DNA of 56,927 bases from an uncultured Gammaproteobacteria bacterium (GTDB taxonomy: Bacteria > Patescibacteriota > Patescibacteriia > Magasanikbacterales > GWA2-37-8): positions 1 through 56,927 of the forward strand of contig CAZETA010000004.1 in assembly GCA_964514995.1 (NCBI GenBank), written 5' to 3'. The translations under genes were made by a program, and so were the position numbers. Below, piece by piece: positions 1 through 56,927 of this stretch (position 1 is the stretch's first letter; each line of letters opens with the position of its first letter). A model generated the notes under the pieces. The model made no database searches, had not been told where the DNA came from, and saw nothing but the letters and a program-made list of their open reading frames with translations.

Positions 1-3
1 AAG

Positions 4-90
4 CGGAGAGATAGAGATTCGAACTCTAGAGGCCCTTGCGAGCCCGGCAGTTTAGTAAACTGCTGCCTTAAACCACTCGGCCATCTCTCC
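4..90 (-). tRNA. Type II (long variable arm) tRNA, most likely tRNA-Ser; hand fold places ACU at anticodon positions 34-36
   Basis: Reverse complement reads GGAGAGA-TG-GCC..GGC-A-GCAGT/TTACTAA/ACTGC-CGGGCTCGCAAGGGCCTC-TAGAG/TTCGAAT/CTCTA-TCTCTCC-G. The 3-bp D stem, long extra arm and G73 discriminator are Ser-type. No CCA is encoded. Confidence 0.8.
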
Positions 91-236
91 ATCGTTGTCA
101 TCCTGAATGAAATGAAGGATCTCTGTCGGTTTAGCAATTTGACAGGGATTCTTCGCTCCGCTCAGAATGACAGTTTAAATTTAAATTCTAGCCATAGTTT
201 ATCAAAAAATAAGATAAAGTCAATGGATAATTTGGT

Positions 237-264
237 TTGACTTTAGGTAGAATTATGATACAAT
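237..264 (+). promoter_or_regulatory. sigma70-type promoter candidate upstream of the kinase gene
   Basis: TTGACT (237-242), 16-nt spacer, TACAAT (259-264), about 40 nt upstream of the ATG at 304. Confidence 0.5.
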
Positions 265-303
265 TTAGGCCAGTTTTCAGAGTATAAATCTAAAAATATT
301 TTT

Positions 304-1248
304 ATGTCCATTCTCGTATCCGGATCGCTGGCTTATGATTTTATCATGAATTTTCCGGACAGTTTCAAAAATCATATCATGCCCGAAAATATTCATATCC
401 TCAATGTTTGTTTTATGGTTGATGAGTTGCGGCGTTCATGGGGCGGAACCGCCGGAAATATTGGGTATACCATGAATTTGTTGGGTAGCGAACCGCTTAT
501 TGTCTCGGCTCTTGGAAAGAATGGCGATGAGTATCTACAGTACTTTAAAGATAAAAAAATTAAAACTGATTATATTCAGATGGATTCTGAGCGTATGAGC
601 GCATCCGCGTTTATCACGACTGATGCTGATAATAATCAGATCACGGCTTTTCATAGCGGACCGTTGGCGATAGATAGTAGCGCTAGCTTGCGGGATGTCA
701 AAGAAAGATTCTCTGTGGCGATTATTGCCCCTTCACAGAAAGACATAATGATTAAGCACTTAAAAGAATGTCAGGAATTAGGTGTGAGAGCAGTCTTTGC
801 CCCTGGTCAACAGATTACCGCTTTTGATGGATCTGAATTAAAACGCATGATCGATCAGGCACATTTCGTCATTGGAAACGATTATGAAATAAAATTATTG
901 GAGGAAAGAACAGGATGGAGTGGAGAAGAGATTTTAAAACATACCGAAGTTTTAATTACGACTCTTGGCGAGAAAGGATCAATAATTTCTACGGCTCAAG
1001 GTGAAATAATTACCGTAGGGGTTTGCCCGCCATCATCATTTGACGATCCCACCGGCGCGGGCGATGCCTATATTGCCGGATTTGTTACCGCCTATCAGCA
1101 GGGACTTGATCTGAAAACCTGCGGCCAAGTGGGAAGTGTGGCTGCCAGTTATGCCATAGAAACATTGGGTACTCAAGAGCATGCGTTTATTAAAGAGGAG
1201 TTTTGCGTGCGGTATGAGAAGTGTTATGGTGGGGGATTGGTCTTATAA
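304..1248 (+). CDS. PfkB-family carbohydrate/nucleoside kinase (adenosine-kinase-like)
   Basis: 314 aa. GGTAGN near the N-terminus and DPTGAGDAY near the C-terminus are the ribokinase/PfkB signature regions. It sits two genes upstream of ahcY. Confidence 0.8.
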   Translation: MSILVSGSLAYDFIMNFPDSFKNHIMPENIHILNVCFMVDELRRSWGGTAGNIGYTMNLLGSEPLIVSALGKNGDEYLQYFKDKKIKTDYIQMDSERMSASAFITTDADNNQITAFHSGPLAIDSSASLRDVKERFSVAIIAPSQKDIMIKHLKECQELGVRAVFAPGQQITAFDGSELKRMIDQAHFVIGNDYEIKLLEERTGWSGEEILKHTEVLITTLGEKGSIISTAQGEIITVGVCPPSSFDDPTGAGDAYIAGFVTAYQQGLDLKTCGQVGSVAASYAIETLGTQEHAFIKEEFCVRYEKCYGGGLVL

Positions 1249-1281
1249 TACAATTAATTTTTAACATAATTATCAGCTAAT

Positions 1282-2154
1282 ATGGCGAAACGAGTTAGTG
1301 GAGATGTGGGTAAAGGCATAGAGGAAATATCATCTTCAGAAAAGCAAGGATCAAGAGAAAGGAAGCCGCCGTCAAAAGAAAAACGCGGATCAGAAGGTGG
1401 AGCTAAGATAGACGGACAAGTTGTTTGGGAAAAAACCGAAAGCGACCCGCGTTTTGTACCGAGCAGGGCCGAGGCAATAGCAATGCTTAACTCGGAGGGA
1501 GGTTCGGATAACGCCCGACTGGATCGCTTTTTAAAAAAATCAAAAAAAGACACTTCTGCTAAGGATAGGTTCCGTAGCAAAGAGGGTGAACTGAAGCAAG
1601 TTAGAGAAATTTTAACCAAGGAGTTCATAGCAGCATTTGGAGACTATTTGGCTAAGCGGGTTGTAGAGTTACATGGTTCCGCGGAAAAGCCGGTTCAAAT
1701 TGTAGAAGTTGGTGCTGGCGATGGTCGACTTACCGAGTTGTTAAGAGAGGCGCTGCAAAAGCTGGTACCCGATAAATTCAAGATTGTGGCTACAGATCCC
1801 CAGACAGCCCGTATTAACAATAAGTTCCCTATAGAGACAGCAGATTGTCAGATGGCCTTAGAAAAATTTCAGCCTGCCTTAGTGATTGAATCTTGGATGC
1901 CGTATGATTTAGATTTATCCGCTCAGATGCGAGCTGTTCCAAGCGTTCAGGAGTATATTTTAATTGGCGAAGGGTACGGAGGTAGTTGTGGTAGTGATGA
2001 AACATGGAGCTCTAAAAGATATAAAGGAGATTCGTTTATAATGAGTGCTTTGACTCAGATGAGTAAATATCAAGTGTGTCGTCTTGATGATGCTGAACAG
2101 TTCCGTGCCGGACAGTCAAGCCATTCGCAAACCTTTTCTTTTAAAAGAACATAA
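1282..2154 (+). CDS. Hypothetical protein: ~110-aa Lys/Glu/Ser-rich low-complexity N-terminus plus a class I SAM-methyltransferase-like core
   Basis: 290 aa. VEVGAGDGRLTELL resembles SAM-binding motif I (ExGxGxG). No other family signature recognised. Confidence 0.45.
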   Translation: MAKRVSGDVGKGIEEISSSEKQGSRERKPPSKEKRGSEGGAKIDGQVVWEKTESDPRFVPSRAEAIAMLNSEGGSDNARLDRFLKKSKKDTSAKDRFRSKEGELKQVREILTKEFIAAFGDYLAKRVVELHGSAEKPVQIVEVGAGDGRLTELLREALQKLVPDKFKIVATDPQTARINNKFPIETADCQMALEKFQPALVIESWMPYDLDLSAQMRAVPSVQEYILIGEGYGGSCGSDETWSSKRYKGDSFIMSALTQMSKYQVCRLDDAEQFRAGQSSHSQTFSFKRT

Positions 2155-2180
2155 TAAAGGTTAGAAATTAAATTCACAAT

Positions 2181-3482
2181 ATGAAAAATGACTATAAAGT
2201 AGCAGACATGGCGTTGGCTGAGCTCGGGAGAAAAGAAATCGAAATCGCGGAAAAAGAAATGCCGGGGCTCATGGCCTTGCGGGCAAAATACGGGAACGAA
2301 AAACCATTGCAAGGAGCCCGCATTGCCGGATGTTTGCATATGACAATTCAGACCGCGGTGCTTATTGAAACTCTGGTTCAGCTTGGCGCAGAAGTCCGTT
2401 GGAGTAGTTGTAATATTTTTTCTACCCAAGATTCAGCCGCCGCGGCCATTGCCCAAGCAGGTATTCCGGTCTTTGCCTGGAAAGGGGAGACTGAAGAAGA
2501 ATATTGGTGGTGTGTGGAAGAATCTTTAAAATTTGCTGATGGCAAAGGGCCGAATATGCTCCTCGATGACGGGGGAGACCTGACCGTGTTAGTTCATGAG
2601 AAACATCCGGAAATGTTAAAAGAAATTAAAGGTTTGTCTGAAGAGACTACTACCGGCGTGCATCGTTTGTATCAGATGATGGCTGCAGGCAAGCTTGGCA
2701 CGATTGCCATCAATGTAAATGATTCAGTCACCAAATCAAAGTTTGATAATAAGTACGGCTGTCGCGAAAGTTTGGCAGATGGTATCAAGCGCGCTACGGA
2801 TGTGATGTTGGCCGGAAAGAAAGTTGTTATTGCCGGGTTTGGGGATGTGGGCAAGGGTTGTGCCCAGAGTATGCGTGGCTATGGCGCCAGAGTGCTAGTG
2901 ACCGAGATTGACCCTATCAATGCCCTGCAAGCCGCTATGGAAGGCTATGAGGTGGTCACCATGGAAGAAGCAGCGCCGATGGCAGATATCTTTGTGACGG
3001 CAACTGGCTGTTGTGATGTAATTACCGGCGAGCATATGGAAGCGATGAAAGACAGTGCCATTGTCTGCAATATCGGGCATTTTGACAGTGAGATAGATGT
3101 GGCATGGCTGACCAGTCAAAAGAATATAAAAGAAATAAATATCAAGCCACAAGTTGATAAATTTGTTTGGGATAATGGTAAAACTTTGATTTTGCTTTCT
3201 CGTGGACGCCTTGTCAATCTTGGCAATGCCCATGGCCATCCGAGTTTTGTGATGAGTACTTCGTTTACCAATCAAGTCTTGGCGCAACTGTCTATTTGGC
3301 AGGAAACAGACAAATATCAGTCTGGAAAAGTGTATACCTTGCCAAAAAGTTTGGATGAAGAAGTGGCCAGATTACATCTTGAAAAGCTGGGAGTGAAATT
3401 AACAACCCTGACAAAAAAACAAGCTGATTATCTCAGCGTGTCTGTGGGTGGCCCTTTCAAGCCGGAGAATTATAGGTATTAG
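2181..3482 (+). CDS. ahcY: Adenosylhomocysteinase (S-adenosyl-L-homocysteine hydrolase)
   Basis: 433 aa. [24 protein letters not shown]-terminus, [16 protein letters not shown] site [16 protein letters not shown] and HPSFVMS motifs are all typical AhcY. Confidence 0.95.
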
Positions 3483-3580
3483 GAATTCGTCCGAGCCCCT
3501 TTGCATTTTTGTTATTTAACAATAAAAGGGTGAGCGAGAGCGAGGGGATGAATTGCTTGAATTGTTAAGTAATGGGTTCA

Positions 3581-3892
3581 CTATTTCTCTGTTCTATCTA
3601 AAATTATCCGTTCTTTAAATCCACCGCGTTCATCCGCCTTTCTTTGGCGAACTTCCTCCAGTTTACTTAAGTTAATACCGCGTAAATCGCAAATTGCTTG
3701 CATGACCTCGAGCACATCAGCGGCTTCTTCAACTGAAGGATCTGCTAAAAATTCTGCAACTTCTTCTTGCAATTTACGCGTCAATGCTTCCCCATACTCC
3801 TGTTCTTCAGCGGTATGAATGACTGGCTTTTCGCCAGTTTTTGCAATGATGCCCGGAATCTTATCACGGACTAGCTTATTATATTCTGGCAT
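3581..3892 (-). CDS. MazG-like / phosphoribosyl-ATP pyrophosphohydrolase-like nucleoside triphosphate pyrophosphohydrolase
   Basis: 103 aa. KLVRDKIP start followed by EExxE-type acidic helices (KLQEEVAEF, EEAADVLEV), characteristic of all-alpha MazG-type house-cleaning NTPases. Confidence 0.7.
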   Translation of the reverse strand: MPEYNKLVRDKIPGIIAKTGEKPVIHTAEEQEYGEALTRKLQEEVAEFLADPSVEEAADVLEVMQAICDLRGINLSKLEEVRQRKADERGGFKERIILDRTEK

Positions 3893-3943
3893 AAAAATAA
3901 AGTTTTGATTATAGTATGTCTGTTAATGAAATTATACCATATT

Positions 3944-5407
3944 TTAAACAATCTCCAAATCCAAAACCTGATCAATTTTTATCTGATCCACAAATTCAGG
4001 GACGTGGCTGACCAGAATTATCGCGCCTTCAAATTCATCCAAGGCCTTAGCGATAATTGGTAGGTGGCGGAAGTTTATGTGATTGGTCGGTTCGTCCATG
4101 ATAAGCAGTCCTGGTTTTTGCAAGACAAATCTGGCATAGCAGAGCAAACCTTTCTGGCCCTCAGACAGTGACCCGACTTTATTTTTTAATATTTGTGAAG
4201 ATAACAAGAATTGCGCGCCCGTGGCATATATTTCCTGGTTCCACGGATTATGCATCATTTCTTCTAGTGCCTGATAGCCGGTTTTATCAAAATCAAGACC
4301 GGAAAAATCCTGGCGGTAGTAGCCGACACGGACGTCTGGGGCGATAGTTGCGCCTTCCTCGGTACCGCTCGCCAAAGCTTGTAGTAGGGTGCTTTTGCCA
4401 ATGCCGTTCGGTCCTTTGAGGAGCAGGCGTTGTCTCTTGCGAACAGTAATCGGTGTGGATAGAGTAATACGTACTGGTTCGTGGTTTTTCATCACACCCA
4501 CCGATCGTATCTCTACAAAGGGAACAATAATCTCAGGTTGGGAAGGGATAGTGAAGTCATTTATGGTTTTATCCTCCTGCCTCTCATCAACCATATTTTC
4601 CTCAGCCTCTTCTATTTGGTCGCGTAGTTTGCTGGCCAGTGCGCGCATCTTGCCGCCCTTATTGGCAAAAAAATTTACTTTGTCTTTTCTGTCCTGGATA
4701 CTGCGGCGGAGTTGGGCATTTTTGGCGCGTTCACGCTCGATACGAGCTTCGATTTCTCCTAGCACATTATAGTAGTCGCCCACGTACTGTTCCACTTTTT
4801 GTGTGTATGAATCCAGATAGAGGACGCCGTCGGTAAAGGCGTTGAGAAAATTTGCATCGTGGGAAATGACCATGCATGTTTTGGGATATTGCATCAGAAA
4901 TGCCGTCAGGTGTTCGATGCCGGCTGTATCAAGATTATTAGTCGGTTCATCCAGGAGTAAGATATCTGGTTTTTGGATGAGGGCATAGGCAAGGAGCAGT
5001 CTCGCTTGTTGGCCGCCGGAAAATTGTTTGATTTTTTTATCAAGGGGGGCGGTGAGATGGACAATGTCGAGAACTTCGGAAATACGTTTTGGCAAGTCAT
5101 ACATTTTCTTTTCGAATAACTGAGCAAAAAATTCTTCTACTGTTTTTTCCAAGTTATCTTGTTTCATGACCTGGGTGGCGATGGCGATCGTTGCGCCGAG
5201 ACTAATATTAACTTGCCCTGATTCGGGCTTGATTTCGTTGGTAATGAGCTTGAAAATCGTGCTTTTTCCAGCCCCGTTTTGTCCCATGATGGTGATTTTT
5301 GAGTTTGTACGGACAGAAAAACTAGCCTCATCAAGAATGGGTTTGTTTTCGGTATACGAGAATGAAACATTGTCGAAGCTGATAATGACGTTGCCTGGTT
5401 GACTCAT
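3944..5407 (-). CDS. ABC-F family ATPase (two nucleotide-binding domains, no membrane domain)
   Basis: Two Walker A sites (GQNGAGKST, GPNGIGKST), two signatures (FSGGQQAR, LSEGQKG) and two Walker B sites (LLLDEPTN, LIMDEPTN) with a charged linker. Start placed at MSQPGNVI (5407), because the 24 upstream codons of the ORF look non-coding. Confidence 0.85.
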   Translation of the reverse strand: MSQPGNVIISFDNVSFSYTENKPILDEASFSVRTNSKITIMGQNGAGKSTIFKLITNEIKPESGQVNISLGATIAIATQVMKQDNLEKTVEEFFAQLFEKKMYDLPKRISEVLDIVHLTAPLDKKIKQFSGGQQARLLLAYALIQKPDILLLDEPTNNLDTAGIEHLTAFLMQYPKTCMVISHDANFLNAFTDGVLYLDSYTQKVEQYVGDYYNVLGEIEARIERERAKNAQLRRSIQDRKDKVNFFANKGGKMRALASKLRDQIEEAEENMVDERQEDKTINDFTIPSQPEIIVPFVEIRSVGVMKNHEPVRITLSTPITVRKRQRLLLKGPNGIGKSTLLQALASGTEEGATIAPDVRVGYYRQDFSGLDFDKTGYQALEEMMHNPWNQEIYATGAQFLLSSQILKNKVGSLSEGQKGLLCYARFVLQKPGLLIMDEPTNHINFRHLPIIAKALDEFEGAIILVSHVPEFVDQIKIDQVLDLEIV

Positions 5408-5461
5408 ATAGTTTTCAAAGAGGCTTATTTTAGCAAATAGTAGGGGATAGGTCAATTTTGT

Positions 5462-5490
5462 TTGACATTTATAGGTCAAGAGCCTAGAAT
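5462..5490 (+). promoter_or_regulatory. sigma70-type promoter candidate in the divergent ABC-F / ligase-like intergenic region
   Basis: TTGACA (5462-5467), 17-nt spacer, TAGAAT (5485-5490). A second TATAAT lies at 5497-5502. Confidence 0.45.
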
Positions 5491-5545
5491 ATAGGGTATA
5501 ATTTTTAGTATTTCTGTAGCTCTCTACGGAAGATTAATTTACTTT

Positions 5546-7600
5546 ATGAAACAACGTATTTTGAGTGCGGTAAAATTTTTAGCGTATCTGACTTTCTTTG
5601 TCCCGTTATTGGTATTGCCAACAACTTTTATTTTTCCCTTCATTGTCCCAAAAATTTTAGCCTTCAGATCCCTGGTTGAATTGATGATTGCCGGGTATGT
5701 GTTGCTATTATTTATCAATTGGCAAGAGTTTAGGCCAAAATTTTCTTGGTTAAGTGTGGCGGTTGGTGCATTTTTTATCAGTTTTGCCGTCTCAACATTC
5801 GTGGGCGTAGATCCATACCATAGTTTTTGGGATAACCATGAAAGAATGTTAGGTTTGTTTACGATCTTTCATTATGTAGCCTATTACTTCGTCTGCTCAT
5901 CTGTCTTTAAAACCTGGGATGACTGGAGGAAGGCATTGAAAATATTTTTAGTGGCGGGGACTTTGGTTATGGCGGTTGGAATAATGCAAGTCGTTAACCC
6001 TAATATTTTACTAAACCAAGGGGCGGATCGTGTGATCTCTACTTTAGGGAATGCTATTTATGTAGGTGGGTACGGACTGTTTTTGTTATTTGTCTCAATG
6101 TTATTATTTATTAAAGAAAAGAATAGGGTTTGGAAGTATGCAGAGATTGGTACAGGTCTAGTGGCTTTTTTGGGCATGATATTTAGTGGTACTCGCGGCT
6201 CAATTTTGGGCTTAATGGTAGGGATTGGTTTTGCCATGGTAAGTTACATCATAGTCTTAAAACAATATCCAAAGACTAGAAAAGTATTAGCGGGTCTCGT
6301 GTTACTCGGGGTCGCTTTGATTGCTGTACTGTATAATTTTAGAGAAACCGCCTTTGTTCAAAAAATCCCGGCTGTTAATCGTGCGGTTAGGACATCCTTT
6401 ACTGCCATAAAAGCGAGTCCGCGTTGGGTGGCGTGGGAATCAGCAGTGAAGAGTTGGGAAGAGCGGCCTGTGTTTGGGTGGGGTCCAAATAACTTTTTTT
6501 ATGCGTTTAATAAGTATTATCAGCCAAAATCTTTACAGTTTGGTTATGGAGAAACTTGGTTTGATAATGCTCATAATGTTATTGTTAACACACTTGCGGT
6601 ACAAGGCGTCGTTGGTTTAGGAAGTTATCTGGCTATTTTTATTGCGGCGATCACTCTTTTGTTCCTTGCTATAAGAAAAAAGAGATTAAACATTCATATT
6701 GCAGTTTTAGGCGGGGCATTTTTAGTAGCTCATCTTACTCAGAATGTGACTGTGTTTGAGAATCCTACTTCGTATCTTTATTTTATGTTTTGGCTTGCGA
6801 TGGTCGCTGGTTTGACTATTAGACCAGACGAAACAGTAAATATTGACGCTTCTGCAAAAGTAAAAAATGAGGTTTTCGTAAATAAGCCTATAGGATTAGG
6901 GAGTGTTTCGGTCGCAGTACTACTCGCCGTGTTGGTGATTTTTATCTTTAATATACAACCTGCTAGGGCAAATATGAAATCTTTAGCAGCACTTCAGTAC
7001 CTAACATATCAGCCCGAAACCGGACTCGAGCTTATGAAAGAGGCTATAGCCTTTAACTCTCCTCATATTGATGATATTCGTGGTGATTTATCTAGGACGG
7101 TGGCGCAAACTTTGAGTGCTCAACCTGATGCAAAACTAACCAAAGAAAAGCGTTTAGAGCTTTTTAATCTAGCCCATGAGGCCCTAATAATTAACACTCA
7201 GCTACATCCGTATGATATTAGAAATTATCTTACTTTAAGTCAATTGGGTCAAATCGGATACGTGCTTACAAATGATCCAAAGTATGTCGCTGAGTATGGA
7301 AATTATCTCAACGAGGCATTGGTATATTCTCCAAAACGACAACAAATTATCTACAATGTCGCCAACTTCTATTTGCAAACAGGTAGAACAGAAGAAGGTA
7401 TCAAGTTGTTGGAAGATGCTTTGAGAGATGGTCCGACAGTGGGGGAGAGTTATTGGAGATTGGCCTATGTGTATAAATTGTCTGGCAAAACGGATAAGGT
7501 AAAGGAAGTGTTAGATTTGGCAGCTCAAAACAAGATTGTATTTGATGACCAGCAGCAGGAAATTATAAGGCAAATTTCTGCTCCTACACCGTTAAAGTAA
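5546..7600 (+). CDS. O-antigen ligase/polymerase-like (Wzy_C-type) polytopic membrane protein with C-terminal TPR-like region
   Basis: 684 aa. About 12 hydrophobic segments, the FSGTRGSILGL motif region typical of the O-antigen ligase family, and a soluble helical-repeat C-terminus (YNVANFYLQTGRTEEGIKLLEDAL, YWRLAYVYKLSGK). Confidence 0.65.
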   Translation: MKQRILSAVKFLAYLTFFVPLLVLPTTFIFPFIVPKILAFRSLVELMIAGYVLLLFINWQEFRPKFSWLSVAVGAFFISFAVSTFVGVDPYHSFWDNHERMLGLFTIFHYVAYYFVCSSVFKTWDDWRKALKIFLVAGTLVMAVGIMQVVNPNILLNQGADRVISTLGNAIYVGGYGLFLLFVSMLLFIKEKNRVWKYAEIGTGLVAFLGMIFSGTRGSILGLMVGIGFAMVSYIIVLKQYPKTRKVLAGLVLLGVALIAVLYNFRETAFVQKIPAVNRAVRTSFTAIKASPRWVAWESAVKSWEERPVFGWGPNNFFYAFNKYYQPKSLQFGYGETWFDNAHNVIVNTLAVQGVVGLGSYLAIFIAAITLLFLAIRKKRLNIHIAVLGGAFLVAHLTQNVTVFENPTSYLYFMFWLAMVAGLTIRPDETVNIDASAKVKNEVFVNKPIGLGSVSVAVLLAVLVIFIFNIQPARANMKSLAALQYLTYQPETGLELMKEAIAFNSPHIDDIRGDLSRTVAQTLSAQPDAKLTKEKRLELFNLAHEALIINTQLHPYDIRNYLTLSQLGQIGYVLTNDPKYVAEYGNYLNEALVYSPKRQQIIYNVANFYLQTGRTEEGIKLLEDALRDGPTVGESYWRLAYVYKLSGKTDKVKEVLDLAAQNKIVFDDQQQEIIRQISAPTPLK

Positions 7601-7615
7601 GTAATTTCAATAACT

Positions 7616-8668
7616 ATGAAAAAGGCTTTGATTACCGGTATTACAGGACAAGACGGCTCCTATTTAACTGAGTTATTAATTAGTAAAGGATATCAAGTTC
7701 ATGGCGTGATCCGTCGTTCCAGTAGTTTTAATACGAGTCGTTTGGATCATATTTACCAAGATCCGCACGAAAAAGAGTTGAAAATGGTTCTTCACTATGG
7801 AGATTTAACTGACGGTAGTAACATTAATCGGATTTTGGAAAAAGTTCAGCCTGATGAAGTCTATAATTTGGGAGCTCAGAGTCATGTGCGGGTCAGTTTT
7901 GATATTCCTGAGTATACAGCAGACGCCGATGGTCTAGGCGCGTTGCGTCTATTGGATGTAATTCGCGATGAGAATTTAAAAGTTAAGTACTATCAGGCCG
8001 GATCTTCGGAAATGTATGGTAGGGTCCTAGCTACGCCCCAAAATGAAACTACTCCATTCAATCCTCGCAGCCCCTATGCCTGCGCCAAAGTTTTTGCGCA
8101 CCATATCTCTGTCAATTATCGAGAAGCGTATGATTTATTTGTCTGTAATGGTATTTTATTTAATCACGAATCACCGCGACGTGGCGGTACGTTCGTGACC
8201 AAAAAAATCACCAGTGCTTTCGCCAAAATAAAATTAGGTAAACAAGAAAGAGTCTATTTAGGTAATCTAGACGCTAAAAGAGACTGGGGATATGCGAGAG
8301 ATTATGTTGAGGCCATGTGGCTTATGTTGCAACAGCCAACGCCAGATGATTATGTAATCGCCACCGGCGAAACTCATACCGTGCGAGAGTTTGTTGAACA
8401 TACGGCTCGTTTACTTGGGTATGAAATAGAATGGCAGGGCAAGGGTTTGGCCGAAAAGGGCGTAGATGCTAAAAGTGGCAAGGTGCTCGTGGAAATTGAC
8501 CCGCGTTATTTCCGCCCCACAGAAGTTGACTTTTTGTTAGGTGATTTTAGTAAGGCCCGTCGCGTATTGGGTTGGGAGCCTAAGGTAAAGTTTGAAGGTC
8601 TGGTTAAGTTAATGGTGGAAGGAGAGTTTGAGGAGATGGGATTGGTGAGTAGGGATTATATGGTGTAA
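7616..8668 (+). CDS. gmd: GDP-mannose 4,6-dehydratase
   Basis: 350 aa. [30 protein letters not shown] (YxxxK) and NHESPRRG are Gmd hallmarks. Confidence 0.95.
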
Positions 8669-8690
8669 CTAGTTTTTTATAAATTACCCT

Positions 8691-9635
8691 ATGGAAAAGA
8701 ATGCAAAAATTTATGTTAGTGGCCATAGTGGTCTTGTTGGCGCAGCTCTTGTTGGTGAGCTTAAAAAACAAGGTTATAAAAATATTATTACCAGATCTCA
8801 TAATGACCTTGATCTTTTAGATCAAGTAAAAGTAAATACTTTTTTTACAGAAGAGAGGCCAGAGTATGTTTTCCATTTGGCTGCCAAAGTTGGTGGTATT
8901 ATTGGTAATAAAACCTATCCAGCTGATTTTACATACGAAAACACAATGATTAATTTTAATGTTATCCACGCGGCTCACGAGGTGGGCGTCAAGAAATTAT
9001 TGAATTTTGGAAGCATCTGTATCTATCCTGTAAAAGCAGCGGTTCCGGTGCAAGAAAGTTCTTTATTGACCGGACCGTTGGAATATACCAATGAGGGGTA
9101 TGCAATTTCTAAGATTGCTAGTCTAATGCTCTGTAAAAAATATAAGGAGCAATATAGTGATAATTTTATATCCGTAATGCCAGCTAATTTGTATGGTCCT
9201 AATGATAATTTTCATCCTCAAAATGCTCACGTGATCCCAATGCTTATGGATCGGTTTCATAAAGCGAAAATAAATCATGATAAAGAAGTTATTGTCTGGG
9301 GCACGGGAAAGCCGACCAGAGACTTCCTCTATTCTGAAGACTTAGCCGAAGGTTTAATAATGTTAATGAACGATTACAATGATCTAGAGCATATAAATAT
9401 TGGACCTGGAATTGAAACTTCAATTGGAGAATTGGCAGAAGTTCTGAAAGAAGTTGTTGAGTTTGAGGGGGCACTTGTGTTTGATTCTTCTAAGCCCGAT
9501 GGAACGCCGAGAAGATATTTAGATACTAAAAAAATAAGTAGTTTAGGATGGAAACCGAAAACTAGCTTGAAAAATGGTTTGTCGAATATGTATGCGTGGT
9601 ATCTCGTTAATGAAAATCATCTCCACGGTAAATAA
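8691..9635 (+). CDS. fcl: GDP-L-fucose synthase (GDP-4-keto-6-deoxy-D-mannose 3,5-epimerase/4-reductase)
   Basis: 314 aa. Short-chain dehydrogenase fold with SGHSGLVG, YAISK (YxxxK) and NLYGPNDNF. It lies immediately after gmd. Confidence 0.9.
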   Translation: MEKNAKIYVSGHSGLVGAALVGELKKQGYKNIITRSHNDLDLLDQVKVNTFFTEERPEYVFHLAAKVGGIIGNKTYPADFTYENTMINFNVIHAAHEVGVKKLLNFGSICIYPVKAAVPVQESSLLTGPLEYTNEGYAISKIASLMLCKKYKEQYSDNFISVMPANLYGPNDNFHPQNAHVIPMLMDRFHKAKINHDKEVIVWGTGKPTRDFLYSEDLAEGLIMLMNDYNDLEHINIGPGIETSIGELAEVLKEVVEFEGALVFDSSKPDGTPRRYLDTKKISSLGWKPKTSLKNGLSNMYAWYLVNENHLHGK

Positions 9636-9641
9636 TTTATT

Positions 9642-9670
9642 TTGACATCTATTGACACCTCCTGACACCT
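9642..9670. repeat. Three tandem ~10-bp repeats (consensus TTGACACCT)
   Basis: TTGACATCT (9642-9650), ATTGACACCT (9651-9660), CCTGACACCT (9661-9670), with helical-turn spacing, directly upstream of an HTH gene. Confidence 0.7.
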
Positions 9671-9698
9671 TTAGTACCATACCTGCTAAAGGTGTTTT
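9665..9698 (+). terminator. 10-bp hairpin followed by TTT (possible fcl terminator or regulatory hairpin)
   Basis: ACACCTTTAG (9665-9674) pairs with CTAAAGGTGT (9686-9695) across an 11-nt loop, followed by TTTAAAAA. The stem overlaps the third decamer repeat. Confidence 0.5.
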
Positions 9699-9710
9699 AA
9701 AAAGAATAGT

Positions 9711-9956
9711 ATGAATGAAATTAAGCCAAATGGGGTGTATACAACCAAAGAGGCCCAGCAAGTTTTGAAGATTAGTAATAGTACTATAAAGAGATTGCTG
9801 AAAAACGGTTTGCTTCGGGCCAATAAAATTGGCAAGCAGTACAGGATCATGGGTCATGAATTGCTAAGATTGCTTTCTCCAAAGATAGACAGAAGCGCGA
9901 CAGATTTTTACCAAAAAGTAAAATCAAAAACGATTGCTGCTACTAAGGATTGGTAA
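9711..9956 (+). CDS. Excisionase/MerR-type helix-turn-helix DNA-binding protein
   Basis: 81 aa. YTTKEAQQVLKISNSTIKRLLKNGLLRANKIGKQYRI matches the HTH_17/excisionase-family pattern. Confidence 0.7.
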   Translation: MNEIKPNGVYTTKEAQQVLKISNSTIKRLLKNGLLRANKIGKQYRIMGHELLRLLSPKIDRSATDFYQKVKSKTIAATKDW

Positions 9957-10012
9957 CTTTTATGGTTTTTTTTAATGTCATTAAAAAAATGTACAGATGG
10001 GAAGAAGCAGAG

Positions 10013-11293
10013 ATGGCCGGCTTTAAACGGTATTTAAAAAATACGGGTTGGCTTTTTTTAAGCCGAGTGGCGGGGATGGGAGTTTCTTTTTTAGTTGGTG
10101 TGCGGGTAGCGCGATATTTAGGACCGACAAGTTACGGCCTCTTGAATTATGCTGCCGGGTTTACAGGATTATTTTTATATTTTGTAATTTTCAGTACTGA
10201 AAATATTTTGAATCGTGAGTTAGTTTTGCATCCTGATAAACGTGATGCGCTGCTAGGGACAGGTTTTATTAGTAGATTGGCGGGGGCATTTTTAGCGGTT
10301 ATCTTGATCGGTGTATCTCTTTTTTTTATGCCAGATAATGCAGGGAATTTGTTGATTATTATTTCTGCATCGACGTTTTTTTTTCAAGCTATAGGAGTTA
10401 TCGATATTTACTTTCAATCACAAGTATTGTCGAAGAATACCGTTAAAATCCAGATTTTTACCATGGCTACCAGTGCAGTGTTAAAATTATTGTTTGTTTC
10501 TTTTGGTTTTGATTTGATCTGGTTTGCAATGATGAGCTTGTTAGAGGGTATAATTACTGCAGCAGGTCTCATGTCAGCTTATAGAAGGCTGGGACTTAAG
10601 ATATGGAATTGGCAGTTTGATTTTAATATAGCTAAAAAATTGGTGTCTAGCTCATGGCCCCTTGTTTTTTCTGGAATAGCCATCGCTGCTTATACTAGAA
10701 TTGATCAAGTTTTAATTCAAAATATGTTGGGCAGTGCCGCGGTGGGGACATATGCTGCTGCTGTAAAGTTAGCTGAAATTTGGTATATTGTACCAGTTGT
10801 GATTTGTTCTTCATTGTTCCCTGCCATTATAAATGCAAAGAAAACAAATGAAGCTATATATCAACTGAGATTGTCGCGTTTGTATTCGCTAATGTTTTGG
10901 TTAGCTGTATTAATTGTGATACCGGTTTATTTATTCCCGGATTTAATTATAAAAGTTTTGTTTGGTAGTGAGTATTTTGGCGCTGGCGAAGTTTTGCGTA
11001 TTTATATACTATCGTGCGTACCTTTATTTTTATGGATGGCCATAAACCAATATTTAATTTCAGAGAATTATATAAAAACCAACTTGTATCAATCGGTAGT
11101 TATGGCGATTGTTAATATTTTTTTGAACTTAATTTTGGTTCCTAAAATCGGTATAGTAGGTGGAGCGTATGCGACTTTTTTTGCTTATTGTGCAGGTTTA
11201 TTCTGTTATGCTTTGCCGAGAACTAGTCGTAAGCAATTTGTAGTTTCTATGAAATCAGTTAATCCAATAAATATGCTTCGTAAAGCAGTCTAG
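10013..11293 (+). CDS. Polysaccharide flippase, MOP superfamily (Wzx-like)
   Basis: About 12 predicted TM helices and N-terminal KNTGWLFLSRVAGMGVSFLVGVRVARYLGP, typical of Wzx/polysaccharide biosynthesis proteins. Start placed at the ATG at 10013 rather than the ORF start 9950. Confidence 0.75.
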   Translation: MAGFKRYLKNTGWLFLSRVAGMGVSFLVGVRVARYLGPTSYGLLNYAAGFTGLFLYFVIFSTENILNRELVLHPDKRDALLGTGFISRLAGAFLAVILIGVSLFFMPDNAGNLLIIISASTFFFQAIGVIDIYFQSQVLSKNTVKIQIFTMATSAVLKLLFVSFGFDLIWFAMMSLLEGIITAAGLMSAYRRLGLKIWNWQFDFNIAKKLVSSSWPLVFSGIAIAAYTRIDQVLIQNMLGSAAVGTYAAAVKLAEIWYIVPVVICSSLFPAIINAKKTNEAIYQLRLSRLYSLMFWLAVLIVIPVYLFPDLIIKVLFGSEYFGAGEVLRIYILSCVPLFLWMAINQYLISENYIKTNLYQSVVMAIVNIFLNLILVPKIGIVGGAYATFFAYCAGLFCYALPRTSRKQFVVSMKSVNPINMLRKAV

Positions 11294-11303
11294 CTGTACT
11301 TAT

Positions 11304-11981
11304 ATGAAGAATGATCTGTCATATTACGTTGCTCTTATTCTAAGAACCTTAATTAGTTATTATTCACAGATTAGAGGTTTGATCTACTATCTTTTGATTA
11401 AGTATTGTTCTATGGGTTCTGGTATTACGAATTTGAATCTGGGTGGTGGAACTTCTAAAATTAAAGGTTATTTTAATATTGATCTATATAGTGGTGCTGA
11501 TTTGTGTCTGGATTTAGGTAGGATGTCTTTACCTTTTGCACAAAGTTCCATGGATGCTGTTATCTGCATTTCTGCAATTAATTATTTTACCAAAGAGCGA
11601 GGAGCGATTATCGTGTCTGAGGTATACCGGGTTTTGAAGCCGGGAGGGATCGTCCGTTTTGGGACGCAAGATTTCAAATCTATAGCAGAGAGATATGTTC
11701 GTAACGACGAGGCGTTTTTTTTTCAAAAATTACCTAACGGTCAGGAAAGATTTGTCGGCGAGACAATGTGTGATAAAATAAATTCCTGGTTTTATGGCTA
11801 TGCCGTAGCTCGCGGACATGGTTGTAAGTATTTTTACGACTATGAGACACTGGCTAAAATGTTTAGTAAAGCGGGATTTTCCAAAGTCGAACAAAGAAAA
11901 TTCCAGGATAGTCGGTTATCAAATATCGCTGAAATAGATAATCGGGCTGACGAAATGTTCTTTTTGGAAGCTGTTAAATAA
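11304..11981 (+). CDS. Class I SAM-dependent methyltransferase (Methyltransf_11-like)
   Basis: LNLGGG motif I-like, VYRVLKPGGIVRFG post-motif. The true start may be the internal MGSGI. Confidence 0.7.
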   Translation: MKNDLSYYVALILRTLISYYSQIRGLIYYLLIKYCSMGSGITNLNLGGGTSKIKGYFNIDLYSGADLCLDLGRMSLPFAQSSMDAVICISAINYFTKERGAIIVSEVYRVLKPGGIVRFGTQDFKSIAERYVRNDEAFFFQKLPNGQERFVGETMCDKINSWFYGYAVARGHGCKYFYDYETLAKMFSKAGFSKVEQRKFQDSRLSNIAEIDNRADEMFFLEAVK

Positions 11982-12010
11982 CTATTTTAATCAAGAAGTT
12001 TTTATTTAAT

Positions 12011-12739
12011 ATGGTATTAAAACAAAAGATTGGTATATTAGGGTATGGAGAAATTGGTAAGGCGGTAGCTAAATTTTATAAATCTTTTTTGATTAGAGAT
12101 GTGAAGGTAAATGAATTTGTACCTAAATTGGAGGTGCTGCATGTCTGTTTGCCTTTTATTAAAAATTTTAATGAGGTCGTTGCTGAAAACATCATTACTT
12201 ATCAGCCTAAGTTAGTTATCATACATTCTACCGTTGGGCCAGGAGTGACTAAGAAATTGTATGAAAAATTTGGTAATGTGGTGCATTCGCCAGTGCGCGG
12301 AGTGCATCCAGTCTTGTACAAAGGTATTAAAACATTCGTTAAATATGTCGGAGCTGATAATAGGAAATTAGGGCAACGAGCGGTGCGTCATTTACGTAGT
12401 CTGGGAATCAAGCAGGTCGTACTAGTGGCACCTTCGGTAGCCACTGAGTTAGGGAAACTTTTTGACACTACATATTATGGTTTGTGTATTGCCTACCATG
12501 CGTATGTTAATAAAATATGTAATACAGTAGGGGCAAAATTTGAAGATGTAATGACAGATTTTAATAAAACCTATAATGAAGGCTATAAAAGGTTAGGTAA
12601 AAAAAATGTTATTCGTCCTGTGCTTTTTTACCCTGTTGATGACAAGATTGGCGGTCACTGCGTACTCCCAAATGCTGATATTTTAAAAGATTCATTTGGT
12701 AGTGATGCTATCTTGGACTCAATTTTAAGACATTCATAA
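12011..12739 (+). CDS. Short UDP-glucose/GDP-mannose dehydrogenase-family-like NAD-binding protein (lacks the C-terminal nucleotide-sugar domain)
   Basis: 242 aa. N-terminal Rossmann IGILGYGEIGKAV, central-domain-like ATELGKLFDTTYYGLCIAYHAYVNKICNTVGAKFEDV, and GGHC resembling the catalytic GGxC motif. Confidence 0.5.
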   Translation: MVLKQKIGILGYGEIGKAVAKFYKSFLIRDVKVNEFVPKLEVLHVCLPFIKNFNEVVAENIITYQPKLVIIHSTVGPGVTKKLYEKFGNVVHSPVRGVHPVLYKGIKTFVKYVGADNRKLGQRAVRHLRSLGIKQVVLVAPSVATELGKLFDTTYYGLCIAYHAYVNKICNTVGAKFEDVMTDFNKTYNEGYKRLGKKNVIRPVLFYPVDDKIGGHCVLPNADILKDSFGSDAILDSILRHS

Positions 12740-12767
12740 GTTGCTTTTAAAGTAATAGCAGAAGATT

Positions 12768-13454
12768 ATGAAAATAAAAAATAAAATAAAAAAACTACGA
12801 GATTTCTTATTTTACTCTTGTCGGCTTTATTGGTTAGCAGTGTGGTTTAAATTTATTTTTGGTCTGAAAAGTGAAGCGATCGATGTCCCAATACCGTGGA
12901 TTACTTTTGGAGCGAAGGATTGGCTTGAAAAGAATTTACATAATGAAATGAGGGTATTTGAATGGGGTGGTGGTGGGTCAACGCTTTACATAGCTCAGAA
13001 AGTAAAACATATAACTTCTGTTGAGCATGATAAGCGTTGGTGGATGAAAGTCTGTGCATATTTAAGGCTAAATAAAATTAGTAATTGTGAATTTTTAATG
13101 ATCGAACCCGAGCATGATTTATCTGCGACGTCGCGGATAAATCAATTTGATTTTAGATCTAACAGTGAACAGTTTGCAAATTATACTTTTAAAAAATATT
13201 GCCGAGCCATAGATAAGTATGAGGATAATTTTTTTGACTTGATTATTGTTGATGGTCGCGCCAGACCGACCTGCGTGCAGCATGCCATAAAAAAGGTTTC
13301 AGTCGGAGGTTATTTACTGTTGGATGATTCTGAACGTTCGACTTATGCAAGCGCTTTGGACCTATGTAAGGATTTTGAACGAATTGATTTTTGTGGGGCA
13401 GGGCCATATTTGGATTACCAGTGGTGTACGAGCATATTAAAACGCATTAAATAA
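12768..13454 (+). CDS. Putative class I methyltransferase-fold protein with N-terminal membrane anchor
   Basis: 228 aa. FEWGGGGSTLYIA (glycine-rich motif I-like) and IIVDGRARP...GGYLLLDD resemble Methyltransf_24/O-methyltransferase-type folds. Confidence 0.5.
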   Translation: MKIKNKIKKLRDFLFYSCRLYWLAVWFKFIFGLKSEAIDVPIPWITFGAKDWLEKNLHNEMRVFEWGGGGSTLYIAQKVKHITSVEHDKRWWMKVCAYLRLNKISNCEFLMIEPEHDLSATSRINQFDFRSNSEQFANYTFKKYCRAIDKYEDNFFDLIIVDGRARPTCVQHAIKKVSVGGYLLLDDSERSTYASALDLCKDFERIDFCGAGPYLDYQWCTSILKRIK

Positions 13455-13464
13455 TTTATCTTTT

Positions 13465-14658
13465 GTGTCTATTATTCAATTTAATAAAAAAAGTTTGGCA
13501 AAGAAGGTTCTATCAACATTTAGACAGCGAAGCCGCCAGTTTATTATGGAACGGAATTTTCCTTTTCTTAAAAGTTTTACCGGACGCATTGCCTCAGACA
13601 AGGAGCATCTAGCTGCAGCTATAAACTGGCTGTGCTTGGCACAAGACGTGGCTGATGTAGGTGGGGTAAGTTCCCACTATGATTTAGTAAGGCGTGATTG
13701 GGGGGGGGCTTATCGAGAGACGACTGGGTATATAATTGAAACCTTTTTGGATTATGCTAGTTTAACCGGCTTGGCAATATACAAAGAAAAGGCAGTTGAA
13801 ATGGGGGAGTGGGAGATTCGTGTGCAGTGTCCAGATGGTGCTTTTGGCGAGCAGAAACAAAACGGTGAAGTCGGGAAAAAGATCTTTAATACCGGACAAG
13901 TCATTTTAGGTCTAATCAGACTGTTTAGATCAACCACTGATAAAAAATATCTTACAGCGGCCGTAAAAGCTGCAGATTGGCTAGTTAGGCATCAAGAGTC
14001 TGATGGAAGTTGGGTACAATTTACAACTCAAGGCGCACGGACATATGATGCGCGTGTAGCCTGGCCTTTGTTGCAAGTATATACAGAAACAAATGACAAA
14101 AAATATTATTCTGCAGCTCTAAAGAATATAGACTGGGTAATTGCTCAACAAAAACAAAATTTTTGGTACGATAATACCAGTTTATCGGAAAATAACGAGC
14201 CGTGGACCCACCTCATTGCATATACAATTAGCGGCTTACTTGAATGTTATCTAATTCTCGATAAAAAAGATGTAAAGATATTTGATTCTTTTTACGGAGC
14301 GGCCAAGGCAATTTTAGATTATTATGATCGACACGAGAATGTCTACCTTCCGTGCTCTTTTGATTTGAAATGGGAGTCAGCTGATTCCTACTCCTGTCTG
14401 ACTGGTGATGCTCAGCTGGCTATTATTTGGTTACAGATATACCAACTTACCGCGGAAGATAAATTTTTGAAGGGTGCCCTACGTATTATTGATGAAGTTA
14501 AAGCAACGCAGCTATTGGACACAAGCAAAGCGGAATTACGTGGCGGCATATTTGGGTCCTTCCCGTATAGTGGCGACTATGCTCCATTTTTTCTAATTAA
14601 TTGGGCTGCGAAGTTTTTTGCGGATTCGTTGTTGCTTAAAATAAAATTAGGTATATGA
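13465..14658 (+). CDS. alpha/alpha-toroid repeat protein (prenyltransferase/squalene-cyclase-like repeats), function unknown
   Basis: 397 aa. Recurrent helix-pair repeats with Q-W-type motifs (HQESDGSWVQF, AQQKQNFWY, ADWLVR, IDWVIA). GTG start at 13465, alternative ATG 81 nt downstream. Confidence 0.4.
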   Translation: MSIIQFNKKSLAKKVLSTFRQRSRQFIMERNFPFLKSFTGRIASDKEHLAAAINWLCLAQDVADVGGVSSHYDLVRRDWGGAYRETTGYIIETFLDYASLTGLAIYKEKAVEMGEWEIRVQCPDGAFGEQKQNGEVGKKIFNTGQVILGLIRLFRSTTDKKYLTAAVKAADWLVRHQESDGSWVQFTTQGARTYDARVAWPLLQVYTETNDKKYYSAALKNIDWVIAQQKQNFWYDNTSLSENNEPWTHLIAYTISGLLECYLILDKKDVKIFDSFYGAAKAILDYYDRHENVYLPCSFDLKWESADSYSCLTGDAQLAIIWLQIYQLTAEDKFLKGALRIIDEVKATQLLDTSKAELRGGIFGSFPYSGDYAPFFLINWAAKFFADSLLLKIKLGI

Positions 14659-15731
14659 AAATATTGCATGTAGTAGGCGCCAGGCCAAATTTTATAAAAA
14701 TGGCCCCTGTGTTCAACGCTCTCAAGAAATATCACGTTAGGCAGATGTTAGTACATACTGGCCAGCACTATGATGCTAATATGTCGGATATTTTTTTTAA
14801 ACAATTAAATATAAAAAAGCCGGATGTTAATTTACATGTGGGTTCTGGCAGTCAGGCAGCTCAGGTTGCCAATATTATGACAGCGTTTGAGCCTGTTATT
14901 CTTAAGTCTAAGCCTAATCTGGTTTTAATTTATGGTGATGTTAATTCGACGCTGGCTGTATCTTTGGTCTGTGCAAAATTATTGATCCCAGTTGGGCATG
15001 TTGAAGCAGGACTCCGATCTGGAGATTTGACTATGCCTGAGGAGATAAATCGTCTGGTGGCAGATCGCCTGTCAACTTTTTTCTTTACCACTTCGCCTGA
15101 AGCCGAAGGCAACCTGATTCGTGAAGGAATAAATAAAAAAAATATCTTTTTTGTAGGCAATACCATGATTGATACCCTTCACTCCTTTTTGGGTATAATT
15201 AAAAATCGCGCTGGTAATCTTAGTCCGTTCTCCAATTTTGGTGTGGTAACCATTCATCGCCCGTCAAACGTGGATAATTTGAAACAGCTTAAAAAAATTG
15301 TCACTGCTTTAAATAAAATTGCGGAAAAGATTCCTTTGATTTTTCCCGTTCATCCTCGGACGGCAGCGCAATTAAATAAAATAAAAGGCGTAGTTTTTAA
15401 TAAAAAAAATATACAATTAATGGAGCCGCTTGGTTATTTAGAATTTTTAAGGTTGGTGTATTCGGCACAGGTGTTGATAACTGACTCAGGCGGCATACAA
15501 GAGGAAACGACTTTTTTAAAGGTGCCCTGCTTAACTCTAAGACATAATACTGAAAGGCCAGTGACCGTAGCGGAAGGATCTAACATACTTATTGGTGATG
15601 ACTTTGACTTGTTAGAAAAAAATATTAATTCAATACTAAATAAAAAATATAAAAGCGGTCGTATTCCTGCCCTTTGGGACGGTAAAGCCGCGGAGCGTAT
15701 AGCAAAAATAATTATAAATTTAAATATATGA
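14655..15731 (+). CDS. wecB: UDP-N-acetylglucosamine 2-epimerase (non-hydrolysing)
   Basis: 358 aa. GARPNFIKMAPV, HVEAGLRS, PEEINR and DSGGIQEE motifs. ATGA start/stop overlap with the upstream gene. Confidence 0.92.
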   Translation: MKILHVVGARPNFIKMAPVFNALKKYHVRQMLVHTGQHYDANMSDIFFKQLNIKKPDVNLHVGSGSQAAQVANIMTAFEPVILKSKPNLVLIYGDVNSTLAVSLVCAKLLIPVGHVEAGLRSGDLTMPEEINRLVADRLSTFFFTTSPEAEGNLIREGINKKNIFFVGNTMIDTLHSFLGIIKNRAGNLSPFSNFGVVTIHRPSNVDNLKQLKKIVTALNKIAEKIPLIFPVHPRTAAQLNKIKGVVFNKKNIQLMEPLGYLEFLRLVYSAQVLITDSGGIQEETTFLKVPCLTLRHNTERPVTVAEGSNILIGDDFDLLEKNINSILNKKYKSGRIPALWDGKAAERIAKIIINLNI

Positions 15732-16483
15732 GTCAAAAATATACGGTTAAAAAAATACTAAATCATCTAGCTTTGAGAGTTGATGCATATAATCCGCTGA
15801 GTATTTTTGCGAGGTATTACGTGAACCGGATAAATAAAAATGAGTATGCCAACCCTCCCTTTACTGCTTTTAACGAAAGGCCGATTGAGTATCGGTTTGT
15901 ATTTATGCAATTAGGAAATTATTATCCTAAAAAAGTTCTTGATGTAGGTACTGGCTTGACAGCGTTGCCACACCTTATGGCTAATTGTGGGATGGCCGTT
16001 GCGGCGATGGATAATATAACGGACTACTGGCCGTATGGCATGTTCAATCGGCACTTTTATATTATAAATGACAGCATTACAGAGCCAAAAATTAAAGACA
16101 CATTTGATCTTGTCACATGTATCAGTACGTTGGAGCATATCGATGATTTTAATAAAGCGGTGAAATCTATGTTTGATCTTTTAAGCCCAGGCGGCCACCT
16201 GGTTCTCACTTTTCCATATAACGAAAATAGGTTTGTGGATAATGTCTATGCCTTACCTAATTCAAATGTTAAAGAGTTGCCTCGTCATAAAACGCACGCC
16301 TATTCTCGAGTTGAGTTAGATAACTGGATGAAAGAAAATAACGCCGCGCTAATTACACAAGAGTATTGGCAGTTTTTTACTGGTAATTATTGGACTGAGG
16401 GCGAACGTTTAGTAATTCCGAAATTAGTTACTAAAAACGACCCTCACCAAATTTCCTGTTTAGTTTTGGAGAAAAACAAATAA
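15728..16483 (+). CDS. Class I SAM-dependent methyltransferase
   Basis: 251 aa. VLDVGTGLTALP (motif I), FDLVTCISTLEHI and LLSPGGHLVLTFP. Confidence 0.7.
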   Translation: MSQKYTVKKILNHLALRVDAYNPLSIFARYYVNRINKNEYANPPFTAFNERPIEYRFVFMQLGNYYPKKVLDVGTGLTALPHLMANCGMAVAAMDNITDYWPYGMFNRHFYIINDSITEPKIKDTFDLVTCISTLEHIDDFNKAVKSMFDLLSPGGHLVLTFPYNENRFVDNVYALPNSNVKELPRHKTHAYSRVELDNWMKENNAALITQEYWQFFTGNYWTEGERLVIPKLVTKNDPHQISCLVLEKNK

Positions 16484-16488
16484 TTCCT

Positions 16489-17805
16489 ATGCGTGTATTA
16501 TTTGTGGGTATTGGTTTAACCCACTACTATAACCAGGTCCTCAATAAATTATCGAAGCAGCCTGAGATCGAATTGTATAATTTAGCTGACGCAAATGGTC
16601 GGGGTCATGGGGGTGCGGGGGTTTATGAAACTACTGATGCAGTTGAGTTTAAAGTTGTTTACCGACCACAAGTAGTATTCAAAAAGTTTAGTGATTATCG
16701 TTATCATGGTTTTAGGGATTTTCTCAGCTTACTTTCTGAAATCAGGCCTGACATAATAGTTGTTTCTGAAATGTTTTCAGAATTTATTTTTTCAACTGCT
16801 GTTTGGCCAACGGTTAAAGAATTTAATATCAAGATCATCATGAAAAATATTCCTTTCCGGTTGTTACCGTATAAGGAAGCTAAAGAGAGAATAATTAGCG
16901 GTGCTGCTGACCACGATTATACTCCATGGTTTGTTGTCTACTTGCGCAAGCTCCTTATCAGAGCCCGTGCGAACGTCATGTATGTTGCTGCTGTTAAATT
17001 AGTCAAGTTATTTAAAACTGATAAATGGTATAGACGACATTTTGGACGGGATGTTCAGCTTAAATTACTTGAATTGAAAAAAAGGCAGTATGAATTATGC
17101 GATGCTCATGCAGATTATGTAGAAGCTGCGTATCCTCTTTTTGGAAGTTATGGTATTCCAAAAGAAAAGATATTTATCACTTATAATTCTCCCGATACCG
17201 ATTTTTTATTTGAAGTTAGAAAAAAAATTGAAGCATTGCCAGCGTTGTTGATACCCAATACACACCGGTTGCTTCACGTGGGGCGATTAATCGAGTGGAA
17301 GCGGGTAGATATGCTGATTAAATCGTTTGTTGCTATCAAGAAAGAATTTTCTGATGCTGAACTCTTGATAATTGGGACCGGTCCATTGGAGGATAGTTTA
17401 AAAAAACTTGCTAAGCAATTAGATGTCGAGACTTCTGTAAAATTTATTGGAGGCGTATATAAGCCAGAAGAATTGGGTAGATACTTGCTCGCATCAACAG
17501 TTTATGTACTTGCGGGCATGGGCGGGATCTCAATAAATGATGCCATGGTTTTTGGCAAGCCAATCATTTGTTCGATTTGTGATGGTACGGAAAAAAAATT
17601 AGTCTACGATAGCTATAATGGTTTCTATTTTAAGGATGGTGATGAGGTTGATTTAACGGACAAGATTCGAAAAATATTTAATAATCCCGAGCTTGCTAAA
17701 ACTATGGGGAATAATTCTACAGAAATAATTAGAAATGACATCAATATTCATACCGTAATTCGGGGTTATTTGGCCGCGTTTCATTATGTCCTAAATAAGA
17801 AATAA
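16489..17805 (+). CDS. Glycosyltransferase, GT-B fold (GT4-like)
   Basis: 438 aa. C-terminal half (LLHVGRLIEWKRVDMLI, LIIGTGP, GGISINDAMVFGKPIIC) matches the Glycos_transf_1 domain. Confidence 0.8.
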   Translation: MRVLFVGIGLTHYYNQVLNKLSKQPEIELYNLADANGRGHGGAGVYETTDAVEFKVVYRPQVVFKKFSDYRYHGFRDFLSLLSEIRPDIIVVSEMFSEFIFSTAVWPTVKEFNIKIIMKNIPFRLLPYKEAKERIISGAADHDYTPWFVVYLRKLLIRARANVMYVAAVKLVKLFKTDKWYRRHFGRDVQLKLLELKKRQYELCDAHADYVEAAYPLFGSYGIPKEKIFITYNSPDTDFLFEVRKKIEALPALLIPNTHRLLHVGRLIEWKRVDMLIKSFVAIKKEFSDAELLIIGTGPLEDSLKKLAKQLDVETSVKFIGGVYKPEELGRYLLASTVYVLAGMGGISINDAMVFGKPIICSICDGTEKKLVYDSYNGFYFKDGDEVDLTDKIRKIFNNPELAKTMGNNSTEIIRNDINIHTVIRGYLAAFHYVLNKK

Positions 17806-17809
17806 TTTT

Positions 17810-18721
17810 TTGTTCCAGTGTATGCACTCTCTTCTCAAAAAGATTTATAAGCAGTTACCGTCTTCGTGGCAGGATTTTTTTAAACAAACTCAACCATATT
17901 TATTTCTGACGGGTCGTGATATTCATACTAAATTATTAACTGAGACTAGATCTTATTCAAAGCATATATACTATGAAGAGTTTATAAGGGTTTTGAATCA
18001 ATTGGATCTGACGGCCCGCAAAAAAAATCAAGAAATCTTATTGTTCAATCGTGAGTGGCAAGTTCCGGATGCCGCATCTTTTTTATGGCAATTTAAAGAG
18101 ATTTTTTTGGATGAAAATTATAAGTTTACCAGCGAAAATCAAGGTAACCAAATTATTTATGATTGCGGCGCTAACAATGGACTGAGTTGTCTTTACTTTA
18201 AAAAAATGTTTAAAAACGCAAAAGTATATGCTTTTGAAGCAGATCCAGAGATTGCAAAGATCTGTCAGGAAAATTTATTTAAAAGCGGTTTCACGGATGT
18301 GCAGGTTGTTGCTAAGGCAGTATGGCTTGATGAATCAGGAGTGCAATTCCTAGCTGATGGTGCAGATGGCGGGAGTATCATGGGAACAAAAGGTCATCCC
18401 ATCAAAGTGCCTTCTTTTTCATTAAAGAAGGTGCTTGCCACTGAGGCTAAAATTGATATATTAAAAATGGATATTGAAGGTGCTGAAGTCCCTGTGCTTA
18501 TTGATTGTGCGGACCAACTTTCAAAAGTTCAGAACCTTTTTGTAGAGTATCATTCCTGGGTCGGGCAACCTCAAAAATTAGAAGATGTATTATCAGTATT
18601 AGCTGAAAATGGTTTTCGTTATTTTATTAAGCAAGTTAGCGATCGTCCGCAGCCATTTCTTAATCGAGGGCAAGAATTAAACATGGATGCACAGCTTAAT
18701 ATTTTTGCTTATAGAGTATAG
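17810..18721 (+). CDS. FkbM-family methyltransferase
   Basis: IYDCGANNGLSCLYF, VYAFEADPE and ILKMDIEGAEVPVL are FkbM-family hallmarks. Non-ATG ORF start; MHSLLKK is an alternative. Confidence 0.75.
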   Translation: MFQCMHSLLKKIYKQLPSSWQDFFKQTQPYLFLTGRDIHTKLLTETRSYSKHIYYEEFIRVLNQLDLTARKKNQEILLFNREWQVPDAASFLWQFKEIFLDENYKFTSENQGNQIIYDCGANNGLSCLYFKKMFKNAKVYAFEADPEIAKICQENLFKSGFTDVQVVAKAVWLDESGVQFLADGADGGSIMGTKGHPIKVPSFSLKKVLATEAKIDILKMDIEGAEVPVLIDCADQLSKVQNLFVEYHSWVGQPQKLEDVLSVLAENGFRYFIKQVSDRPQPFLNRGQELNMDAQLNIFAYRV

Positions 18722-18749
18722 TTTTTTTCGGGTTTAGTATTTTTAGATT

Positions 18750-19946
18750 ATGAACATTTTACAAATCAATACTACTGATCGTCGCGGGGGAGCTGCACAA
18801 ATAGCATGGTATATAAAGGAATGGTGTGAAAGATTAGGTTGGCAGAGTTCTATGTTTGTGGCCGATAAATTATCAAGCGGCAGATCAATCTTTCAAATCA
18901 AAAGAAGTAAAGTTGAAAAATTGCTAAGCGTCCTTTTTTCCAAGGATTTTTACAATAATCAAAGTATTTTAGATAGTCCTCAGTATAATTCCGCTAATCT
19001 TATTCATTTTCATAACCTCCACGGCCGTTATTTTAACCTGAATAATTTAATTTTAATGAGTCGTGCAAAGCCGGCGATATGGACATTGCATGATGAATGG
19101 GCTATTTCTGACCATGCAGTTTATACTTGGCAAAACGAAACAATAACAGATGGATTTTTTACTTGTGATGATCCTAAAATGCCAGAGAGATCCCTGTTTG
19201 ATAACAGCGCTAAATTAGCCAGGCGCAAAAAAATAATTTATTCCAAAAGTCAATTACACGTTGTTGTGCCGTCACTGTGGTTAAAACATCGAGTAGAAAA
19301 AAGCGCGCTCGGGAAGCAGAAGATACACCTGATTTATAATGGAATTGACAAAGATCTTTTTAGACCGGTAGCAAAGAAAGATGCTCGTCAAAAGCTTGGG
19401 CTGCCCTTCGATAAAAAAATAATTTTATGCCTTTCGGATGGCGGAAAAGATAGTCCGAGATGGAAAGGCTGGTCGTATACAAAAGAAATTATTCACAAGT
19501 ATAAGGCGAATAAAGATATTATTTTTTTGTGCGTTGGTAATGACGCTCAGCAGGCCGATACGGAAAATATAAAATACTTTGGCTTAATTAAGCAATCTGA
19601 ATTAGCCGAATTTTATTCGGCCGCTGATGTGTATCTGCACACCTCTCTAGCCGACAACTTCCCCTTAGTGATTCTTGAGGCCATGGCCTGTGGCCTGCCA
19701 GTCGTAAGCTTTAATGTCGGTGGGGTTGGAGAAGCAGTTATCCATAAGGTTACAGGTTATGTGGCTGGCTATAAAGATATTAATGATTTGGTAAATGGTA
19801 TCGAATATATTTTTCGGTTAAACCAGGATCAGATAGATGTAATACGAAATTCCTCCATAAAGAGAGTGGAGGATCATTTTACGTTAGAAAAAATGTGTAC
19901 TCAGTATATTAATTTGTATAAACAAGTGTGTGAATCTTTACAATAA
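18750..19946 (+). CDS. Glycosyltransferase family 4 (GT-B)
   Basis: 398 aa. SLADNFPLVILEAMACGLPVVSFNVGGVGE is the classical GT4 EX7E region. Confidence 0.85.
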   Translation: MNILQINTTDRRGGAAQIAWYIKEWCERLGWQSSMFVADKLSSGRSIFQIKRSKVEKLLSVLFSKDFYNNQSILDSPQYNSANLIHFHNLHGRYFNLNNLILMSRAKPAIWTLHDEWAISDHAVYTWQNETITDGFFTCDDPKMPERSLFDNSAKLARRKKIIYSKSQLHVVVPSLWLKHRVEKSALGKQKIHLIYNGIDKDLFRPVAKKDARQKLGLPFDKKIILCLSDGGKDSPRWKGWSYTKEIIHKYKANKDIIFLCVGNDAQQADTENIKYFGLIKQSELAEFYSAADVYLHTSLADNFPLVILEAMACGLPVVSFNVGGVGEAVIHKVTGYVAGYKDINDLVNGIEYIFRLNQDQIDVIRNSSIKRVEDHFTLEKMCTQYINLYKQVCESLQ

Positions 19947-20670
19947 AATTAAAAGTAAAATTTTTGATTCCATTTTTTTCTGCCCGCGCTGGTATGCAGT
20001 CTTTTTAAACCCTTATTTTATCAGTCGTTATTCTCTCTATAAACAAATGGTTAGATTCGCCATTAGCGTAGGAGCTAAGAAAAGAATTTTAGATATTGGT
20101 TGTGGTATAAAACCATATCAGACTTTATTTAGAAATTGTGAATATGTAGGTATTGATATTCAGGGCGGGGGACATGCTGATGTGGCAAAATTCGTTGACA
20201 GATACTATGACGGAGACACTATCCCTTATGGTGATGCAGAGTTTGATGTTATAATATGTACTCAGGTTCTTGAGCATGCTACCAATCCCGAGCGGGTAAT
20301 TCAGGAATCTTATCGCGTTTTAAAACCGGGCGGCACAGTTATTTATACCCTGCCTATGGTGTATCCTGAACACGAGATCCCCTATGACTTTCGCCGTTTT
20401 ACCAGGTATGGGCTGGAAAAATATTTTAATTTAGCTAAATTTCATGCATTGACCATCAGTCAGACGAGCGGTTTATTTGGTGTTATGGGGCAATTATTTT
20501 CTGTATTTATTTTTGAATCGTTTAACGCCCGGAATTTTATTTTAAAATCATTTAAATTTTTTTTAGTTATTTTTTTGCTTGCTCCTATACAAATTTTAAG
20601 TTTACTACTTGATAAGATTTTTAAGTATAACCACTTAACTTTGGATTACGTGGTAGTTGCTAATAAATAA
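19930..20670 (+). CDS. Class I SAM-dependent methyltransferase (Methyltransf_11-like) with hydrophobic C-terminus
   Basis: ILDIGCGIKPY (motif I), FDVIICTQVLEH and YRVLKPGGTVIYT. Two C-terminal hydrophobic helices. Confidence 0.75.
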   Translation: MNLYNKIKSKIFDSIFFCPRWYAVFLNPYFISRYSLYKQMVRFAISVGAKKRILDIGCGIKPYQTLFRNCEYVGIDIQGGGHADVAKFVDRYYDGDTIPYGDAEFDVIICTQVLEHATNPERVIQESYRVLKPGGTVIYTLPMVYPEHEIPYDFRRFTRYGLEKYFNLAKFHALTISQTSGLFGVMGQLFSVFIFESFNARNFILKSFKFFLVIFLLAPIQILSLLLDKIFKYNHLTLDYVVVANK

Positions 20671-20672
20671 AT

Positions 20673-21296
20673 ATGTTAAAACGAATCCTTCAAAAAATAA
20701 GAGCCCGACGATGGTTTAGAGACAATGCCGAAACTACCTTGCGACTTAACTATGATTTGAATGAAAGCTCTACAGTCTTTGATCTTGGCGGGTATGAGGG
20801 GCAGTGGACAGGCGATATATATGCAAAGTATCATTGCACTGTACATGTTTTTGAACCTGTAGCGAGTTTTTATGAAAAAATTAGGGAAAGGTTCAAAAAC
20901 AATCAAAATATTTCTCTTTATAAATACGGACTTTCGGGTAGTAATCGAATCGATAAAATATCAATAAATAAGAACTCTTCCTCGATATATCGTACTGTGG
21001 GAAAAAATTTTGAAGATGTTGAAATCAGGGATGTGGTGGAGTTTTTTAGCCAGCACGCTATTACCAAAGTTGATTTGATGAAGATAAATATTGAAGGCGG
21101 TGAGTATGAGCTTTTGGAAAGGATTATTGAATCTGGTTTGGTACGCAAAATTAACAACCTGCAAATTCAGTTCCACGATTTTTTCCCGGGGGCTAGAAAA
21201 CGTATGAAAAATATCCAGAGCTCATTACTAAAAACGCACCATCTAACTTATCAATATCCTTTTGTTTGGGAAAATTGGGAGTTAAATAATGTTTAA
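20673..21296 (+). CDS. FkbM-family methyltransferase
   Basis: 207 aa. VFDLGGYEGQWT, VHVFEP and LMKINIEGGEYELL. Confidence 0.7.
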   Translation: MLKRILQKIRARRWFRDNAETTLRLNYDLNESSTVFDLGGYEGQWTGDIYAKYHCTVHVFEPVASFYEKIRERFKNNQNISLYKYGLSGSNRIDKISINKNSSSIYRTVGKNFEDVEIRDVVEFFSQHAITKVDLMKINIEGGEYELLERIIESGLVRKINNLQIQFHDFFPGARKRMKNIQSSLLKTHHLTYQYPFVWENWELNNV

Positions 21297-21301
21297 AATT
21301 T

Positions 21302-22168
21302 ATGATCATTACCAGATTGCAAGGCGGTCTCGGGAATCAATTGTTCCAGTATGCTGCCGGTCGAGCATTGGCGCAGAAGCGCCAAACAAATCTTAAGGTT
21401 GATTTTAGCGGCCATAAAGGCGATATCGCTAGGTCGTATAAATTATCTTTTTTTAATATTGACACTGAATTTGCTACAACTGAAGAAGTTGCTAATTTTA
21501 GTAAATGGTACAACCAGGGTCGGTTAGCAAAATTTACAAATCGGCTGCCTCTCCGACTTAATCGTCATTATTTTAAAGAGCCTCATTTTCATTTTACTCC
21601 TGAATTTTTTGGTTTAGATGACGATGTTTATATTGAAGGTTACTGGCAAAGTGATAAGTATTTTTCATCAATCGAAGATACTATCCGGCAAGAAGTGGTC
21701 CTTAAGAAAGCATATGCAGTCCAGAATGAAGAATTATTTTCTTTAATCCGTAATAACGACTCAGTCTCGTTACATGTCCGCCGCGGAGATTACGTGGCTA
21801 ATGCGACCACCTTGAAGATGCACGGTGTCTGTACGCCGGAGTATTATCGTAGGGCGATAGATGCGATAAAAGAAAAAATTTCCAAACCGTATTTTTTTGT
21901 TTTTTCCGATGATCCGGAGTGGGTCAAAAGTAATTTTACATTTACCGATCCGTACAGAATTGTTAGCGCCGAAGGCTATACCGATTACCAAGAGTTGAGT
22001 ATTATGAGTCATTGTAAACATAATATCGTGGCTAATAGCTCTTTTAGTTGGTGGGGAGCCTGGCTTGGCAATAATTCCGATAAGATCGTGATCGCACCTC
22101 GGCAGTGGTTTAGCGGATTTAAAGGTGATACGAAAGATTTACTGCCCCAACGTTGGTTAAAATTATAA
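21302..22168 (+). CDS. alpha-1,2-fucosyltransferase (GT11)
   Basis: 288 aa. GGLGNQLFQYAAGRALA, HVRRGDY and NSSFSWWGAWL are the GT11 signature motifs. GDP-fucose genes lie in the same locus. Confidence 0.88.
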   Translation: MIITRLQGGLGNQLFQYAAGRALAQKRQTNLKVDFSGHKGDIARSYKLSFFNIDTEFATTEEVANFSKWYNQGRLAKFTNRLPLRLNRHYFKEPHFHFTPEFFGLDDDVYIEGYWQSDKYFSSIEDTIRQEVVLKKAYAVQNEELFSLIRNNDSVSLHVRRGDYVANATTLKMHGVCTPEYYRRAIDAIKEKISKPYFFVFSDDPEWVKSNFTFTDPYRIVSAEGYTDYQELSIMSHCKHNIVANSSFSWWGAWLGNNSDKIVIAPRQWFSGFKGDTKDLLPQRWLKL

Positions 22169-22173
22169 AGCAT

Positions 22174-24000
22174 ATGTGTGGTATTGTCGGCATTATTGCT
22201 TCAGAATCACCCATTGATGAATACCGTTCGCGCCTGGGGAGCATGGTTGAGGCGCTCAAACACCGAGGCCCGGACGAGCAGGGACAGCATTTTTTTTCAG
22301 AGCAGTGCGCTTTTGGACATACCCGGCTTAGTATCGTTGATCTTAAAACCGGCCAGCAGCCCATGCTCACGCCCGACCAGACCGTGGGCGTTACGTTTAA
22401 TGGTGAGTTATATGGTTATCAAGAAATTCGGCAGCGTTTATCATATCCGTTTAAAACTAATTCTGATACAGAGGTCCTGTTAGCACTGTACCGTAACTAC
22501 GGAGAGGAGATGGTGGCGCAAGTTCCCGGCATGTTTGCGTTTGCGCTTTGGGATAATACAGAAAAAAAATTAATCTGCGCGCGCGATCGTTTTGGTGAAA
22601 AACCATTTTATTATGCTGTCGGGGGAAATGGCGAGTTTGTTTTTGGCTCTGAAATCAAAAGCATTCTTGCGAGCGGTCTGGTAACGCCGATTTTGGATAA
22701 GGAAATGGTGGCGTATTATCTCCGACACTTATATATCCATCCGACACGCACAGTGTATAAAAATATTTTTACTTTGCCTCCGGCACATCGTTTGGTCTAC
22801 CAGCGAGGTAAAATAGCTGTCTCTCGGTATTGGCAATTTCCAACCGTTAATTCTGCCATTACTCTTACAGACGCAAAAGATCGATTCGCCGATCTTCTTT
22901 CGCAGGCGGTTAGAAAACAATTGGTGGCCGATGTGCCGGTCGGAGCATTTTTGAGTGGCGGACTAGATTCAAGTACCATTACCGCCCTTGCCAGTCGATT
23001 TGTACCACATCTTAAAACTTTTTCTTTTGCTTTTGAAGGCGGGTTGGATGAATCAAATTTTGCCAGGGAAGTCGCCCAGAAATACGGCACCGATCATACC
23101 GAACTATCAGCTGCAACAGTGGATGTCGCAAGCATTTTACAAAAAATGACCCAGGTCTACGATGAGCCGTTTGCCGATTCTTCCAATATCCCGACATATA
23201 TATTGGCAGGACTGGCCAAACAACACGCTACGGTTGTCTTAACCGGAGATGGGGGAGATGAGCTGCTTGGCGGATATGCGCAATGGTATCAGCCGCTTCT
23301 CACCATGTCGCAATTGCGACCGTCTTTAAAAGAATATATGAGTTGGTTTGCAAAGTGCATCACCAGTCTTATAACGCTGCAGAAATCTCAAGCCTGGTAT
23401 AGATATAAAGGATGGCGTTTAAAAAAACAATACCCTTCAATTATGGCTGCTCACGAGTCTCAGAATACATATTTTTCATCAAGGGACATTTTAAACTTAG
23501 GATTAAAAATTCCTGCAGTAGCCAGGGATTCGGGTTGGGTGCCCCTAAATACTTTAGACGATGCTATGAGAATGGACTTGGAAAATTATATGCCTGGTGA
23601 TATTTTAGTAAAGACCGACCGGGCGGCCATGGCCCACGCGCTTGAGCTTCGGGCGCCGTTTTTGGATGTAGATTTTGCCGAATTTTGCTTGTCTCTGTCG
23701 TACACGTTAAAAATTAACGGGCGAGAGGAAAAAATTATCTTGCGTGAAGCATGTCGTTCTCTGTGGCCGATGAGTGTGCAAAAACGTTCAAAACAAGGTT
23801 TTGGCGCGCCGGTAGAAAGATGGCTGCAGTTAGCCGGAGTGCAAAAACTAAAAGAAGAATATCTCTTCAATAAGGATGCTAAATTGTGGAAAATAATTCC
23901 TTTTGAGCAAGGTCAAGAGTTTGCTCAAAAAGACTCGTATCAAACCTGGACACTACTTGTTCTTAGTATGTGGGCAGAAGCTCATTCATTTAATATATAA
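22174..24000 (+). CDS. Asparagine synthase (glutamine-hydrolysing)-family amidotransferase
   Basis: MCGIVGI Ntn-nucleophile start at 22174, just after the upstream stop at 22166-22168. PP-loop SGGLDSS and a C-terminal AsnB domain. Confidence 0.9.
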   Translation: MCGIVGIIASESPIDEYRSRLGSMVEALKHRGPDEQGQHFFSEQCAFGHTRLSIVDLKTGQQPMLTPDQTVGVTFNGELYGYQEIRQRLSYPFKTNSDTEVLLALYRNYGEEMVAQVPGMFAFALWDNTEKKLICARDRFGEKPFYYAVGGNGEFVFGSEIKSILASGLVTPILDKEMVAYYLRHLYIHPTRTVYKNIFTLPPAHRLVYQRGKIAVSRYWQFPTVNSAITLTDAKDRFADLLSQAVRKQLVADVPVGAFLSGGLDSSTITALASRFVPHLKTFSFAFEGGLDESNFAREVAQKYGTDHTELSAATVDVASILQKMTQVYDEPFADSSNIPTYILAGLAKQHATVVLTGDGGDELLGGYAQWYQPLLTMSQLRPSLKEYMSWFAKCITSLITLQKSQAWYRYKGWRLKKQYPSIMAAHESQNTYFSSRDILNLGLKIPAVARDSGWVPLNTLDDAMRMDLENYMPGDILVKTDRAAMAHALELRAPFLDVDFAEFCLSLSYTLKINGREEKIILREACRSLWPMSVQKRSKQGFGAPVERWLQLAGVQKLKEEYLFNKDAKLWKIIPFEQGQEFAQKDSYQTWTLLVLSMWAEAHSFNI

Positions 24001-24002
24001 AT

Positions 24003-24812
24003 ATGTCTTCACCACGCGTCAGTGTTCTTATGGAAGTAAGTTTTGGAGTTGATTTTTTACGGCTCGCCGTTATAAGTATTTTAAAACAAACCTTTACTGA
24101 TTTTGAACTTATTGTTGTTGCAAATTGCGCAAAAGATGATGTGTTGAAAGCTCTGGAAGATTTTCAGGCTCAGGATTCGCGCGTCAGTGTTTTAACTACC
24201 GCAGAACGTGTGACGCTGGCGGAGGCGATGAATAAGGCATTTGTTCGTTCTCGGGGAGAGTATGTTGCGCGTATGGATGCCGATGATATTGCCTTTCCGG
24301 ATCGTCTTGAAAAAGAAGTTAATTTTTTAGACCAGCATCCTGAGATTGGACTCGTCGGCGGTCAAGTGATTATTATCGATAAGGATAGCCGTGAAACAGG
24401 CGAACGATTATCATACCCGTTGAATCATGAGTTGATTTTTTCTACACTGATAAAGACCAATCCTTTTTGTCATCCTTCAGTCATGATGCGGCGATTGGTT
24501 TTAGAAAAGGCGGGCGGGTATGACACCGTAGTCGTGCGAGCCCAGGATTACCATCTGTGGTTTAAGGTAATTGCGCAGACAAAAGTTGCCAATCTGGATT
24601 CAGTTTTATTACGCTATCGTATTAGCGATGCCAGCGCTTCGGTTCGACAGCGGCGAACTTCCTACCGTTCAATGCTGACGGCTCAGTGGAAAGCAATCAA
24701 AAGTGGATTATATCCGTGGTGGAATATTATATATTGCCTGCGCACCTTAGCGCTTTTAGTATTGCCGCGAAGTTTTGCTCAAAAAATTAAGAAACAGATT
24801 CATACAATTTAG
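24003..24812 (+). CDS. Glycosyltransferase family 2
   Basis: 269 aa. GT-A fold with an ARMDADD (DxD) region. 26-bp tail-to-tail overlap with the next gene. Confidence 0.8.
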   Translation: MSSPRVSVLMEVSFGVDFLRLAVISILKQTFTDFELIVVANCAKDDVLKALEDFQAQDSRVSVLTTAERVTLAEAMNKAFVRSRGEYVARMDADDIAFPDRLEKEVNFLDQHPEIGLVGGQVIIIDKDSRETGERLSYPLNHELIFSTLIKTNPFCHPSVMMRRLVLEKAGGYDTVVVRAQDYHLWFKVIAQTKVANLDSVLLRYRISDASASVRQRRTSYRSMLTAQWKAIKSGLYPWWNIIYCLRTLALLVLPRSFAQKIKKQIHTI

Positions 24813-25896
24813 TGTATTCTGCAACCATAGTTGCGGCAGAAAAATCAATCGTGTTTTTCTGTGTCTTTTCTCGAGATGAAATTCTTTGTGCCAGAGCATG
24901 TAGCAGCTCTCCTTTTGAGTCTGGTGAAAAACAATATTTTTCGTCAACGATCTCTGGAATACCTCCAACTTTTGAGGCGACAACGGGTACGTTGGCCTGT
25001 GTAGCTTCCAAAATACTTAACGGGATACCCTCGTATATAGATGGTAGAATAAATAAATCGAAGCCTTTAAGATACGCAGATCCAGGAAGCATCTCTCCTA
25101 GTAGAAATACGTCATTTTCTAGTTGCAACCTCTGTATTAGATTTTCATACGTACGTCGGTCAGGTCCCTCGCCGACTAATAAGAGTTTTGCGGTAGGAAT
25201 AAGGCATTGCACTTCTTTGAAATTTTTGATTATAAATTCGTAATTTTTTGGATACGCATACCGACCGATAGAACCAATAACAAAACTATTGCCAAAATCA
25301 ACACCTGTTTTTTGAGAGAAAATTTTTCTCGCCCCATCCCTTGAGTACGAGGCTGTGTTTTCTGCATCGATGCCGTTATAAATTAATCGGCCTTTCTTAG
25401 CCATGCCAATTTTGGCTGCATATGCAAAATTATACTTGCTGACAAAAATTATCTGGTCAATAAATGTAAGTAAAAAAGAGAAGATTATTTTATAGCTAAA
25501 TCGAAGCCAGGAAGAATTCGTATGGTTGGGATCAAGAAAAGAGAGTCCGTGCAGAGTCGCAACCGCTTTTTTATTTGCCAGTTTTGCGCCAACTGCCCCG
25601 ACTAAAGCGTTTGAGCTATTGAGGTGAACAATATCAATCTGTTCTTTTTTACAAAAATTATACAGTTCAATGATAAATCCAAGGTTTTTAAAGGGGTTGT
25701 GCGTTCGGCCAAGGTTTTTAAAGAGACGAAAAGAAATATTTTCTTTGCAAATTTCCTCTTTTAGATATCCGTCATCACCACAGCCAACAATTATATCCCA
25801 TCCCTCTTTTTTGATCCCTCTTGCCAGGGTAAGAACAAATTGCTGAGCCCCCCCGATCTCGCCTCTGGTGACAATAATTAAGACCTTTTTTTTCAT
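24787..25896 (-). CDS. Glycosyltransferase family 4 (GT-B)
   Basis: 369 aa. IVTRGEIGGAQQFV N-terminus and PSIYEGIPLSILEATQANVPVVASKVGGIPE EX7E region. Confidence 0.85.
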   Translation of the reverse strand: MKKKVLIIVTRGEIGGAQQFVLTLARGIKKEGWDIIVGCGDDGYLKEEICKENISFRLFKNLGRTHNPFKNLGFIIELYNFCKKEQIDIVHLNSSNALVGAVGAKLANKKAVATLHGLSFLDPNHTNSSWLRFSYKIIFSFLLTFIDQIIFVSKYNFAYAAKIGMAKKGRLIYNGIDAENTASYSRDGARKIFSQKTGVDFGNSFVIGSIGRYAYPKNYEFIIKNFKEVQCLIPTAKLLLVGEGPDRRTYENLIQRLQLENDVFLLGEMLPGSAYLKGFDLFILPSIYEGIPLSILEATQANVPVVASKVGGIPEIVDEKYCFSPDSKGELLHALAQRISSREKTQKNTIDFSAATMVAEYTKLYESVS

Positions 25897-25957
25897 ATTC
25901 TTGCTATTTTTTAGCCCTTGATTTATAATTGTACCGTTAACCTATCACTAGAAATAT

Positions 25958-27334
25958 ATGAAGATTTTGTATATTGGCGCTGGTTTTGTTGGTGCTTGTT
26001 CAGCTGCTGTTTCGGCAAATAGTGGACATAAGACATTAGTTTTTGATGTGGATCAGAAGAAGGTGGATATGCTAAGCTCGAATGACCGTGATACCATTGA
26101 ATCTTGTTTATTTGAGAAAGGACTCGGTGATGCGTTGGTACGAAATAAAGATTATATACAATTTACCACGGAACGCCGGAAAATGGAAGAATTTTTGGAG
26201 GACTGTGACGCGGTATTTATGTGCCTGCCGACTCCGGAAGTGGGAGAGACCGGGGAGACTGATCTAGGTTTCTATACTGCCGCCCTAAACAGCTTAGCGG
26301 CTTCTTTGGTACAGAGAAATCAAGGCACTCAGAGTAGGTATGTTGTAATCATAAACAAGAGTACTGTGCCAGTGGGTATGGCAGAAAAAGCCTGGCTCGA
26401 ACTGCGGGAGAAGGGTGTGCAAAATTACGGTGTTGTGTCTAATCCAGAATTTTTAGTAGGCGGTAAGGCTATAGAAGGGGCCATGAAGCCAGATCGAATC
26501 GTTGTGGGCGCAAAGACTCAAAAGGATTTTGAAGTTGTGCGTGATATTTATCAGAGGTTCTATGATGATCCGGAAGTTAAATATTTAGAAGTTACCACGG
26601 CGGAGGCAGAAGCCGGTAAGTTGTTGGCGAATTTTTATTTATTTCAAAAGCTCACCATCTGTTTTGATGTGATCGGGAGAACCTGTGAAGCGTTTTCCGA
26701 TATACGGTTTGAGAACGTTCGCAAAATTTTAACTTCAGATAAACGAATCGGCAGTTGGGGGTTTTACAACAGTCTATATGCAGGTGGTAGTTGTTTGATC
26801 AAAGATGCCAGATCTCTTTCGTATCAATTAGAAGTCGTTGGCAAAAATAGCGAATTAGTCGATCAGGTATATTTAGCTAACAAAAGACAGTTAGATTTCT
26901 TTTTGTCCCGTTTTGAGACCGAGGCTCAGGGTGTGTGGAAAGATAAGCGGGTAGCAGTGCTCGGCCTTTCTTTTAAGCGTGATACAAATGACACTCGCAA
27001 TTCTCCCAGTCTTACTATCGTCAATTTCTTAAAGGAAAAAGGTGTTTCTGAAATAAGGCTTACCGACCCTGCTGCCAGCGAGGGTTTTCGTCATTTTTTC
27101 CCGGAAAATGAGCTGGTTAAATATTTCTCTCATGAGTTTGATGCCGTCCGTGATGCGGACGTAATAATTATTGCCACCGATTGGCCGCAGTATCGCGGTT
27201 TGGCGGACGTAATCATTGAAGAATTGAAGGGTAAACCATTGATTATGGACGGCCGACGTATTTTGCAGCATAGATATAATGATTTAGCTAAAGCCGGGTT
27301 CCATGTCATAGCGGTCGGTTCTCCTTTTATCTAA
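25958..27334 (+). CDS. ugd: UDP-glucose/GDP-mannose dehydrogenase family protein (UDP-glucose 6-dehydrogenase-like)
   Basis: 458 aa. GAGFVG Rossmann start, NPEFL, catalytic GGSCLIKD and C-terminal LGLSFKRDTNDTRNSP. Confidence 0.85.
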   Translation: MKILYIGAGFVGACSAAVSANSGHKTLVFDVDQKKVDMLSSNDRDTIESCLFEKGLGDALVRNKDYIQFTTERRKMEEFLEDCDAVFMCLPTPEVGETGETDLGFYTAALNSLAASLVQRNQGTQSRYVVIINKSTVPVGMAEKAWLELREKGVQNYGVVSNPEFLVGGKAIEGAMKPDRIVVGAKTQKDFEVVRDIYQRFYDDPEVKYLEVTTAEAEAGKLLANFYLFQKLTICFDVIGRTCEAFSDIRFENVRKILTSDKRIGSWGFYNSLYAGGSCLIKDARSLSYQLEVVGKNSELVDQVYLANKRQLDFFLSRFETEAQGVWKDKRVAVLGLSFKRDTNDTRNSPSLTIVNFLKEKGVSEIRLTDPAASEGFRHFFPENELVKYFSHEFDAVRDADVIIIATDWPQYRGLADVIIEELKGKPLIMDGRRILQHRYNDLAKAGFHVIAVGSPFI

Positions 27335-27341
27335 AAATATT

Positions 27342-28259
27342 ATGTCAAAATACCTCGTGACCGGCGGTGCAGGCTTTATTGGCACCAACATCACTAAAAA
27401 ATTATTGGCCGATGGTCATCAGGTGGTTGTGTTTGATAATTATGCCGCCGGCAAAATGCCGGACAGAATATTGCCCGGTGCTACCTATATTGAGGGCGAT
27501 ATCCGTAACCTTGAGGATCTGCACAATGTCTGTTCCCAGGGCTTTGATGGTATTTTTCATTTGGCCGCCTTGCCGCGGGTATTGTTTTCTGTTGAACATC
27601 CGCTTGAAACGCACCAGACAAATGTAGATGGCACGCTAAATGTTCTGCTCGCCGCGCGAGATTATAAAATAAAACGGGTAGTGTTTGCCACCTCTTCTTC
27701 CGCCTATGGCGACCAGCCCAAGTTGCCATTTACCGAAGACGGAGTGTTAAAGAAACCATTAAGCCCCTATGCCATGCACAAGTTGTTTGGGGAAGAGTAT
27801 TGCCGCTTATTTTCCGAATTATACGGAGTAGAAACGGTATCTCTCTGTTATTTTAACGTGTATGGCCCATATCTTGATCCGGATGGCGCCTATGCGCTGG
27901 TGATAGGCAAGTTTTTGAAACAACGCACCCAGGGCCAGCCGCTCACTATCAGAGGTGATGGCGAGATGAAAAGAGATTTCACGCATGTTGATGATGTGGT
28001 ACGGGCAAATATTTTAGCCATGACAAAGGATACTGTGGGTAAAGGCGAAGTGCTTAACATTGGCAATAGTCATCCGGTGTCTGTAAACGAACTCGCAGCC
28101 TTAATTGGCGGTCTGACCGTGAATGTGCCGACGCTACCAGGAGAGATGCAAGTGACACATGCAGATTATTCTAAGGCCAAAAAATTGCTTGGCTGGGAGC
28201 CAACCATTTCTTTGGAAGAAGGCATCCGGGATTTAAAGAAAGAATGGGGTATAGATTAG
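27342..28259 (+). CDS. NAD-dependent nucleotide-sugar epimerase/dehydratase (extended SDR; UDP-sugar 4-epimerase-like)
   Basis: 305 aa. TGGAGFIG, SSSAYG and YAMHK (YxxxK). It lies directly after ugd. Confidence 0.85.
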   Translation: MSKYLVTGGAGFIGTNITKKLLADGHQVVVFDNYAAGKMPDRILPGATYIEGDIRNLEDLHNVCSQGFDGIFHLAALPRVLFSVEHPLETHQTNVDGTLNVLLAARDYKIKRVVFATSSSAYGDQPKLPFTEDGVLKKPLSPYAMHKLFGEEYCRLFSELYGVETVSLCYFNVYGPYLDPDGAYALVIGKFLKQRTQGQPLTIRGDGEMKRDFTHVDDVVRANILAMTKDTVGKGEVLNIGNSHPVSVNELAALIGGLTVNVPTLPGEMQVTHADYSKAKKLLGWEPTISLEEGIRDLKKEWGID

Positions 28260-28267
28260 AGAAAATT

Positions 28268-28305
28268 AAAACAAAACTCGCATCCTTTGGTGCGAGTTTT
28301 GTTTT
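28268..28305. terminator. Bidirectional rho-independent terminator between the epimerase gene and rpmA
   Basis: AAAACAAAACTCGCA (28268-28282), loop TCCTTTGG, TGCGAGTTTTGTTTT (28291-28305). A/T tracts on both sides serve the convergent genes. Confidence 0.75.
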
Positions 28306-28311
28306 AAAAAT

Positions 28312-28590
28312 TTATTTAGCTACCACATGGACAAATTTTGCCATTGCCATGGTGCCATCAAATCGGCGTCTTTTCTTTTGGGTAAATTTTACTTTCCCAT
28401 CTGCCATTGCAAATATAGTGTCGTCTCCGCCTTGTTTGGTGTTTTTTCCGACTCGGAATTTTGAACCTCTTTGGCGGACAATGATCATGCCTTTTGTAAC
28501 TGCCTGACCATCATGCAGTTTGACGCCTAGGCGCTGAGCGGCAGAATCGCGGCCAAGACGGGTAGAACCACCGGCTTTTTTATGTGACAT
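28312..28590 (-). CDS. rpmA: 50S ribosomal protein L27
   Basis: 92 aa. [24 protein letters not shown]...[10 protein letters not shown] is near-universal bL27 sequence. Confidence 0.97.
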
Positions 28591-28601
28591 AGGGTGTAGG
28601 G

Positions 28602-29012
28602 TTGATTTATTTGAGTAGGAATAATATACTATATCCTGTAATTCCTGTCAAGAAATGTGTGTTTTACTCACCTAAGTTATATTTCCGTGATATTTGGATT
28701 TTTGCGCCTCTGCTCGCTTCTGTTTTGATACAGGTATATGTATGGTGGAGTTTGATTTTGAACATCAGGCAAGATGTCGGACAGGTTTTCTTGCATTATA
28801 ACATCATTTTTGGAGTTGATTTAGTGGGAGATTGGTGGCGTGTGTATTATTTGCCAGCTGTCGGTATAGGAGTAATTTTTGTTAATTTTTTGTTTTCCGC
28901 TACCGTTTATTTGTTTGATAAATTTCTTGCCAGATTTTTAAGTTTTTGGGTCCTTTTCTTTCATATTTTTTTGCTAATTGGCGTGTTAATACTGGTGGGC
29001 CTAAACTCCTAG
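28602..29012 (+). CDS. Small hydrophobic membrane protein, unknown function
   Basis: Three to four hydrophobic helices. The ORF has no in-frame ATG near its 5' end. The TTG at 28602 overlaps the rpmA promoter, so the in-frame GTG at 28659 is a more plausible start. Confidence 0.45.
28623..28651 (-). promoter_or_regulatory. sigma70-type promoter candidate for rpmA
   Basis: On the minus strand: TTGACA (28651-28646), 17-nt spacer, TATATT (28628-28623). Confidence 0.5.
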
Positions 29013-29021
29013 TAGTCGTGT

Positions 29022-30125
29022 ATGGAAAGATATCATAAATCCGCAGACAGATTTTTTTTATTGTCTTTTGCAGTACTCCTTATTTTCGGTTTGATTTTGC
29101 TTGCTTCGGTCAGTGGCCCGATAGGATATACCAAATTTGGTGACACGCTTTTTTTTATTAAAAAGCAAATTTTGTTTGGAGTTTTGCCTGGCGTTGTATT
29201 TTTTTTGATTTTGGCAAAAATTAACTATCAGACTTGGATGAAATTCGGCGGTTTAGCATACGTGTTCGCGGTAGGCATGTTATGTATGGTCTTTATTCCT
29301 GGTTTAGGGCTTACTATTAACGGCTCAAGGAGTTGGGTTTCCTTAGGCGGTTTTTCTTTTCAGCCGGCGGAATTTGCTAAACTGGCAATTATTATCATGC
29401 TGGCGAAAATACTTTCGGAAAAAACAGATCTTAAAGATTGGAAAAACGGCCTTCTCCCCGTGTTGGCGATACTATCACCCGCAGTCCTTCTTGTTGTAGC
29501 CCAGCCGGATGTTGGAACGCTTTCTATTTTTTTAGTGATCATTTATGCGATGCTGTATCTGGCCGGTACGCCAAAAATCTACCTGTTGATTTTGGCTCTG
29601 ATAGGCATCGGATCGTTTGCTGTATTGTTGCTGATAGCTCCGTATAGAGTTGATCGGTTAATGACCTTTTTGCATCCTGAGCTAGATCCACGGGGTGTTG
29701 GTTATCAAATCAATCAAGCGTATCTAGCGGTAGGTTCCGGTGGTGTGTGGGGTCTTGGGCTGGGGCACTCTCGGCAGAAGTTTCAATATTTGCCGGAAGC
29801 TCAGGCGGATTCTATTTTTGCCGTCGTCGCTGAAGAGATGGGGTTATTAAAAACGGGCTTTTTAGTACTGTTGATTACTTTTTTGGCTTTGCGAGGCTTT
29901 CGGATAGCCAGTGGCGCGCCGGATGAGTTTGGACGTTTACTCGCGGCAGGGATTATGATATGGTTTATCTGGCAATCGTTTCTAAATATCGGCACTATTA
30001 TTGGTTTATTACCGCTCACCGGTGTGCCCCTGCCATTTATTAGTCATGGCGGTACAGCCATGTTAATTGGTCTCGCCAGTATTGGTATTATGGCTAATAT
30101 CAGTAAGTTTAGTACTGTAAAATAA
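29022..30125 (+). CDS. FtsW/RodA/SpoVE (SEDS) family peptidoglycan glycosyltransferase
   Basis: 367 aa, about 10 TM helices. QPAEFAKL, QPDVGT, DSIFAVVAEEMG and LPLTGVPLPFISHGGT are SEDS motifs. Confidence 0.88.
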   Translation: MERYHKSADRFFLLSFAVLLIFGLILLASVSGPIGYTKFGDTLFFIKKQILFGVLPGVVFFLILAKINYQTWMKFGGLAYVFAVGMLCMVFIPGLGLTINGSRSWVSLGGFSFQPAEFAKLAIIIMLAKILSEKTDLKDWKNGLLPVLAILSPAVLLVVAQPDVGTLSIFLVIIYAMLYLAGTPKIYLLILALIGIGSFAVLLLIAPYRVDRLMTFLHPELDPRGVGYQINQAYLAVGSGGVWGLGLGHSRQKFQYLPEAQADSIFAVVAEEMGLLKTGFLVLLITFLALRGFRIASGAPDEFGRLLAAGIMIWFIWQSFLNIGTIIGLLPLTGVPLPFISHGGTAMLIGLASIGIMANISKFSTVK

Positions 30126-30126
30126 T

Positions 30127-31131
30127 ATGCGTCTACTTGTCAGTGGTGGAGCTGGATTTATGGGCTCCCACTTTATTAAATATATTTTGACGAAATATCC
30201 TGAGTATAGGATAGTAAATTTTGATAAACTGACCTATGCGGGTAATTTAGAAAATTTACGAGAAGTAGAAAGTAATCCAAATTATAAATTTGTAAAAGGA
30301 GATATTTGCGATCGGATGGCGTTGGTTCGGGTGGTGAAAGAAAATAAGATAGACGCAATTGTAAATTATGCAGCCGAAACTCATGTCGACCGGTCAATTA
30401 TGGATCCGGATGCGTTTTTACGTACGGAAATTTTGGGAACATTCAATTTGCTGGAAGTTACAAAAGAATTTGGTTTGCAGAAAATGGTGCAAGTTTCTAC
30501 TGATGAAGTTTATGGCAGTATCAGTGAGGGCGCTTTTACCGAAGAAACTCCATTTGCCCCAAACAGTCCATATTCAGCAGCCAAGGCTGGAGCCGATCAT
30601 TTGTGCCGAGCATATTTTGTGACCTATAAGACTCCGGTCGTTGTATCGCATAGCTGTAATTTTTACGGTACCAACCAATATCCAGAAAAATTAATTCCGT
30701 TTTTTATTACTAATCTGCTTGAAGGTAAAAAAGTGCCGCTCTATGGCGATGGTAAAAATGTGCGGGAGTGGATCCATACCAGTGATCATTGTTGGGCTAT
30801 AGACACTTTGCTGCACAAAGCTGAACCAGGAAGCGTATATAATATCGGTTCCGGACAGGAATTAGAAAATATTGCAATTACCAAAATGATTTTAGATTCT
30901 ATGGGCTTTGCGGAAGAAATGATCGAACGAGTGACAGATCGGCCGGGTCACGATCGTCGCTATGCGATTGATTGCGGTAAGATGAAAAAAGATTTTGGCT
31001 GGCAAGCTGAAAAAGATTTTGCGAAAGGATTGCAAGAGATAATTGAATGGTATAAAAATAATCCGCAGTGGTGGCAACCGCTTAAAAACGGTCAGTACGC
31101 AGAGTATTTTAAGAAGCAGTATAAAAGATAA
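30127..31131 (+). CDS. rfbB: dTDP-glucose 4,6-dehydratase
   Basis: 334 aa. SGGAGFMGSHF, NFDKLTYAGN, STDEVYG, YSAAKA and GHDRRYAID. Confidence 0.95.
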   Translation: MRLLVSGGAGFMGSHFIKYILTKYPEYRIVNFDKLTYAGNLENLREVESNPNYKFVKGDICDRMALVRVVKENKIDAIVNYAAETHVDRSIMDPDAFLRTEILGTFNLLEVTKEFGLQKMVQVSTDEVYGSISEGAFTEETPFAPNSPYSAAKAGADHLCRAYFVTYKTPVVVSHSCNFYGTNQYPEKLIPFFITNLLEGKKVPLYGDGKNVREWIHTSDHCWAIDTLLHKAEPGSVYNIGSGQELENIAITKMILDSMGFAEEMIERVTDRPGHDRRYAIDCGKMKKDFGWQAEKDFAKGLQEIIEWYKNNPQWWQPLKNGQYAEYFKKQYKR

Positions 31132-31136
31132 AGTTT

Positions 31137-31982
31137 ATGGCACCAAAAAAAATTTTAATTATCGGTAATGGTTTTTTAGGTAAAAAATGCGCGGCTGCGT
31201 GGCCCGAGGCAATTTTGTCAGATAAATTATTACACACCGTCAAAGATGTAGAGGATTTGCTTGACGAGCACAAACCGGATTCGGTCCTTAATGCCGCCGG
31301 TATCGTCGGGAAGCCAAACGTAGATTGGTGTGAAGATCACCAGCTCGAAACCATTGCCGGGAATACTACTTTGCCTATTATGATCGCGGAAGCCTGTCAG
31401 AAAAAGGGCGTGTATCTGTTGCATATGGGTACGGGCTGTATTTTTTATGGCTATTCATCTGATCCTAAGGGTTGGAAAGAAAGCGACCATCCAAATCCTA
31501 TGGCAGTATACACTCGCAGCAAATACGCGGCTGATTTGGTATTGTCAACATTACCCAATGTTGGTATTGCCCGCATCCGAATGCCGATAGACGCTGAGCC
31601 GTCACCAGGGAATTTGATTGACAAGCTCGCTTCATTTAAGCGAGTAGTAGATGTGGTAAATAGTGTGACGGTCGTAGAGGATATGATTGCTGTGTTTAAA
31701 CAGTTGTTAGAAAAGCAAACGAGCGGAATCTTTCACGTCACCAATCCAGGGGCTATCAAGCACAAAGAAATTTTAGAGATGTACACCGAAATTGTTGATC
31801 CTAGTCATACAAATGAATGGATCTCAGCCCAAGAGCTTGTGGATACTGGTTTGGCGAAGAAAACTAGATCAAATACAATTTTGAGTTCTGAGAATTTAGA
31901 GAAGGCCGGTATTCATATGCGCGAGGTGCATGAAGCGGTGCGGCAGACGATGAAGAAGTATGCAGAGCTAAAGAAAATATAA
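31137..31982 (+). CDS. NRS/ER-type 4-keto-6-deoxyglucose 3,5-epimerase/4-reductase (RmlD-like fold)
   Basis: 281 aa. NAAGIVGKPNVDWCEDHQLETI, GTGCIF, RIRMPI and IFHVTNPGAIKHKEILEMY closely parallel, as I recall them, the plant NRS/ER and C-terminal RHM domain sequences. Confidence 0.7.
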   Translation: MAPKKILIIGNGFLGKKCAAAWPEAILSDKLLHTVKDVEDLLDEHKPDSVLNAAGIVGKPNVDWCEDHQLETIAGNTTLPIMIAEACQKKGVYLLHMGTGCIFYGYSSDPKGWKESDHPNPMAVYTRSKYAADLVLSTLPNVGIARIRMPIDAEPSPGNLIDKLASFKRVVDVVNSVTVVEDMIAVFKQLLEKQTSGIFHVTNPGAIKHKEILEMYTEIVDPSHTNEWISAQELVDTGLAKKTRSNTILSSENLEKAGIHMREVHEAVRQTMKKYAELKKI

Positions 31983-31984
31983 TT

Positions 31985-32605
31985 ATGTATACGCAGGCAC
32001 AGAAACAATTGCTTAGGTATGCCCGAACAATGGTAAAAAAAATGATGGAAGAAAGTCCTGTGCCGGCGCATGGTTTTGATCACGCTCTGCGCGTGAGTAA
32101 GTGGGCGGTTATTATAGCCAAGGCAGAAGGAGCAAGTATTTTTTTGTCAGAGTTAACATCGTTGCTTCATGATGTTGGCCGCATACCGGAGCACTATACG
32201 GCAGGTAATACTAAAAGACACCATGAACTTTCGTATGAAATTTGTCAGAAATTTTTTCGGCAGGATAAAAATTTTGATATTTTGTCCAAACAAGAAAAGA
32301 TCAGTGTTCTATACGCCCTTAGGTATCATTGGAATAATATGGCGGATAAGTATCAAGTAGCCTGGATCTTGCGTGATGCGGATAAACTAGATGCATTTGG
32401 GAAGATCGGGCTTAAACGCATGCTTGAATTTGCTAATTATGACGAGAAAAAGATTTTAACCGATTTGCGGAATCGGGCCGATATGTGGTTGCATATTCGT
32501 ACTAAGACAGCTCAAGATATTTTTAAAAAGAAAAATTTGTTTTCGCCCTTGTTGAAGTATCAGCAAAAGATTTTAAAGAGTAAAATAGAAAATATTCAGC
32601 TGTAA
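31985..32605 (+). CDS. HD-domain metal-dependent phosphohydrolase
   Basis: 206 aa. HGFDHALRV ... LLHDVGR ... RDADKLD form the HD-superfamily motif series. Confidence 0.75.
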   Translation: MYTQAQKQLLRYARTMVKKMMEESPVPAHGFDHALRVSKWAVIIAKAEGASIFLSELTSLLHDVGRIPEHYTAGNTKRHHELSYEICQKFFRQDKNFDILSKQEKISVLYALRYHWNNMADKYQVAWILRDADKLDAFGKIGLKRMLEFANYDEKKILTDLRNRADMWLHIRTKTAQDIFKKKNLFSPLLKYQQKILKSKIENIQL

Positions 32606-32613
32606 CTAATATT

Positions 32614-33672
32614 ATGTTAGATAATTTAGAAAAAATCAAACAATTGGATTCAAAAAACATGCGTGGCAGTATCGAGGCTTTAGGCAGGCAGATAGAAAGT
32701 GTTTGGAAAGAGGCAGAGCAGATTAGGTTGCCAGCGAGCTATAAAAAAGTAAAAAATATTGTTGTATTGGGAATGGGTGGATCAGGCCTGGGATCTCATG
32801 TGATTCAAACTTTGTTTAGAAACAAGTTAACTATTCCGCTTGAGATCGTCAATCACTACCATGTTCCGGCCACTGTAGGCAAGGACACACTGATTCTCTC
32901 CTCAAGTTACTCAGGTACGACGGAGGAGGTTCTGAAGGCATCCAAAGAAGCGTTAAAGAAAAAGGCAAAAATTGTCGCGCTTACTTCGGGTGGAGAATTA
33001 GCGCAGTGGGCTAAAAAGAATAAATTGCCAGCTTTGGTTTTTTCTACAAACGACAATCCGTGCGGATCGCCACGAATGGGGCAGGGGTATATGATCTTCG
33101 GCCAGTTGGCATTATTATCTCGACTCGGATTAATTCCAAAAGTTAATGTAAAAAAAGTGGTTGATACGGTATCTCGCCACTTGACGCTGAACGGCTTGCA
33201 AGCGCTAAATGAAAAAAATCCGGCCAAGCAGTTTGCGCAGCAGTTATTCGGTAAAAGTATTTTTTATGTCGGTTCCGAACATTTGGTTGGCAATGCGCAT
33301 ATTGGCGCAAACCAGCTTAATGAAAATGCCAAGCGATTCAGCAGTTATTTTGTCATACCTGAGTTAAACCACCATCTGATGGAAGGCATGTTATTTCCAC
33401 AGTCTAACAAAAATAATTTAGCGTTTGTGTTGTTTGAGTCGGGTCTTTACGATGCGCGAGTGCAGAAGCGGTATCAAATTACCAAAAATATTTTAGATAA
33501 AAATAGTATCAGTTGGTTATCATATGTCTGCCAAGAAAAAGAACCGCTTTTGCAGGTTTGTGAGTTATTAGTTCTCACTGCATATGTAAGTTTCTATTCC
33601 GCAATGCGCCAAGACATTGATCCTACTGCCATTCCATTTGTTGATTTTTTTAAGGAGCAGCTGAAGAAATAG
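32614..33672 (+). CDS. Bifunctional phosphoglucose/phosphomannose isomerase (SIS-domain, PGI/PMI type)
   Basis: 352 aa. VVLGMGGSGLG and SSSYSGTTEE SIS motifs, with a second SIS-like half. Confidence 0.75.
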   Translation: MLDNLEKIKQLDSKNMRGSIEALGRQIESVWKEAEQIRLPASYKKVKNIVVLGMGGSGLGSHVIQTLFRNKLTIPLEIVNHYHVPATVGKDTLILSSSYSGTTEEVLKASKEALKKKAKIVALTSGGELAQWAKKNKLPALVFSTNDNPCGSPRMGQGYMIFGQLALLSRLGLIPKVNVKKVVDTVSRHLTLNGLQALNEKNPAKQFAQQLFGKSIFYVGSEHLVGNAHIGANQLNENAKRFSSYFVIPELNHHLMEGMLFPQSNKNNLAFVLFESGLYDARVQKRYQITKNILDKNSISWLSYVCQEKEPLLQVCELLVLTAYVSFYSAMRQDIDPTAIPFVDFFKEQLKK

Positions 33673-33677
33673 CTAGT

Positions 33678-34532
33678 ATGAACCTCTCTGTAATCACCGT
33701 CACCTGGAATTCAGCAAATTTAATTCGCGAACAGATCAAATCAGTAATGGCTGGCTGTAAGGATATTTCTTTTGAAGAAATTATTGTTGATAATGCTTCA
33801 GGCGATAATACAGCCGAAGTTATTAAGAAAGAACCCCCCCAAGTTAAACTTATTAAAAGCGATAAAAATCTGGGCTTTGCAGGTGCTAATAATGTAGCTG
33901 CTAAGGAAGCTCAGGGAGAATTTTTGCTTTTTCTCAATCCTGATATGCGGGTGTCAGAAGGTTCGCTTGATACTATGGTTGAGTGGATGAAGAAACATCC
34001 AGATGCCGGGCTGGCAAGCTGTAAACTTGTGGATGAATTTGGTAATTTGAATAAAGATGCGCAACCAAGGCGTTTCCCAAAACTATTTGATCAGCTTGCT
34101 TTAATCCTTAAGCTGCCACATGTATTTCCATCTATATTGAACCGTTATTTATTCAAAGATTTTAATCCCGATGTCGAGCAGGAGGTGGATTCAGTACGCG
34201 GATCTTTTATGATGATGCGACGCGAAGTGTATGAAAAGCTTGGTTGGGCATTTGATCCGCGATATTTTATCTGGTTTGAAGATGTAGATCTGTGCCGCGA
34301 GGTGAAAAAACTTGGCTTTAAGGTTATGCATACGCCAGTAATTAGTTGTGTAGATTATATTGGGCAAAGTTTTAAGCAGCGAACCACGCTATGGAAACAA
34401 AAACAATTTACTAAAAGCATGGTAACTTATTTCAAAAAATGGGAAGGATGGTATGTATGGATATGGCTTGTTTTATTTCGGCCAGTGGGGATTGCATTGG
34501 CGTGGGTAGGAGATAAAGTAAACAAAATTTAA
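33678..34532 (+). CDS. Glycosyltransferase family 2 (rhamnosyltransferase-like)
   Basis: 284 aa. VITVTWNS, VDNASGDNT, LNPDM and FIWFEDVDLC, typical of the WbbL-like GT2 class. Confidence 0.8.
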   Translation: MNLSVITVTWNSANLIREQIKSVMAGCKDISFEEIIVDNASGDNTAEVIKKEPPQVKLIKSDKNLGFAGANNVAAKEAQGEFLLFLNPDMRVSEGSLDTMVEWMKKHPDAGLASCKLVDEFGNLNKDAQPRRFPKLFDQLALILKLPHVFPSILNRYLFKDFNPDVEQEVDSVRGSFMMMRREVYEKLGWAFDPRYFIWFEDVDLCREVKKLGFKVMHTPVISCVDYIGQSFKQRTTLWKQKQFTKSMVTYFKKWEGWYVWIWLVLFRPVGIALAWVGDKVNKI

Positions 34533-34623
34533 AATCTATATAATTATATGGGCTAAAGCCCATATATCCTCATTCGCTCAAAAATATTTGAGCAAGCTAA
34601 ATATTTTTTCACTCATTTCGAAT

Positions 34624-35664
34624 ATGAAATTATCAGTTCATCTAGTTACTTGGAACGGAGCAAAGTATGTACCATACCTCTTTGATTCTTTGCGCAAACA
34701 AACCTTTAAAGATTGGCGCCTGCTTATTATTGACAATAATTCGCAAGATGGCATGGTGGAGCTCATAAAAAATGAATTGGCGAATTTTTCAGTTTCGTAT
34801 GAGTTGATTGAGAATAAAGCTAATCTGGGTTTTGCGGGAGGTCATAACATGGCGTTTAGAAAAACGAATGATGAGTATGTAATGATGCTTAACCAAGATA
34901 TGTATCTCGCGCCTGATTGCCTCGAGAAGATTGTCGGTTTTCTCGACAATCATCCAGTTGTTGCGGCTGTATCGCCCCGGCTTATGAAATGGAACTTTGC
35001 GGAAGCGGGAAACAATATAGAGAAAAGTTTCACTGATCGAGTTGACTCGTTAGGATTAAAAGTATTTAGAAATAGAAGAGTCATAGAGCAATATACTCAG
35101 GAGGACTGGAATTTTTTGCAATCTCAGTTAGTAGGGGAGACTTCGGTGAAAGTTTTTGGCGTTTCCGGCGCATTGCCGACATTTAGAAGGTCTGCAATGC
35201 AGGGTGTGTTATATCCAGACGGGACAGTTTTTGACGAATCGTATCAATCATATAAAGAAGATGTCGATTTGGCGTATCGCCTAGCTGCGCACGGGGATGA
35301 ATCCTATATATTGTTGAATGCCTATGCTCATCATGATCGTTCTGCGGCCGGACCAAAAGAGTCCGATGATAGCGCGGCCGCGGCCAACAAAAAAACTCAG
35401 TCGGAATGGGTAAAATATCATAGCTACAAGAATCATTTGATGACGGTGTATAAGAATGAATATTGGCAGAACTTTATTCTTGATTTTCCTTGGATTTTGT
35501 GGTATGAATTGAAGAAATTTGTCTATTTTTTACTTTTTGATCGGAGGGTCTTAGTTGGGTTAAAAGAGCTTTGGAAATTAAGGAAGGATATTCAAGTAAA
35601 AAGAAAATTCATTAAAAGTACTCGAAAATTAAGTTGGCAGGAAATGAGAAAATTGTGGTTCTAA
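34624..35664 (+). CDS. Glycosyltransferase family 2
   Basis: Start placed at MKLSVHLVTWNG (34624). IDNNSQDG, LNQDM and YKEDVDLAYR. Confidence 0.8.
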   Translation: MKLSVHLVTWNGAKYVPYLFDSLRKQTFKDWRLLIIDNNSQDGMVELIKNELANFSVSYELIENKANLGFAGGHNMAFRKTNDEYVMMLNQDMYLAPDCLEKIVGFLDNHPVVAAVSPRLMKWNFAEAGNNIEKSFTDRVDSLGLKVFRNRRVIEQYTQEDWNFLQSQLVGETSVKVFGVSGALPTFRRSAMQGVLYPDGTVFDESYQSYKEDVDLAYRLAAHGDESYILLNAYAHHDRSAAGPKESDDSAAAANKKTQSEWVKYHSYKNHLMTVYKNEYWQNFILDFPWILWYELKKFVYFLLFDRRVLVGLKELWKLRKDIQVKRKFIKSTRKLSWQEMRKLWF

Positions 35665-35668
35665 GCAT

Positions 35669-36496
35669 ATGTTAGATGTTTTGATTACGGTCGTTAATTA
35701 TAAAATGAAAGAGCATATAGACAAGTGCTTTGCTTCATTATTTAATGATACTAGAGATTCCGGTTTGAATGTCGGTGTAGTGGTAGTTGATAATGCTTCA
35801 AACGACGGCATAGAGCAAATGCTCAAGGAAAAGTATCCAGCGGTACAATATATTCAGCTGTCTGATAACGGCGGTTTTGGACGAGCGCAAAATATAGGTT
35901 TGAAATCAGCGGCGGCTCGGTATTATTTTGTTTTAAATCCTGATACTTATTTTTTTCCGGGCAGTCAGACCGTCAAAAAGATGTATGATTATATGGAGGC
36001 CCATCCAAAGATTGGCATGTTGGGTCCTAAGATTTTATATCCGGACGGTTCGTTGCAATATTCGTGCTATCGTTTTCCCACTTTTCTTCATCCGCTGATT
36101 AGCCGTAGTAGTTTTGGTGAAAAAGGTTTTGGTAAGAAGTTGCAAACTCACGCATTGATGAAAGATTTTGATCATAACGAGACTCGTCCAGTAGACTGGA
36201 TTATGGGTTCAGCTATGTTTGTGCGCGGTGCCGCTATGGCTCAAGTAGGCATGTTCGACGATCGTTTTTGGATGTATTATGAAGATAGTGACTGGTGTCG
36301 TCGCATGTGGGAAATGGGTTGGCCTGTATACTATGTCCATACGATCGTCTTGGAGCATCTGCATGGGCGAGGCTCTGCTAAGGTGCCCGGAGTATTCAAA
36401 GCCTTGCTAAAAAATAAATTGGCGCGCGTGCATCTGGCAAGTTGGTTCAAATATATGTGGAAATGGAAAGGTAATAATAAATATTATTCCGTATAA
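35669..36496 (+). CDS. Glycosyltransferase family 2
   Basis: 275 aa. VDNASNDG, LNPDT and MYYEDSDWCRR. Confidence 0.8.
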   Translation: MLDVLITVVNYKMKEHIDKCFASLFNDTRDSGLNVGVVVVDNASNDGIEQMLKEKYPAVQYIQLSDNGGFGRAQNIGLKSAAARYYFVLNPDTYFFPGSQTVKKMYDYMEAHPKIGMLGPKILYPDGSLQYSCYRFPTFLHPLISRSSFGEKGFGKKLQTHALMKDFDHNETRPVDWIMGSAMFVRGAAMAQVGMFDDRFWMYYEDSDWCRRMWEMGWPVYYVHTIVLEHLHGRGSAKVPGVFKALLKNKLARVHLASWFKYMWKWKGNNKYYSV

Positions 36497-36498
36497 AT

Positions 36499-37596
36499 AT
36501 GGAAAATTATCCAAAAGTAGCCATCGTCTACCTGTCATTCCACTCGGAGATTTATCTGGATGATATGATTTCCGCTTTAGAAAAAGTTACCTATCCTAAA
36601 GATCGGTTAGAGTTAGTAGTGCCTGATAATCCTCATCCAACCTATGGATCTTCGATGCGTGCATTAGAAGAAAAGTTATTGCCTATTTCAGGACGAACCA
36701 TTCCACATGTTACGTTGTTGCCCCAGAAAGAGAACCTGGGTTTTTCGGTGGGTAATAACGCAGGTATACAGTGGGCCTTGGATAATGGTTTCGATTATGT
36801 GTATTTTCATAATATTGATGGCTTTGTGGCCGCTAATTTTTTAGAACCCCTTATTGATGTAATGGAAAATGATAAATCTGTCGGCGCCGTTCAATCGCTA
36901 CTAATGCTCTACCCAGAGACGGATTTAGTAAATAGTTCGGGCAACTCTTTCCATTATTTAGGTTTAGGCTTCTGCAATAATTTACGAGTCAAGAGATCAG
37001 ATTTACAACTAGAAAAGGTTTCTGAAATAGGATTCTCCAGTGGCGCCGCTGTTCTTATGCGTGCCGATTTACTTCGTCAGTATGGCCTGTGGGACCCTGA
37101 TTTTTTTATGTATCACGAGGATATTGAATATTCTTTCCGTCTACGGATCGCTGGCTACAAAATAATGGTTGCTACTGATTCGTTGTTTTATCATAAGTAT
37201 TCTTTTGGTCGGAATCAGATTAAATTTTATGGTATGGAACGAAATCGGTTTGGCGTAATGCTGATGTTTTTCAAATGGCAAACATTGCTGTTGTTTCTAC
37301 CAATGGCACTTGTTCTGGAACTAGGTTTGCTGGTATTTGCGGCAAAGCAAGGGTGGATCAAAGAAAAATTAAAAGCCTATGCGTATTGGCTTAAATTATC
37401 CAGCTGGAAATTATGGTTAAAAAAGCGCCGATATGTGCAAAGTATTCGCAAAGTAAGTGATAAGGAAATGACTGGAACATTTGTCGGCAAGATCGAATTC
37501 AACGAACAAAGTATTAAAAATCCAGTTCTTGATCATATTGCCAATCCGCTGATGAATTTTTATTGGTCGATTGTAAAGAAAATTATTTTTTGGTAA
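36499..37596 (+). CDS. Glycosyltransferase family 2 with C-terminal membrane segment
   Basis: 365 aa. VPDNP, MYHEDIEYSFR, and a hydrophobic LLLFLPMALVLELGLLVFAA segment. Confidence 0.8.
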   Translation: MENYPKVAIVYLSFHSEIYLDDMISALEKVTYPKDRLELVVPDNPHPTYGSSMRALEEKLLPISGRTIPHVTLLPQKENLGFSVGNNAGIQWALDNGFDYVYFHNIDGFVAANFLEPLIDVMENDKSVGAVQSLLMLYPETDLVNSSGNSFHYLGLGFCNNLRVKRSDLQLEKVSEIGFSSGAAVLMRADLLRQYGLWDPDFFMYHEDIEYSFRLRIAGYKIMVATDSLFYHKYSFGRNQIKFYGMERNRFGVMLMFFKWQTLLLFLPMALVLELGLLVFAAKQGWIKEKLKAYAYWLKLSSWKLWLKKRRYVQSIRKVSDKEMTGTFVGKIEFNEQSIKNPVLDHIANPLMNFYWSIVKKIIFW

Positions 37597-37601
37597 TCAA
37601 T

Positions 37602-38687
37602 ATGCAGAAAATCAAAAAAGCAATTTTAACCGGTGGCGGTCATGCGACGAGATTGCGGCCGATCACACACAGCATGAACAAACACTTGATCCCATTGGCA
37701 AATAAGCCGATGATCTTTCATGCTATCGACAAGGTGGTGGAAGCGGGCATTGAAGAAATTTTTATTAATACCAATCCGGGTGAGACAGAATTACAAAAAC
37801 ATATTGGCGATGGCGGTCATTGGGGCATCAAGATCACATTTTTTGAACAAACCGGTGGACCGCAAGGCATAGCCCATGTAGTAAATGAGGCGCATAAGTT
37901 TATCGGCGATGAGCCGTTCATGTTTTATTTATCCGATAATATTATCCTGGGCAGTATTACACCCATGGTAGATAATTTTGCGGCGGGCAACATGGACTGT
38001 ATGTTGGCATTTGCCAAAGTCCCTGATCCAAATCGATTTGGTGTACCATATTTTGATGGTAATAATAAGTTGATTGATGTTGTAGAAAAACCCAAGGATC
38101 CGCCTAATGACTTCGCAGTCACGGGCATCTATCTGTATGGGCCGAAGGTGTTTTTTGAAGCGTTTCAAAAAATACACAAAAGCGCCCGTGGCGAATATGA
38201 GATCTCTGATATTCATTCTTATTTTTTGAAAAATAATTTTACTGTCGGCTATACGGAAATTACCGGTTGGTGGAAAGATACCGGAAAACCAGAAGATCTT
38301 ATTCTGGCGAACAGTCTATTACTGGCAGAAATGCCAGCGGAAAAATTTTTACAACAGGGTAGTGTAGAGGCTGGGGCCGTGTTAACTGGTAAAGTGCATA
38401 TCGGCGTCGGTACAACCGTAAATAAAAACGTAAAAATTACCGGTCCTGTCATTATCGGCGAAAATTCAACCTTAGAAGATTGTATTATTCGGCCAAATAC
38501 TACGATTGGCGCGGGAAGTACGGTCAAGAGCGCTGAGATTGGAGATTCGATCGTTCTCAATAAATGCGCCATTGGTGGCGGAGTAAAACTATCTGATAGT
38601 ATCGTCGGCGCCAGCGTGACCATAGTCAAGAAACAATCAGAGTATCAGAAAATGATTTTGGGGGAGAATACGATGATTGAGGTGTAA
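37602..38687 (+). CDS. rmlA: Glucose-1-phosphate thymidylyltransferase-like sugar-1-phosphate nucleotidyltransferase (long form with C-terminal left-handed beta-helix)
   Basis: Start placed at MQKIKKAILTGGGHATRLRPIT (37602). The N-terminal GxGxR nucleotidyltransferase motif is followed by hexapeptide repeats (IGVGTTV, IIGENSTL, IGAGSTV). Confidence 0.82.
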   Translation: MQKIKKAILTGGGHATRLRPITHSMNKHLIPLANKPMIFHAIDKVVEAGIEEIFINTNPGETELQKHIGDGGHWGIKITFFEQTGGPQGIAHVVNEAHKFIGDEPFMFYLSDNIILGSITPMVDNFAAGNMDCMLAFAKVPDPNRFGVPYFDGNNKLIDVVEKPKDPPNDFAVTGIYLYGPKVFFEAFQKIHKSARGEYEISDIHSYFLKNNFTVGYTEITGWWKDTGKPEDLILANSLLLAEMPAEKFLQQGSVEAGAVLTGKVHIGVGTTVNKNVKITGPVIIGENSTLEDCIIRPNTTIGAGSTVKSAEIGDSIVLNKCAIGGGVKLSDSIVGASVTIVKKQSEYQKMILGENTMIEV

Positions 38688-38745
38688 ATTTGTCTCGGTA
38701 GAAAAACAGGTGTATACTACCTTCAATAATTTTTTACTTTTTACT

Positions 38746-39243
38746 ATGGAGGGAAAAAATAAAAAATCAGTCATTTTTGTATTTGCAGGCATCGGCCTGC
38801 TTATTTTAGTTGTATGGGTTGGTTCGGCCGTGTACTCGGCGTGGAGCGGGTATAGATGGAAAAAGAAAACTGAAGAGTTTCAAATGGCTCTCAGCAAACC
38901 ATATCGAGAGGACATATATGGAGGCAAAACTCCGGAAGAAACGTGGGCGATGTTTTTGGATGCGCTTAAAAAAGGGGATGTGGAGTTGGCGAGTAAGTAT
39001 ATTGTGCCGGAGAAGAGAGAAGATGAGTTAAAGTTTTTGAAAAAAGAAAAATCTACTGACAATTTGAAGTTGTTGCTAAGTCAGTTCGCTGGGAGTATAG
39101 TGCAAGATGAGCAAAATAGTTCAGACGAGATTGTTTATTTTAATTATTCTATTAAGGACGAGACATCTGGATTACAATATGCGAACTCGCTAGTTTTTAT
39201 TCTAAATCCGTATACAAAAGTTTGGAAAATTTCACTACTTTAA
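38746..39243 (+). CDS. N-terminally membrane-anchored hypothetical protein
   Basis: Start placed at MEGKNKK (38746). One TM helix (VIFVFAGIGLLILVVWVGSAVY) and a ~120-aa soluble domain. No family recognised. Confidence 0.5.
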   Translation: MEGKNKKSVIFVFAGIGLLILVVWVGSAVYSAWSGYRWKKKTEEFQMALSKPYREDIYGGKTPEETWAMFLDALKKGDVELASKYIVPEKREDELKFLKKEKSTDNLKLLLSQFAGSIVQDEQNSSDEIVYFNYSIKDETSGLQYANSLVFILNPYTKVWKISLL

Positions 39244-39262
39244 TTAAATAAAACATAATAAT

Positions 39263-42200
39263 ATGAAAGGAGGGGCCGTGTTTTTATTATTGTCTTTATT
39301 TTTATTTCATCCAGTGTTGGCTTATGACCAACATTCTACTCATCCGTCACTGACCCAAGAGATGGTTGAATTTTTTAACGGAACAAATACTCAGACCTCT
39401 AGAAAATTATCTACCAGCGAAGCGCAGTGGCTCAAGCAAGGCGCGGTAGATGAGGATGAGCCAGCCAGGTGGATAAACCATTTCTACGATCCCGTACACG
39501 GTGTTGGCTGGTCGGGTAAGCATTTTGGCCGTCTGTCTACAGAAGAAGGGTATAAAAAAGGTGGCGATATTGCGCCTCGCCACTCCATCCCTTCAGTAGA
39601 CTGGGTCACTAATCAAGACTACCAATCGGCTTACGGTCGGCAGTTTGGCAACCAGACTTGGCAGAAGGCCGTTAAGTCGTACTTAGACGGCGACAAAAAG
39701 TCTGCCTTTATTGCCTTAGGGCATGTATTGCATCTCGTAGAAGATGTTACCGTGCCGGATCATGTGCGAGACGACTCTCATGCTGGTATAGAAGGGGATC
39801 CTGGATCGCCGTATGAGGCTTTTGCTAAAGTGCAAACCGATAAGGGTTCATTGGATACGGCTGAAGTTCTATTGAAAAATAAAAAAAGTTTTAAAAAATT
39901 AATCTCAGTAAATCAAGCCATAAAAGATCTGGCAGTACAGGTCAACCGAAATTTTTTTTCTGAAGATACCATATCAAATGAGGAGTTTTTAGAACCAAAA
40001 ATTGACTCTCTAACTAGGGTAAATAAAACCACAACGGAAGGAATAAAAATCTACCTAGCTAAAGAAGGTGTCTATCTAGCTGCTCAACATATTAAGGGTG
40101 GTAATACTATATTTACCACTGTAGATTCTCGGTTTGTTCTACCATCCTACCGTGACCATTTATTTCCCGAAGCAGTACTGACAGGTGCTAGTGTTATTAA
40201 TTTATTTTTTGACGAAGTTGATAAATATAAACAGCACCCGGAATTATTAGAGTCCATTATGCCGAACAGTAATGATTCGTTTCTTTCTGCTTTGGCACAA
40301 TTCCCCAAAAGAACAGTGATAAAAGCCTGCGGTATCTCCGAGAGCACTTGCAAGCAGATGTATAACTCGCTGGATAATATAGCGGATGCAATAAAAAATA
40401 CTTCCCAAACTATCACCGCCGGCCTGGCGAATACGCTGAATACTATTTTAGATTCAGCTAAGACAAAGTTAGGGTTAAGTAGTAGTCAGCCCATTAGTCT
40501 AAATACTCCACAGCTAGCAGAAAGCTCTGCCCTGATCGGACCGCTTGTTAACCAGCCTCTTCTCACAGTACAGACACCAGGAATTGTGTTAGGTGAAAAG
40601 ATTTCCGCAAATCAGCCCCCAGCTCAGCCGGTTGAGGTTCCTAAAGCTCCTGTTTTGGTTTTGCCTGCTCCTGAGATTAAAAAAGAATCTGTGCCAGTTG
40701 CGCCAGTGCCTGTACAGAATAATATTTTTCAAGGCAGCAGCCTTGTTTCCACTCGTCCTGAACCGGTTGCGAGCAATCTCTCAGAAAATGAGAGTGTTGT
40801 AGACACCACAACAGTTGGCACCACAACACCGGTTGTGGAAGATGTCTTTACAACCACGACACCGCCTCCTACCACCTCAACTTCTATTACGGTGCCAAAT
40901 ACTACTTTGGAAATAATTACTACTACACGACCAGAAGAAGTTGTTATGGATAATTCTCCGCCATTAATTCCAGTTCTTAGTTTCCTCAATCAATCTGGGG
41001 TCAGTTCGACTGATATTATAATCAATGTACAGAGTTCTGATATTTCCTTACCAATCTATTTTGATGTAGAGATTGCTTCAAGTACTGTGGATCCTTGGCA
41101 GTTGCTTGTGAGTAGTACAACCAGCACCAGCATTCCCTTCTCGGGTAGACGCGGCCAGGTGTATTATTTTAGGGCGAGAGCTATGGATGCGGTTGGCCAT
41201 ATTTCCGATTGGAGTCCGACTTCATCGCCTGTGTCCGTCAATTGGAGTCAGGAGGTAGTGATAAATGAAGTGGCCTGGGCAGGGACTGGTGTGAGCTACC
41301 CTAATGACGAATGGTTTGAGTTGTACAATAATACAGACCAGCCAATAGATTTTACCGGTTGGAAAGTACTAGTCTCGGGAAAAGAAATCAGTATCTCAAA
41401 AATGAATAATAAAATAATTCCGGCAAATGGATATTATCTGTTTGAGAGAACATCTGATGATACGGTGAAGCAGATAAATGCAGATGCTGTATATAAACTA
41501 ACCGGTGGTTTTGGCAATGGCGGTGAAAAGATAGAGCTCATAAAACCAAACGGAGAGAAAGCAGATGAGGTGAACGCAAGTGAAGGCTGGTTTGCTGGAG
41601 ATGCTGTTTTATATCGATCAATGGAAAGAATAGGCCCGCTGGTAGATGGAAATAATCCGGCTAATTGGCAAACTAATCAAGGTTTCCGTGAAACCGGCAG
41701 GACGTTTAATGGCGGTCAGATATACGGTTCGCCGAAACGCTCAAATTTCGGTTTTATTACGCTAAATTTCAATCAGGATGATGCCGTACGCACCTTAACC
41801 AAGGCAAACAACCCGTATATTCTTCAGTCATATGTGATACCTGTAGGAAAAAGTTTGATTATAGAGCCTGGCGTAGTGTTAAAGAGTTATTATAATCCAG
41901 CTAAGATTGATGTGTTTGGCAATTTGCAGGTACTTGGCTCTGCTGAAGAAAAAGTGGTTTTTACATCTGGACGTGATGCACAGGTCGGTGCTGGAGCGGT
42001 GAACACTGTTGTCGGGACATGGCCTAGCCCGACCAGCTCCCCGCAGGATTGGCAGGGACTATGGTTTCATTCGGGATCAACCGGGATATTAGACCACATC
42101 AGCATGCGCTATGCAGGCAAAGGTTTTGTGGTGCCGCCTAACGCATTGCCAGTCAGCCAAGCTATTCGATCTGAGGGCGCTAATCTGCTTATTTCAGATT

Positions 42201-43117
42201 CAGATTTTTCAGATAATGGTGCGTTAACTTTGTTTGAGAAAGATTCTGCGAGCAGTATTATACATACTAGCTTCAAAAACGGTGATCGCGCTGTTGAGTC
42301 GGAAGCCAGTAATCTATCAATCCTTGATTCTATTTTTGAAAACTTTACCCATAGTAACGGGCCGCTGTATATAAAAGACAAATGGCCGACATTATCAAAT
42401 TTACAATATCATAATAATGTTTTGAATATGCCATTTTTGGAATCAGTCACCATTACCGAACCCGATGTTTCGATCGGCGAGTCAGAGAATGTTTTAGCTA
42501 ATATTTTGAAGGTGTCTACGTCTTCGACCCTGCATATCGAACCAGGCGCTGCGTTCTATATGCCTCTATATGGTATTATGGAAGTTAGAGGTGCTATCGT
42601 TGCAGAAGGAACAGCCGAGAAGCCGATAAATTTTTTGCCGTATCCCTCTACGATAAATTGGGGCAATATTCGTTTGTATGGCGCGCAAGCAATATTTGAT
42701 CATGTGAATTTTGTCCAAGGCAATCGTCTGAATGGCCGACCGGAAAATTTGAACGGCATGATCATTGCTAATGATTCGAATCTAGTAATAAATAATTCCA
42801 ATCTGTCTGATAGCGAATCAAACTCTATCCAGAGCAATAATTCCATCGTCCAGATTTCAAATGCCAATATCAGTGTCACGACAAAGGCCAATAACACTCG
42901 AGGTGTTAAAGCGGGGACTGGTCGTATAAATTTAGATAATGTTAATTTTAATAATTTGTATATCGGCATGGAAAGCGGATCTTCAGACTTGACACAGCTA
43001 CTGGTGGATGTTCAGAACATGTCCTCCTCCAGCTTCTCAAACGTCGACTACTTCTGGCAACCATTTAATCTTTGGAGTTTTCCACCACCAAATGTTGAAA
43101 ATTTAGTTAACCTATAA
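39263..43117 (+). CDS. Large secreted multidomain surface protein: Zn-phospholipase-C-like N-domain, Pro/Thr-rich linker, lamin-tail domain, parallel beta-helix C-terminal region
   Basis: 1284 aa. Signal peptide MKGGAVFLLLSLFLFHPVLA. ALGHVLHLVEDVTVPDHVRDDSH metal-site-like motif. PPAQPVEVPKAPVLVLPAPE...TTTPPPTTSTS linker. VVINEVAWAGT...DEWFELYNNTDQPIDFTGWKV matches the LTD pattern. The C-terminal ~450 aa is Asn/Ser/Ile-periodic and beta-helix-like. Confidence 0.8.
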   Translation: MKGGAVFLLLSLFLFHPVLAYDQHSTHPSLTQEMVEFFNGTNTQTSRKLSTSEAQWLKQGAVDEDEPARWINHFYDPVHGVGWSGKHFGRLSTEEGYKKGGDIAPRHSIPSVDWVTNQDYQSAYGRQFGNQTWQKAVKSYLDGDKKSAFIALGHVLHLVEDVTVPDHVRDDSHAGIEGDPGSPYEAFAKVQTDKGSLDTAEVLLKNKKSFKKLISVNQAIKDLAVQVNRNFFSEDTISNEEFLEPKIDSLTRVNKTTTEGIKIYLAKEGVYLAAQHIKGGNTIFTTVDSRFVLPSYRDHLFPEAVLTGASVINLFFDEVDKYKQHPELLESIMPNSNDSFLSALAQFPKRTVIKACGISESTCKQMYNSLDNIADAIKNTSQTITAGLANTLNTILDSAKTKLGLSSSQPISLNTPQLAESSALIGPLVNQPLLTVQTPGIVLGEKISANQPPAQPVEVPKAPVLVLPAPEIKKESVPVAPVPVQNNIFQGSSLVSTRPEPVASNLSENESVVDTTTVGTTTPVVEDVFTTTTPPPTTSTSITVPNTTLEIITTTRPEEVVMDNSPPLIPVLSFLNQSGVSSTDIIINVQSSDISLPIYFDVEIASSTVDPWQLLVSSTTSTSIPFSGRRGQVYYFRARAMDAVGHISDWSPTSSPVSVNWSQEVVINEVAWAGTGVSYPNDEWFELYNNTDQPIDFTGWKVLVSGKEISISKMNNKIIPANGYYLFERTSDDTVKQINADAVYKLTGGFGNGGEKIELIKPNGEKADEVNASEGWFAGDAVLYRSMERIGPLVDGNNPANWQTNQGFRETGRTFNGGQIYGSPKRSNFGFITLNFNQDDAVRTLTKANNPYILQSYVIPVGKSLIIEPGVVLKSYYNPAKIDVFGNLQVLGSAEEKVVFTSGRDAQVGAGAVNTVVGTWPSPTSSPQDWQGLWFHSGSTGILDHISMRYAGKGFVVPPNALPVSQAIRSEGANLLISDSDFSDNGALTLFEKDSASSIIHTSFKNGDRAVESEASNLSILDSIFENFTHSNGPLYIKDKWPTLSNLQYHNNVLNMPFLESVTITEPDVSIGESENVLANILKVSTSSTLHIEPGAAFYMPLYGIMEVRGAIVAEGTAEKPINFLPYPSTINWGNIRLYGAQAIFDHVNFVQGNRLNGRPENLNGMIIANDSNLVINNSNLSDSESNSIQSNNSIVQISNANISVTTKANNTRGVKAGTGRINLDNVNFNNLYIGMESGSSDLTQLLVDVQNMSSSSFSNVDYFWQPFNLWSFPPPNVENLVNL

Positions 43118-43124
43118 TACATAT

Positions 43125-43150
43125 AAAACCCCTCTGGCCAGAGGGGTTTT
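43125..43150. terminator. Rho-independent terminator after the giant gene
   Basis: AAAA-CCCCTCTGG/CCAGAGGGG-TTTT (stem 43129-43146), 8 nt after the stop codon. Confidence 0.8.
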
Positions 43151-43195
43151 ATATTATCAGAAGGTGATATTTTTGGAATTACCAATATTCTGTCA

Positions 43196-43224
43196 TTGAC
43201 ATTTTATAAAAAAACGTGTATCCT
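43196..43224 (+). promoter_or_regulatory. sigma70-type promoter candidate driving the GC-rich segment
   Basis: TTGACA (43196-43201), 17-nt spacer, TATCCT (43219-43224). The G+C jump begins a few nt downstream. Confidence 0.5.
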
Positions 43225-43243
43225 CACGACCCACAGGAGGTTC

Positions 43244-43492
43244 ATGATGTCCGAGCAGCGAGACTGGCAGCGTAGCAGGAGGCAGATGGGCCCGCGTCGT
43301 CGCAGGCAAAAGAGGCACCCGCTTCCCTGGATCTGCAAGATCCTGCTGATGAAGATGGTCGCCTGCAGCACGGCGGCACCGGTGTATGAGCCATGCAACG
43401 GGGTCAATGCTGGAAGTGCGCATGTCTGCAAGTCGTGCGCCGGTCGTCGTCGGCCCCGTACGAGCCGTAGAGTACACACCTCGAAGATCTAA
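43244..43492 (+). CDS. Candidate small Arg/Cys-rich protein (82 aa), no recognised family
   Basis: AGGAGG at 43235-43240, then ATGATG (43244/43247). MMSEQRDWQRSRRQMGPRRRRQKRHPLPW...CKSCAGRRRPRTSRRVHTSKI. Hand-counted GC3 is about 74% in this frame against about 63% overall. Both CGT-CGT Arg runs are in this frame. Could instead be part of a structured RNA. Confidence 0.35.
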   Translation: MMSEQRDWQRSRRQMGPRRRRQKRHPLPWICKILLMKMVACSTAAPVYEPCNGVNAGSAHVCKSCAGRRRPRTSRRVHTSKI

Positions 43493-43509
43493 CCGAGGAG
43501 GAGTGGGGC

Positions 43510-43641
43510 ATGATGCACCACGTTCGCGGGCCGCCGTCGGCTCAAGGGTGGAGCGAGACTCCGTTCGCAACACCTGATTTGTTTCCAAATATTGGGCACA
43601 GATCAGGGAGGATTTACGCGAACGGAGTTTTGTTTTTTTAA
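43510..43641 (+). CDS. Candidate 43-aa peptide, no recognised family
   Basis: GAGGAGGAG (43495-43503), 6-nt spacer, ATGATG. MMHHVRGPPSAQGWSETPFATPDLFPNIGHRSGRIYANGVLFF. The reading frame runs through the terminator hairpin and stops in its T-tract, which weakens the coding call. Confidence 0.22.
   Translation: MMHHVRGPPSAQGWSETPFATPDLFPNIGHRSGRIYANGVLFF
43559..43639 (+). terminator. Compound (two-tier) rho-independent terminator closing the GC-rich unit
   Basis: Outer stem CTCCGTTCGC (43559-43568) / GCGAACGGAG (43618-43627). Inner stem CCTGATTTGT (43573-43582) / ACAGATCAGG (43598-43607). Followed by TTTTGTTTTTTT (43628-43639). Confidence 0.65.
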
Positions 43642-43755
43642 AGTTTATGAATCTATTATATATAGAATTTGCTAGCATATTTTATTTGTCCCCATTATCT
43701 TCTTGGGGCTTTTTCTGAAATATGGTACACTGAATGTACTTGTATTTTTTGCGTT

Positions 43756-44436
43756 ATGATAAAACTTACTGGAGTTACTAAAATCTATCCGACAGGCACG
43801 CCAGCGGTGCGAAATCTTAACTTAAACATCGGCGCAGGGGATTTTGTTTCTATTGTCGGTCAGAGCGGTACTGGTAAGACGACACTTGTGAAGATGCTTA
43901 TTGCCGAAGAAAAGCCAAACAAAGGCACGATTGAGATCGGTGGTTGGGATATCACCCGCATCAGTCCGAGCGATGTGCCGTATCTGCGCCGCCAAATAGG
44001 CGTGGTATTTCAGGATTATAAGTTGTTGCCGCAGAGGACAGTATATGAAAATATTGCTTTTGCCCTTGAGGTGGCGGGAGAGAAGAAGCAGCGCATCCAT
44101 CAGGTTGTGCCTCAGGTTTTGGAAATCGTTAATTTATCGCATAAAGCCGACAGTTATCCGTTTCAGTTGTCCGGCGGAGAACAGCAGCGTACGGCTATTG
44201 CCAGGTCGCTGGTGCATCGACCAAAGATTATCGTGGCTGATGAGCCGACTGGTAATCTTGATTCCATCAATACCGAAGAAGTTATTTCTATTTTGAAAAA
44301 AATCAACGAATTTGGCACGACGATTATTTTGGTTACTCATAACCGAGAAGTGGTAAATCATTTGCGTCGTCGGGTGATTACACTCCACGGCGGTGAGATT
44401 ATCAACGACGAAGATGGAGGAAAGTATAAGTTGTGA
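43756..44436 (+). CDS. ftsE: Cell-division ABC transporter ATP-binding protein FtsE
   Basis: Start placed at MIKLTGVTKIY (43756). Walker A GQSGTGKTT, LSGGEQQR, Walker [13 protein letters not shown]. Followed by ftsX. Confidence 0.92.
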   Translation: MIKLTGVTKIYPTGTPAVRNLNLNIGAGDFVSIVGQSGTGKTTLVKMLIAEEKPNKGTIEIGGWDITRISPSDVPYLRRQIGVVFQDYKLLPQRTVYENIAFALEVAGEKKQRIHQVVPQVLEIVNLSHKADSYPFQLSGGEQQRTAIARSLVHRPKIIVADEPTGNLDSINTEEVISILKKINEFGTTIILVTHNREVVNHLRRRVITLHGGEIINDEDGGKYKL

Positions 44437-44531
44437 GCCGGGAATCGTGAAGCATGAGTTAAGAAGTGCGGACAGACCGTTCGATTTCTCTCATAGTTTA
44501 TAATTCCTTATTCATAATTCAGGGCGGGTAT

Positions 44532-45440
44532 ATGTCATCTTTTTTACGGGTACTTAAGTTTGCTTTTCAAGATTTGTGGCGCAATCTGAGTTTGTCGTTC
44601 ATGACCGTGTTTATTTTGGTGCTCATGTTACTCTCAGTTAATACTTTATGGTCGCTCGACGTAATAACTAAGCAGGCGGTAGAAGCGGTGAAAAAACAGA
44701 TTGATGTCTCGATTTATTTTGTTCCACAGGCCACAGAAAAGAATGTCAGTGATATTAGAGCCTATGTGGAATTGTTTCCCGAGGTAACAAGTGTTGTTGT
44801 TCAATCAAGAGAGCAAGTATTGTCCGAGTTTCGTGAACAGCACAAGCTGCAAAAAGAAGCTCTGGAGGCCTTGGATGAGTTGGGTTCCAATCCGTTTGGT
44901 CCTACAATGATTGTGAAGACCAGAGAGCCAAAGGATTACAAAAAAATTATAGACGCTTTGGATGTGCCGGAATATGAAAATCTTATTGAAGCAAAAAGTT
45001 TTGATAATCATGAAAACGCCATTGAACGGTTGCAGAACATCACTAATCGGATCGAGCGAATCGGATTTGGTCTGACAATTTTATTTGCGGTTATTTCTTT
45101 CTTGATTATTTTTAATACTATTCGGGTAGCCATCGCCACTCAGCGGGTTGAGATTGGTATCAAACGCCTAGTCGGCGCTAGCAATTGGTTTATACGTGGG
45201 CCATATTTGGTAGAATCGTTTGTTTTTACTCTTTTTAGCGTCGCCGGCACGATCGGCTTGGTGTATTTGGCGTTGCGATGGGTAGATCCGTATCTGGCGG
45301 TAGTATTGCCAAACGGTTTTTCCTTGACAAATTACTTCTATTCTAATATGCTTGTCCTGTTTGGATTACAGGCACTAGCGGTGTTGATTCTCACTATCAT
45401 TTCCAGTGGTTTAGCCATGAGAAGACAGCTTAAAGTCTAG
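44532..45440 (+). CDS. ftsX: Cell-division permease-like protein FtsX
   Basis: Start placed at MSSFLRVLKFAFQDLWRN (44532). TM1, an extracytoplasmic domain, then three C-terminal TM helices (FtsX topology). Confidence 0.85.
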   Translation: MSSFLRVLKFAFQDLWRNLSLSFMTVFILVLMLLSVNTLWSLDVITKQAVEAVKKQIDVSIYFVPQATEKNVSDIRAYVELFPEVTSVVVQSREQVLSEFREQHKLQKEALEALDELGSNPFGPTMIVKTREPKDYKKIIDALDVPEYENLIEAKSFDNHENAIERLQNITNRIERIGFGLTILFAVISFLIIFNTIRVAIATQRVEIGIKRLVGASNWFIRGPYLVESFVFTLFSVAGTIGLVYLALRWVDPYLAVVLPNGFSLTNYFYSNMLVLFGLQALAVLILTIISSGLAMRRQLKV

Positions 45441-45455
45441 GTGTCCAAACCAAAT

Positions 45456-45526
45456 TCCGAGGTCGTCTAAAGGTAGGACAACAGCCTTTGAAGCTGTGTA
45501 TCTTGGTTCGATTCCAAGCCTCGGAA
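45456..45526 (+). tRNA. tRNA-Gln (UUG)
   Basis: TCCGAGG-TC-GTCT..GGAC-A-ACAGC/CTTTGAA/GCTGT-GTAT-CTTGG/TTCGATT/CCAAG-CCTCGGA-A. U1:A72 is typical of bacterial tRNA-Gln. No CCA is encoded. Confidence 0.9.
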
Positions 45527-45541
45527 CGAACAGTATGATTG

Positions 45542-45614
45542 TCGGGCTAGTGGGACTTGAACCCACGGCCTCATCGTCCCGAACGATGCGCGCTACCAAC
45601 TGCGCTATAGCCCG
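45542..45614 (-). tRNA. tRNA-Pro (CGG)
   Basis: Reverse complement reads CGGGCTA-TA-GCGC/AGTTGGTA/GCGC-G-CATCG/TTCGGGA/CGATG-AGGCC-GTGGG/TTCAAGT/CCCAC-TAGCCCG-A. C1:G72 and A73 are Pro-type. No CCA is encoded. Confidence 0.9.
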
Positions 45615-45661
45615 ATTGGGTGAAATCGATTTTTCCCCCATAGTACCATCTCTTTTAGTGC

Positions 45662-45690
45662 TTTTCAAGGCATTTTTTTTATGTTACAAT
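45662..45690 (+). promoter_or_regulatory. Extended -10 promoter candidate for pilT
   Basis: TTTTCA (45662-45667), 17-nt spacer containing TG (45682-45683), TACAAT (45685-45690). Confidence 0.35.
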
Positions 45691-45719
45691 TTAACCGTAT
45701 TTATTATTAAATTATTGAT

Positions 45720-46754
45720 ATGGCAGACCTAAAATCGTATTTCAAAGAGGCTATAAAACAGGATGCCTCTGACTTGCATCTGATAGGCGGTGAGTTTCCC
45801 ATGTTGAGAGTTGAAGGCGAGCTGAAAGAGCTGGCTGACAAAACACTGGATAATGAGGTCCTACTGCGTGAAATAGAAAAGTTGCTAACCAAAGAACAGC
45901 AATCTCGTTTTGCGACAGAAAAAGAGCTGGATATCAGTTATGCGATTGATGAAACCCGTTTTCGTGTTAATTTACACTGGCAGTCCGGTAATGTTGGTTT
46001 GAGCGCCCGGGTTGTTTTGGCAGAAATTCCGACTCCGGAAGATTTACGATTTGAACCATCACTTTTAGAAATGACCAACCTGTTAGACGGACTCGTATTG
46101 TTGACTGGTCCAACTGGTTGCGGCAAGACTACAACCATCGCCTCCATGCTGGAAGAAATAAATAAAAGCCGCAAAGCTCATATCATTACTATTGAAGATC
46201 CGATTGAGTTCATGTTTAAGGATAAAAAAAGCCTGATTGAGCAGCGCGAAGTCGGCGCTGACACTAATTCGTTTGCCAACGCTTTGAAGTATGTCTTGCG
46301 GCAAGATCCGAATATCATTTTTGTCGGGGAGATGCGTGATCCGGAAACTATCGCCACAGTATTAACGGCGGCTGAGACTGGTCATTTAGTATTTTCAACT
46401 CTTCATACACCGAGTGCCGCTGAAGCGATAGAGCGTATTGTGGATGTGTTTGAGGGTTCAAAACAAAAACAAGTTTTGATTCAACTGTCAGCTGTTCTGC
46501 GAGGTGTGGTTGCCCAGCAGTTATTGCCCTCAAAAGATGGTGGCAGAGTGCCAGCGCGAGAGGTGTTGATTAATACTCCGGCGGTGGCAAATTTGATTAG
46601 AAATAACGAAATCAGCCAGCTTAAGTCAGCTATTCAAACTGGCGCAAAAGAGGGTATGGACACGATGGAAAATTCAGTCAAGAAATTGCTTAAAGAAGGC
46701 TGGATCACTGAAGAAGTGGCAGAAAATAGAATGGGAGGAAAGAGGAAGGTTTAG
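45720..46754 (+). CDS. pilT: Type IV pilus retraction ATPase PilT
   Basis: 344 aa. ASDLHL, Walker A GPTGCGKTT, ITIEDPIE, GEMRD and the FSTLHT His box. Confidence 0.9.
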   Translation: MADLKSYFKEAIKQDASDLHLIGGEFPMLRVEGELKELADKTLDNEVLLREIEKLLTKEQQSRFATEKELDISYAIDETRFRVNLHWQSGNVGLSARVVLAEIPTPEDLRFEPSLLEMTNLLDGLVLLTGPTGCGKTTTIASMLEEINKSRKAHIITIEDPIEFMFKDKKSLIEQREVGADTNSFANALKYVLRQDPNIIFVGEMRDPETIATVLTAAETGHLVFSTLHTPSAAEAIERIVDVFEGSKQKQVLIQLSAVLRGVVAQQLLPSKDGGRVPAREVLINTPAVANLIRNNEISQLKSAIQTGAKEGMDTMENSVKKLLKEGWITEEVAENRMGGKRKV

Positions 46755-46757
46755 ATT

Positions 46758-48221
46758 ATGTATTTGCAAAAAATATTTAAACAGGTTGAATCGGTATCTG
46801 AAGCAGAGAGAACGCTCGTCTATGTTGTGGGTGGTTTTGTGCGTGATTTCTTACTTGGCAAACCTATCAAGAAAGATGTTGATTTTGTGGTCGTGGGCAG
46901 CGGTTTGGGATTTGCCAAGGCGTTTGATGAAGCCCTTGATAAGTCTGGCAGCTTAGTAGAATTTCCGGATTTTGATACAGCTCGTTATGTCTTAAAAGCT
47001 GAAGAATCGGGAGGAGAGATTATTTTAGAATTTGCCGGAGCTCGATCGGAGACATATGATCCCCAGTCGCGCAAACCAAAAGTGGAACATGCGACATTAG
47101 AGCAGGATTTAGCCAGACGGGATTTTACCATCAATGCGATGGCAGTGCCAGTATCTGTTTTTGCTAAATCTGCTTCACCAACAGAAATAGTGGTAAAAAA
47201 ACAGCTGGTTGATCCGTTTGGAGGTTTAGCGGATTTAAAAAATAAGATTTTGCGCACGCCGCTTGATCCCGATAAGACTTTTATTGATGATCCGCTCCGC
47301 ATGATGCGAGCTGTCCGTTTTGCGAGCCAGCTTGATTTTTCTATCGAGCCAAAAACAGTAGAGTCCATTTATATAAATCGAGAGCGGCTCAAAATTATTT
47401 CCGCTGAACGCATCCAGGAGGAGCTTTTCAAACTAATGGCCTGCTCAAAGCCATCTATCGGTTTGATTTTGATGTGGCAAACACATTTGCTAGACTTCAT
47501 TTTGCCGGAAATTTCAAAATTAGAAGGGGTAGAAGATGTCTATGGTCATCAGCACAAGGACAATTTATTACATACGTTCAAAGTTGTCGACAATGTGGCT
47601 GATCGATCCGATAAGGTTTTGCTCCGATTGGCCGGCTTGTTACACGATATTGGCAAACCCGCAACGAAAAAATTATTGCCTCGTATCGGTTGGACTTTCC
47701 ATCAGCATGAACATGTGGGAAAAAAAATGACCTATGGCATTGCGCGGCGCCTGCGATTTTCTAAAGCTGATACGGACTATTTGGCTAAGTTGGTTCGATG
47801 GCATATGCAGCCTATTAGTCTTATGGATGATGGTATTACCGATTCGGCCGTACGGCGGCTGGTTGTTAATTTAGGCGACGAGCTGGAAGACCTGCTTATC
47901 TTGGGCAGGAGCGATATTACTAGCGGCAATCCATACAAAAAGGAAAAAAGATTAAAAAATTATGATCATCTAGAGGCAAAGATTATCGAGGTCTTGGAAA
48001 AAGACAAGCTGCGTGAGTTCCAATCACCTTTACGCGGTGATGAGATCATGCAATTGGCAAAGCTTAAGCCCGGACCAACAGTCGGCAGAATAAAGGCAGT
48101 TATCGAGGAGGCGATTTTAGAAGGTGTCATTCCGAATGAATATGAAGCCGCAAAAATTTACTTTGAACAGATAAAAAATGAGCACTTGTCAAAAGCGGCT
48201 CGCTGGGAGAAGTTGGGCTAA
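46758..48221 (+). CDS. cca: CCA-adding enzyme / class II tRNA nucleotidyltransferase with HD domain
   Basis: 487 aa. GGFVRDFLLG, DVDF, RRDFTINAM, DPLRMMRAVRF head and neck motifs. C-terminal HD domain (HTF..., LLHDIGK). Confidence 0.85.
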   Translation: MYLQKIFKQVESVSEAERTLVYVVGGFVRDFLLGKPIKKDVDFVVVGSGLGFAKAFDEALDKSGSLVEFPDFDTARYVLKAEESGGEIILEFAGARSETYDPQSRKPKVEHATLEQDLARRDFTINAMAVPVSVFAKSASPTEIVVKKQLVDPFGGLADLKNKILRTPLDPDKTFIDDPLRMMRAVRFASQLDFSIEPKTVESIYINRERLKIISAERIQEELFKLMACSKPSIGLILMWQTHLLDFILPEISKLEGVEDVYGHQHKDNLLHTFKVVDNVADRSDKVLLRLAGLLHDIGKPATKKLLPRIGWTFHQHEHVGKKMTYGIARRLRFSKADTDYLAKLVRWHMQPISLMDDGITDSAVRRLVVNLGDELEDLLILGRSDITSGNPYKKEKRLKNYDHLEAKIIEVLEKDKLREFQSPLRGDEIMQLAKLKPGPTVGRIKAVIEEAILEGVIPNEYEAAKIYFEQIKNEHLSKAARWEKLG

Positions 48222-48228
48222 GGCAGGA

Positions 48229-48257
48229 TTGACTGTGAGCTGTAAATTTAGTATGAT
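48229..48257 (+). promoter_or_regulatory. sigma70-type promoter candidate for the AbrB-family gene / exporter operon
   Basis: TTGACT (48229-48234), 17-nt spacer, TATGAT (48252-48257). Confidence 0.55.
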
Positions 48258-48280
48258 AAGTATGATGAATCATACTTATC
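48255..48280. promoter_or_regulatory. Perfect 12-bp inverted repeat (putative operator) overlapping the -10 element
   Basis: GATAAGTATGAT-ga-ATCATACTTATC (48255-48266 / 48269-48280), ending 10 nt before the ATG at 48290. Confidence 0.6.
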
Positions 48281-48289
48281 AATTATCCT

Positions 48290-48508
48290 ATGGCAAAAGA
48301 TATTTTAGATAAAAACAATTTCCACATTTATGGCATGACCGTCTTGGGAGAGCGGGGGCAAATCGTCATACCAAAAGAAGCTCGCCGGAAAATGAAATTA
48401 AAAAATGGTGATCAGTTTTTGGTCGTGGAGCATCTTGGCAAGATAATTCTAGTACCCCAAAAAATGATGAAAGCCTTGTTGTCAATTTTAAATAAACATT
48501 TGAAATAA
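48290..48508 (+). CDS. AbrB/MazE/SpoVT-family DNA-binding protein
   Basis: 72 aa. GERGQIVIPKEARRKMKLKNGDQFLV is the looped-hinge-helix (SpoVT-AbrB) signature. Confidence 0.8.
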   Translation: MAKDILDKNNFHIYGMTVLGERGQIVIPKEARRKMKLKNGDQFLVVEHLGKIILVPQKMMKALLSILNKHLK

Positions 48509-48518
48509 TAATCATAGT

Positions 48519-50090
48519 ATGACGCAAATTTTAAAAACAAAGAAATTTTATATCATCGTGGGCATAATATTGATTGTTGGCGGGGCAGTCTACGGTCAAA
48601 TTAAAAAAAATAATCAACCGCCCGCATACGAAACAGTGCGCGTCCAAAAAGGCGATTTGACTCAAACTGTAGAAGCAACTGGCAAAGTCGAGTCTCAAAG
48701 CGATTTGTCTCTCCGTTTCGAAGTGCCGGGGATTGTGAACCAGGTAAATGTCAAGCCGGGAGCCGTAGTCAAGGCCGGCCAACTGCTTGCGAGTTTGCGG
48801 CTGTCTGAATTAAATGCGGCTGTAGCCCAGGCTCAAGCCAATCTTAATCAAAAGTTGGCGGGTAGTACCCAAGCGGAAAAGGATTATTATAAAGCGACGC
48901 TTGAACAAGCCGAAACAGAGTTGCAGAACAATACTGCAGTAGCCAGTTCTTATGAAGATGCGAAAGTGGGATTGCAAACTTCCCTGGTAAAGTTGGATGA
49001 TGGCTTGGTGCAGGCCGATAATATTCTAGGTATAGATAACTCAACAGTAAACGATGATTTTCAGATGGTCTTGTCGGCATCAAATCCCAATGCGCTTAAT
49101 ACTGCCAACGCGCAATATGGCATAGTAAGGCAGTTAATTTCTGAAAGTAAAAATAAGGTTTCTTCGTTGTCTGATGCGTCGATTGAGGCAGATATTGACG
49201 CAACCCTTTCATTTGTGATCAGTGCTTACAACCAGATGAATCAGCTACTTGCTATGGTAGGCGTGGTGCTTGACGCTTCGGTAACCGGGCTAAATTTTAC
49301 TCAGACTTCTCTAGCAGCTAAAAAAACCGCCATTGATACTATTAGAACTTCTGTGAACGCGCAGTTAGTATCCCTGACCAACATGAAGCAGGCTATCGGC
49401 GATGCAAAGCTCGCCGTAAAAGTTAAAGAGGCTGCCTATAAACAGGCCTTGGCGAATTATAATAATAAAACAAATCCGGTGCGAGACGTTGACGTGGCGT
49501 CGTATCGGGCGGCTTTGGCGCAAGCGGTAGCAGCTCGTAATAAAGCGATTATTCGCGCGCCGATTAGTGGTGTAGTCACTTCGGTAAATAAGAAAGCGGG
49601 TGAGTTTATCGGTTCCAGCGAAGCCGTAATCCGTATGTTCGTGCCTCATTATGAGGTGAAGGTTGATATTCCTGAAACAGATATCGTTAAATTGACGATG
49701 GACGACATAGTAGAGATTACTCTGGATGCCTTTGGAGAAGAAACAAAATTTTCCGGTAAAGTAGTGAACATTGAGCCGGGGTCTACAGATATCTCGGATG
49801 TGGTGTATTATAAAGTTACTATTACAATCGGAGATACTAAGCAGGATGTCAAACCGGGCATGACCGCTAATGTGACAATTAGCACTGATTCTCGTGCTGG
49901 TGTGCTATTTGTGCCATTGCGCGCGGTGCACACGAACGATGACGGCAAGTATGTGCATGTATTAGAAAACGGTCAGTCAGTCGATAAGATGATCAGGCTT
50001 GGGTTGAAGGGTGATAATGGGCGAGTAGAGATAAGAGAAGGGCTGCAGGAAGGTGAAGAGGTGATCTTGGGCACTGTAAGTAGTAAATAG
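48519..50090 (+). CDS. HlyD/MacA-family periplasmic (membrane-fusion) adaptor
   Basis: 523 aa. N-terminal TM anchor, lipoyl-like motif (VKPGAVVKAGQLLASL), long coiled-coil hairpin region, and C-terminal beta-barrel (APISGVVTSVN, VKPGMTANV). Confidence 0.8.
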   Translation: MTQILKTKKFYIIVGIILIVGGAVYGQIKKNNQPPAYETVRVQKGDLTQTVEATGKVESQSDLSLRFEVPGIVNQVNVKPGAVVKAGQLLASLRLSELNAAVAQAQANLNQKLAGSTQAEKDYYKATLEQAETELQNNTAVASSYEDAKVGLQTSLVKLDDGLVQADNILGIDNSTVNDDFQMVLSASNPNALNTANAQYGIVRQLISESKNKVSSLSDASIEADIDATLSFVISAYNQMNQLLAMVGVVLDASVTGLNFTQTSLAAKKTAIDTIRTSVNAQLVSLTNMKQAIGDAKLAVKVKEAAYKQALANYNNKTNPVRDVDVASYRAALAQAVAARNKAIIRAPISGVVTSVNKKAGEFIGSSEAVIRMFVPHYEVKVDIPETDIVKLTMDDIVEITLDAFGEETKFSGKVVNIEPGSTDISDVVYYKVTITIGDTKQDVKPGMTANVTISTDSRAGVLFVPLRAVHTNDDGKYVHVLENGQSVDKMIRLGLKGDNGRVEIREGLQEGEEVILGTVSSK

Positions 50091-50097
50091 AATCATT

Positions 50098-50820
50098 ATG
50101 GCCTTGATCGAGATAAAAAATCTTGTAAAAAATTACGAGAATGAAGGGGTGGTTACACCGGTATTGCACGGGCTTAATTTCTCTATTGCTAAAGGAGAAT
50201 TTGTGGCGATAATGGGACCGTCCGGCTCGGGCAAATCAACGCTCATGCACATTCTCGGTTTTTTGGATAAATTGACTTCTGGTTCGTATTTTTTTGCAGA
50301 TAAAGATGTGAGTTTTTTGACTGATGATGAGCTTGCCGGCATGCGCAGTCATGAAGTTGGATTTATCTTTCAGGCGTTTAATCTCTTGCCCCGTACTACG
50401 GTACTAGAAAATGTCATGTTGCCGCTTACATACCTGAAGATGAAACAGGAGGAGCGCGTTAAAAAAGCTACGGAAGCCTTAACATCCGTCGGACTCGGTC
50501 ACAGGCTCGGTTATTTTTCTAATCAGTTATCCGGCGGAGAAAAACAGCGCGTGGCGATCGCCAGATCACTCGTCAATAATCCGGCGGTAATTTTTGCTGA
50601 TGAACCGACAGGCAATCTTGATTCCAAATCAGGTTTGCAAGTAATGCGCATTTTGCAAAATTTAAACGATGCAGGTCATACGATTATTCTAGTTACTCAT
50701 GAAAAATATACCGCTGATCATGCCAAGCGGATTTTGCGGGTTAAGGATGGTTTGATAATAGAGGATGTTTCTGTTGTAAACAGGTTGTTTGCGAAGGATG
50801 GTAATGAATTGATGAAGTAA
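50098..50820 (+). CDS. MacB/LolD-type ABC transporter ATP-binding protein
   Basis: 240 aa. [35 protein letters not shown] and LVTHE. Confidence 0.92.
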
Positions 50821-50924
50821 ATATTTGACATCACGAACGACCGGAGAGACTGTGGCGATCTTATTTGATAGAAGTGCTCTGTAGAATTCTTTGGTCGCCG
50901 CTCTTCTTGCAATGACACGTATAT

Positions 50925-52166
50925 ATGAGAATTTTAGAAGAAATACATAGCGTTTGGCGAATTTTGAGCCGTAATAAAGTACGGTCGTTTTTGACCATGC
51001 TTGGAATCATTATCGGCATCATGTCTGTTATTATTGTTATGTCAGTGGGCGCGGGCGCGCAAAGTCTGATTTTAAATCAAGTTACCAGTCTCGGCTCAAA
51101 TTTGATCGGCATTTTGCCGGGAAAGTCAGAGGATAATGGGCCTCCCGCATCGGCGATGGGGATCGTCGTAACCACTTTAACTCAGGATGATCTGGATACA
51201 ATCGTTAAATCTGATTTTTCTAATACTATTGTGGCCGTCACGCCGTATGTGCGCGGTGTGGACACGGTACAATGGGAAGAAAATTCCGTCGATACCAACT
51301 TTGTCGGCGTTTCATCTCAGCTGCCAAGCGTAGAAGATACTGCGGTAGCCAGCGGCAGATTTTTTTCTGAAGAGGAGGAAAAAAATCTGGGCAAAGTGGC
51401 AGTGTTAGGCAGCCAGGTGGTAAAGGATTTATTTGCCGACACTGATCCGCTGGGTAAAAAAATAAAAATTAAGAAAACTACTTTTACCGTTATTGGTACT
51501 ATGGTTGAGCGCGGTACGAGCGCTTTTCAAAATCAAGACAATCAGATCTATGTGCCGGTTTCCACAGCCCAAAAATTGTTATTAGGTATAAATTATATGA
51601 GCTTTGCTCGAGTTAAAATTGACCGAGCCGATCGCGTAGATAGTAGCGTGGAATATATCAAACAAATATTGCGTGAACAACACGATATTGCGAATCCGGA
51701 AGAAGATGATTTTTCCGTGCGAACTATGGCGCAAGGTTTGGATGCGCTGACTAACATCACTAATGCATTAAAAATATTTTTGTCTGCTATCGCGGCGATT
51801 TCTTTGATCGTGGGTGGTATCGGTATTATGAATATTATGTTAGCCGCGGTTCAAGAACGGACTCGTGAAATTGGATTGCGAAAAGCGGTGGGAGCGACGA
51901 ATCGGAATATTATTACGCAATTTCTTATTGAAGCGGTCGGAATTACTTTTTTTGGAGCGTTGGTCGGTATTCTCTTAGGCAGCGGCATTTCTGTTGTTGT
52001 GGGTGGAGTTGCCCAATATCTCGGGTATACTTGGGATATTGTAGTTTCTTTTGGGTCTATCATTACCGCCTGTTTGGTCGGTGTGGGTATTGGATTAGTG
52101 TTTGGGCTAGTGCCAGCCAAACGGGCGAGTAAACTAAGTCCTATCGAAGCTTTGCGATATGAATAA
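50925..52166 (+). CDS. ABC transporter permease, MacB/FtsX-like (MacB_PCD + FtsX domains)
   Basis: 413 aa. TM1, a ~230-aa extracytoplasmic domain, then three C-terminal TM helices. GGIGIMNIML...RTREIGLRKAVGA motif. Confidence 0.85.
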   Translation: MRILEEIHSVWRILSRNKVRSFLTMLGIIIGIMSVIIVMSVGAGAQSLILNQVTSLGSNLIGILPGKSEDNGPPASAMGIVVTTLTQDDLDTIVKSDFSNTIVAVTPYVRGVDTVQWEENSVDTNFVGVSSQLPSVEDTAVASGRFFSEEEEKNLGKVAVLGSQVVKDLFADTDPLGKKIKIKKTTFTVIGTMVERGTSAFQNQDNQIYVPVSTAQKLLLGINYMSFARVKIDRADRVDSSVEYIKQILREQHDIANPEEDDFSVRTMAQGLDALTNITNALKIFLSAIAAISLIVGGIGIMNIMLAAVQERTREIGLRKAVGATNRNIITQFLIEAVGITFFGALVGILLGSGISVVVGGVAQYLGYTWDIVVSFGSIITACLVGVGIGLVFGLVPAKRASKLSPIEALRYE

Positions 52167-53418
52167 TACTTCAAATGTGGCAATGAATTTGAAGCTGGCA
52201 GCTAAATCACTGCTTGCCCAAAAAACGAGATCAATTTTGACAATTTTGGGAATTAGTATTGGTGTAGCAGTCGTGATTACCATACTTGCCGCTGGCAGGG
52301 GCCTGGATAAATTTATCATGGGCCAGCTCGAAATTTTTGGCTCTGATACTCTAAGTATTGAAGTAAAAATTCCCAGCACCAAAGGCACGTCTACTGAAAA
52401 TGCGGTTGGCCAATCATCGGGAGTTATTATTACCACTCTTAAGGATCGTGATTTGCAAGATGTGATGAAGCATCCTAATATTGCGGCAGCCTATGGCTGG
52501 GTGATCGGACAGGCCGTTGTATCTTACCAAGGCCAGATAAAAACTGTGACGCTGGTCGGTCAAGGATACCAGACTCCGGAAGTAGATAAGTTTTCTTTGG
52601 CCGAAGGCCGTATGTTTACCAAAGAAGAAGAGGATTCTTTATCCCAGGTGGTAGTTCTCGGTTCTCGAGTAAAAGAGACACTGTTTGGCGCCGATGCGGC
52701 AGCGGGCAAGTTAGTTTCTATCAAAGGCAAATCGTTTCGAGTGCTTGGTACGGCTGCAAAGCGCGGCGCCAGTTTTGGTATGGATATGGACAATATGATT
52801 ATCCTGCCAACCAAGACAATGCAGAAGAGGATCTTAGGCATTGATTATGTGCGCAACATCATTGCCAAAATGAAAGATACGAGTATTTCTAAACAAACTG
52901 TGGGGGAATTGGGAGAGATCATACGAGAGAATCATGATATCACTGATCCTGCCAAGGATGATTTTCAGATCAATACCATGGCCGAAGCAATGAATATTTT
53001 AGGTAGTATAGTGAGTGGTATTACTTTTTTGCTTGTTGCTTTGGTTTGTATTTCGCTTGTAGTTGGTGGTGTAGGGATTATGAATATTATGTATGTTTCC
53101 GTCTTGGAACGAGTGTTTGAGATTGGTTTGCGTAAATCTCTGGGCGCGAAAAATCAAGACATTCTTTGGCAGTTTTTATTAGAGTCATTGCTTCTGACTA
53201 TTATTGGAGGGATTGTCGGAATTCTCTTGGGAGCGTTACTGGCATTTGTCGTCTATATTGTAGCCACAGCTAATAATTTTAATTGGGTGTATAGCATACC
53301 GGTGTATTCCATATTTCTATCTGTCGGATTTTCTGCTTTTATCGGTATACTGTTTGGTTTGTATCCGGCGCGCAAAGCTGCTCGGCTTAATCCGATTGAA
53401 GCGCTGCGAAGAGAATGA
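52159..53418 (+). CDS. ABC transporter permease, MacB/FtsX-like (paralogue of the preceding gene)
   Basis: 419 aa. Same topology. GGVGIMNIMYVSVLERVFEIGLRKSLGA motif. 8-nt overlap with the upstream permease gene. Confidence 0.85.
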   Translation: MNNTSNVAMNLKLAAKSLLAQKTRSILTILGISIGVAVVITILAAGRGLDKFIMGQLEIFGSDTLSIEVKIPSTKGTSTENAVGQSSGVIITTLKDRDLQDVMKHPNIAAAYGWVIGQAVVSYQGQIKTVTLVGQGYQTPEVDKFSLAEGRMFTKEEEDSLSQVVVLGSRVKETLFGADAAAGKLVSIKGKSFRVLGTAAKRGASFGMDMDNMIILPTKTMQKRILGIDYVRNIIAKMKDTSISKQTVGELGEIIRENHDITDPAKDDFQINTMAEAMNILGSIVSGITFLLVALVCISLVVGGVGIMNIMYVSVLERVFEIGLRKSLGAKNQDILWQFLLESLLLTIIGGIVGILLGALLAFVVYIVATANNFNWVYSIPVYSIFLSVGFSAFIGILFGLYPARKAARLNPIEALRRE

Positions 53419-53439
53419 TCCTGGAGTGCAAGGATAAAT

Positions 53440-54144
53440 ATGAAAAAAATTTTAGTCATACAATTTAGTGTGGATCAAGCCAGGGAGCATGGGCAGATTT
53501 GCTTAAAAGAAGTGTGCGCAGATGCAAATTTAACATTTGTTAACGCTATTGAAGAAAATGTTAGCTTGATAAATCTCGATGGTTTTGACGGTATAATTTT
53601 GGGCGGTAGTGGTCAATTTTATTTATCCCAAGGTGATGGTAAAGAAACTTGGCTCCCTCAAGTTTTTGTATTTTTAGACAGGGTTTTCTCTCGAAATATA
53701 CCAACTATAGGAATTTGCTTTGGTTCGCAGATATTGGCCTTGCACCAAGGCGCAGTTGTTGTCCAGGATGAAACAATGGGAGAATCTGGAACATTAGCAA
53801 ACTTCCTCCTGCCTGAGGCGGCTAGAGATGAATTGTTTACTGATTTGCCGCCAAGTTTTATGGCAAATTTTGCCCACAAAGACACGCCGGTAAATTTGCC
53901 TGGCAATTTAATACCCTTATCTCGTTCAGAAAAAGTTGTCTGTACTGCCTTTAGAATTGAGAATAAAAAAATTTGGGGCGTGCTATTTCACCCAGAACTA
54001 AGTTTAGAGCGCATGAAAGAAAGAATGCGTATGTTCCCAAATTATGTAAGTGTAGCAGACGATTCCCAGTCGTATGCTGATCAAGTCTTGCGGCAGACTC
54101 CTGAATCAAACAGAATCCTCGCTTCTTTTGTCAGACAGATTTAA
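53440..54144 (+). CDS. Class I glutamine amidotransferase-like protein (GATase1 domain only)
   Basis: 234 aa. Nucleophile elbow GICFGSQIL, and FHPE near the C-terminus providing the His-Glu of the triad. Confidence 0.75.
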   Translation: MKKILVIQFSVDQAREHGQICLKEVCADANLTFVNAIEENVSLINLDGFDGIILGGSGQFYLSQGDGKETWLPQVFVFLDRVFSRNIPTIGICFGSQILALHQGAVVVQDETMGESGTLANFLLPEAARDELFTDLPPSFMANFAHKDTPVNLPGNLIPLSRSEKVVCTAFRIENKKIWGVLFHPELSLERMKERMRMFPNYVSVADDSQSYADQVLRQTPESNRILASFVRQI

Positions 54145-54287
54145 TGATCAATGCTAGATAAGCAGGGGCTTTTCTTAATTGGCGCTATCAGGTAGTATTC
54201 GTTATAGATGCTGTATAGGGTTCGCCCCATATTGACTCGTTTGTTTAGGAAAAATTAAAGGTGTTTAATCTTCCGTCCATTTCGCAT

Positions 54288-56075
54288 ATGACCGACACCC
54301 AAGCCATTAAGGACAGGCTGGATATAGTCCAGATTATTGGCGAATATGTTCGCCTCAAAAAAGCGGGCATAAACTATAAGGCCAACTGTCCCTTCCATAA
54401 CGAGAAATCGCCTTCGTTTATGGTTCAGCCCGAAAAGCAATTCTGGCATTGTTTTGGTTGTAATAAGGGCGGGGATGTGTTTTCTTTTGTGCAGGAAATG
54501 GAGGGGATTGATTTTTCTGAAGCATTAAAAATTTTAGCCAATCGCGCTGGGGTGAAACTTGATAATTTTGCCAGTGAGGTCAATAAGAGTCAGAAAAATA
54601 GAATTATTGAGATCAACGCTAAGGCCGCATATTTTTTCAATCATTTCCTCTTGGAAATGCCTGCGGCGCAGGGTGCGAGAGATTATTTACAAAGAAGGCA
54701 GCTGGCCAAAGAGACGATTAATGAATGGGAGATCGGCTTTATTCCCGATCAATGGGATTTATTGACAAGATATTTATTGCAAAAAGGAAATAGCGTAGAT
54801 GATCTAATTGCTTCTGGTTTGACAATAAAAAATGAAGGGAGAAATAGTTTCTACGATCGTTTTCGGGGGCGGATCATGTTTCCGATCTGGGATGCTCATG
54901 GCAATGTCGTCGGTTTTACTGGTCGGGTACTGGTAGAGACTGAAATGTCTGGTGGTAAATATGTAAATACGCCGCAGACTTTAGTTTTTGACAAATCCAG
55001 AATTTTGTATGGCCTCAATAAAGCCAAGACCGAAATAAAGTCAAAAGACCAGACGGTGTTGGTAGAAGGCCAGATGGATGTCATTGCCTGTCATCAAGCG
55101 GGAATGAAAAATGTGGTGGCTTCTTCGGGTACGGCATTAACATTTGAACAAATAAAACTACTAAAAAGGTATTCCAATAATATCGCCATTGCGTTTGATG
55201 GGGACGCAGCTGGGCAGAATGCGGCCAAGCGAGGAATAGATTTGGCTTTGGAACAGGGGATGGGCATACGAATTATTCAGATTCCAGCTGGCGCTGGAAA
55301 AGACGCTGATGAATGTATTAAAAAAGACAAAAATGTTTGGTTTGCCACTGTGGAAAACGCTAGAGAAGTCATGGATTGGTATTTTTCCAGCACGCTTGAT
55401 GCTGTAGATGTCAATAATCCCAAGCAAAAACAAAAAGCGGCCGAGATATTGCTTACTGAAATCGGTCGTTTGCCATATGCCGTTGAGCGTGATCATTGGT
55501 TAAAGAAATTGTCGTATGAATTAGGTGTGGAGCAGAGCGCGTTGTCTGCTGAAATCGGCAGATTAGCCGGTGCTCGACCTAAACACCAGGATCAGATTCA
55601 AGCCGCTCAATCGAAGGTTTCGCAAGTGCCAGAATCCAAAGAAGCGGAGCCGAGCAAGCTGCCGTTGTTGGTTGAAAATCTACTGGGCCTAACATTCAAA
55701 TTTCCTGCTTTATTGAGGGAGTATTGGCCTAAATTAAAATCAGAATTTTTTACCGAAACCAGATTTGCAGACCTTTACGAATTGTTAAAAACCAAGTATA
55801 CTGATTCCATTGATATCGAAACGTTTAAGAATAGTTTATCCACGGAACAGCAAGCCGTGGTTGATGTTTTATTGCTCAAATCAGATAAAGATTTTAGCGG
55901 GTATAGCTTAGATCAAGCGGCCAAAGAAGTGGGAGTTTTGTGCGCTGCTATAAGGTCTGATTGGCAAAAAAATAAACGGCAAGAATTAAACGCTTTATTG
56001 CGAAAAGCGGAATATGAAAAAAATGCCGAGACAATCAGACGAATTTTACAAGAAATAATTAATTTAGATAAATAA
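54288..56075 (+). CDS. dnaG: DNA primase
   Basis: Start placed at MTDTQAIKDRLDIV (54288). Zinc ribbon CPFHNEKSPSF...HCFGC, RNA-polymerase core (RIMFPI, GRVL) and TOPRIM (VLVEGQMDV, AFDGDAAG). Confidence 0.93.
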   Translation: MTDTQAIKDRLDIVQIIGEYVRLKKAGINYKANCPFHNEKSPSFMVQPEKQFWHCFGCNKGGDVFSFVQEMEGIDFSEALKILANRAGVKLDNFASEVNKSQKNRIIEINAKAAYFFNHFLLEMPAAQGARDYLQRRQLAKETINEWEIGFIPDQWDLLTRYLLQKGNSVDDLIASGLTIKNEGRNSFYDRFRGRIMFPIWDAHGNVVGFTGRVLVETEMSGGKYVNTPQTLVFDKSRILYGLNKAKTEIKSKDQTVLVEGQMDVIACHQAGMKNVVASSGTALTFEQIKLLKRYSNNIAIAFDGDAAGQNAAKRGIDLALEQGMGIRIIQIPAGAGKDADECIKKDKNVWFATVENAREVMDWYFSSTLDAVDVNNPKQKQKAAEILLTEIGRLPYAVERDHWLKKLSYELGVEQSALSAEIGRLAGARPKHQDQIQAAQSKVSQVPESKEAEPSKLPLLVENLLGLTFKFPALLREYWPKLKSEFFTETRFADLYELLKTKYTDSIDIETFKNSLSTEQQAVVDVLLLKSDKDFSGYSLDQAAKEVGVLCAAIRSDWQKNKRQELNALLRKAEYEKNAETIRRILQEIINLDK

Positions 56076-56093
56076 AATTAAGTTTTCCCTTCT

Positions 56094-56927
56094 ATGCCGT
56101 CGAAAAAAAGAGGGACAATTAAAAAAACTTCCAAGCCATTGCGCGGCAGCCAAACGCGTAAGCAAACAAGGGAGAAGTCGGTAAAAAAATCAAACAAAAA
56201 AATTTCTATAAAAAAAATCTCCAAACAAAAAAAATCTCCATTTCTTAAAAAAGGAAAAAAACAAGACCAGCCAGAAGAGGTTGTTTCAGAACCTACGCTT
56301 AAGGATATCTGGGCGTTGGTGGCAAAAGGCAGAAGCCGTGGATTTCTTACCCAAATTGAAATCGAGGGTGTTTTTTCTCGTCCTGAGCGGTATCTTGATT
56401 TGTATGAAGGGTTGATGGATCTTTTGGATAAAAACGGTGTTAGTGTTGTGGAAACGGCCGGGAATCTGTTGGGGCAACGAAGCGGCAATAAAGAACTGTT
56501 GAAGCAGTTTCAGGGCGCTCAGCCTGACATGGACACGCCGTTTGACCTGGGCCAGATTTCTTCTGACTCAATCCAGATGTATTTGCGCGAGATTGGTAAG
56601 ATTCCACTCCTCGGAGCGGCGGAAGAAATCGCTTTGGCGAAACGAAAAGAACGAGGAGATAAAGAGGCAGACAGAAAGTTGATTGAAGCAAATTTGAGAT
56701 TGGTGGTGTCTATAGCAAAAAAATTTGTCGGCAAATCTTTGTCGCTTTTGGATCTTATCCAAGAGGGTAATATTGGCTTGTTTAGAGCAGTCAAGAAATT
56801 TGACTATCGAAAAGGCTTTAAGTTTTCTACCTATGCCACCTGGTGGATTCGTCAAGCCATTACCCGTGCCTTGGCAGACCAGTCTCGCACGATTCGTATT
56901 CCAGTGCATATGGTAGAGACGATTAAC
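56094..56927 (+). CDS. rpoD: RNA polymerase sigma factor RpoD (5' partial; continues past the window end)
   Basis: The ATG at 56094 opens a frame that stays open to the window edge. Region 1.2 ([16 protein letters not shown]) and region 2 ([52 protein letters not shown]). It follows dnaG as in the classical macromolecular-synthesis operon. Confidence 0.95.

Follow-up and report, generated by a model that had tools for sequence, protein, structure and literature searches.

A candidate autonomous small-gene unit with a structured 3' end in a Magasanikbacteria-like genome

The segment at positions 43196–43641 of contig CAZETA010000004.1 (analysed within a window of 56,927 nt, the whole stretch of DNA studied here) is best explained, with a probability of roughly 0.6, as a small autonomous plus-strand unit of a Magasanikbacteria-like member of the Patescibacteria (CPR), composed of an orphan gene, ORF1, and a conserved structured terminator. 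The unit itself is real, and the evidence is consistent with the plus strand being the transcribed one. A sigma-70-type promoter would drive an mRNA with ORF1 (81–82 residues) as its main product, and the 3' end of this mRNA would be a 150-nt module, made of a Shine-Dalgarno (SD) sequence with the first 8–9 codons of a mini-ORF, and then a hairpin. The SD and start of the mini-ORF are placed as would suit translational coupling to the ORF1 stop. The mRNA would close with the hairpin, 25 bp in two tiers, which has an SD-like asymmetric internal loop and runs into a U-tract; this hairpin would be a strong terminator of the intrinsic kind, would stabilise the 3' end and would insulate the unit from ftsEX. 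Since the same module follows an unrelated G+C-rich radical-SAM gene in other Patescibacteria, it may represent a portable 3' cassette end. Both the termination and insulation by the hairpin and any interplay of it with ORF1 are inferred.

Composition, boundaries and setting of the unit

A scan of the window in segments of 300 nt placed the G+C maximum at 43252–43551 (64.0%), against 40.8% for the whole stretch (standard deviation 4.6 among 300-nt segments) and 53.7% for the runner-up elsewhere in it. A previous reading of the DNA from its letters alone (the sequence-only reading) had singled out this compositional anomaly, and its hand-counted GC3 of about 74% in the ORF1 frame agrees with the computed value of 0.744. 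The promoter, both ORFs with their SD and ATGATG start, and the hairpin of two tiers ending in a U-tract were all found where that reading had placed them. The features of the unit and of its left border are as follows.

43121–43154, no strand assigned: perfect palindrome of 17+17 nt flanked by T/A runs, terminator of the upstream gene
43196–43224, plus: sigma-70-type promoter TTGACA-17 nt-TATCCT (promoter scan, 10/12 matches)
43235–43240, plus: Shine-Dalgarno sequence AGGAGG of ORF1 (AAGGAGG in the orthologous contig L104)
43244–43492, plus: ORF1, 82 aa (81 aa from 43247), MMSEQRDWQRSRRQMGPRRRRQKRHPLPWICKILLMKMVACSTAAPVYEPCNGVNAGSAHVCKSCAGRRRPRTSRRVHTSKI (orthologue, selection test)
43495–43503, plus: second SD, GAGGAGGAG (window/L104 identity 93–95% over 43495–43536)
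43510–43536, plus: start of the mini-ORF, MMHHVRGPP (identity 93–95% to L104)
43537–43641, plus: rest of the 43-aa ORF2, frame not conserved
43555–43639, plus: two-tier hairpin (43555–43632) and T-tract (folding, homologues, covariation)
43558–43568 with 43618–43628, plus: outer stem (fold)
43573–43582 with 43598–43607, plus: inner stem (fold)
43585–43588 with 43592–43595, plus: apical stem (fold)
43608–43617, plus: asymmetric 3' internal loop, GAGGAUUUAC (fold)
43628–43639, plus: T-tract (sequence)

One full orthologue was found, on the JGI metagenome contig L104, directly after the same giant-protein gene and with 69–93% identity over the unit; in the neighbouring gene, the synonymous sites are saturated between the two sequences (pS 0.83). 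Conservation sets in near the -35 hexamer and stops at the U-tract, with flanks only 50–59% identical, which bears out the proposal of a self-contained unit running from promoter to terminator. The promoter of L104 occupies the matching alignment columns (TTGACA-17-TATAAT), and 27 of the 37 positions in 43196–43232 are identical. The palindrome at 43121–43154 marks the left boundary; as a bidirectional intrinsic terminator it belongs to the gene upstream, for a giant LTD-domain protein, and lies outside the unit, and its sequence is not the same in L104, where identity upstream of the promoter is approximately 50%.

The location between the giant gene and ftsEX, given by the sequence-only reading as the setting of the unit, stood in its first half: the tie to the giant gene recurs in L104, whereas that to ftsEX does not, as the downstream genes of the two sequences are unlike and that of L104 is not ftsE. 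Relatives with 92–94% identical FtsE lack the unit and have other small genes upstream of ftsE, and the FtsE loci of 80 GTDB species representatives yielded a single match (L023). The same reading had called the segment compositionally foreign. Its composition is indeed aberrant, but a recent import is doubtful, because the high G+C content (62–63%) is kept in both orthologues, from genomes of 33–41%, even though the neighbouring gene has reached saturation at its synonymous sites. The high G+C is due to coding rich in Arg, Gly, Pro, Ala and Cys together with GC-ending codons kept in both orthologues, and the long persistence of a gene of 62–64% G+C in such genomes argues for selection on composition.

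There are no terminal inverted repeats around the unit, no repeats involving 43196–43641 (a DGR template or other) within the 57-kb window, and no second copy in this window or in 57 related loci searched with a covariance model, as would be expected of a dispersed repeat such as a REP, MITE or IS200/IS605 end. DNA searches of phage and plasmid collections gave short chance matches only, and viral contigs contained neither the hairpin nor ORF1, the one match being a chance 20-mer in a phage of 67% G+C.

ORF1 and its predicted product

ORF1 opens with ATGATG (43244–43249) and ends with TAA at 43490–43492. The SD precedes the first ATG (43244) by 3 nt and the second (43247) by 6 nt, and the latter is the likelier start, since L104 aligns with the second ATG. 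The counterpart in L104 has 83 aa and 56% identity, with SD, start and stop in matching alignment columns; the only indel between them is of 6 nt and in frame, whereas the indels of the 3' module are of 1–3 nt. Substitutions by codon position number 20, 21 and 36. Over the conserved blocks pN/pS is 0.32 (Fisher p 2e-5), in a test whose power is limited by ORF1 being known from two sequences, those of the window and L104; in the six-frame control, the other frames gave at least 1.6 (four frames), except for the mirror antisense frame with 0.38. The dN/dS amounts to 0.34 for ORF1 as a whole; by block it is 0.09 at the N-terminus, 0.30 at the C-terminus and approximately 0.8 in the poorly conserved middle third. 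The same stretch is devoid of a conserved RNA fold (alifold z -0.26). As far as an alignment of two orthologues can demonstrate it, ORF1 is thus under purifying selection, with start and stop kept and an indel in a multiple of three, and the earlier suggestion that its frame is real coding DNA is confirmed; the alignment test of coding against RNA, which the sequence-only reading had proposed, came out on the coding side.

The ORF1 protein is very basic (pI 11.7, net charge +16.7), with 15 Arg (18%) and 5 Cys, against a background of 4.3% Arg and 0.8% Cys in the proteins of the host. Invariant in both orthologues are C31, C51, C62-x2-C65 and one His; the Cys spacing, C-x19-C-x10-C-x2-C, contains one CxxC knuckle only. 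An Arg-rich motif, EQRxWQRSRRQMGPRRRR, lies at the N-terminus and another, RRRPRTSR, at the C-terminus. Against Pfam, PADLOC, PHROGs and NCBIfam, the sole match at E up to 1 was DDE_Tnp_1_assoc (E 0.14), which is noise, and a profile search of PDB chains gave 0 matches at E up to 10. AlphaFold2 run on the single sequence did not produce a confident fold (pLDDT 52). Judged from its composition and Cys pattern, ORF1 is probably a small zinc-stabilised nucleic-acid-binding protein, with RNA a likelier ligand than DNA.

Small zinc-finger and zinc-ribbon nucleic-acid binders include Com of phage Mu and the ribosomal proteins bL32 and bL36. ORF1 is comparable to these in size, basic charge and the possession of four Cys including one CxxC, but it has this one CxxC only, matches no profile or PDB entry and is not modelled with confidence. 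Another group of proteins to be considered are RNA binders with arginine-rich motifs (ARM), such as N of phages lambda and P22; antiterminators of the lambda N type bind a boxB-type hairpin through the ARM and work together with Nus factors. Small arginine-rich RNA binders of bacteria are also represented by DUF1127/YjiS (PMC11707872). With N and DUF1127/YjiS, ORF1 would share the small size, strong basicity, N-terminal Arg run, conserved Trp and a hairpin in cis; unlike them, it has four invariant Cys, its hairpin lacks a boxB-like GNRA loop and its binding is putative, and no sequence match to Pfam, NCBIfam or PHROG models, including DUF1127, was found. A type I toxin–antitoxin system, with a small hydrophobic toxin and a promoter for an antisense RNA, does not fit: ORF1 is highly basic, its one hydrophobic stretch (residues 30–47) is acidic or polar in L104, and no minus-strand promoter-like site was found in the unit.

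The 3' hairpin module

The 3' 150 nt, comprising the second SD, the start of the mini-ORF and the hairpin, are 93% identical to L104 and form the most conserved part of the unit; on this comparison, the module is more strongly constrained at the nucleotide level than the coding part of ORF1. Alternatively, this identity between two genomes could reflect recent local gene conversion and not constraint. The alignment of homologues demonstrates a conserved hairpin whose pairs covary: 97% of the cells are paired (34–49% in slid controls), 6 of the 25 pairs have changed on both sides, and the alifold z is -6.4. The covariance model scored 90.7 bits on the plus strand and 33 on the minus, the G-U pairs favouring a plus-strand RNA, and the U-tract is present in 5/5 hairpin homologues.

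Homologous hairpins follow radical-SAM genes in L023 (nhmmer E 4e-4 for the hairpin, improving to 7.5e-8 when the spacer is included) and in L101 (E 2e-3), and L130 has a hairpin of the same architecture; in L101 and L130 the mini-ORF is absent. A pattern scan of metagenomes for the hairpin returned 25 matches, 22 of them by chance in high-G+C DNA and three in loci already known (L108 and L111, both the L101 locus, and L125, which is L104). Since the same hairpin follows radical-SAM genes, the module is not dependent on ORF1. A module that outdoes ORF1 in conservation and is common to radical-SAM cassettes gives a hint that Patescibacteria may possess a portable element for regulation or termination. 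The radical-SAM genes of L023 and L101 likewise stand alone as cassettes of raised G+C content, in contexts that vary. A 5'-UTR motif, CCCACA/CACAGGAG, is common to the ORF1 and radical-SAM units and is too short to judge. ORF1 was also considered as a truncated radical-SAM gene and rejected, similarity being absent in every frame.

By sequence and structure, with a G+C-rich stem, a U-tract at the end of the unit and a fold kept in homologues by compensatory changes, the hairpin would be a long intrinsic terminator or a structured 3' end. In these traits it resembles intrinsic terminators and 3' stabiliser hairpins. It differs from them in several ways: at approximately 25 bp, stacked as two or three tiers, it is much longer than usual; both its asymmetric internal loop (GAG(G)-AU-rich) and CACCU...AGGGAG are invariant; it has stayed 93% conserved despite the saturation of neutral sites; and it occurs after unrelated genes in different Patescibacteria. 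As with integron attC sites and hairpins of the REP and IS200 type, it is an imperfect two-tier inverted repeat with an asymmetric unpaired spacer, lying 3' of unrelated single-gene units. However, it is single-copy, with no other copy in the window or in about 400 kb of related loci, its G-U pairs point to a plus-strand RNA, no integrase or Y1 transposase adjoins it, and on direct reading the attC R''/R' consensus RYYYAAC...GTTRRRY is absent from 43555–43639 and from the homologues.

The sequence-only reading had described a second ORF here, of 43 aa, starting at the ATGATG at 43510 and ending at 43641, and this frame did not hold. In L104, a 2-nt indel after codon 9 shifts the frame and leaves 23 aa with a different tail; in the window, ORF2 reads through both strands of the hairpin and stops in or after the T-tract, a place by which transcription should have ended; and the collinear place in L023 is occupied by an SD and MYYNRVPP followed by a stop (8 codons). 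Beyond codon 9, ORF2 probably does not function as a reading frame. Taken by itself, the spacer has no significant similarity to that of L023 (E 72), and its homology rests on the approximately 10 bits that it contributes to the collinear alignment.

The likeness to radical-SAM loci admits a broader proposal, which we consider unlikely: hairpin and SD/mini-ORF would be the common 3' end of a hitherto undescribed class of G+C-rich single-gene cassettes exchanged among Patescibacteria, and ORF1 a new type of Arg-rich zinc-knuckle protein recognising the hairpin. The cargo would then be ORF1 in the window and a solo radical-SAM gene elsewhere, and ORF1 might control, for example, termination or mRNA fate.

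We attach a similarly small likelihood to ORF1 being an N-like Arg-rich regulator whose RNA target is the hairpin on its own mRNA, for autoregulation or for control of read-through into downstream genes. The N-terminal EQRxWQRSRRQ with its conserved Trp is reminiscent of the lambda N ARM, and an unusually elaborate conserved hairpin with an invariant internal loop is available in cis. On the other hand, the same hairpin stands after radical-SAM genes in loci where ORF1 was not found, the genes downstream differ between the two orthologues, and with a structure that AlphaFold2 did not predict confidently the binding is putative. Should ORF1 bind the hairpin, the two would make a compact new RNA–protein pair; otherwise ORF1 is one more orphan small basic protein.

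Slightly less probable still is that the conserved functional output of the unit lies in the mini-ORF peptide (M-[H/Y]-[H/Y]-x-R-x-P-P) and the hairpin, a module that would derive from a radical-SAM/SPASM peptide-maturase operon and serve as a very short RiPP-like substrate or a leader stalling at Pro-Pro, with ORF1 as cargo in place of the maturase. The 3' module is like such cassettes in that SD, mini-ORF and hairpin have collinear homologues right after the radical-SAM gene of L023, and the hairpin one in L101; the Arg codon and the second Pro codon differ synonymously between the window and L023, and the start region is 93% conserved in L104. In NCBIfam, the L023 radical-SAM gene comes closest to peptide maturases (WgkB, SkfB), with every match far short of the cut-off. 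We know, however, of no precedent for a leaderless precursor of 8 residues. Radical-SAM cyclophane synthases acting on His/Tyr/Trp-x-x motifs have been described (PMC11499958, PMC11851443). Against the peptide stand the insignificance of the spacer alone, the hairpins of L101 and L130 that have no mini-ORF, and the conservation of nucleotides past the peptide irrespective of frame; moreover, a ribosome paused at Pro-Pro would be approximately 20–30 nt short of the hairpin. The window differs from radical-SAM/SPASM cassettes also in lacking a radical-SAM gene (the best tblastn match of the L023 protein, E 0.42, lies elsewhere in the stretch) and a recognisable precursor peptide, ORF1 being unrelated; adjacency of maturase and peptide occurs only in L023.

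Coding strand and alternative origins

The preferred reading, with ORF1 as the gene on the plus strand, has a competitor in the mirror antisense ORF (43204–43479, minus strand), of 91 aa in the window and 109 aa in L104, which has third codon positions in common with ORF1. Both sequences keep this ORF open, their conserved blocks in it are similar, its pN/pS is 0.38 (p 6e-4), and in L104 a GAGG lies a few nucleotides ahead of its start. We nevertheless regard it as quite improbable: neither the start (GTG at 43479 in the window, an ATG lying further upstream in L104) nor the end (43204, against one beyond the promoter) is conserved; its N-terminal block gives 0.18, compared with 0.09 for ORF1; and the conserved -35 and -10 hexamers, SD and terminator are all on the plus strand. 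The promoter scan detected no minus-strand promoter-like site inside the unit or at 43640–43900, and transcription in this direction would run against the strong hairpin.

The sequence-only reading had held a structured non-coding RNA over the whole segment (about 400 nt) to be an equally live explanation, with the ORFs accidental in G+C-rich sequence. A G+C-rich region in an AT-rich genome is typical of structural RNAs, several frames are open, and the plus strand of the segment folds more stably than its shuffles (z -3.8). This signal is owed mostly to the 3' hairpin, however, and the ORF1 part, without a conserved fold, has instead 3-periodic substitutions, the low pN/pS, the in-frame indel and conserved SD, start and stop. 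As that reading had also suspected, no known family was recognised: Rfam in gathering mode gave only three tRNAs for the whole stretch, in E-value mode (E up to 10, 43050–43800) there was nothing above 16 bits within 43225–43640, and L104, L023, L101 and L130 were without match, RNase P RNA, tmRNA, 6S, ROOL, GOLLD and HEARO being among the families covered; ARAGORN found no tmRNA. The segment is therefore an orphan with respect to Rfam and ARAGORN, as it is to the protein and PDB collections, and a single non-coding RNA is very unlikely.

In public protein collections the segment is represented by a minus-strand ORF of 161 aa (43193–43678; P0001, with the homologue P0028). Despite being the longest ORF of the segment and open in both orthologues (45% identity), it is scarcely credible as the gene: its pN/pS is 1.65, its ends are unlike in the two orthologues, it crosses both the terminator hairpin and the promoter, and there is no promoter-like site for it at 43640–43900. 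Its register is exactly antisense to that of a GC-rich gene, and it is kept open by the avoidance of TTA, CTA and TCA codons in that gene. The comparison of the orthologues demonstrates that this annotated ORF is not a conserved gene. The public annotation thus has the gene on the wrong strand, and a conserved small CPR gene is missing from protein collections. That ORF1, as a single sequence or as a two-sequence profile, had no match in collections of 5.8 billion protein clusters is probably explained by wrong-strand annotation: ORF1-like proteins escape protein searches because, where a gene is GC-rich, gene callers choose its antisense ORF for the greater length. The ORF1 family may therefore exceed the two copies found.

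Finally, the sharp compositional break might have come from a chimeric assembly or a contaminant insert, a concern that is as good as settled by the native sequence on both flanks and by the independent contig L104, in which the unit recurs at this very junction.

A G+C-rich unit and its orthologue

The segment at 43196-43641, between the gene for a giant LTD-domain protein and ftsEX, is a conserved orphan gene for a small protein, real but mis-annotated, which ends in a probable hairpin terminator that is portable and conserved to an unusual degree. The best 300 nt of the segment (43252-43551) have 64.0% G+C against a window mean of 40.8% (sd 4.6 for 300-nt windows), and elsewhere in the 56.9-kb window no 300 nt exceed 53.7%. 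GC3 in the ORF1 frame is 0.744, in agreement with an earlier hand count of about 74%. The promoter, SDs, two ATGATG ORFs and hairpin with T-tract proposed by the sequence-only reading were all located.

Features of the unit
43196-43224, plus strand: promoter TTGACA-17-TATCCT
43235-43240, plus strand: SD AGGAGG of ORF1, with ATGATG next, at 43244
43244-43492, plus strand: ORF1, 82 codons, from ATGATG at 43244 to TAA at 43490-43492
43495-43503, plus strand: second SD (SD2), GAGGAGGAG
43510-43641, plus strand: ORF2, 43 codons, from the second ATGATG at 43510
43555-43639, plus strand: two-tier hairpin and T-tract

An orthologous unit lies on L104, a 1287-nt JGI metagenome contig reached via P0028, a publicly called ORF. 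On its reverse strand follow the C-terminus of the giant LTD-domain gene, its terminator, TTGACA-17-TATAAT, an SD and an 83-codon ORF, then TAA, an SD, ATGATGATG, the hairpin and a T-tract. Since this independent contig carries the unit in the same order, the unit is real and the earlier worry about a chimeric assembly is excluded. The gene downstream in L104 is not ftsE, so the unit goes with the giant gene upstream and not with ftsEX. Identity between the window and L104 is 50% in the upstream flank, 73% in the promoter, 69% in ORF1, 95% in SD2, 93% in the first nine mini-ORF codons, 82% in the 22 nt after them, 93% in the hairpin and 59% in the downstream flank. What is shown is a plus-strand unit that runs from a conserved promoter to a hairpin which is likewise conserved, covaries and carries a U-tract.

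The description of the unit as foreign stands for its aberrant G+C and is doubtful for recent import. Both orthologues have 62-64% G+C and GC3 of 0.67-0.74 in surroundings of 33-41%, and this is kept despite saturated neutral sites nearby (giant gene pS 0.83, saturated; pN 0.125), so that a maintained composition would be the better fit. After the giant gene, at 43121-43154, lies a perfect 17+17-nt palindrome (ATATAAAACCCCTCTGG/CCAGAGGGGTTTTATAT) that looks like a bidirectional terminator.

Coding status and product of ORF1

ORF1 is protein-coding and under purifying selection, the reading towards which the sequence-only note had leaned from its frame. Its SD, start and stop fall in the same alignment columns in both orthologues, its only indel is of 6 nt (1, 3, 2, 1 and 1 nt in the 3' module, the ~150 nt after the ORF1 stop), and differences by codon position number 20/21/36. 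Overall dN/dS is 0.34; the N-terminal block is lowest at 0.09, the C-terminal block stands at 0.30 and the middle at ~0.8. When all six frames were compared as a control over the two conserved blocks free of gaps (pN/pS with Fisher test, window versus L104), ORF1 gave 0.32 (p 2e-5). The mirror antisense frame, which shares the wobble positions, reached 0.38 (p 6e-4), but this reading is disfavoured: neither its start nor its end is conserved, no promoter serves it, and the conserved signals all point along the plus strand. The remaining frames gave 1.6-2.3 and the database minus-strand frame 1.65, none significant. A structured ncRNA, earlier held equally live, fared worse, as pairwise RNAalifold energy in a column-shuffle test reveals no conserved structure over ORF1 (z -0.26; 3' module z -6.4).

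Neither ORF1 nor ORF2 was present on exact look-up in the public protein collection. Called instead is P0001, a 161-aa minus-strand ORF (43193-43678; singleton cluster), for which an exhaustive HMMER search found one relative, P0028 (186 aa; L104:171-731; 45% identity, E 5e-19). Both span promoter, ORF1 and terminator on the opposite strand, and we rejected this frame as a gene on its strand and its pN/pS; protein searches are thus blind to ORF1. ORF1 and ORF2 had no match in Pfam, PADLOC, PHROGs, NCBIfam or PDB, nor ORF1 among 5.8 billion protein clusters, and nothing was found for the unit in phage, plasmid and viral collections. Rfam yielded three tRNAs only over the window and none of its families matched the segment, with E allowed to reach 10, or loci homologous to the unit; ARAGORN found no tmRNA in the window; a known RNA is thereby set aside, and the earlier failure to recognise any family is borne out. 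No repeat within the window touches the segment, and a DGR template or dispersed element was rejected.

The product is 81-82 aa long; of the two ATGs the second (43247) is better spaced from the SD and lines up with the start in L104. The protein has a pI of 11.7 and a net charge of ~+16. Arg makes up 18% of its residues and Cys 6% (4.3% and 0.8% for the rest of the window's genes), and the codon usage is unlike the host's (e.g. Lys AAG 5/5 versus 31%). Invariant in both orthologues are EQRxWQRSRRQMGPRRRR, PWxCK, YxPCxGVN and VCKxCxxRRRPRTSRxxHxS, including four Cys (C-x19-C-x10-C-x2-C) and one His. From composition alone we infer a small zinc-stabilised nucleic-acid-binding protein, which would bind zinc and nucleic acid; AlphaFold2 was uninformative (pLDDT 52). 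A membrane peptide or signal sequence was rejected, because the hydrophobic character of residues 30-47 is not kept in L104.

The 3' module and radical-SAM genes

The 3' module is more constrained than the ORF1 protein between the window and L104. With nhmmer, 43468-43640 matches L023:6084-6259 (E 7.5e-8; hairpin by itself E 4e-4); the spacer by itself is not significant against L023 and adds ~10 bits only in collinear context. There the module lies directly 3' of a 361-aa radical-SAM gene, itself downstream of ftsEX and a tRNA. The radical-SAM gene of L101 ends with the same hairpin, with compensatory changes in the outer stem (CUCCGUUCGC/GCGAACGGAG to CCCCGCUCGC/GCGAGCGGGG); the inner stem has them in L101 and L023. 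L130 keeps the architecture with a different sequence, and family members in L097, L098, L102 and L103 have ends unlike the hairpin. Across four sequences 97% of cells are paired (34-49% in slid controls) and 6/25 pairs changed on both sides. G-U pairs and covariance-model scores (90.7 bits plus strand, 33 minus) point to an RNA read from the plus strand. The model found no further copies in the window and 57 related loci, and a JGI metagenome pattern scan returned already known loci and chance matches only.

Radical-SAM genes with the hairpin, and nearby repeats
L023:5023-6108; L101:3001-3975; L130:337-1422: radical-SAM genes with two-tier hairpin
L098:2942-2965 with 4117-4140; L102:2945-2966 with 4118-4139: inverted repeats around the radical-SAM gene, weaker in L097
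L023:4600-4724: four TGTCATTGCGAGCG copies
L101:4134-4236: 31-nt inverted repeat

This L023-type family is small (13 clusters of solo genes in unrelated neighbourhoods), and in NCBIfam it comes closest to peptide maturases, with scores far short of the cut-off. The hairpin-ending genes are G+C-elevated (53-56% versus 38-45% in hosts) and, in L023 and L130, adjoin tRNA genes, which suggests horizontally moving cassettes. Their pVip matches are weak, partial and confined to the core domain (E ~1e-9 to 1e-10). The 22-24-nt repeats of L098 and L102 (TAAAAACAAATATTTTTAGGAAGC / GCTTCCTAAAAGTATTTGTTTTTA; 95-96% complementary, 1151 nt apart in both) could be cargo-cassette terminal repeats or a 5'UTR/3'UTR panhandle. 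The L023 copies form nested inverted repeats (arms up to 32 nt, 97% complementary) between ftsX and the tRNA gene, just upstream of the cassette; the L101 repeat (87% complementary, CACGA/GCACG-rich) lies immediately downstream of the hairpin.

ORF2 is, judging from its homologues, not a conserved gene, and the proposed two-peptide pair falls with it: a 2-nt indel in L104 switches frame after MM(M)HHVRGPP, the collinear L023 ORF reads MYYNRVPP-stop, and in the window the frame crosses both terminator arms to a stop in the T-tract. Both a two-peptide module and a new RNA class were rejected for the unit. Speculatively, the mini-ORF peptide M-[H/Y]-[H/Y]-x-R-x-P-P may be a remnant of a radical-SAM operon, either as a substrate or as a stalling peptide. 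Cyclophane synthases that act on His/Tyr motifs are described (PMC11499958, PMC11851443); however, the window has no radical-SAM gene, and L101 and L130 have no mini-ORF. In the small-protein gene with portable terminator, the hairpin would terminate and stabilise the transcript, insulating the unit from ftsEX, and SD and mini-ORF start would lie where ribosomes that stop at the end of ORF1 could re-initiate in a coupled manner, an arrangement found also at the radical-SAM stop in L023. Also speculatively, ORF1 might act on the hairpin in the manner of an N-like arginine-rich motif; the unit would matter more if the hairpin module were a common cassette end, or ORF1's ligand.

Host genome and the region upstream of ftsE

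FtsE encoded in the window shares 90% identity with its counterpart in MAG JACOYB01, and the host genome is Patescibacteria/CPR, close to Candidatus Magasanikbacteria. Relatives with 92-94% identical FtsE have neither unit nor giant gene; other small genes lie upstream of their ftsE, and the only element common with the window is a probable ftsE promoter motif. This motif, TTTTCTGAAATATGrTACACT (43703-43723; collinear in the FtsE-relative loci L001-L015), is kept in close relatives, everything further upstream differs among them, and it is probably the extended -10 promoter of ftsEX. In the 92-94% relatives, the place held in the window by giant gene and unit is occupied by one or two tandem 109-113-aa His-rich helical orphan genes, G+C-elevated (~50-55%) and with no Pfam match.

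His-rich orphan genes upstream of ftsE
L001:2405-2734
L012:1852-2193 and 2471-2800
L014:297-635 (minus strand)

In L012 and L013 the second copy carries a frameshift.
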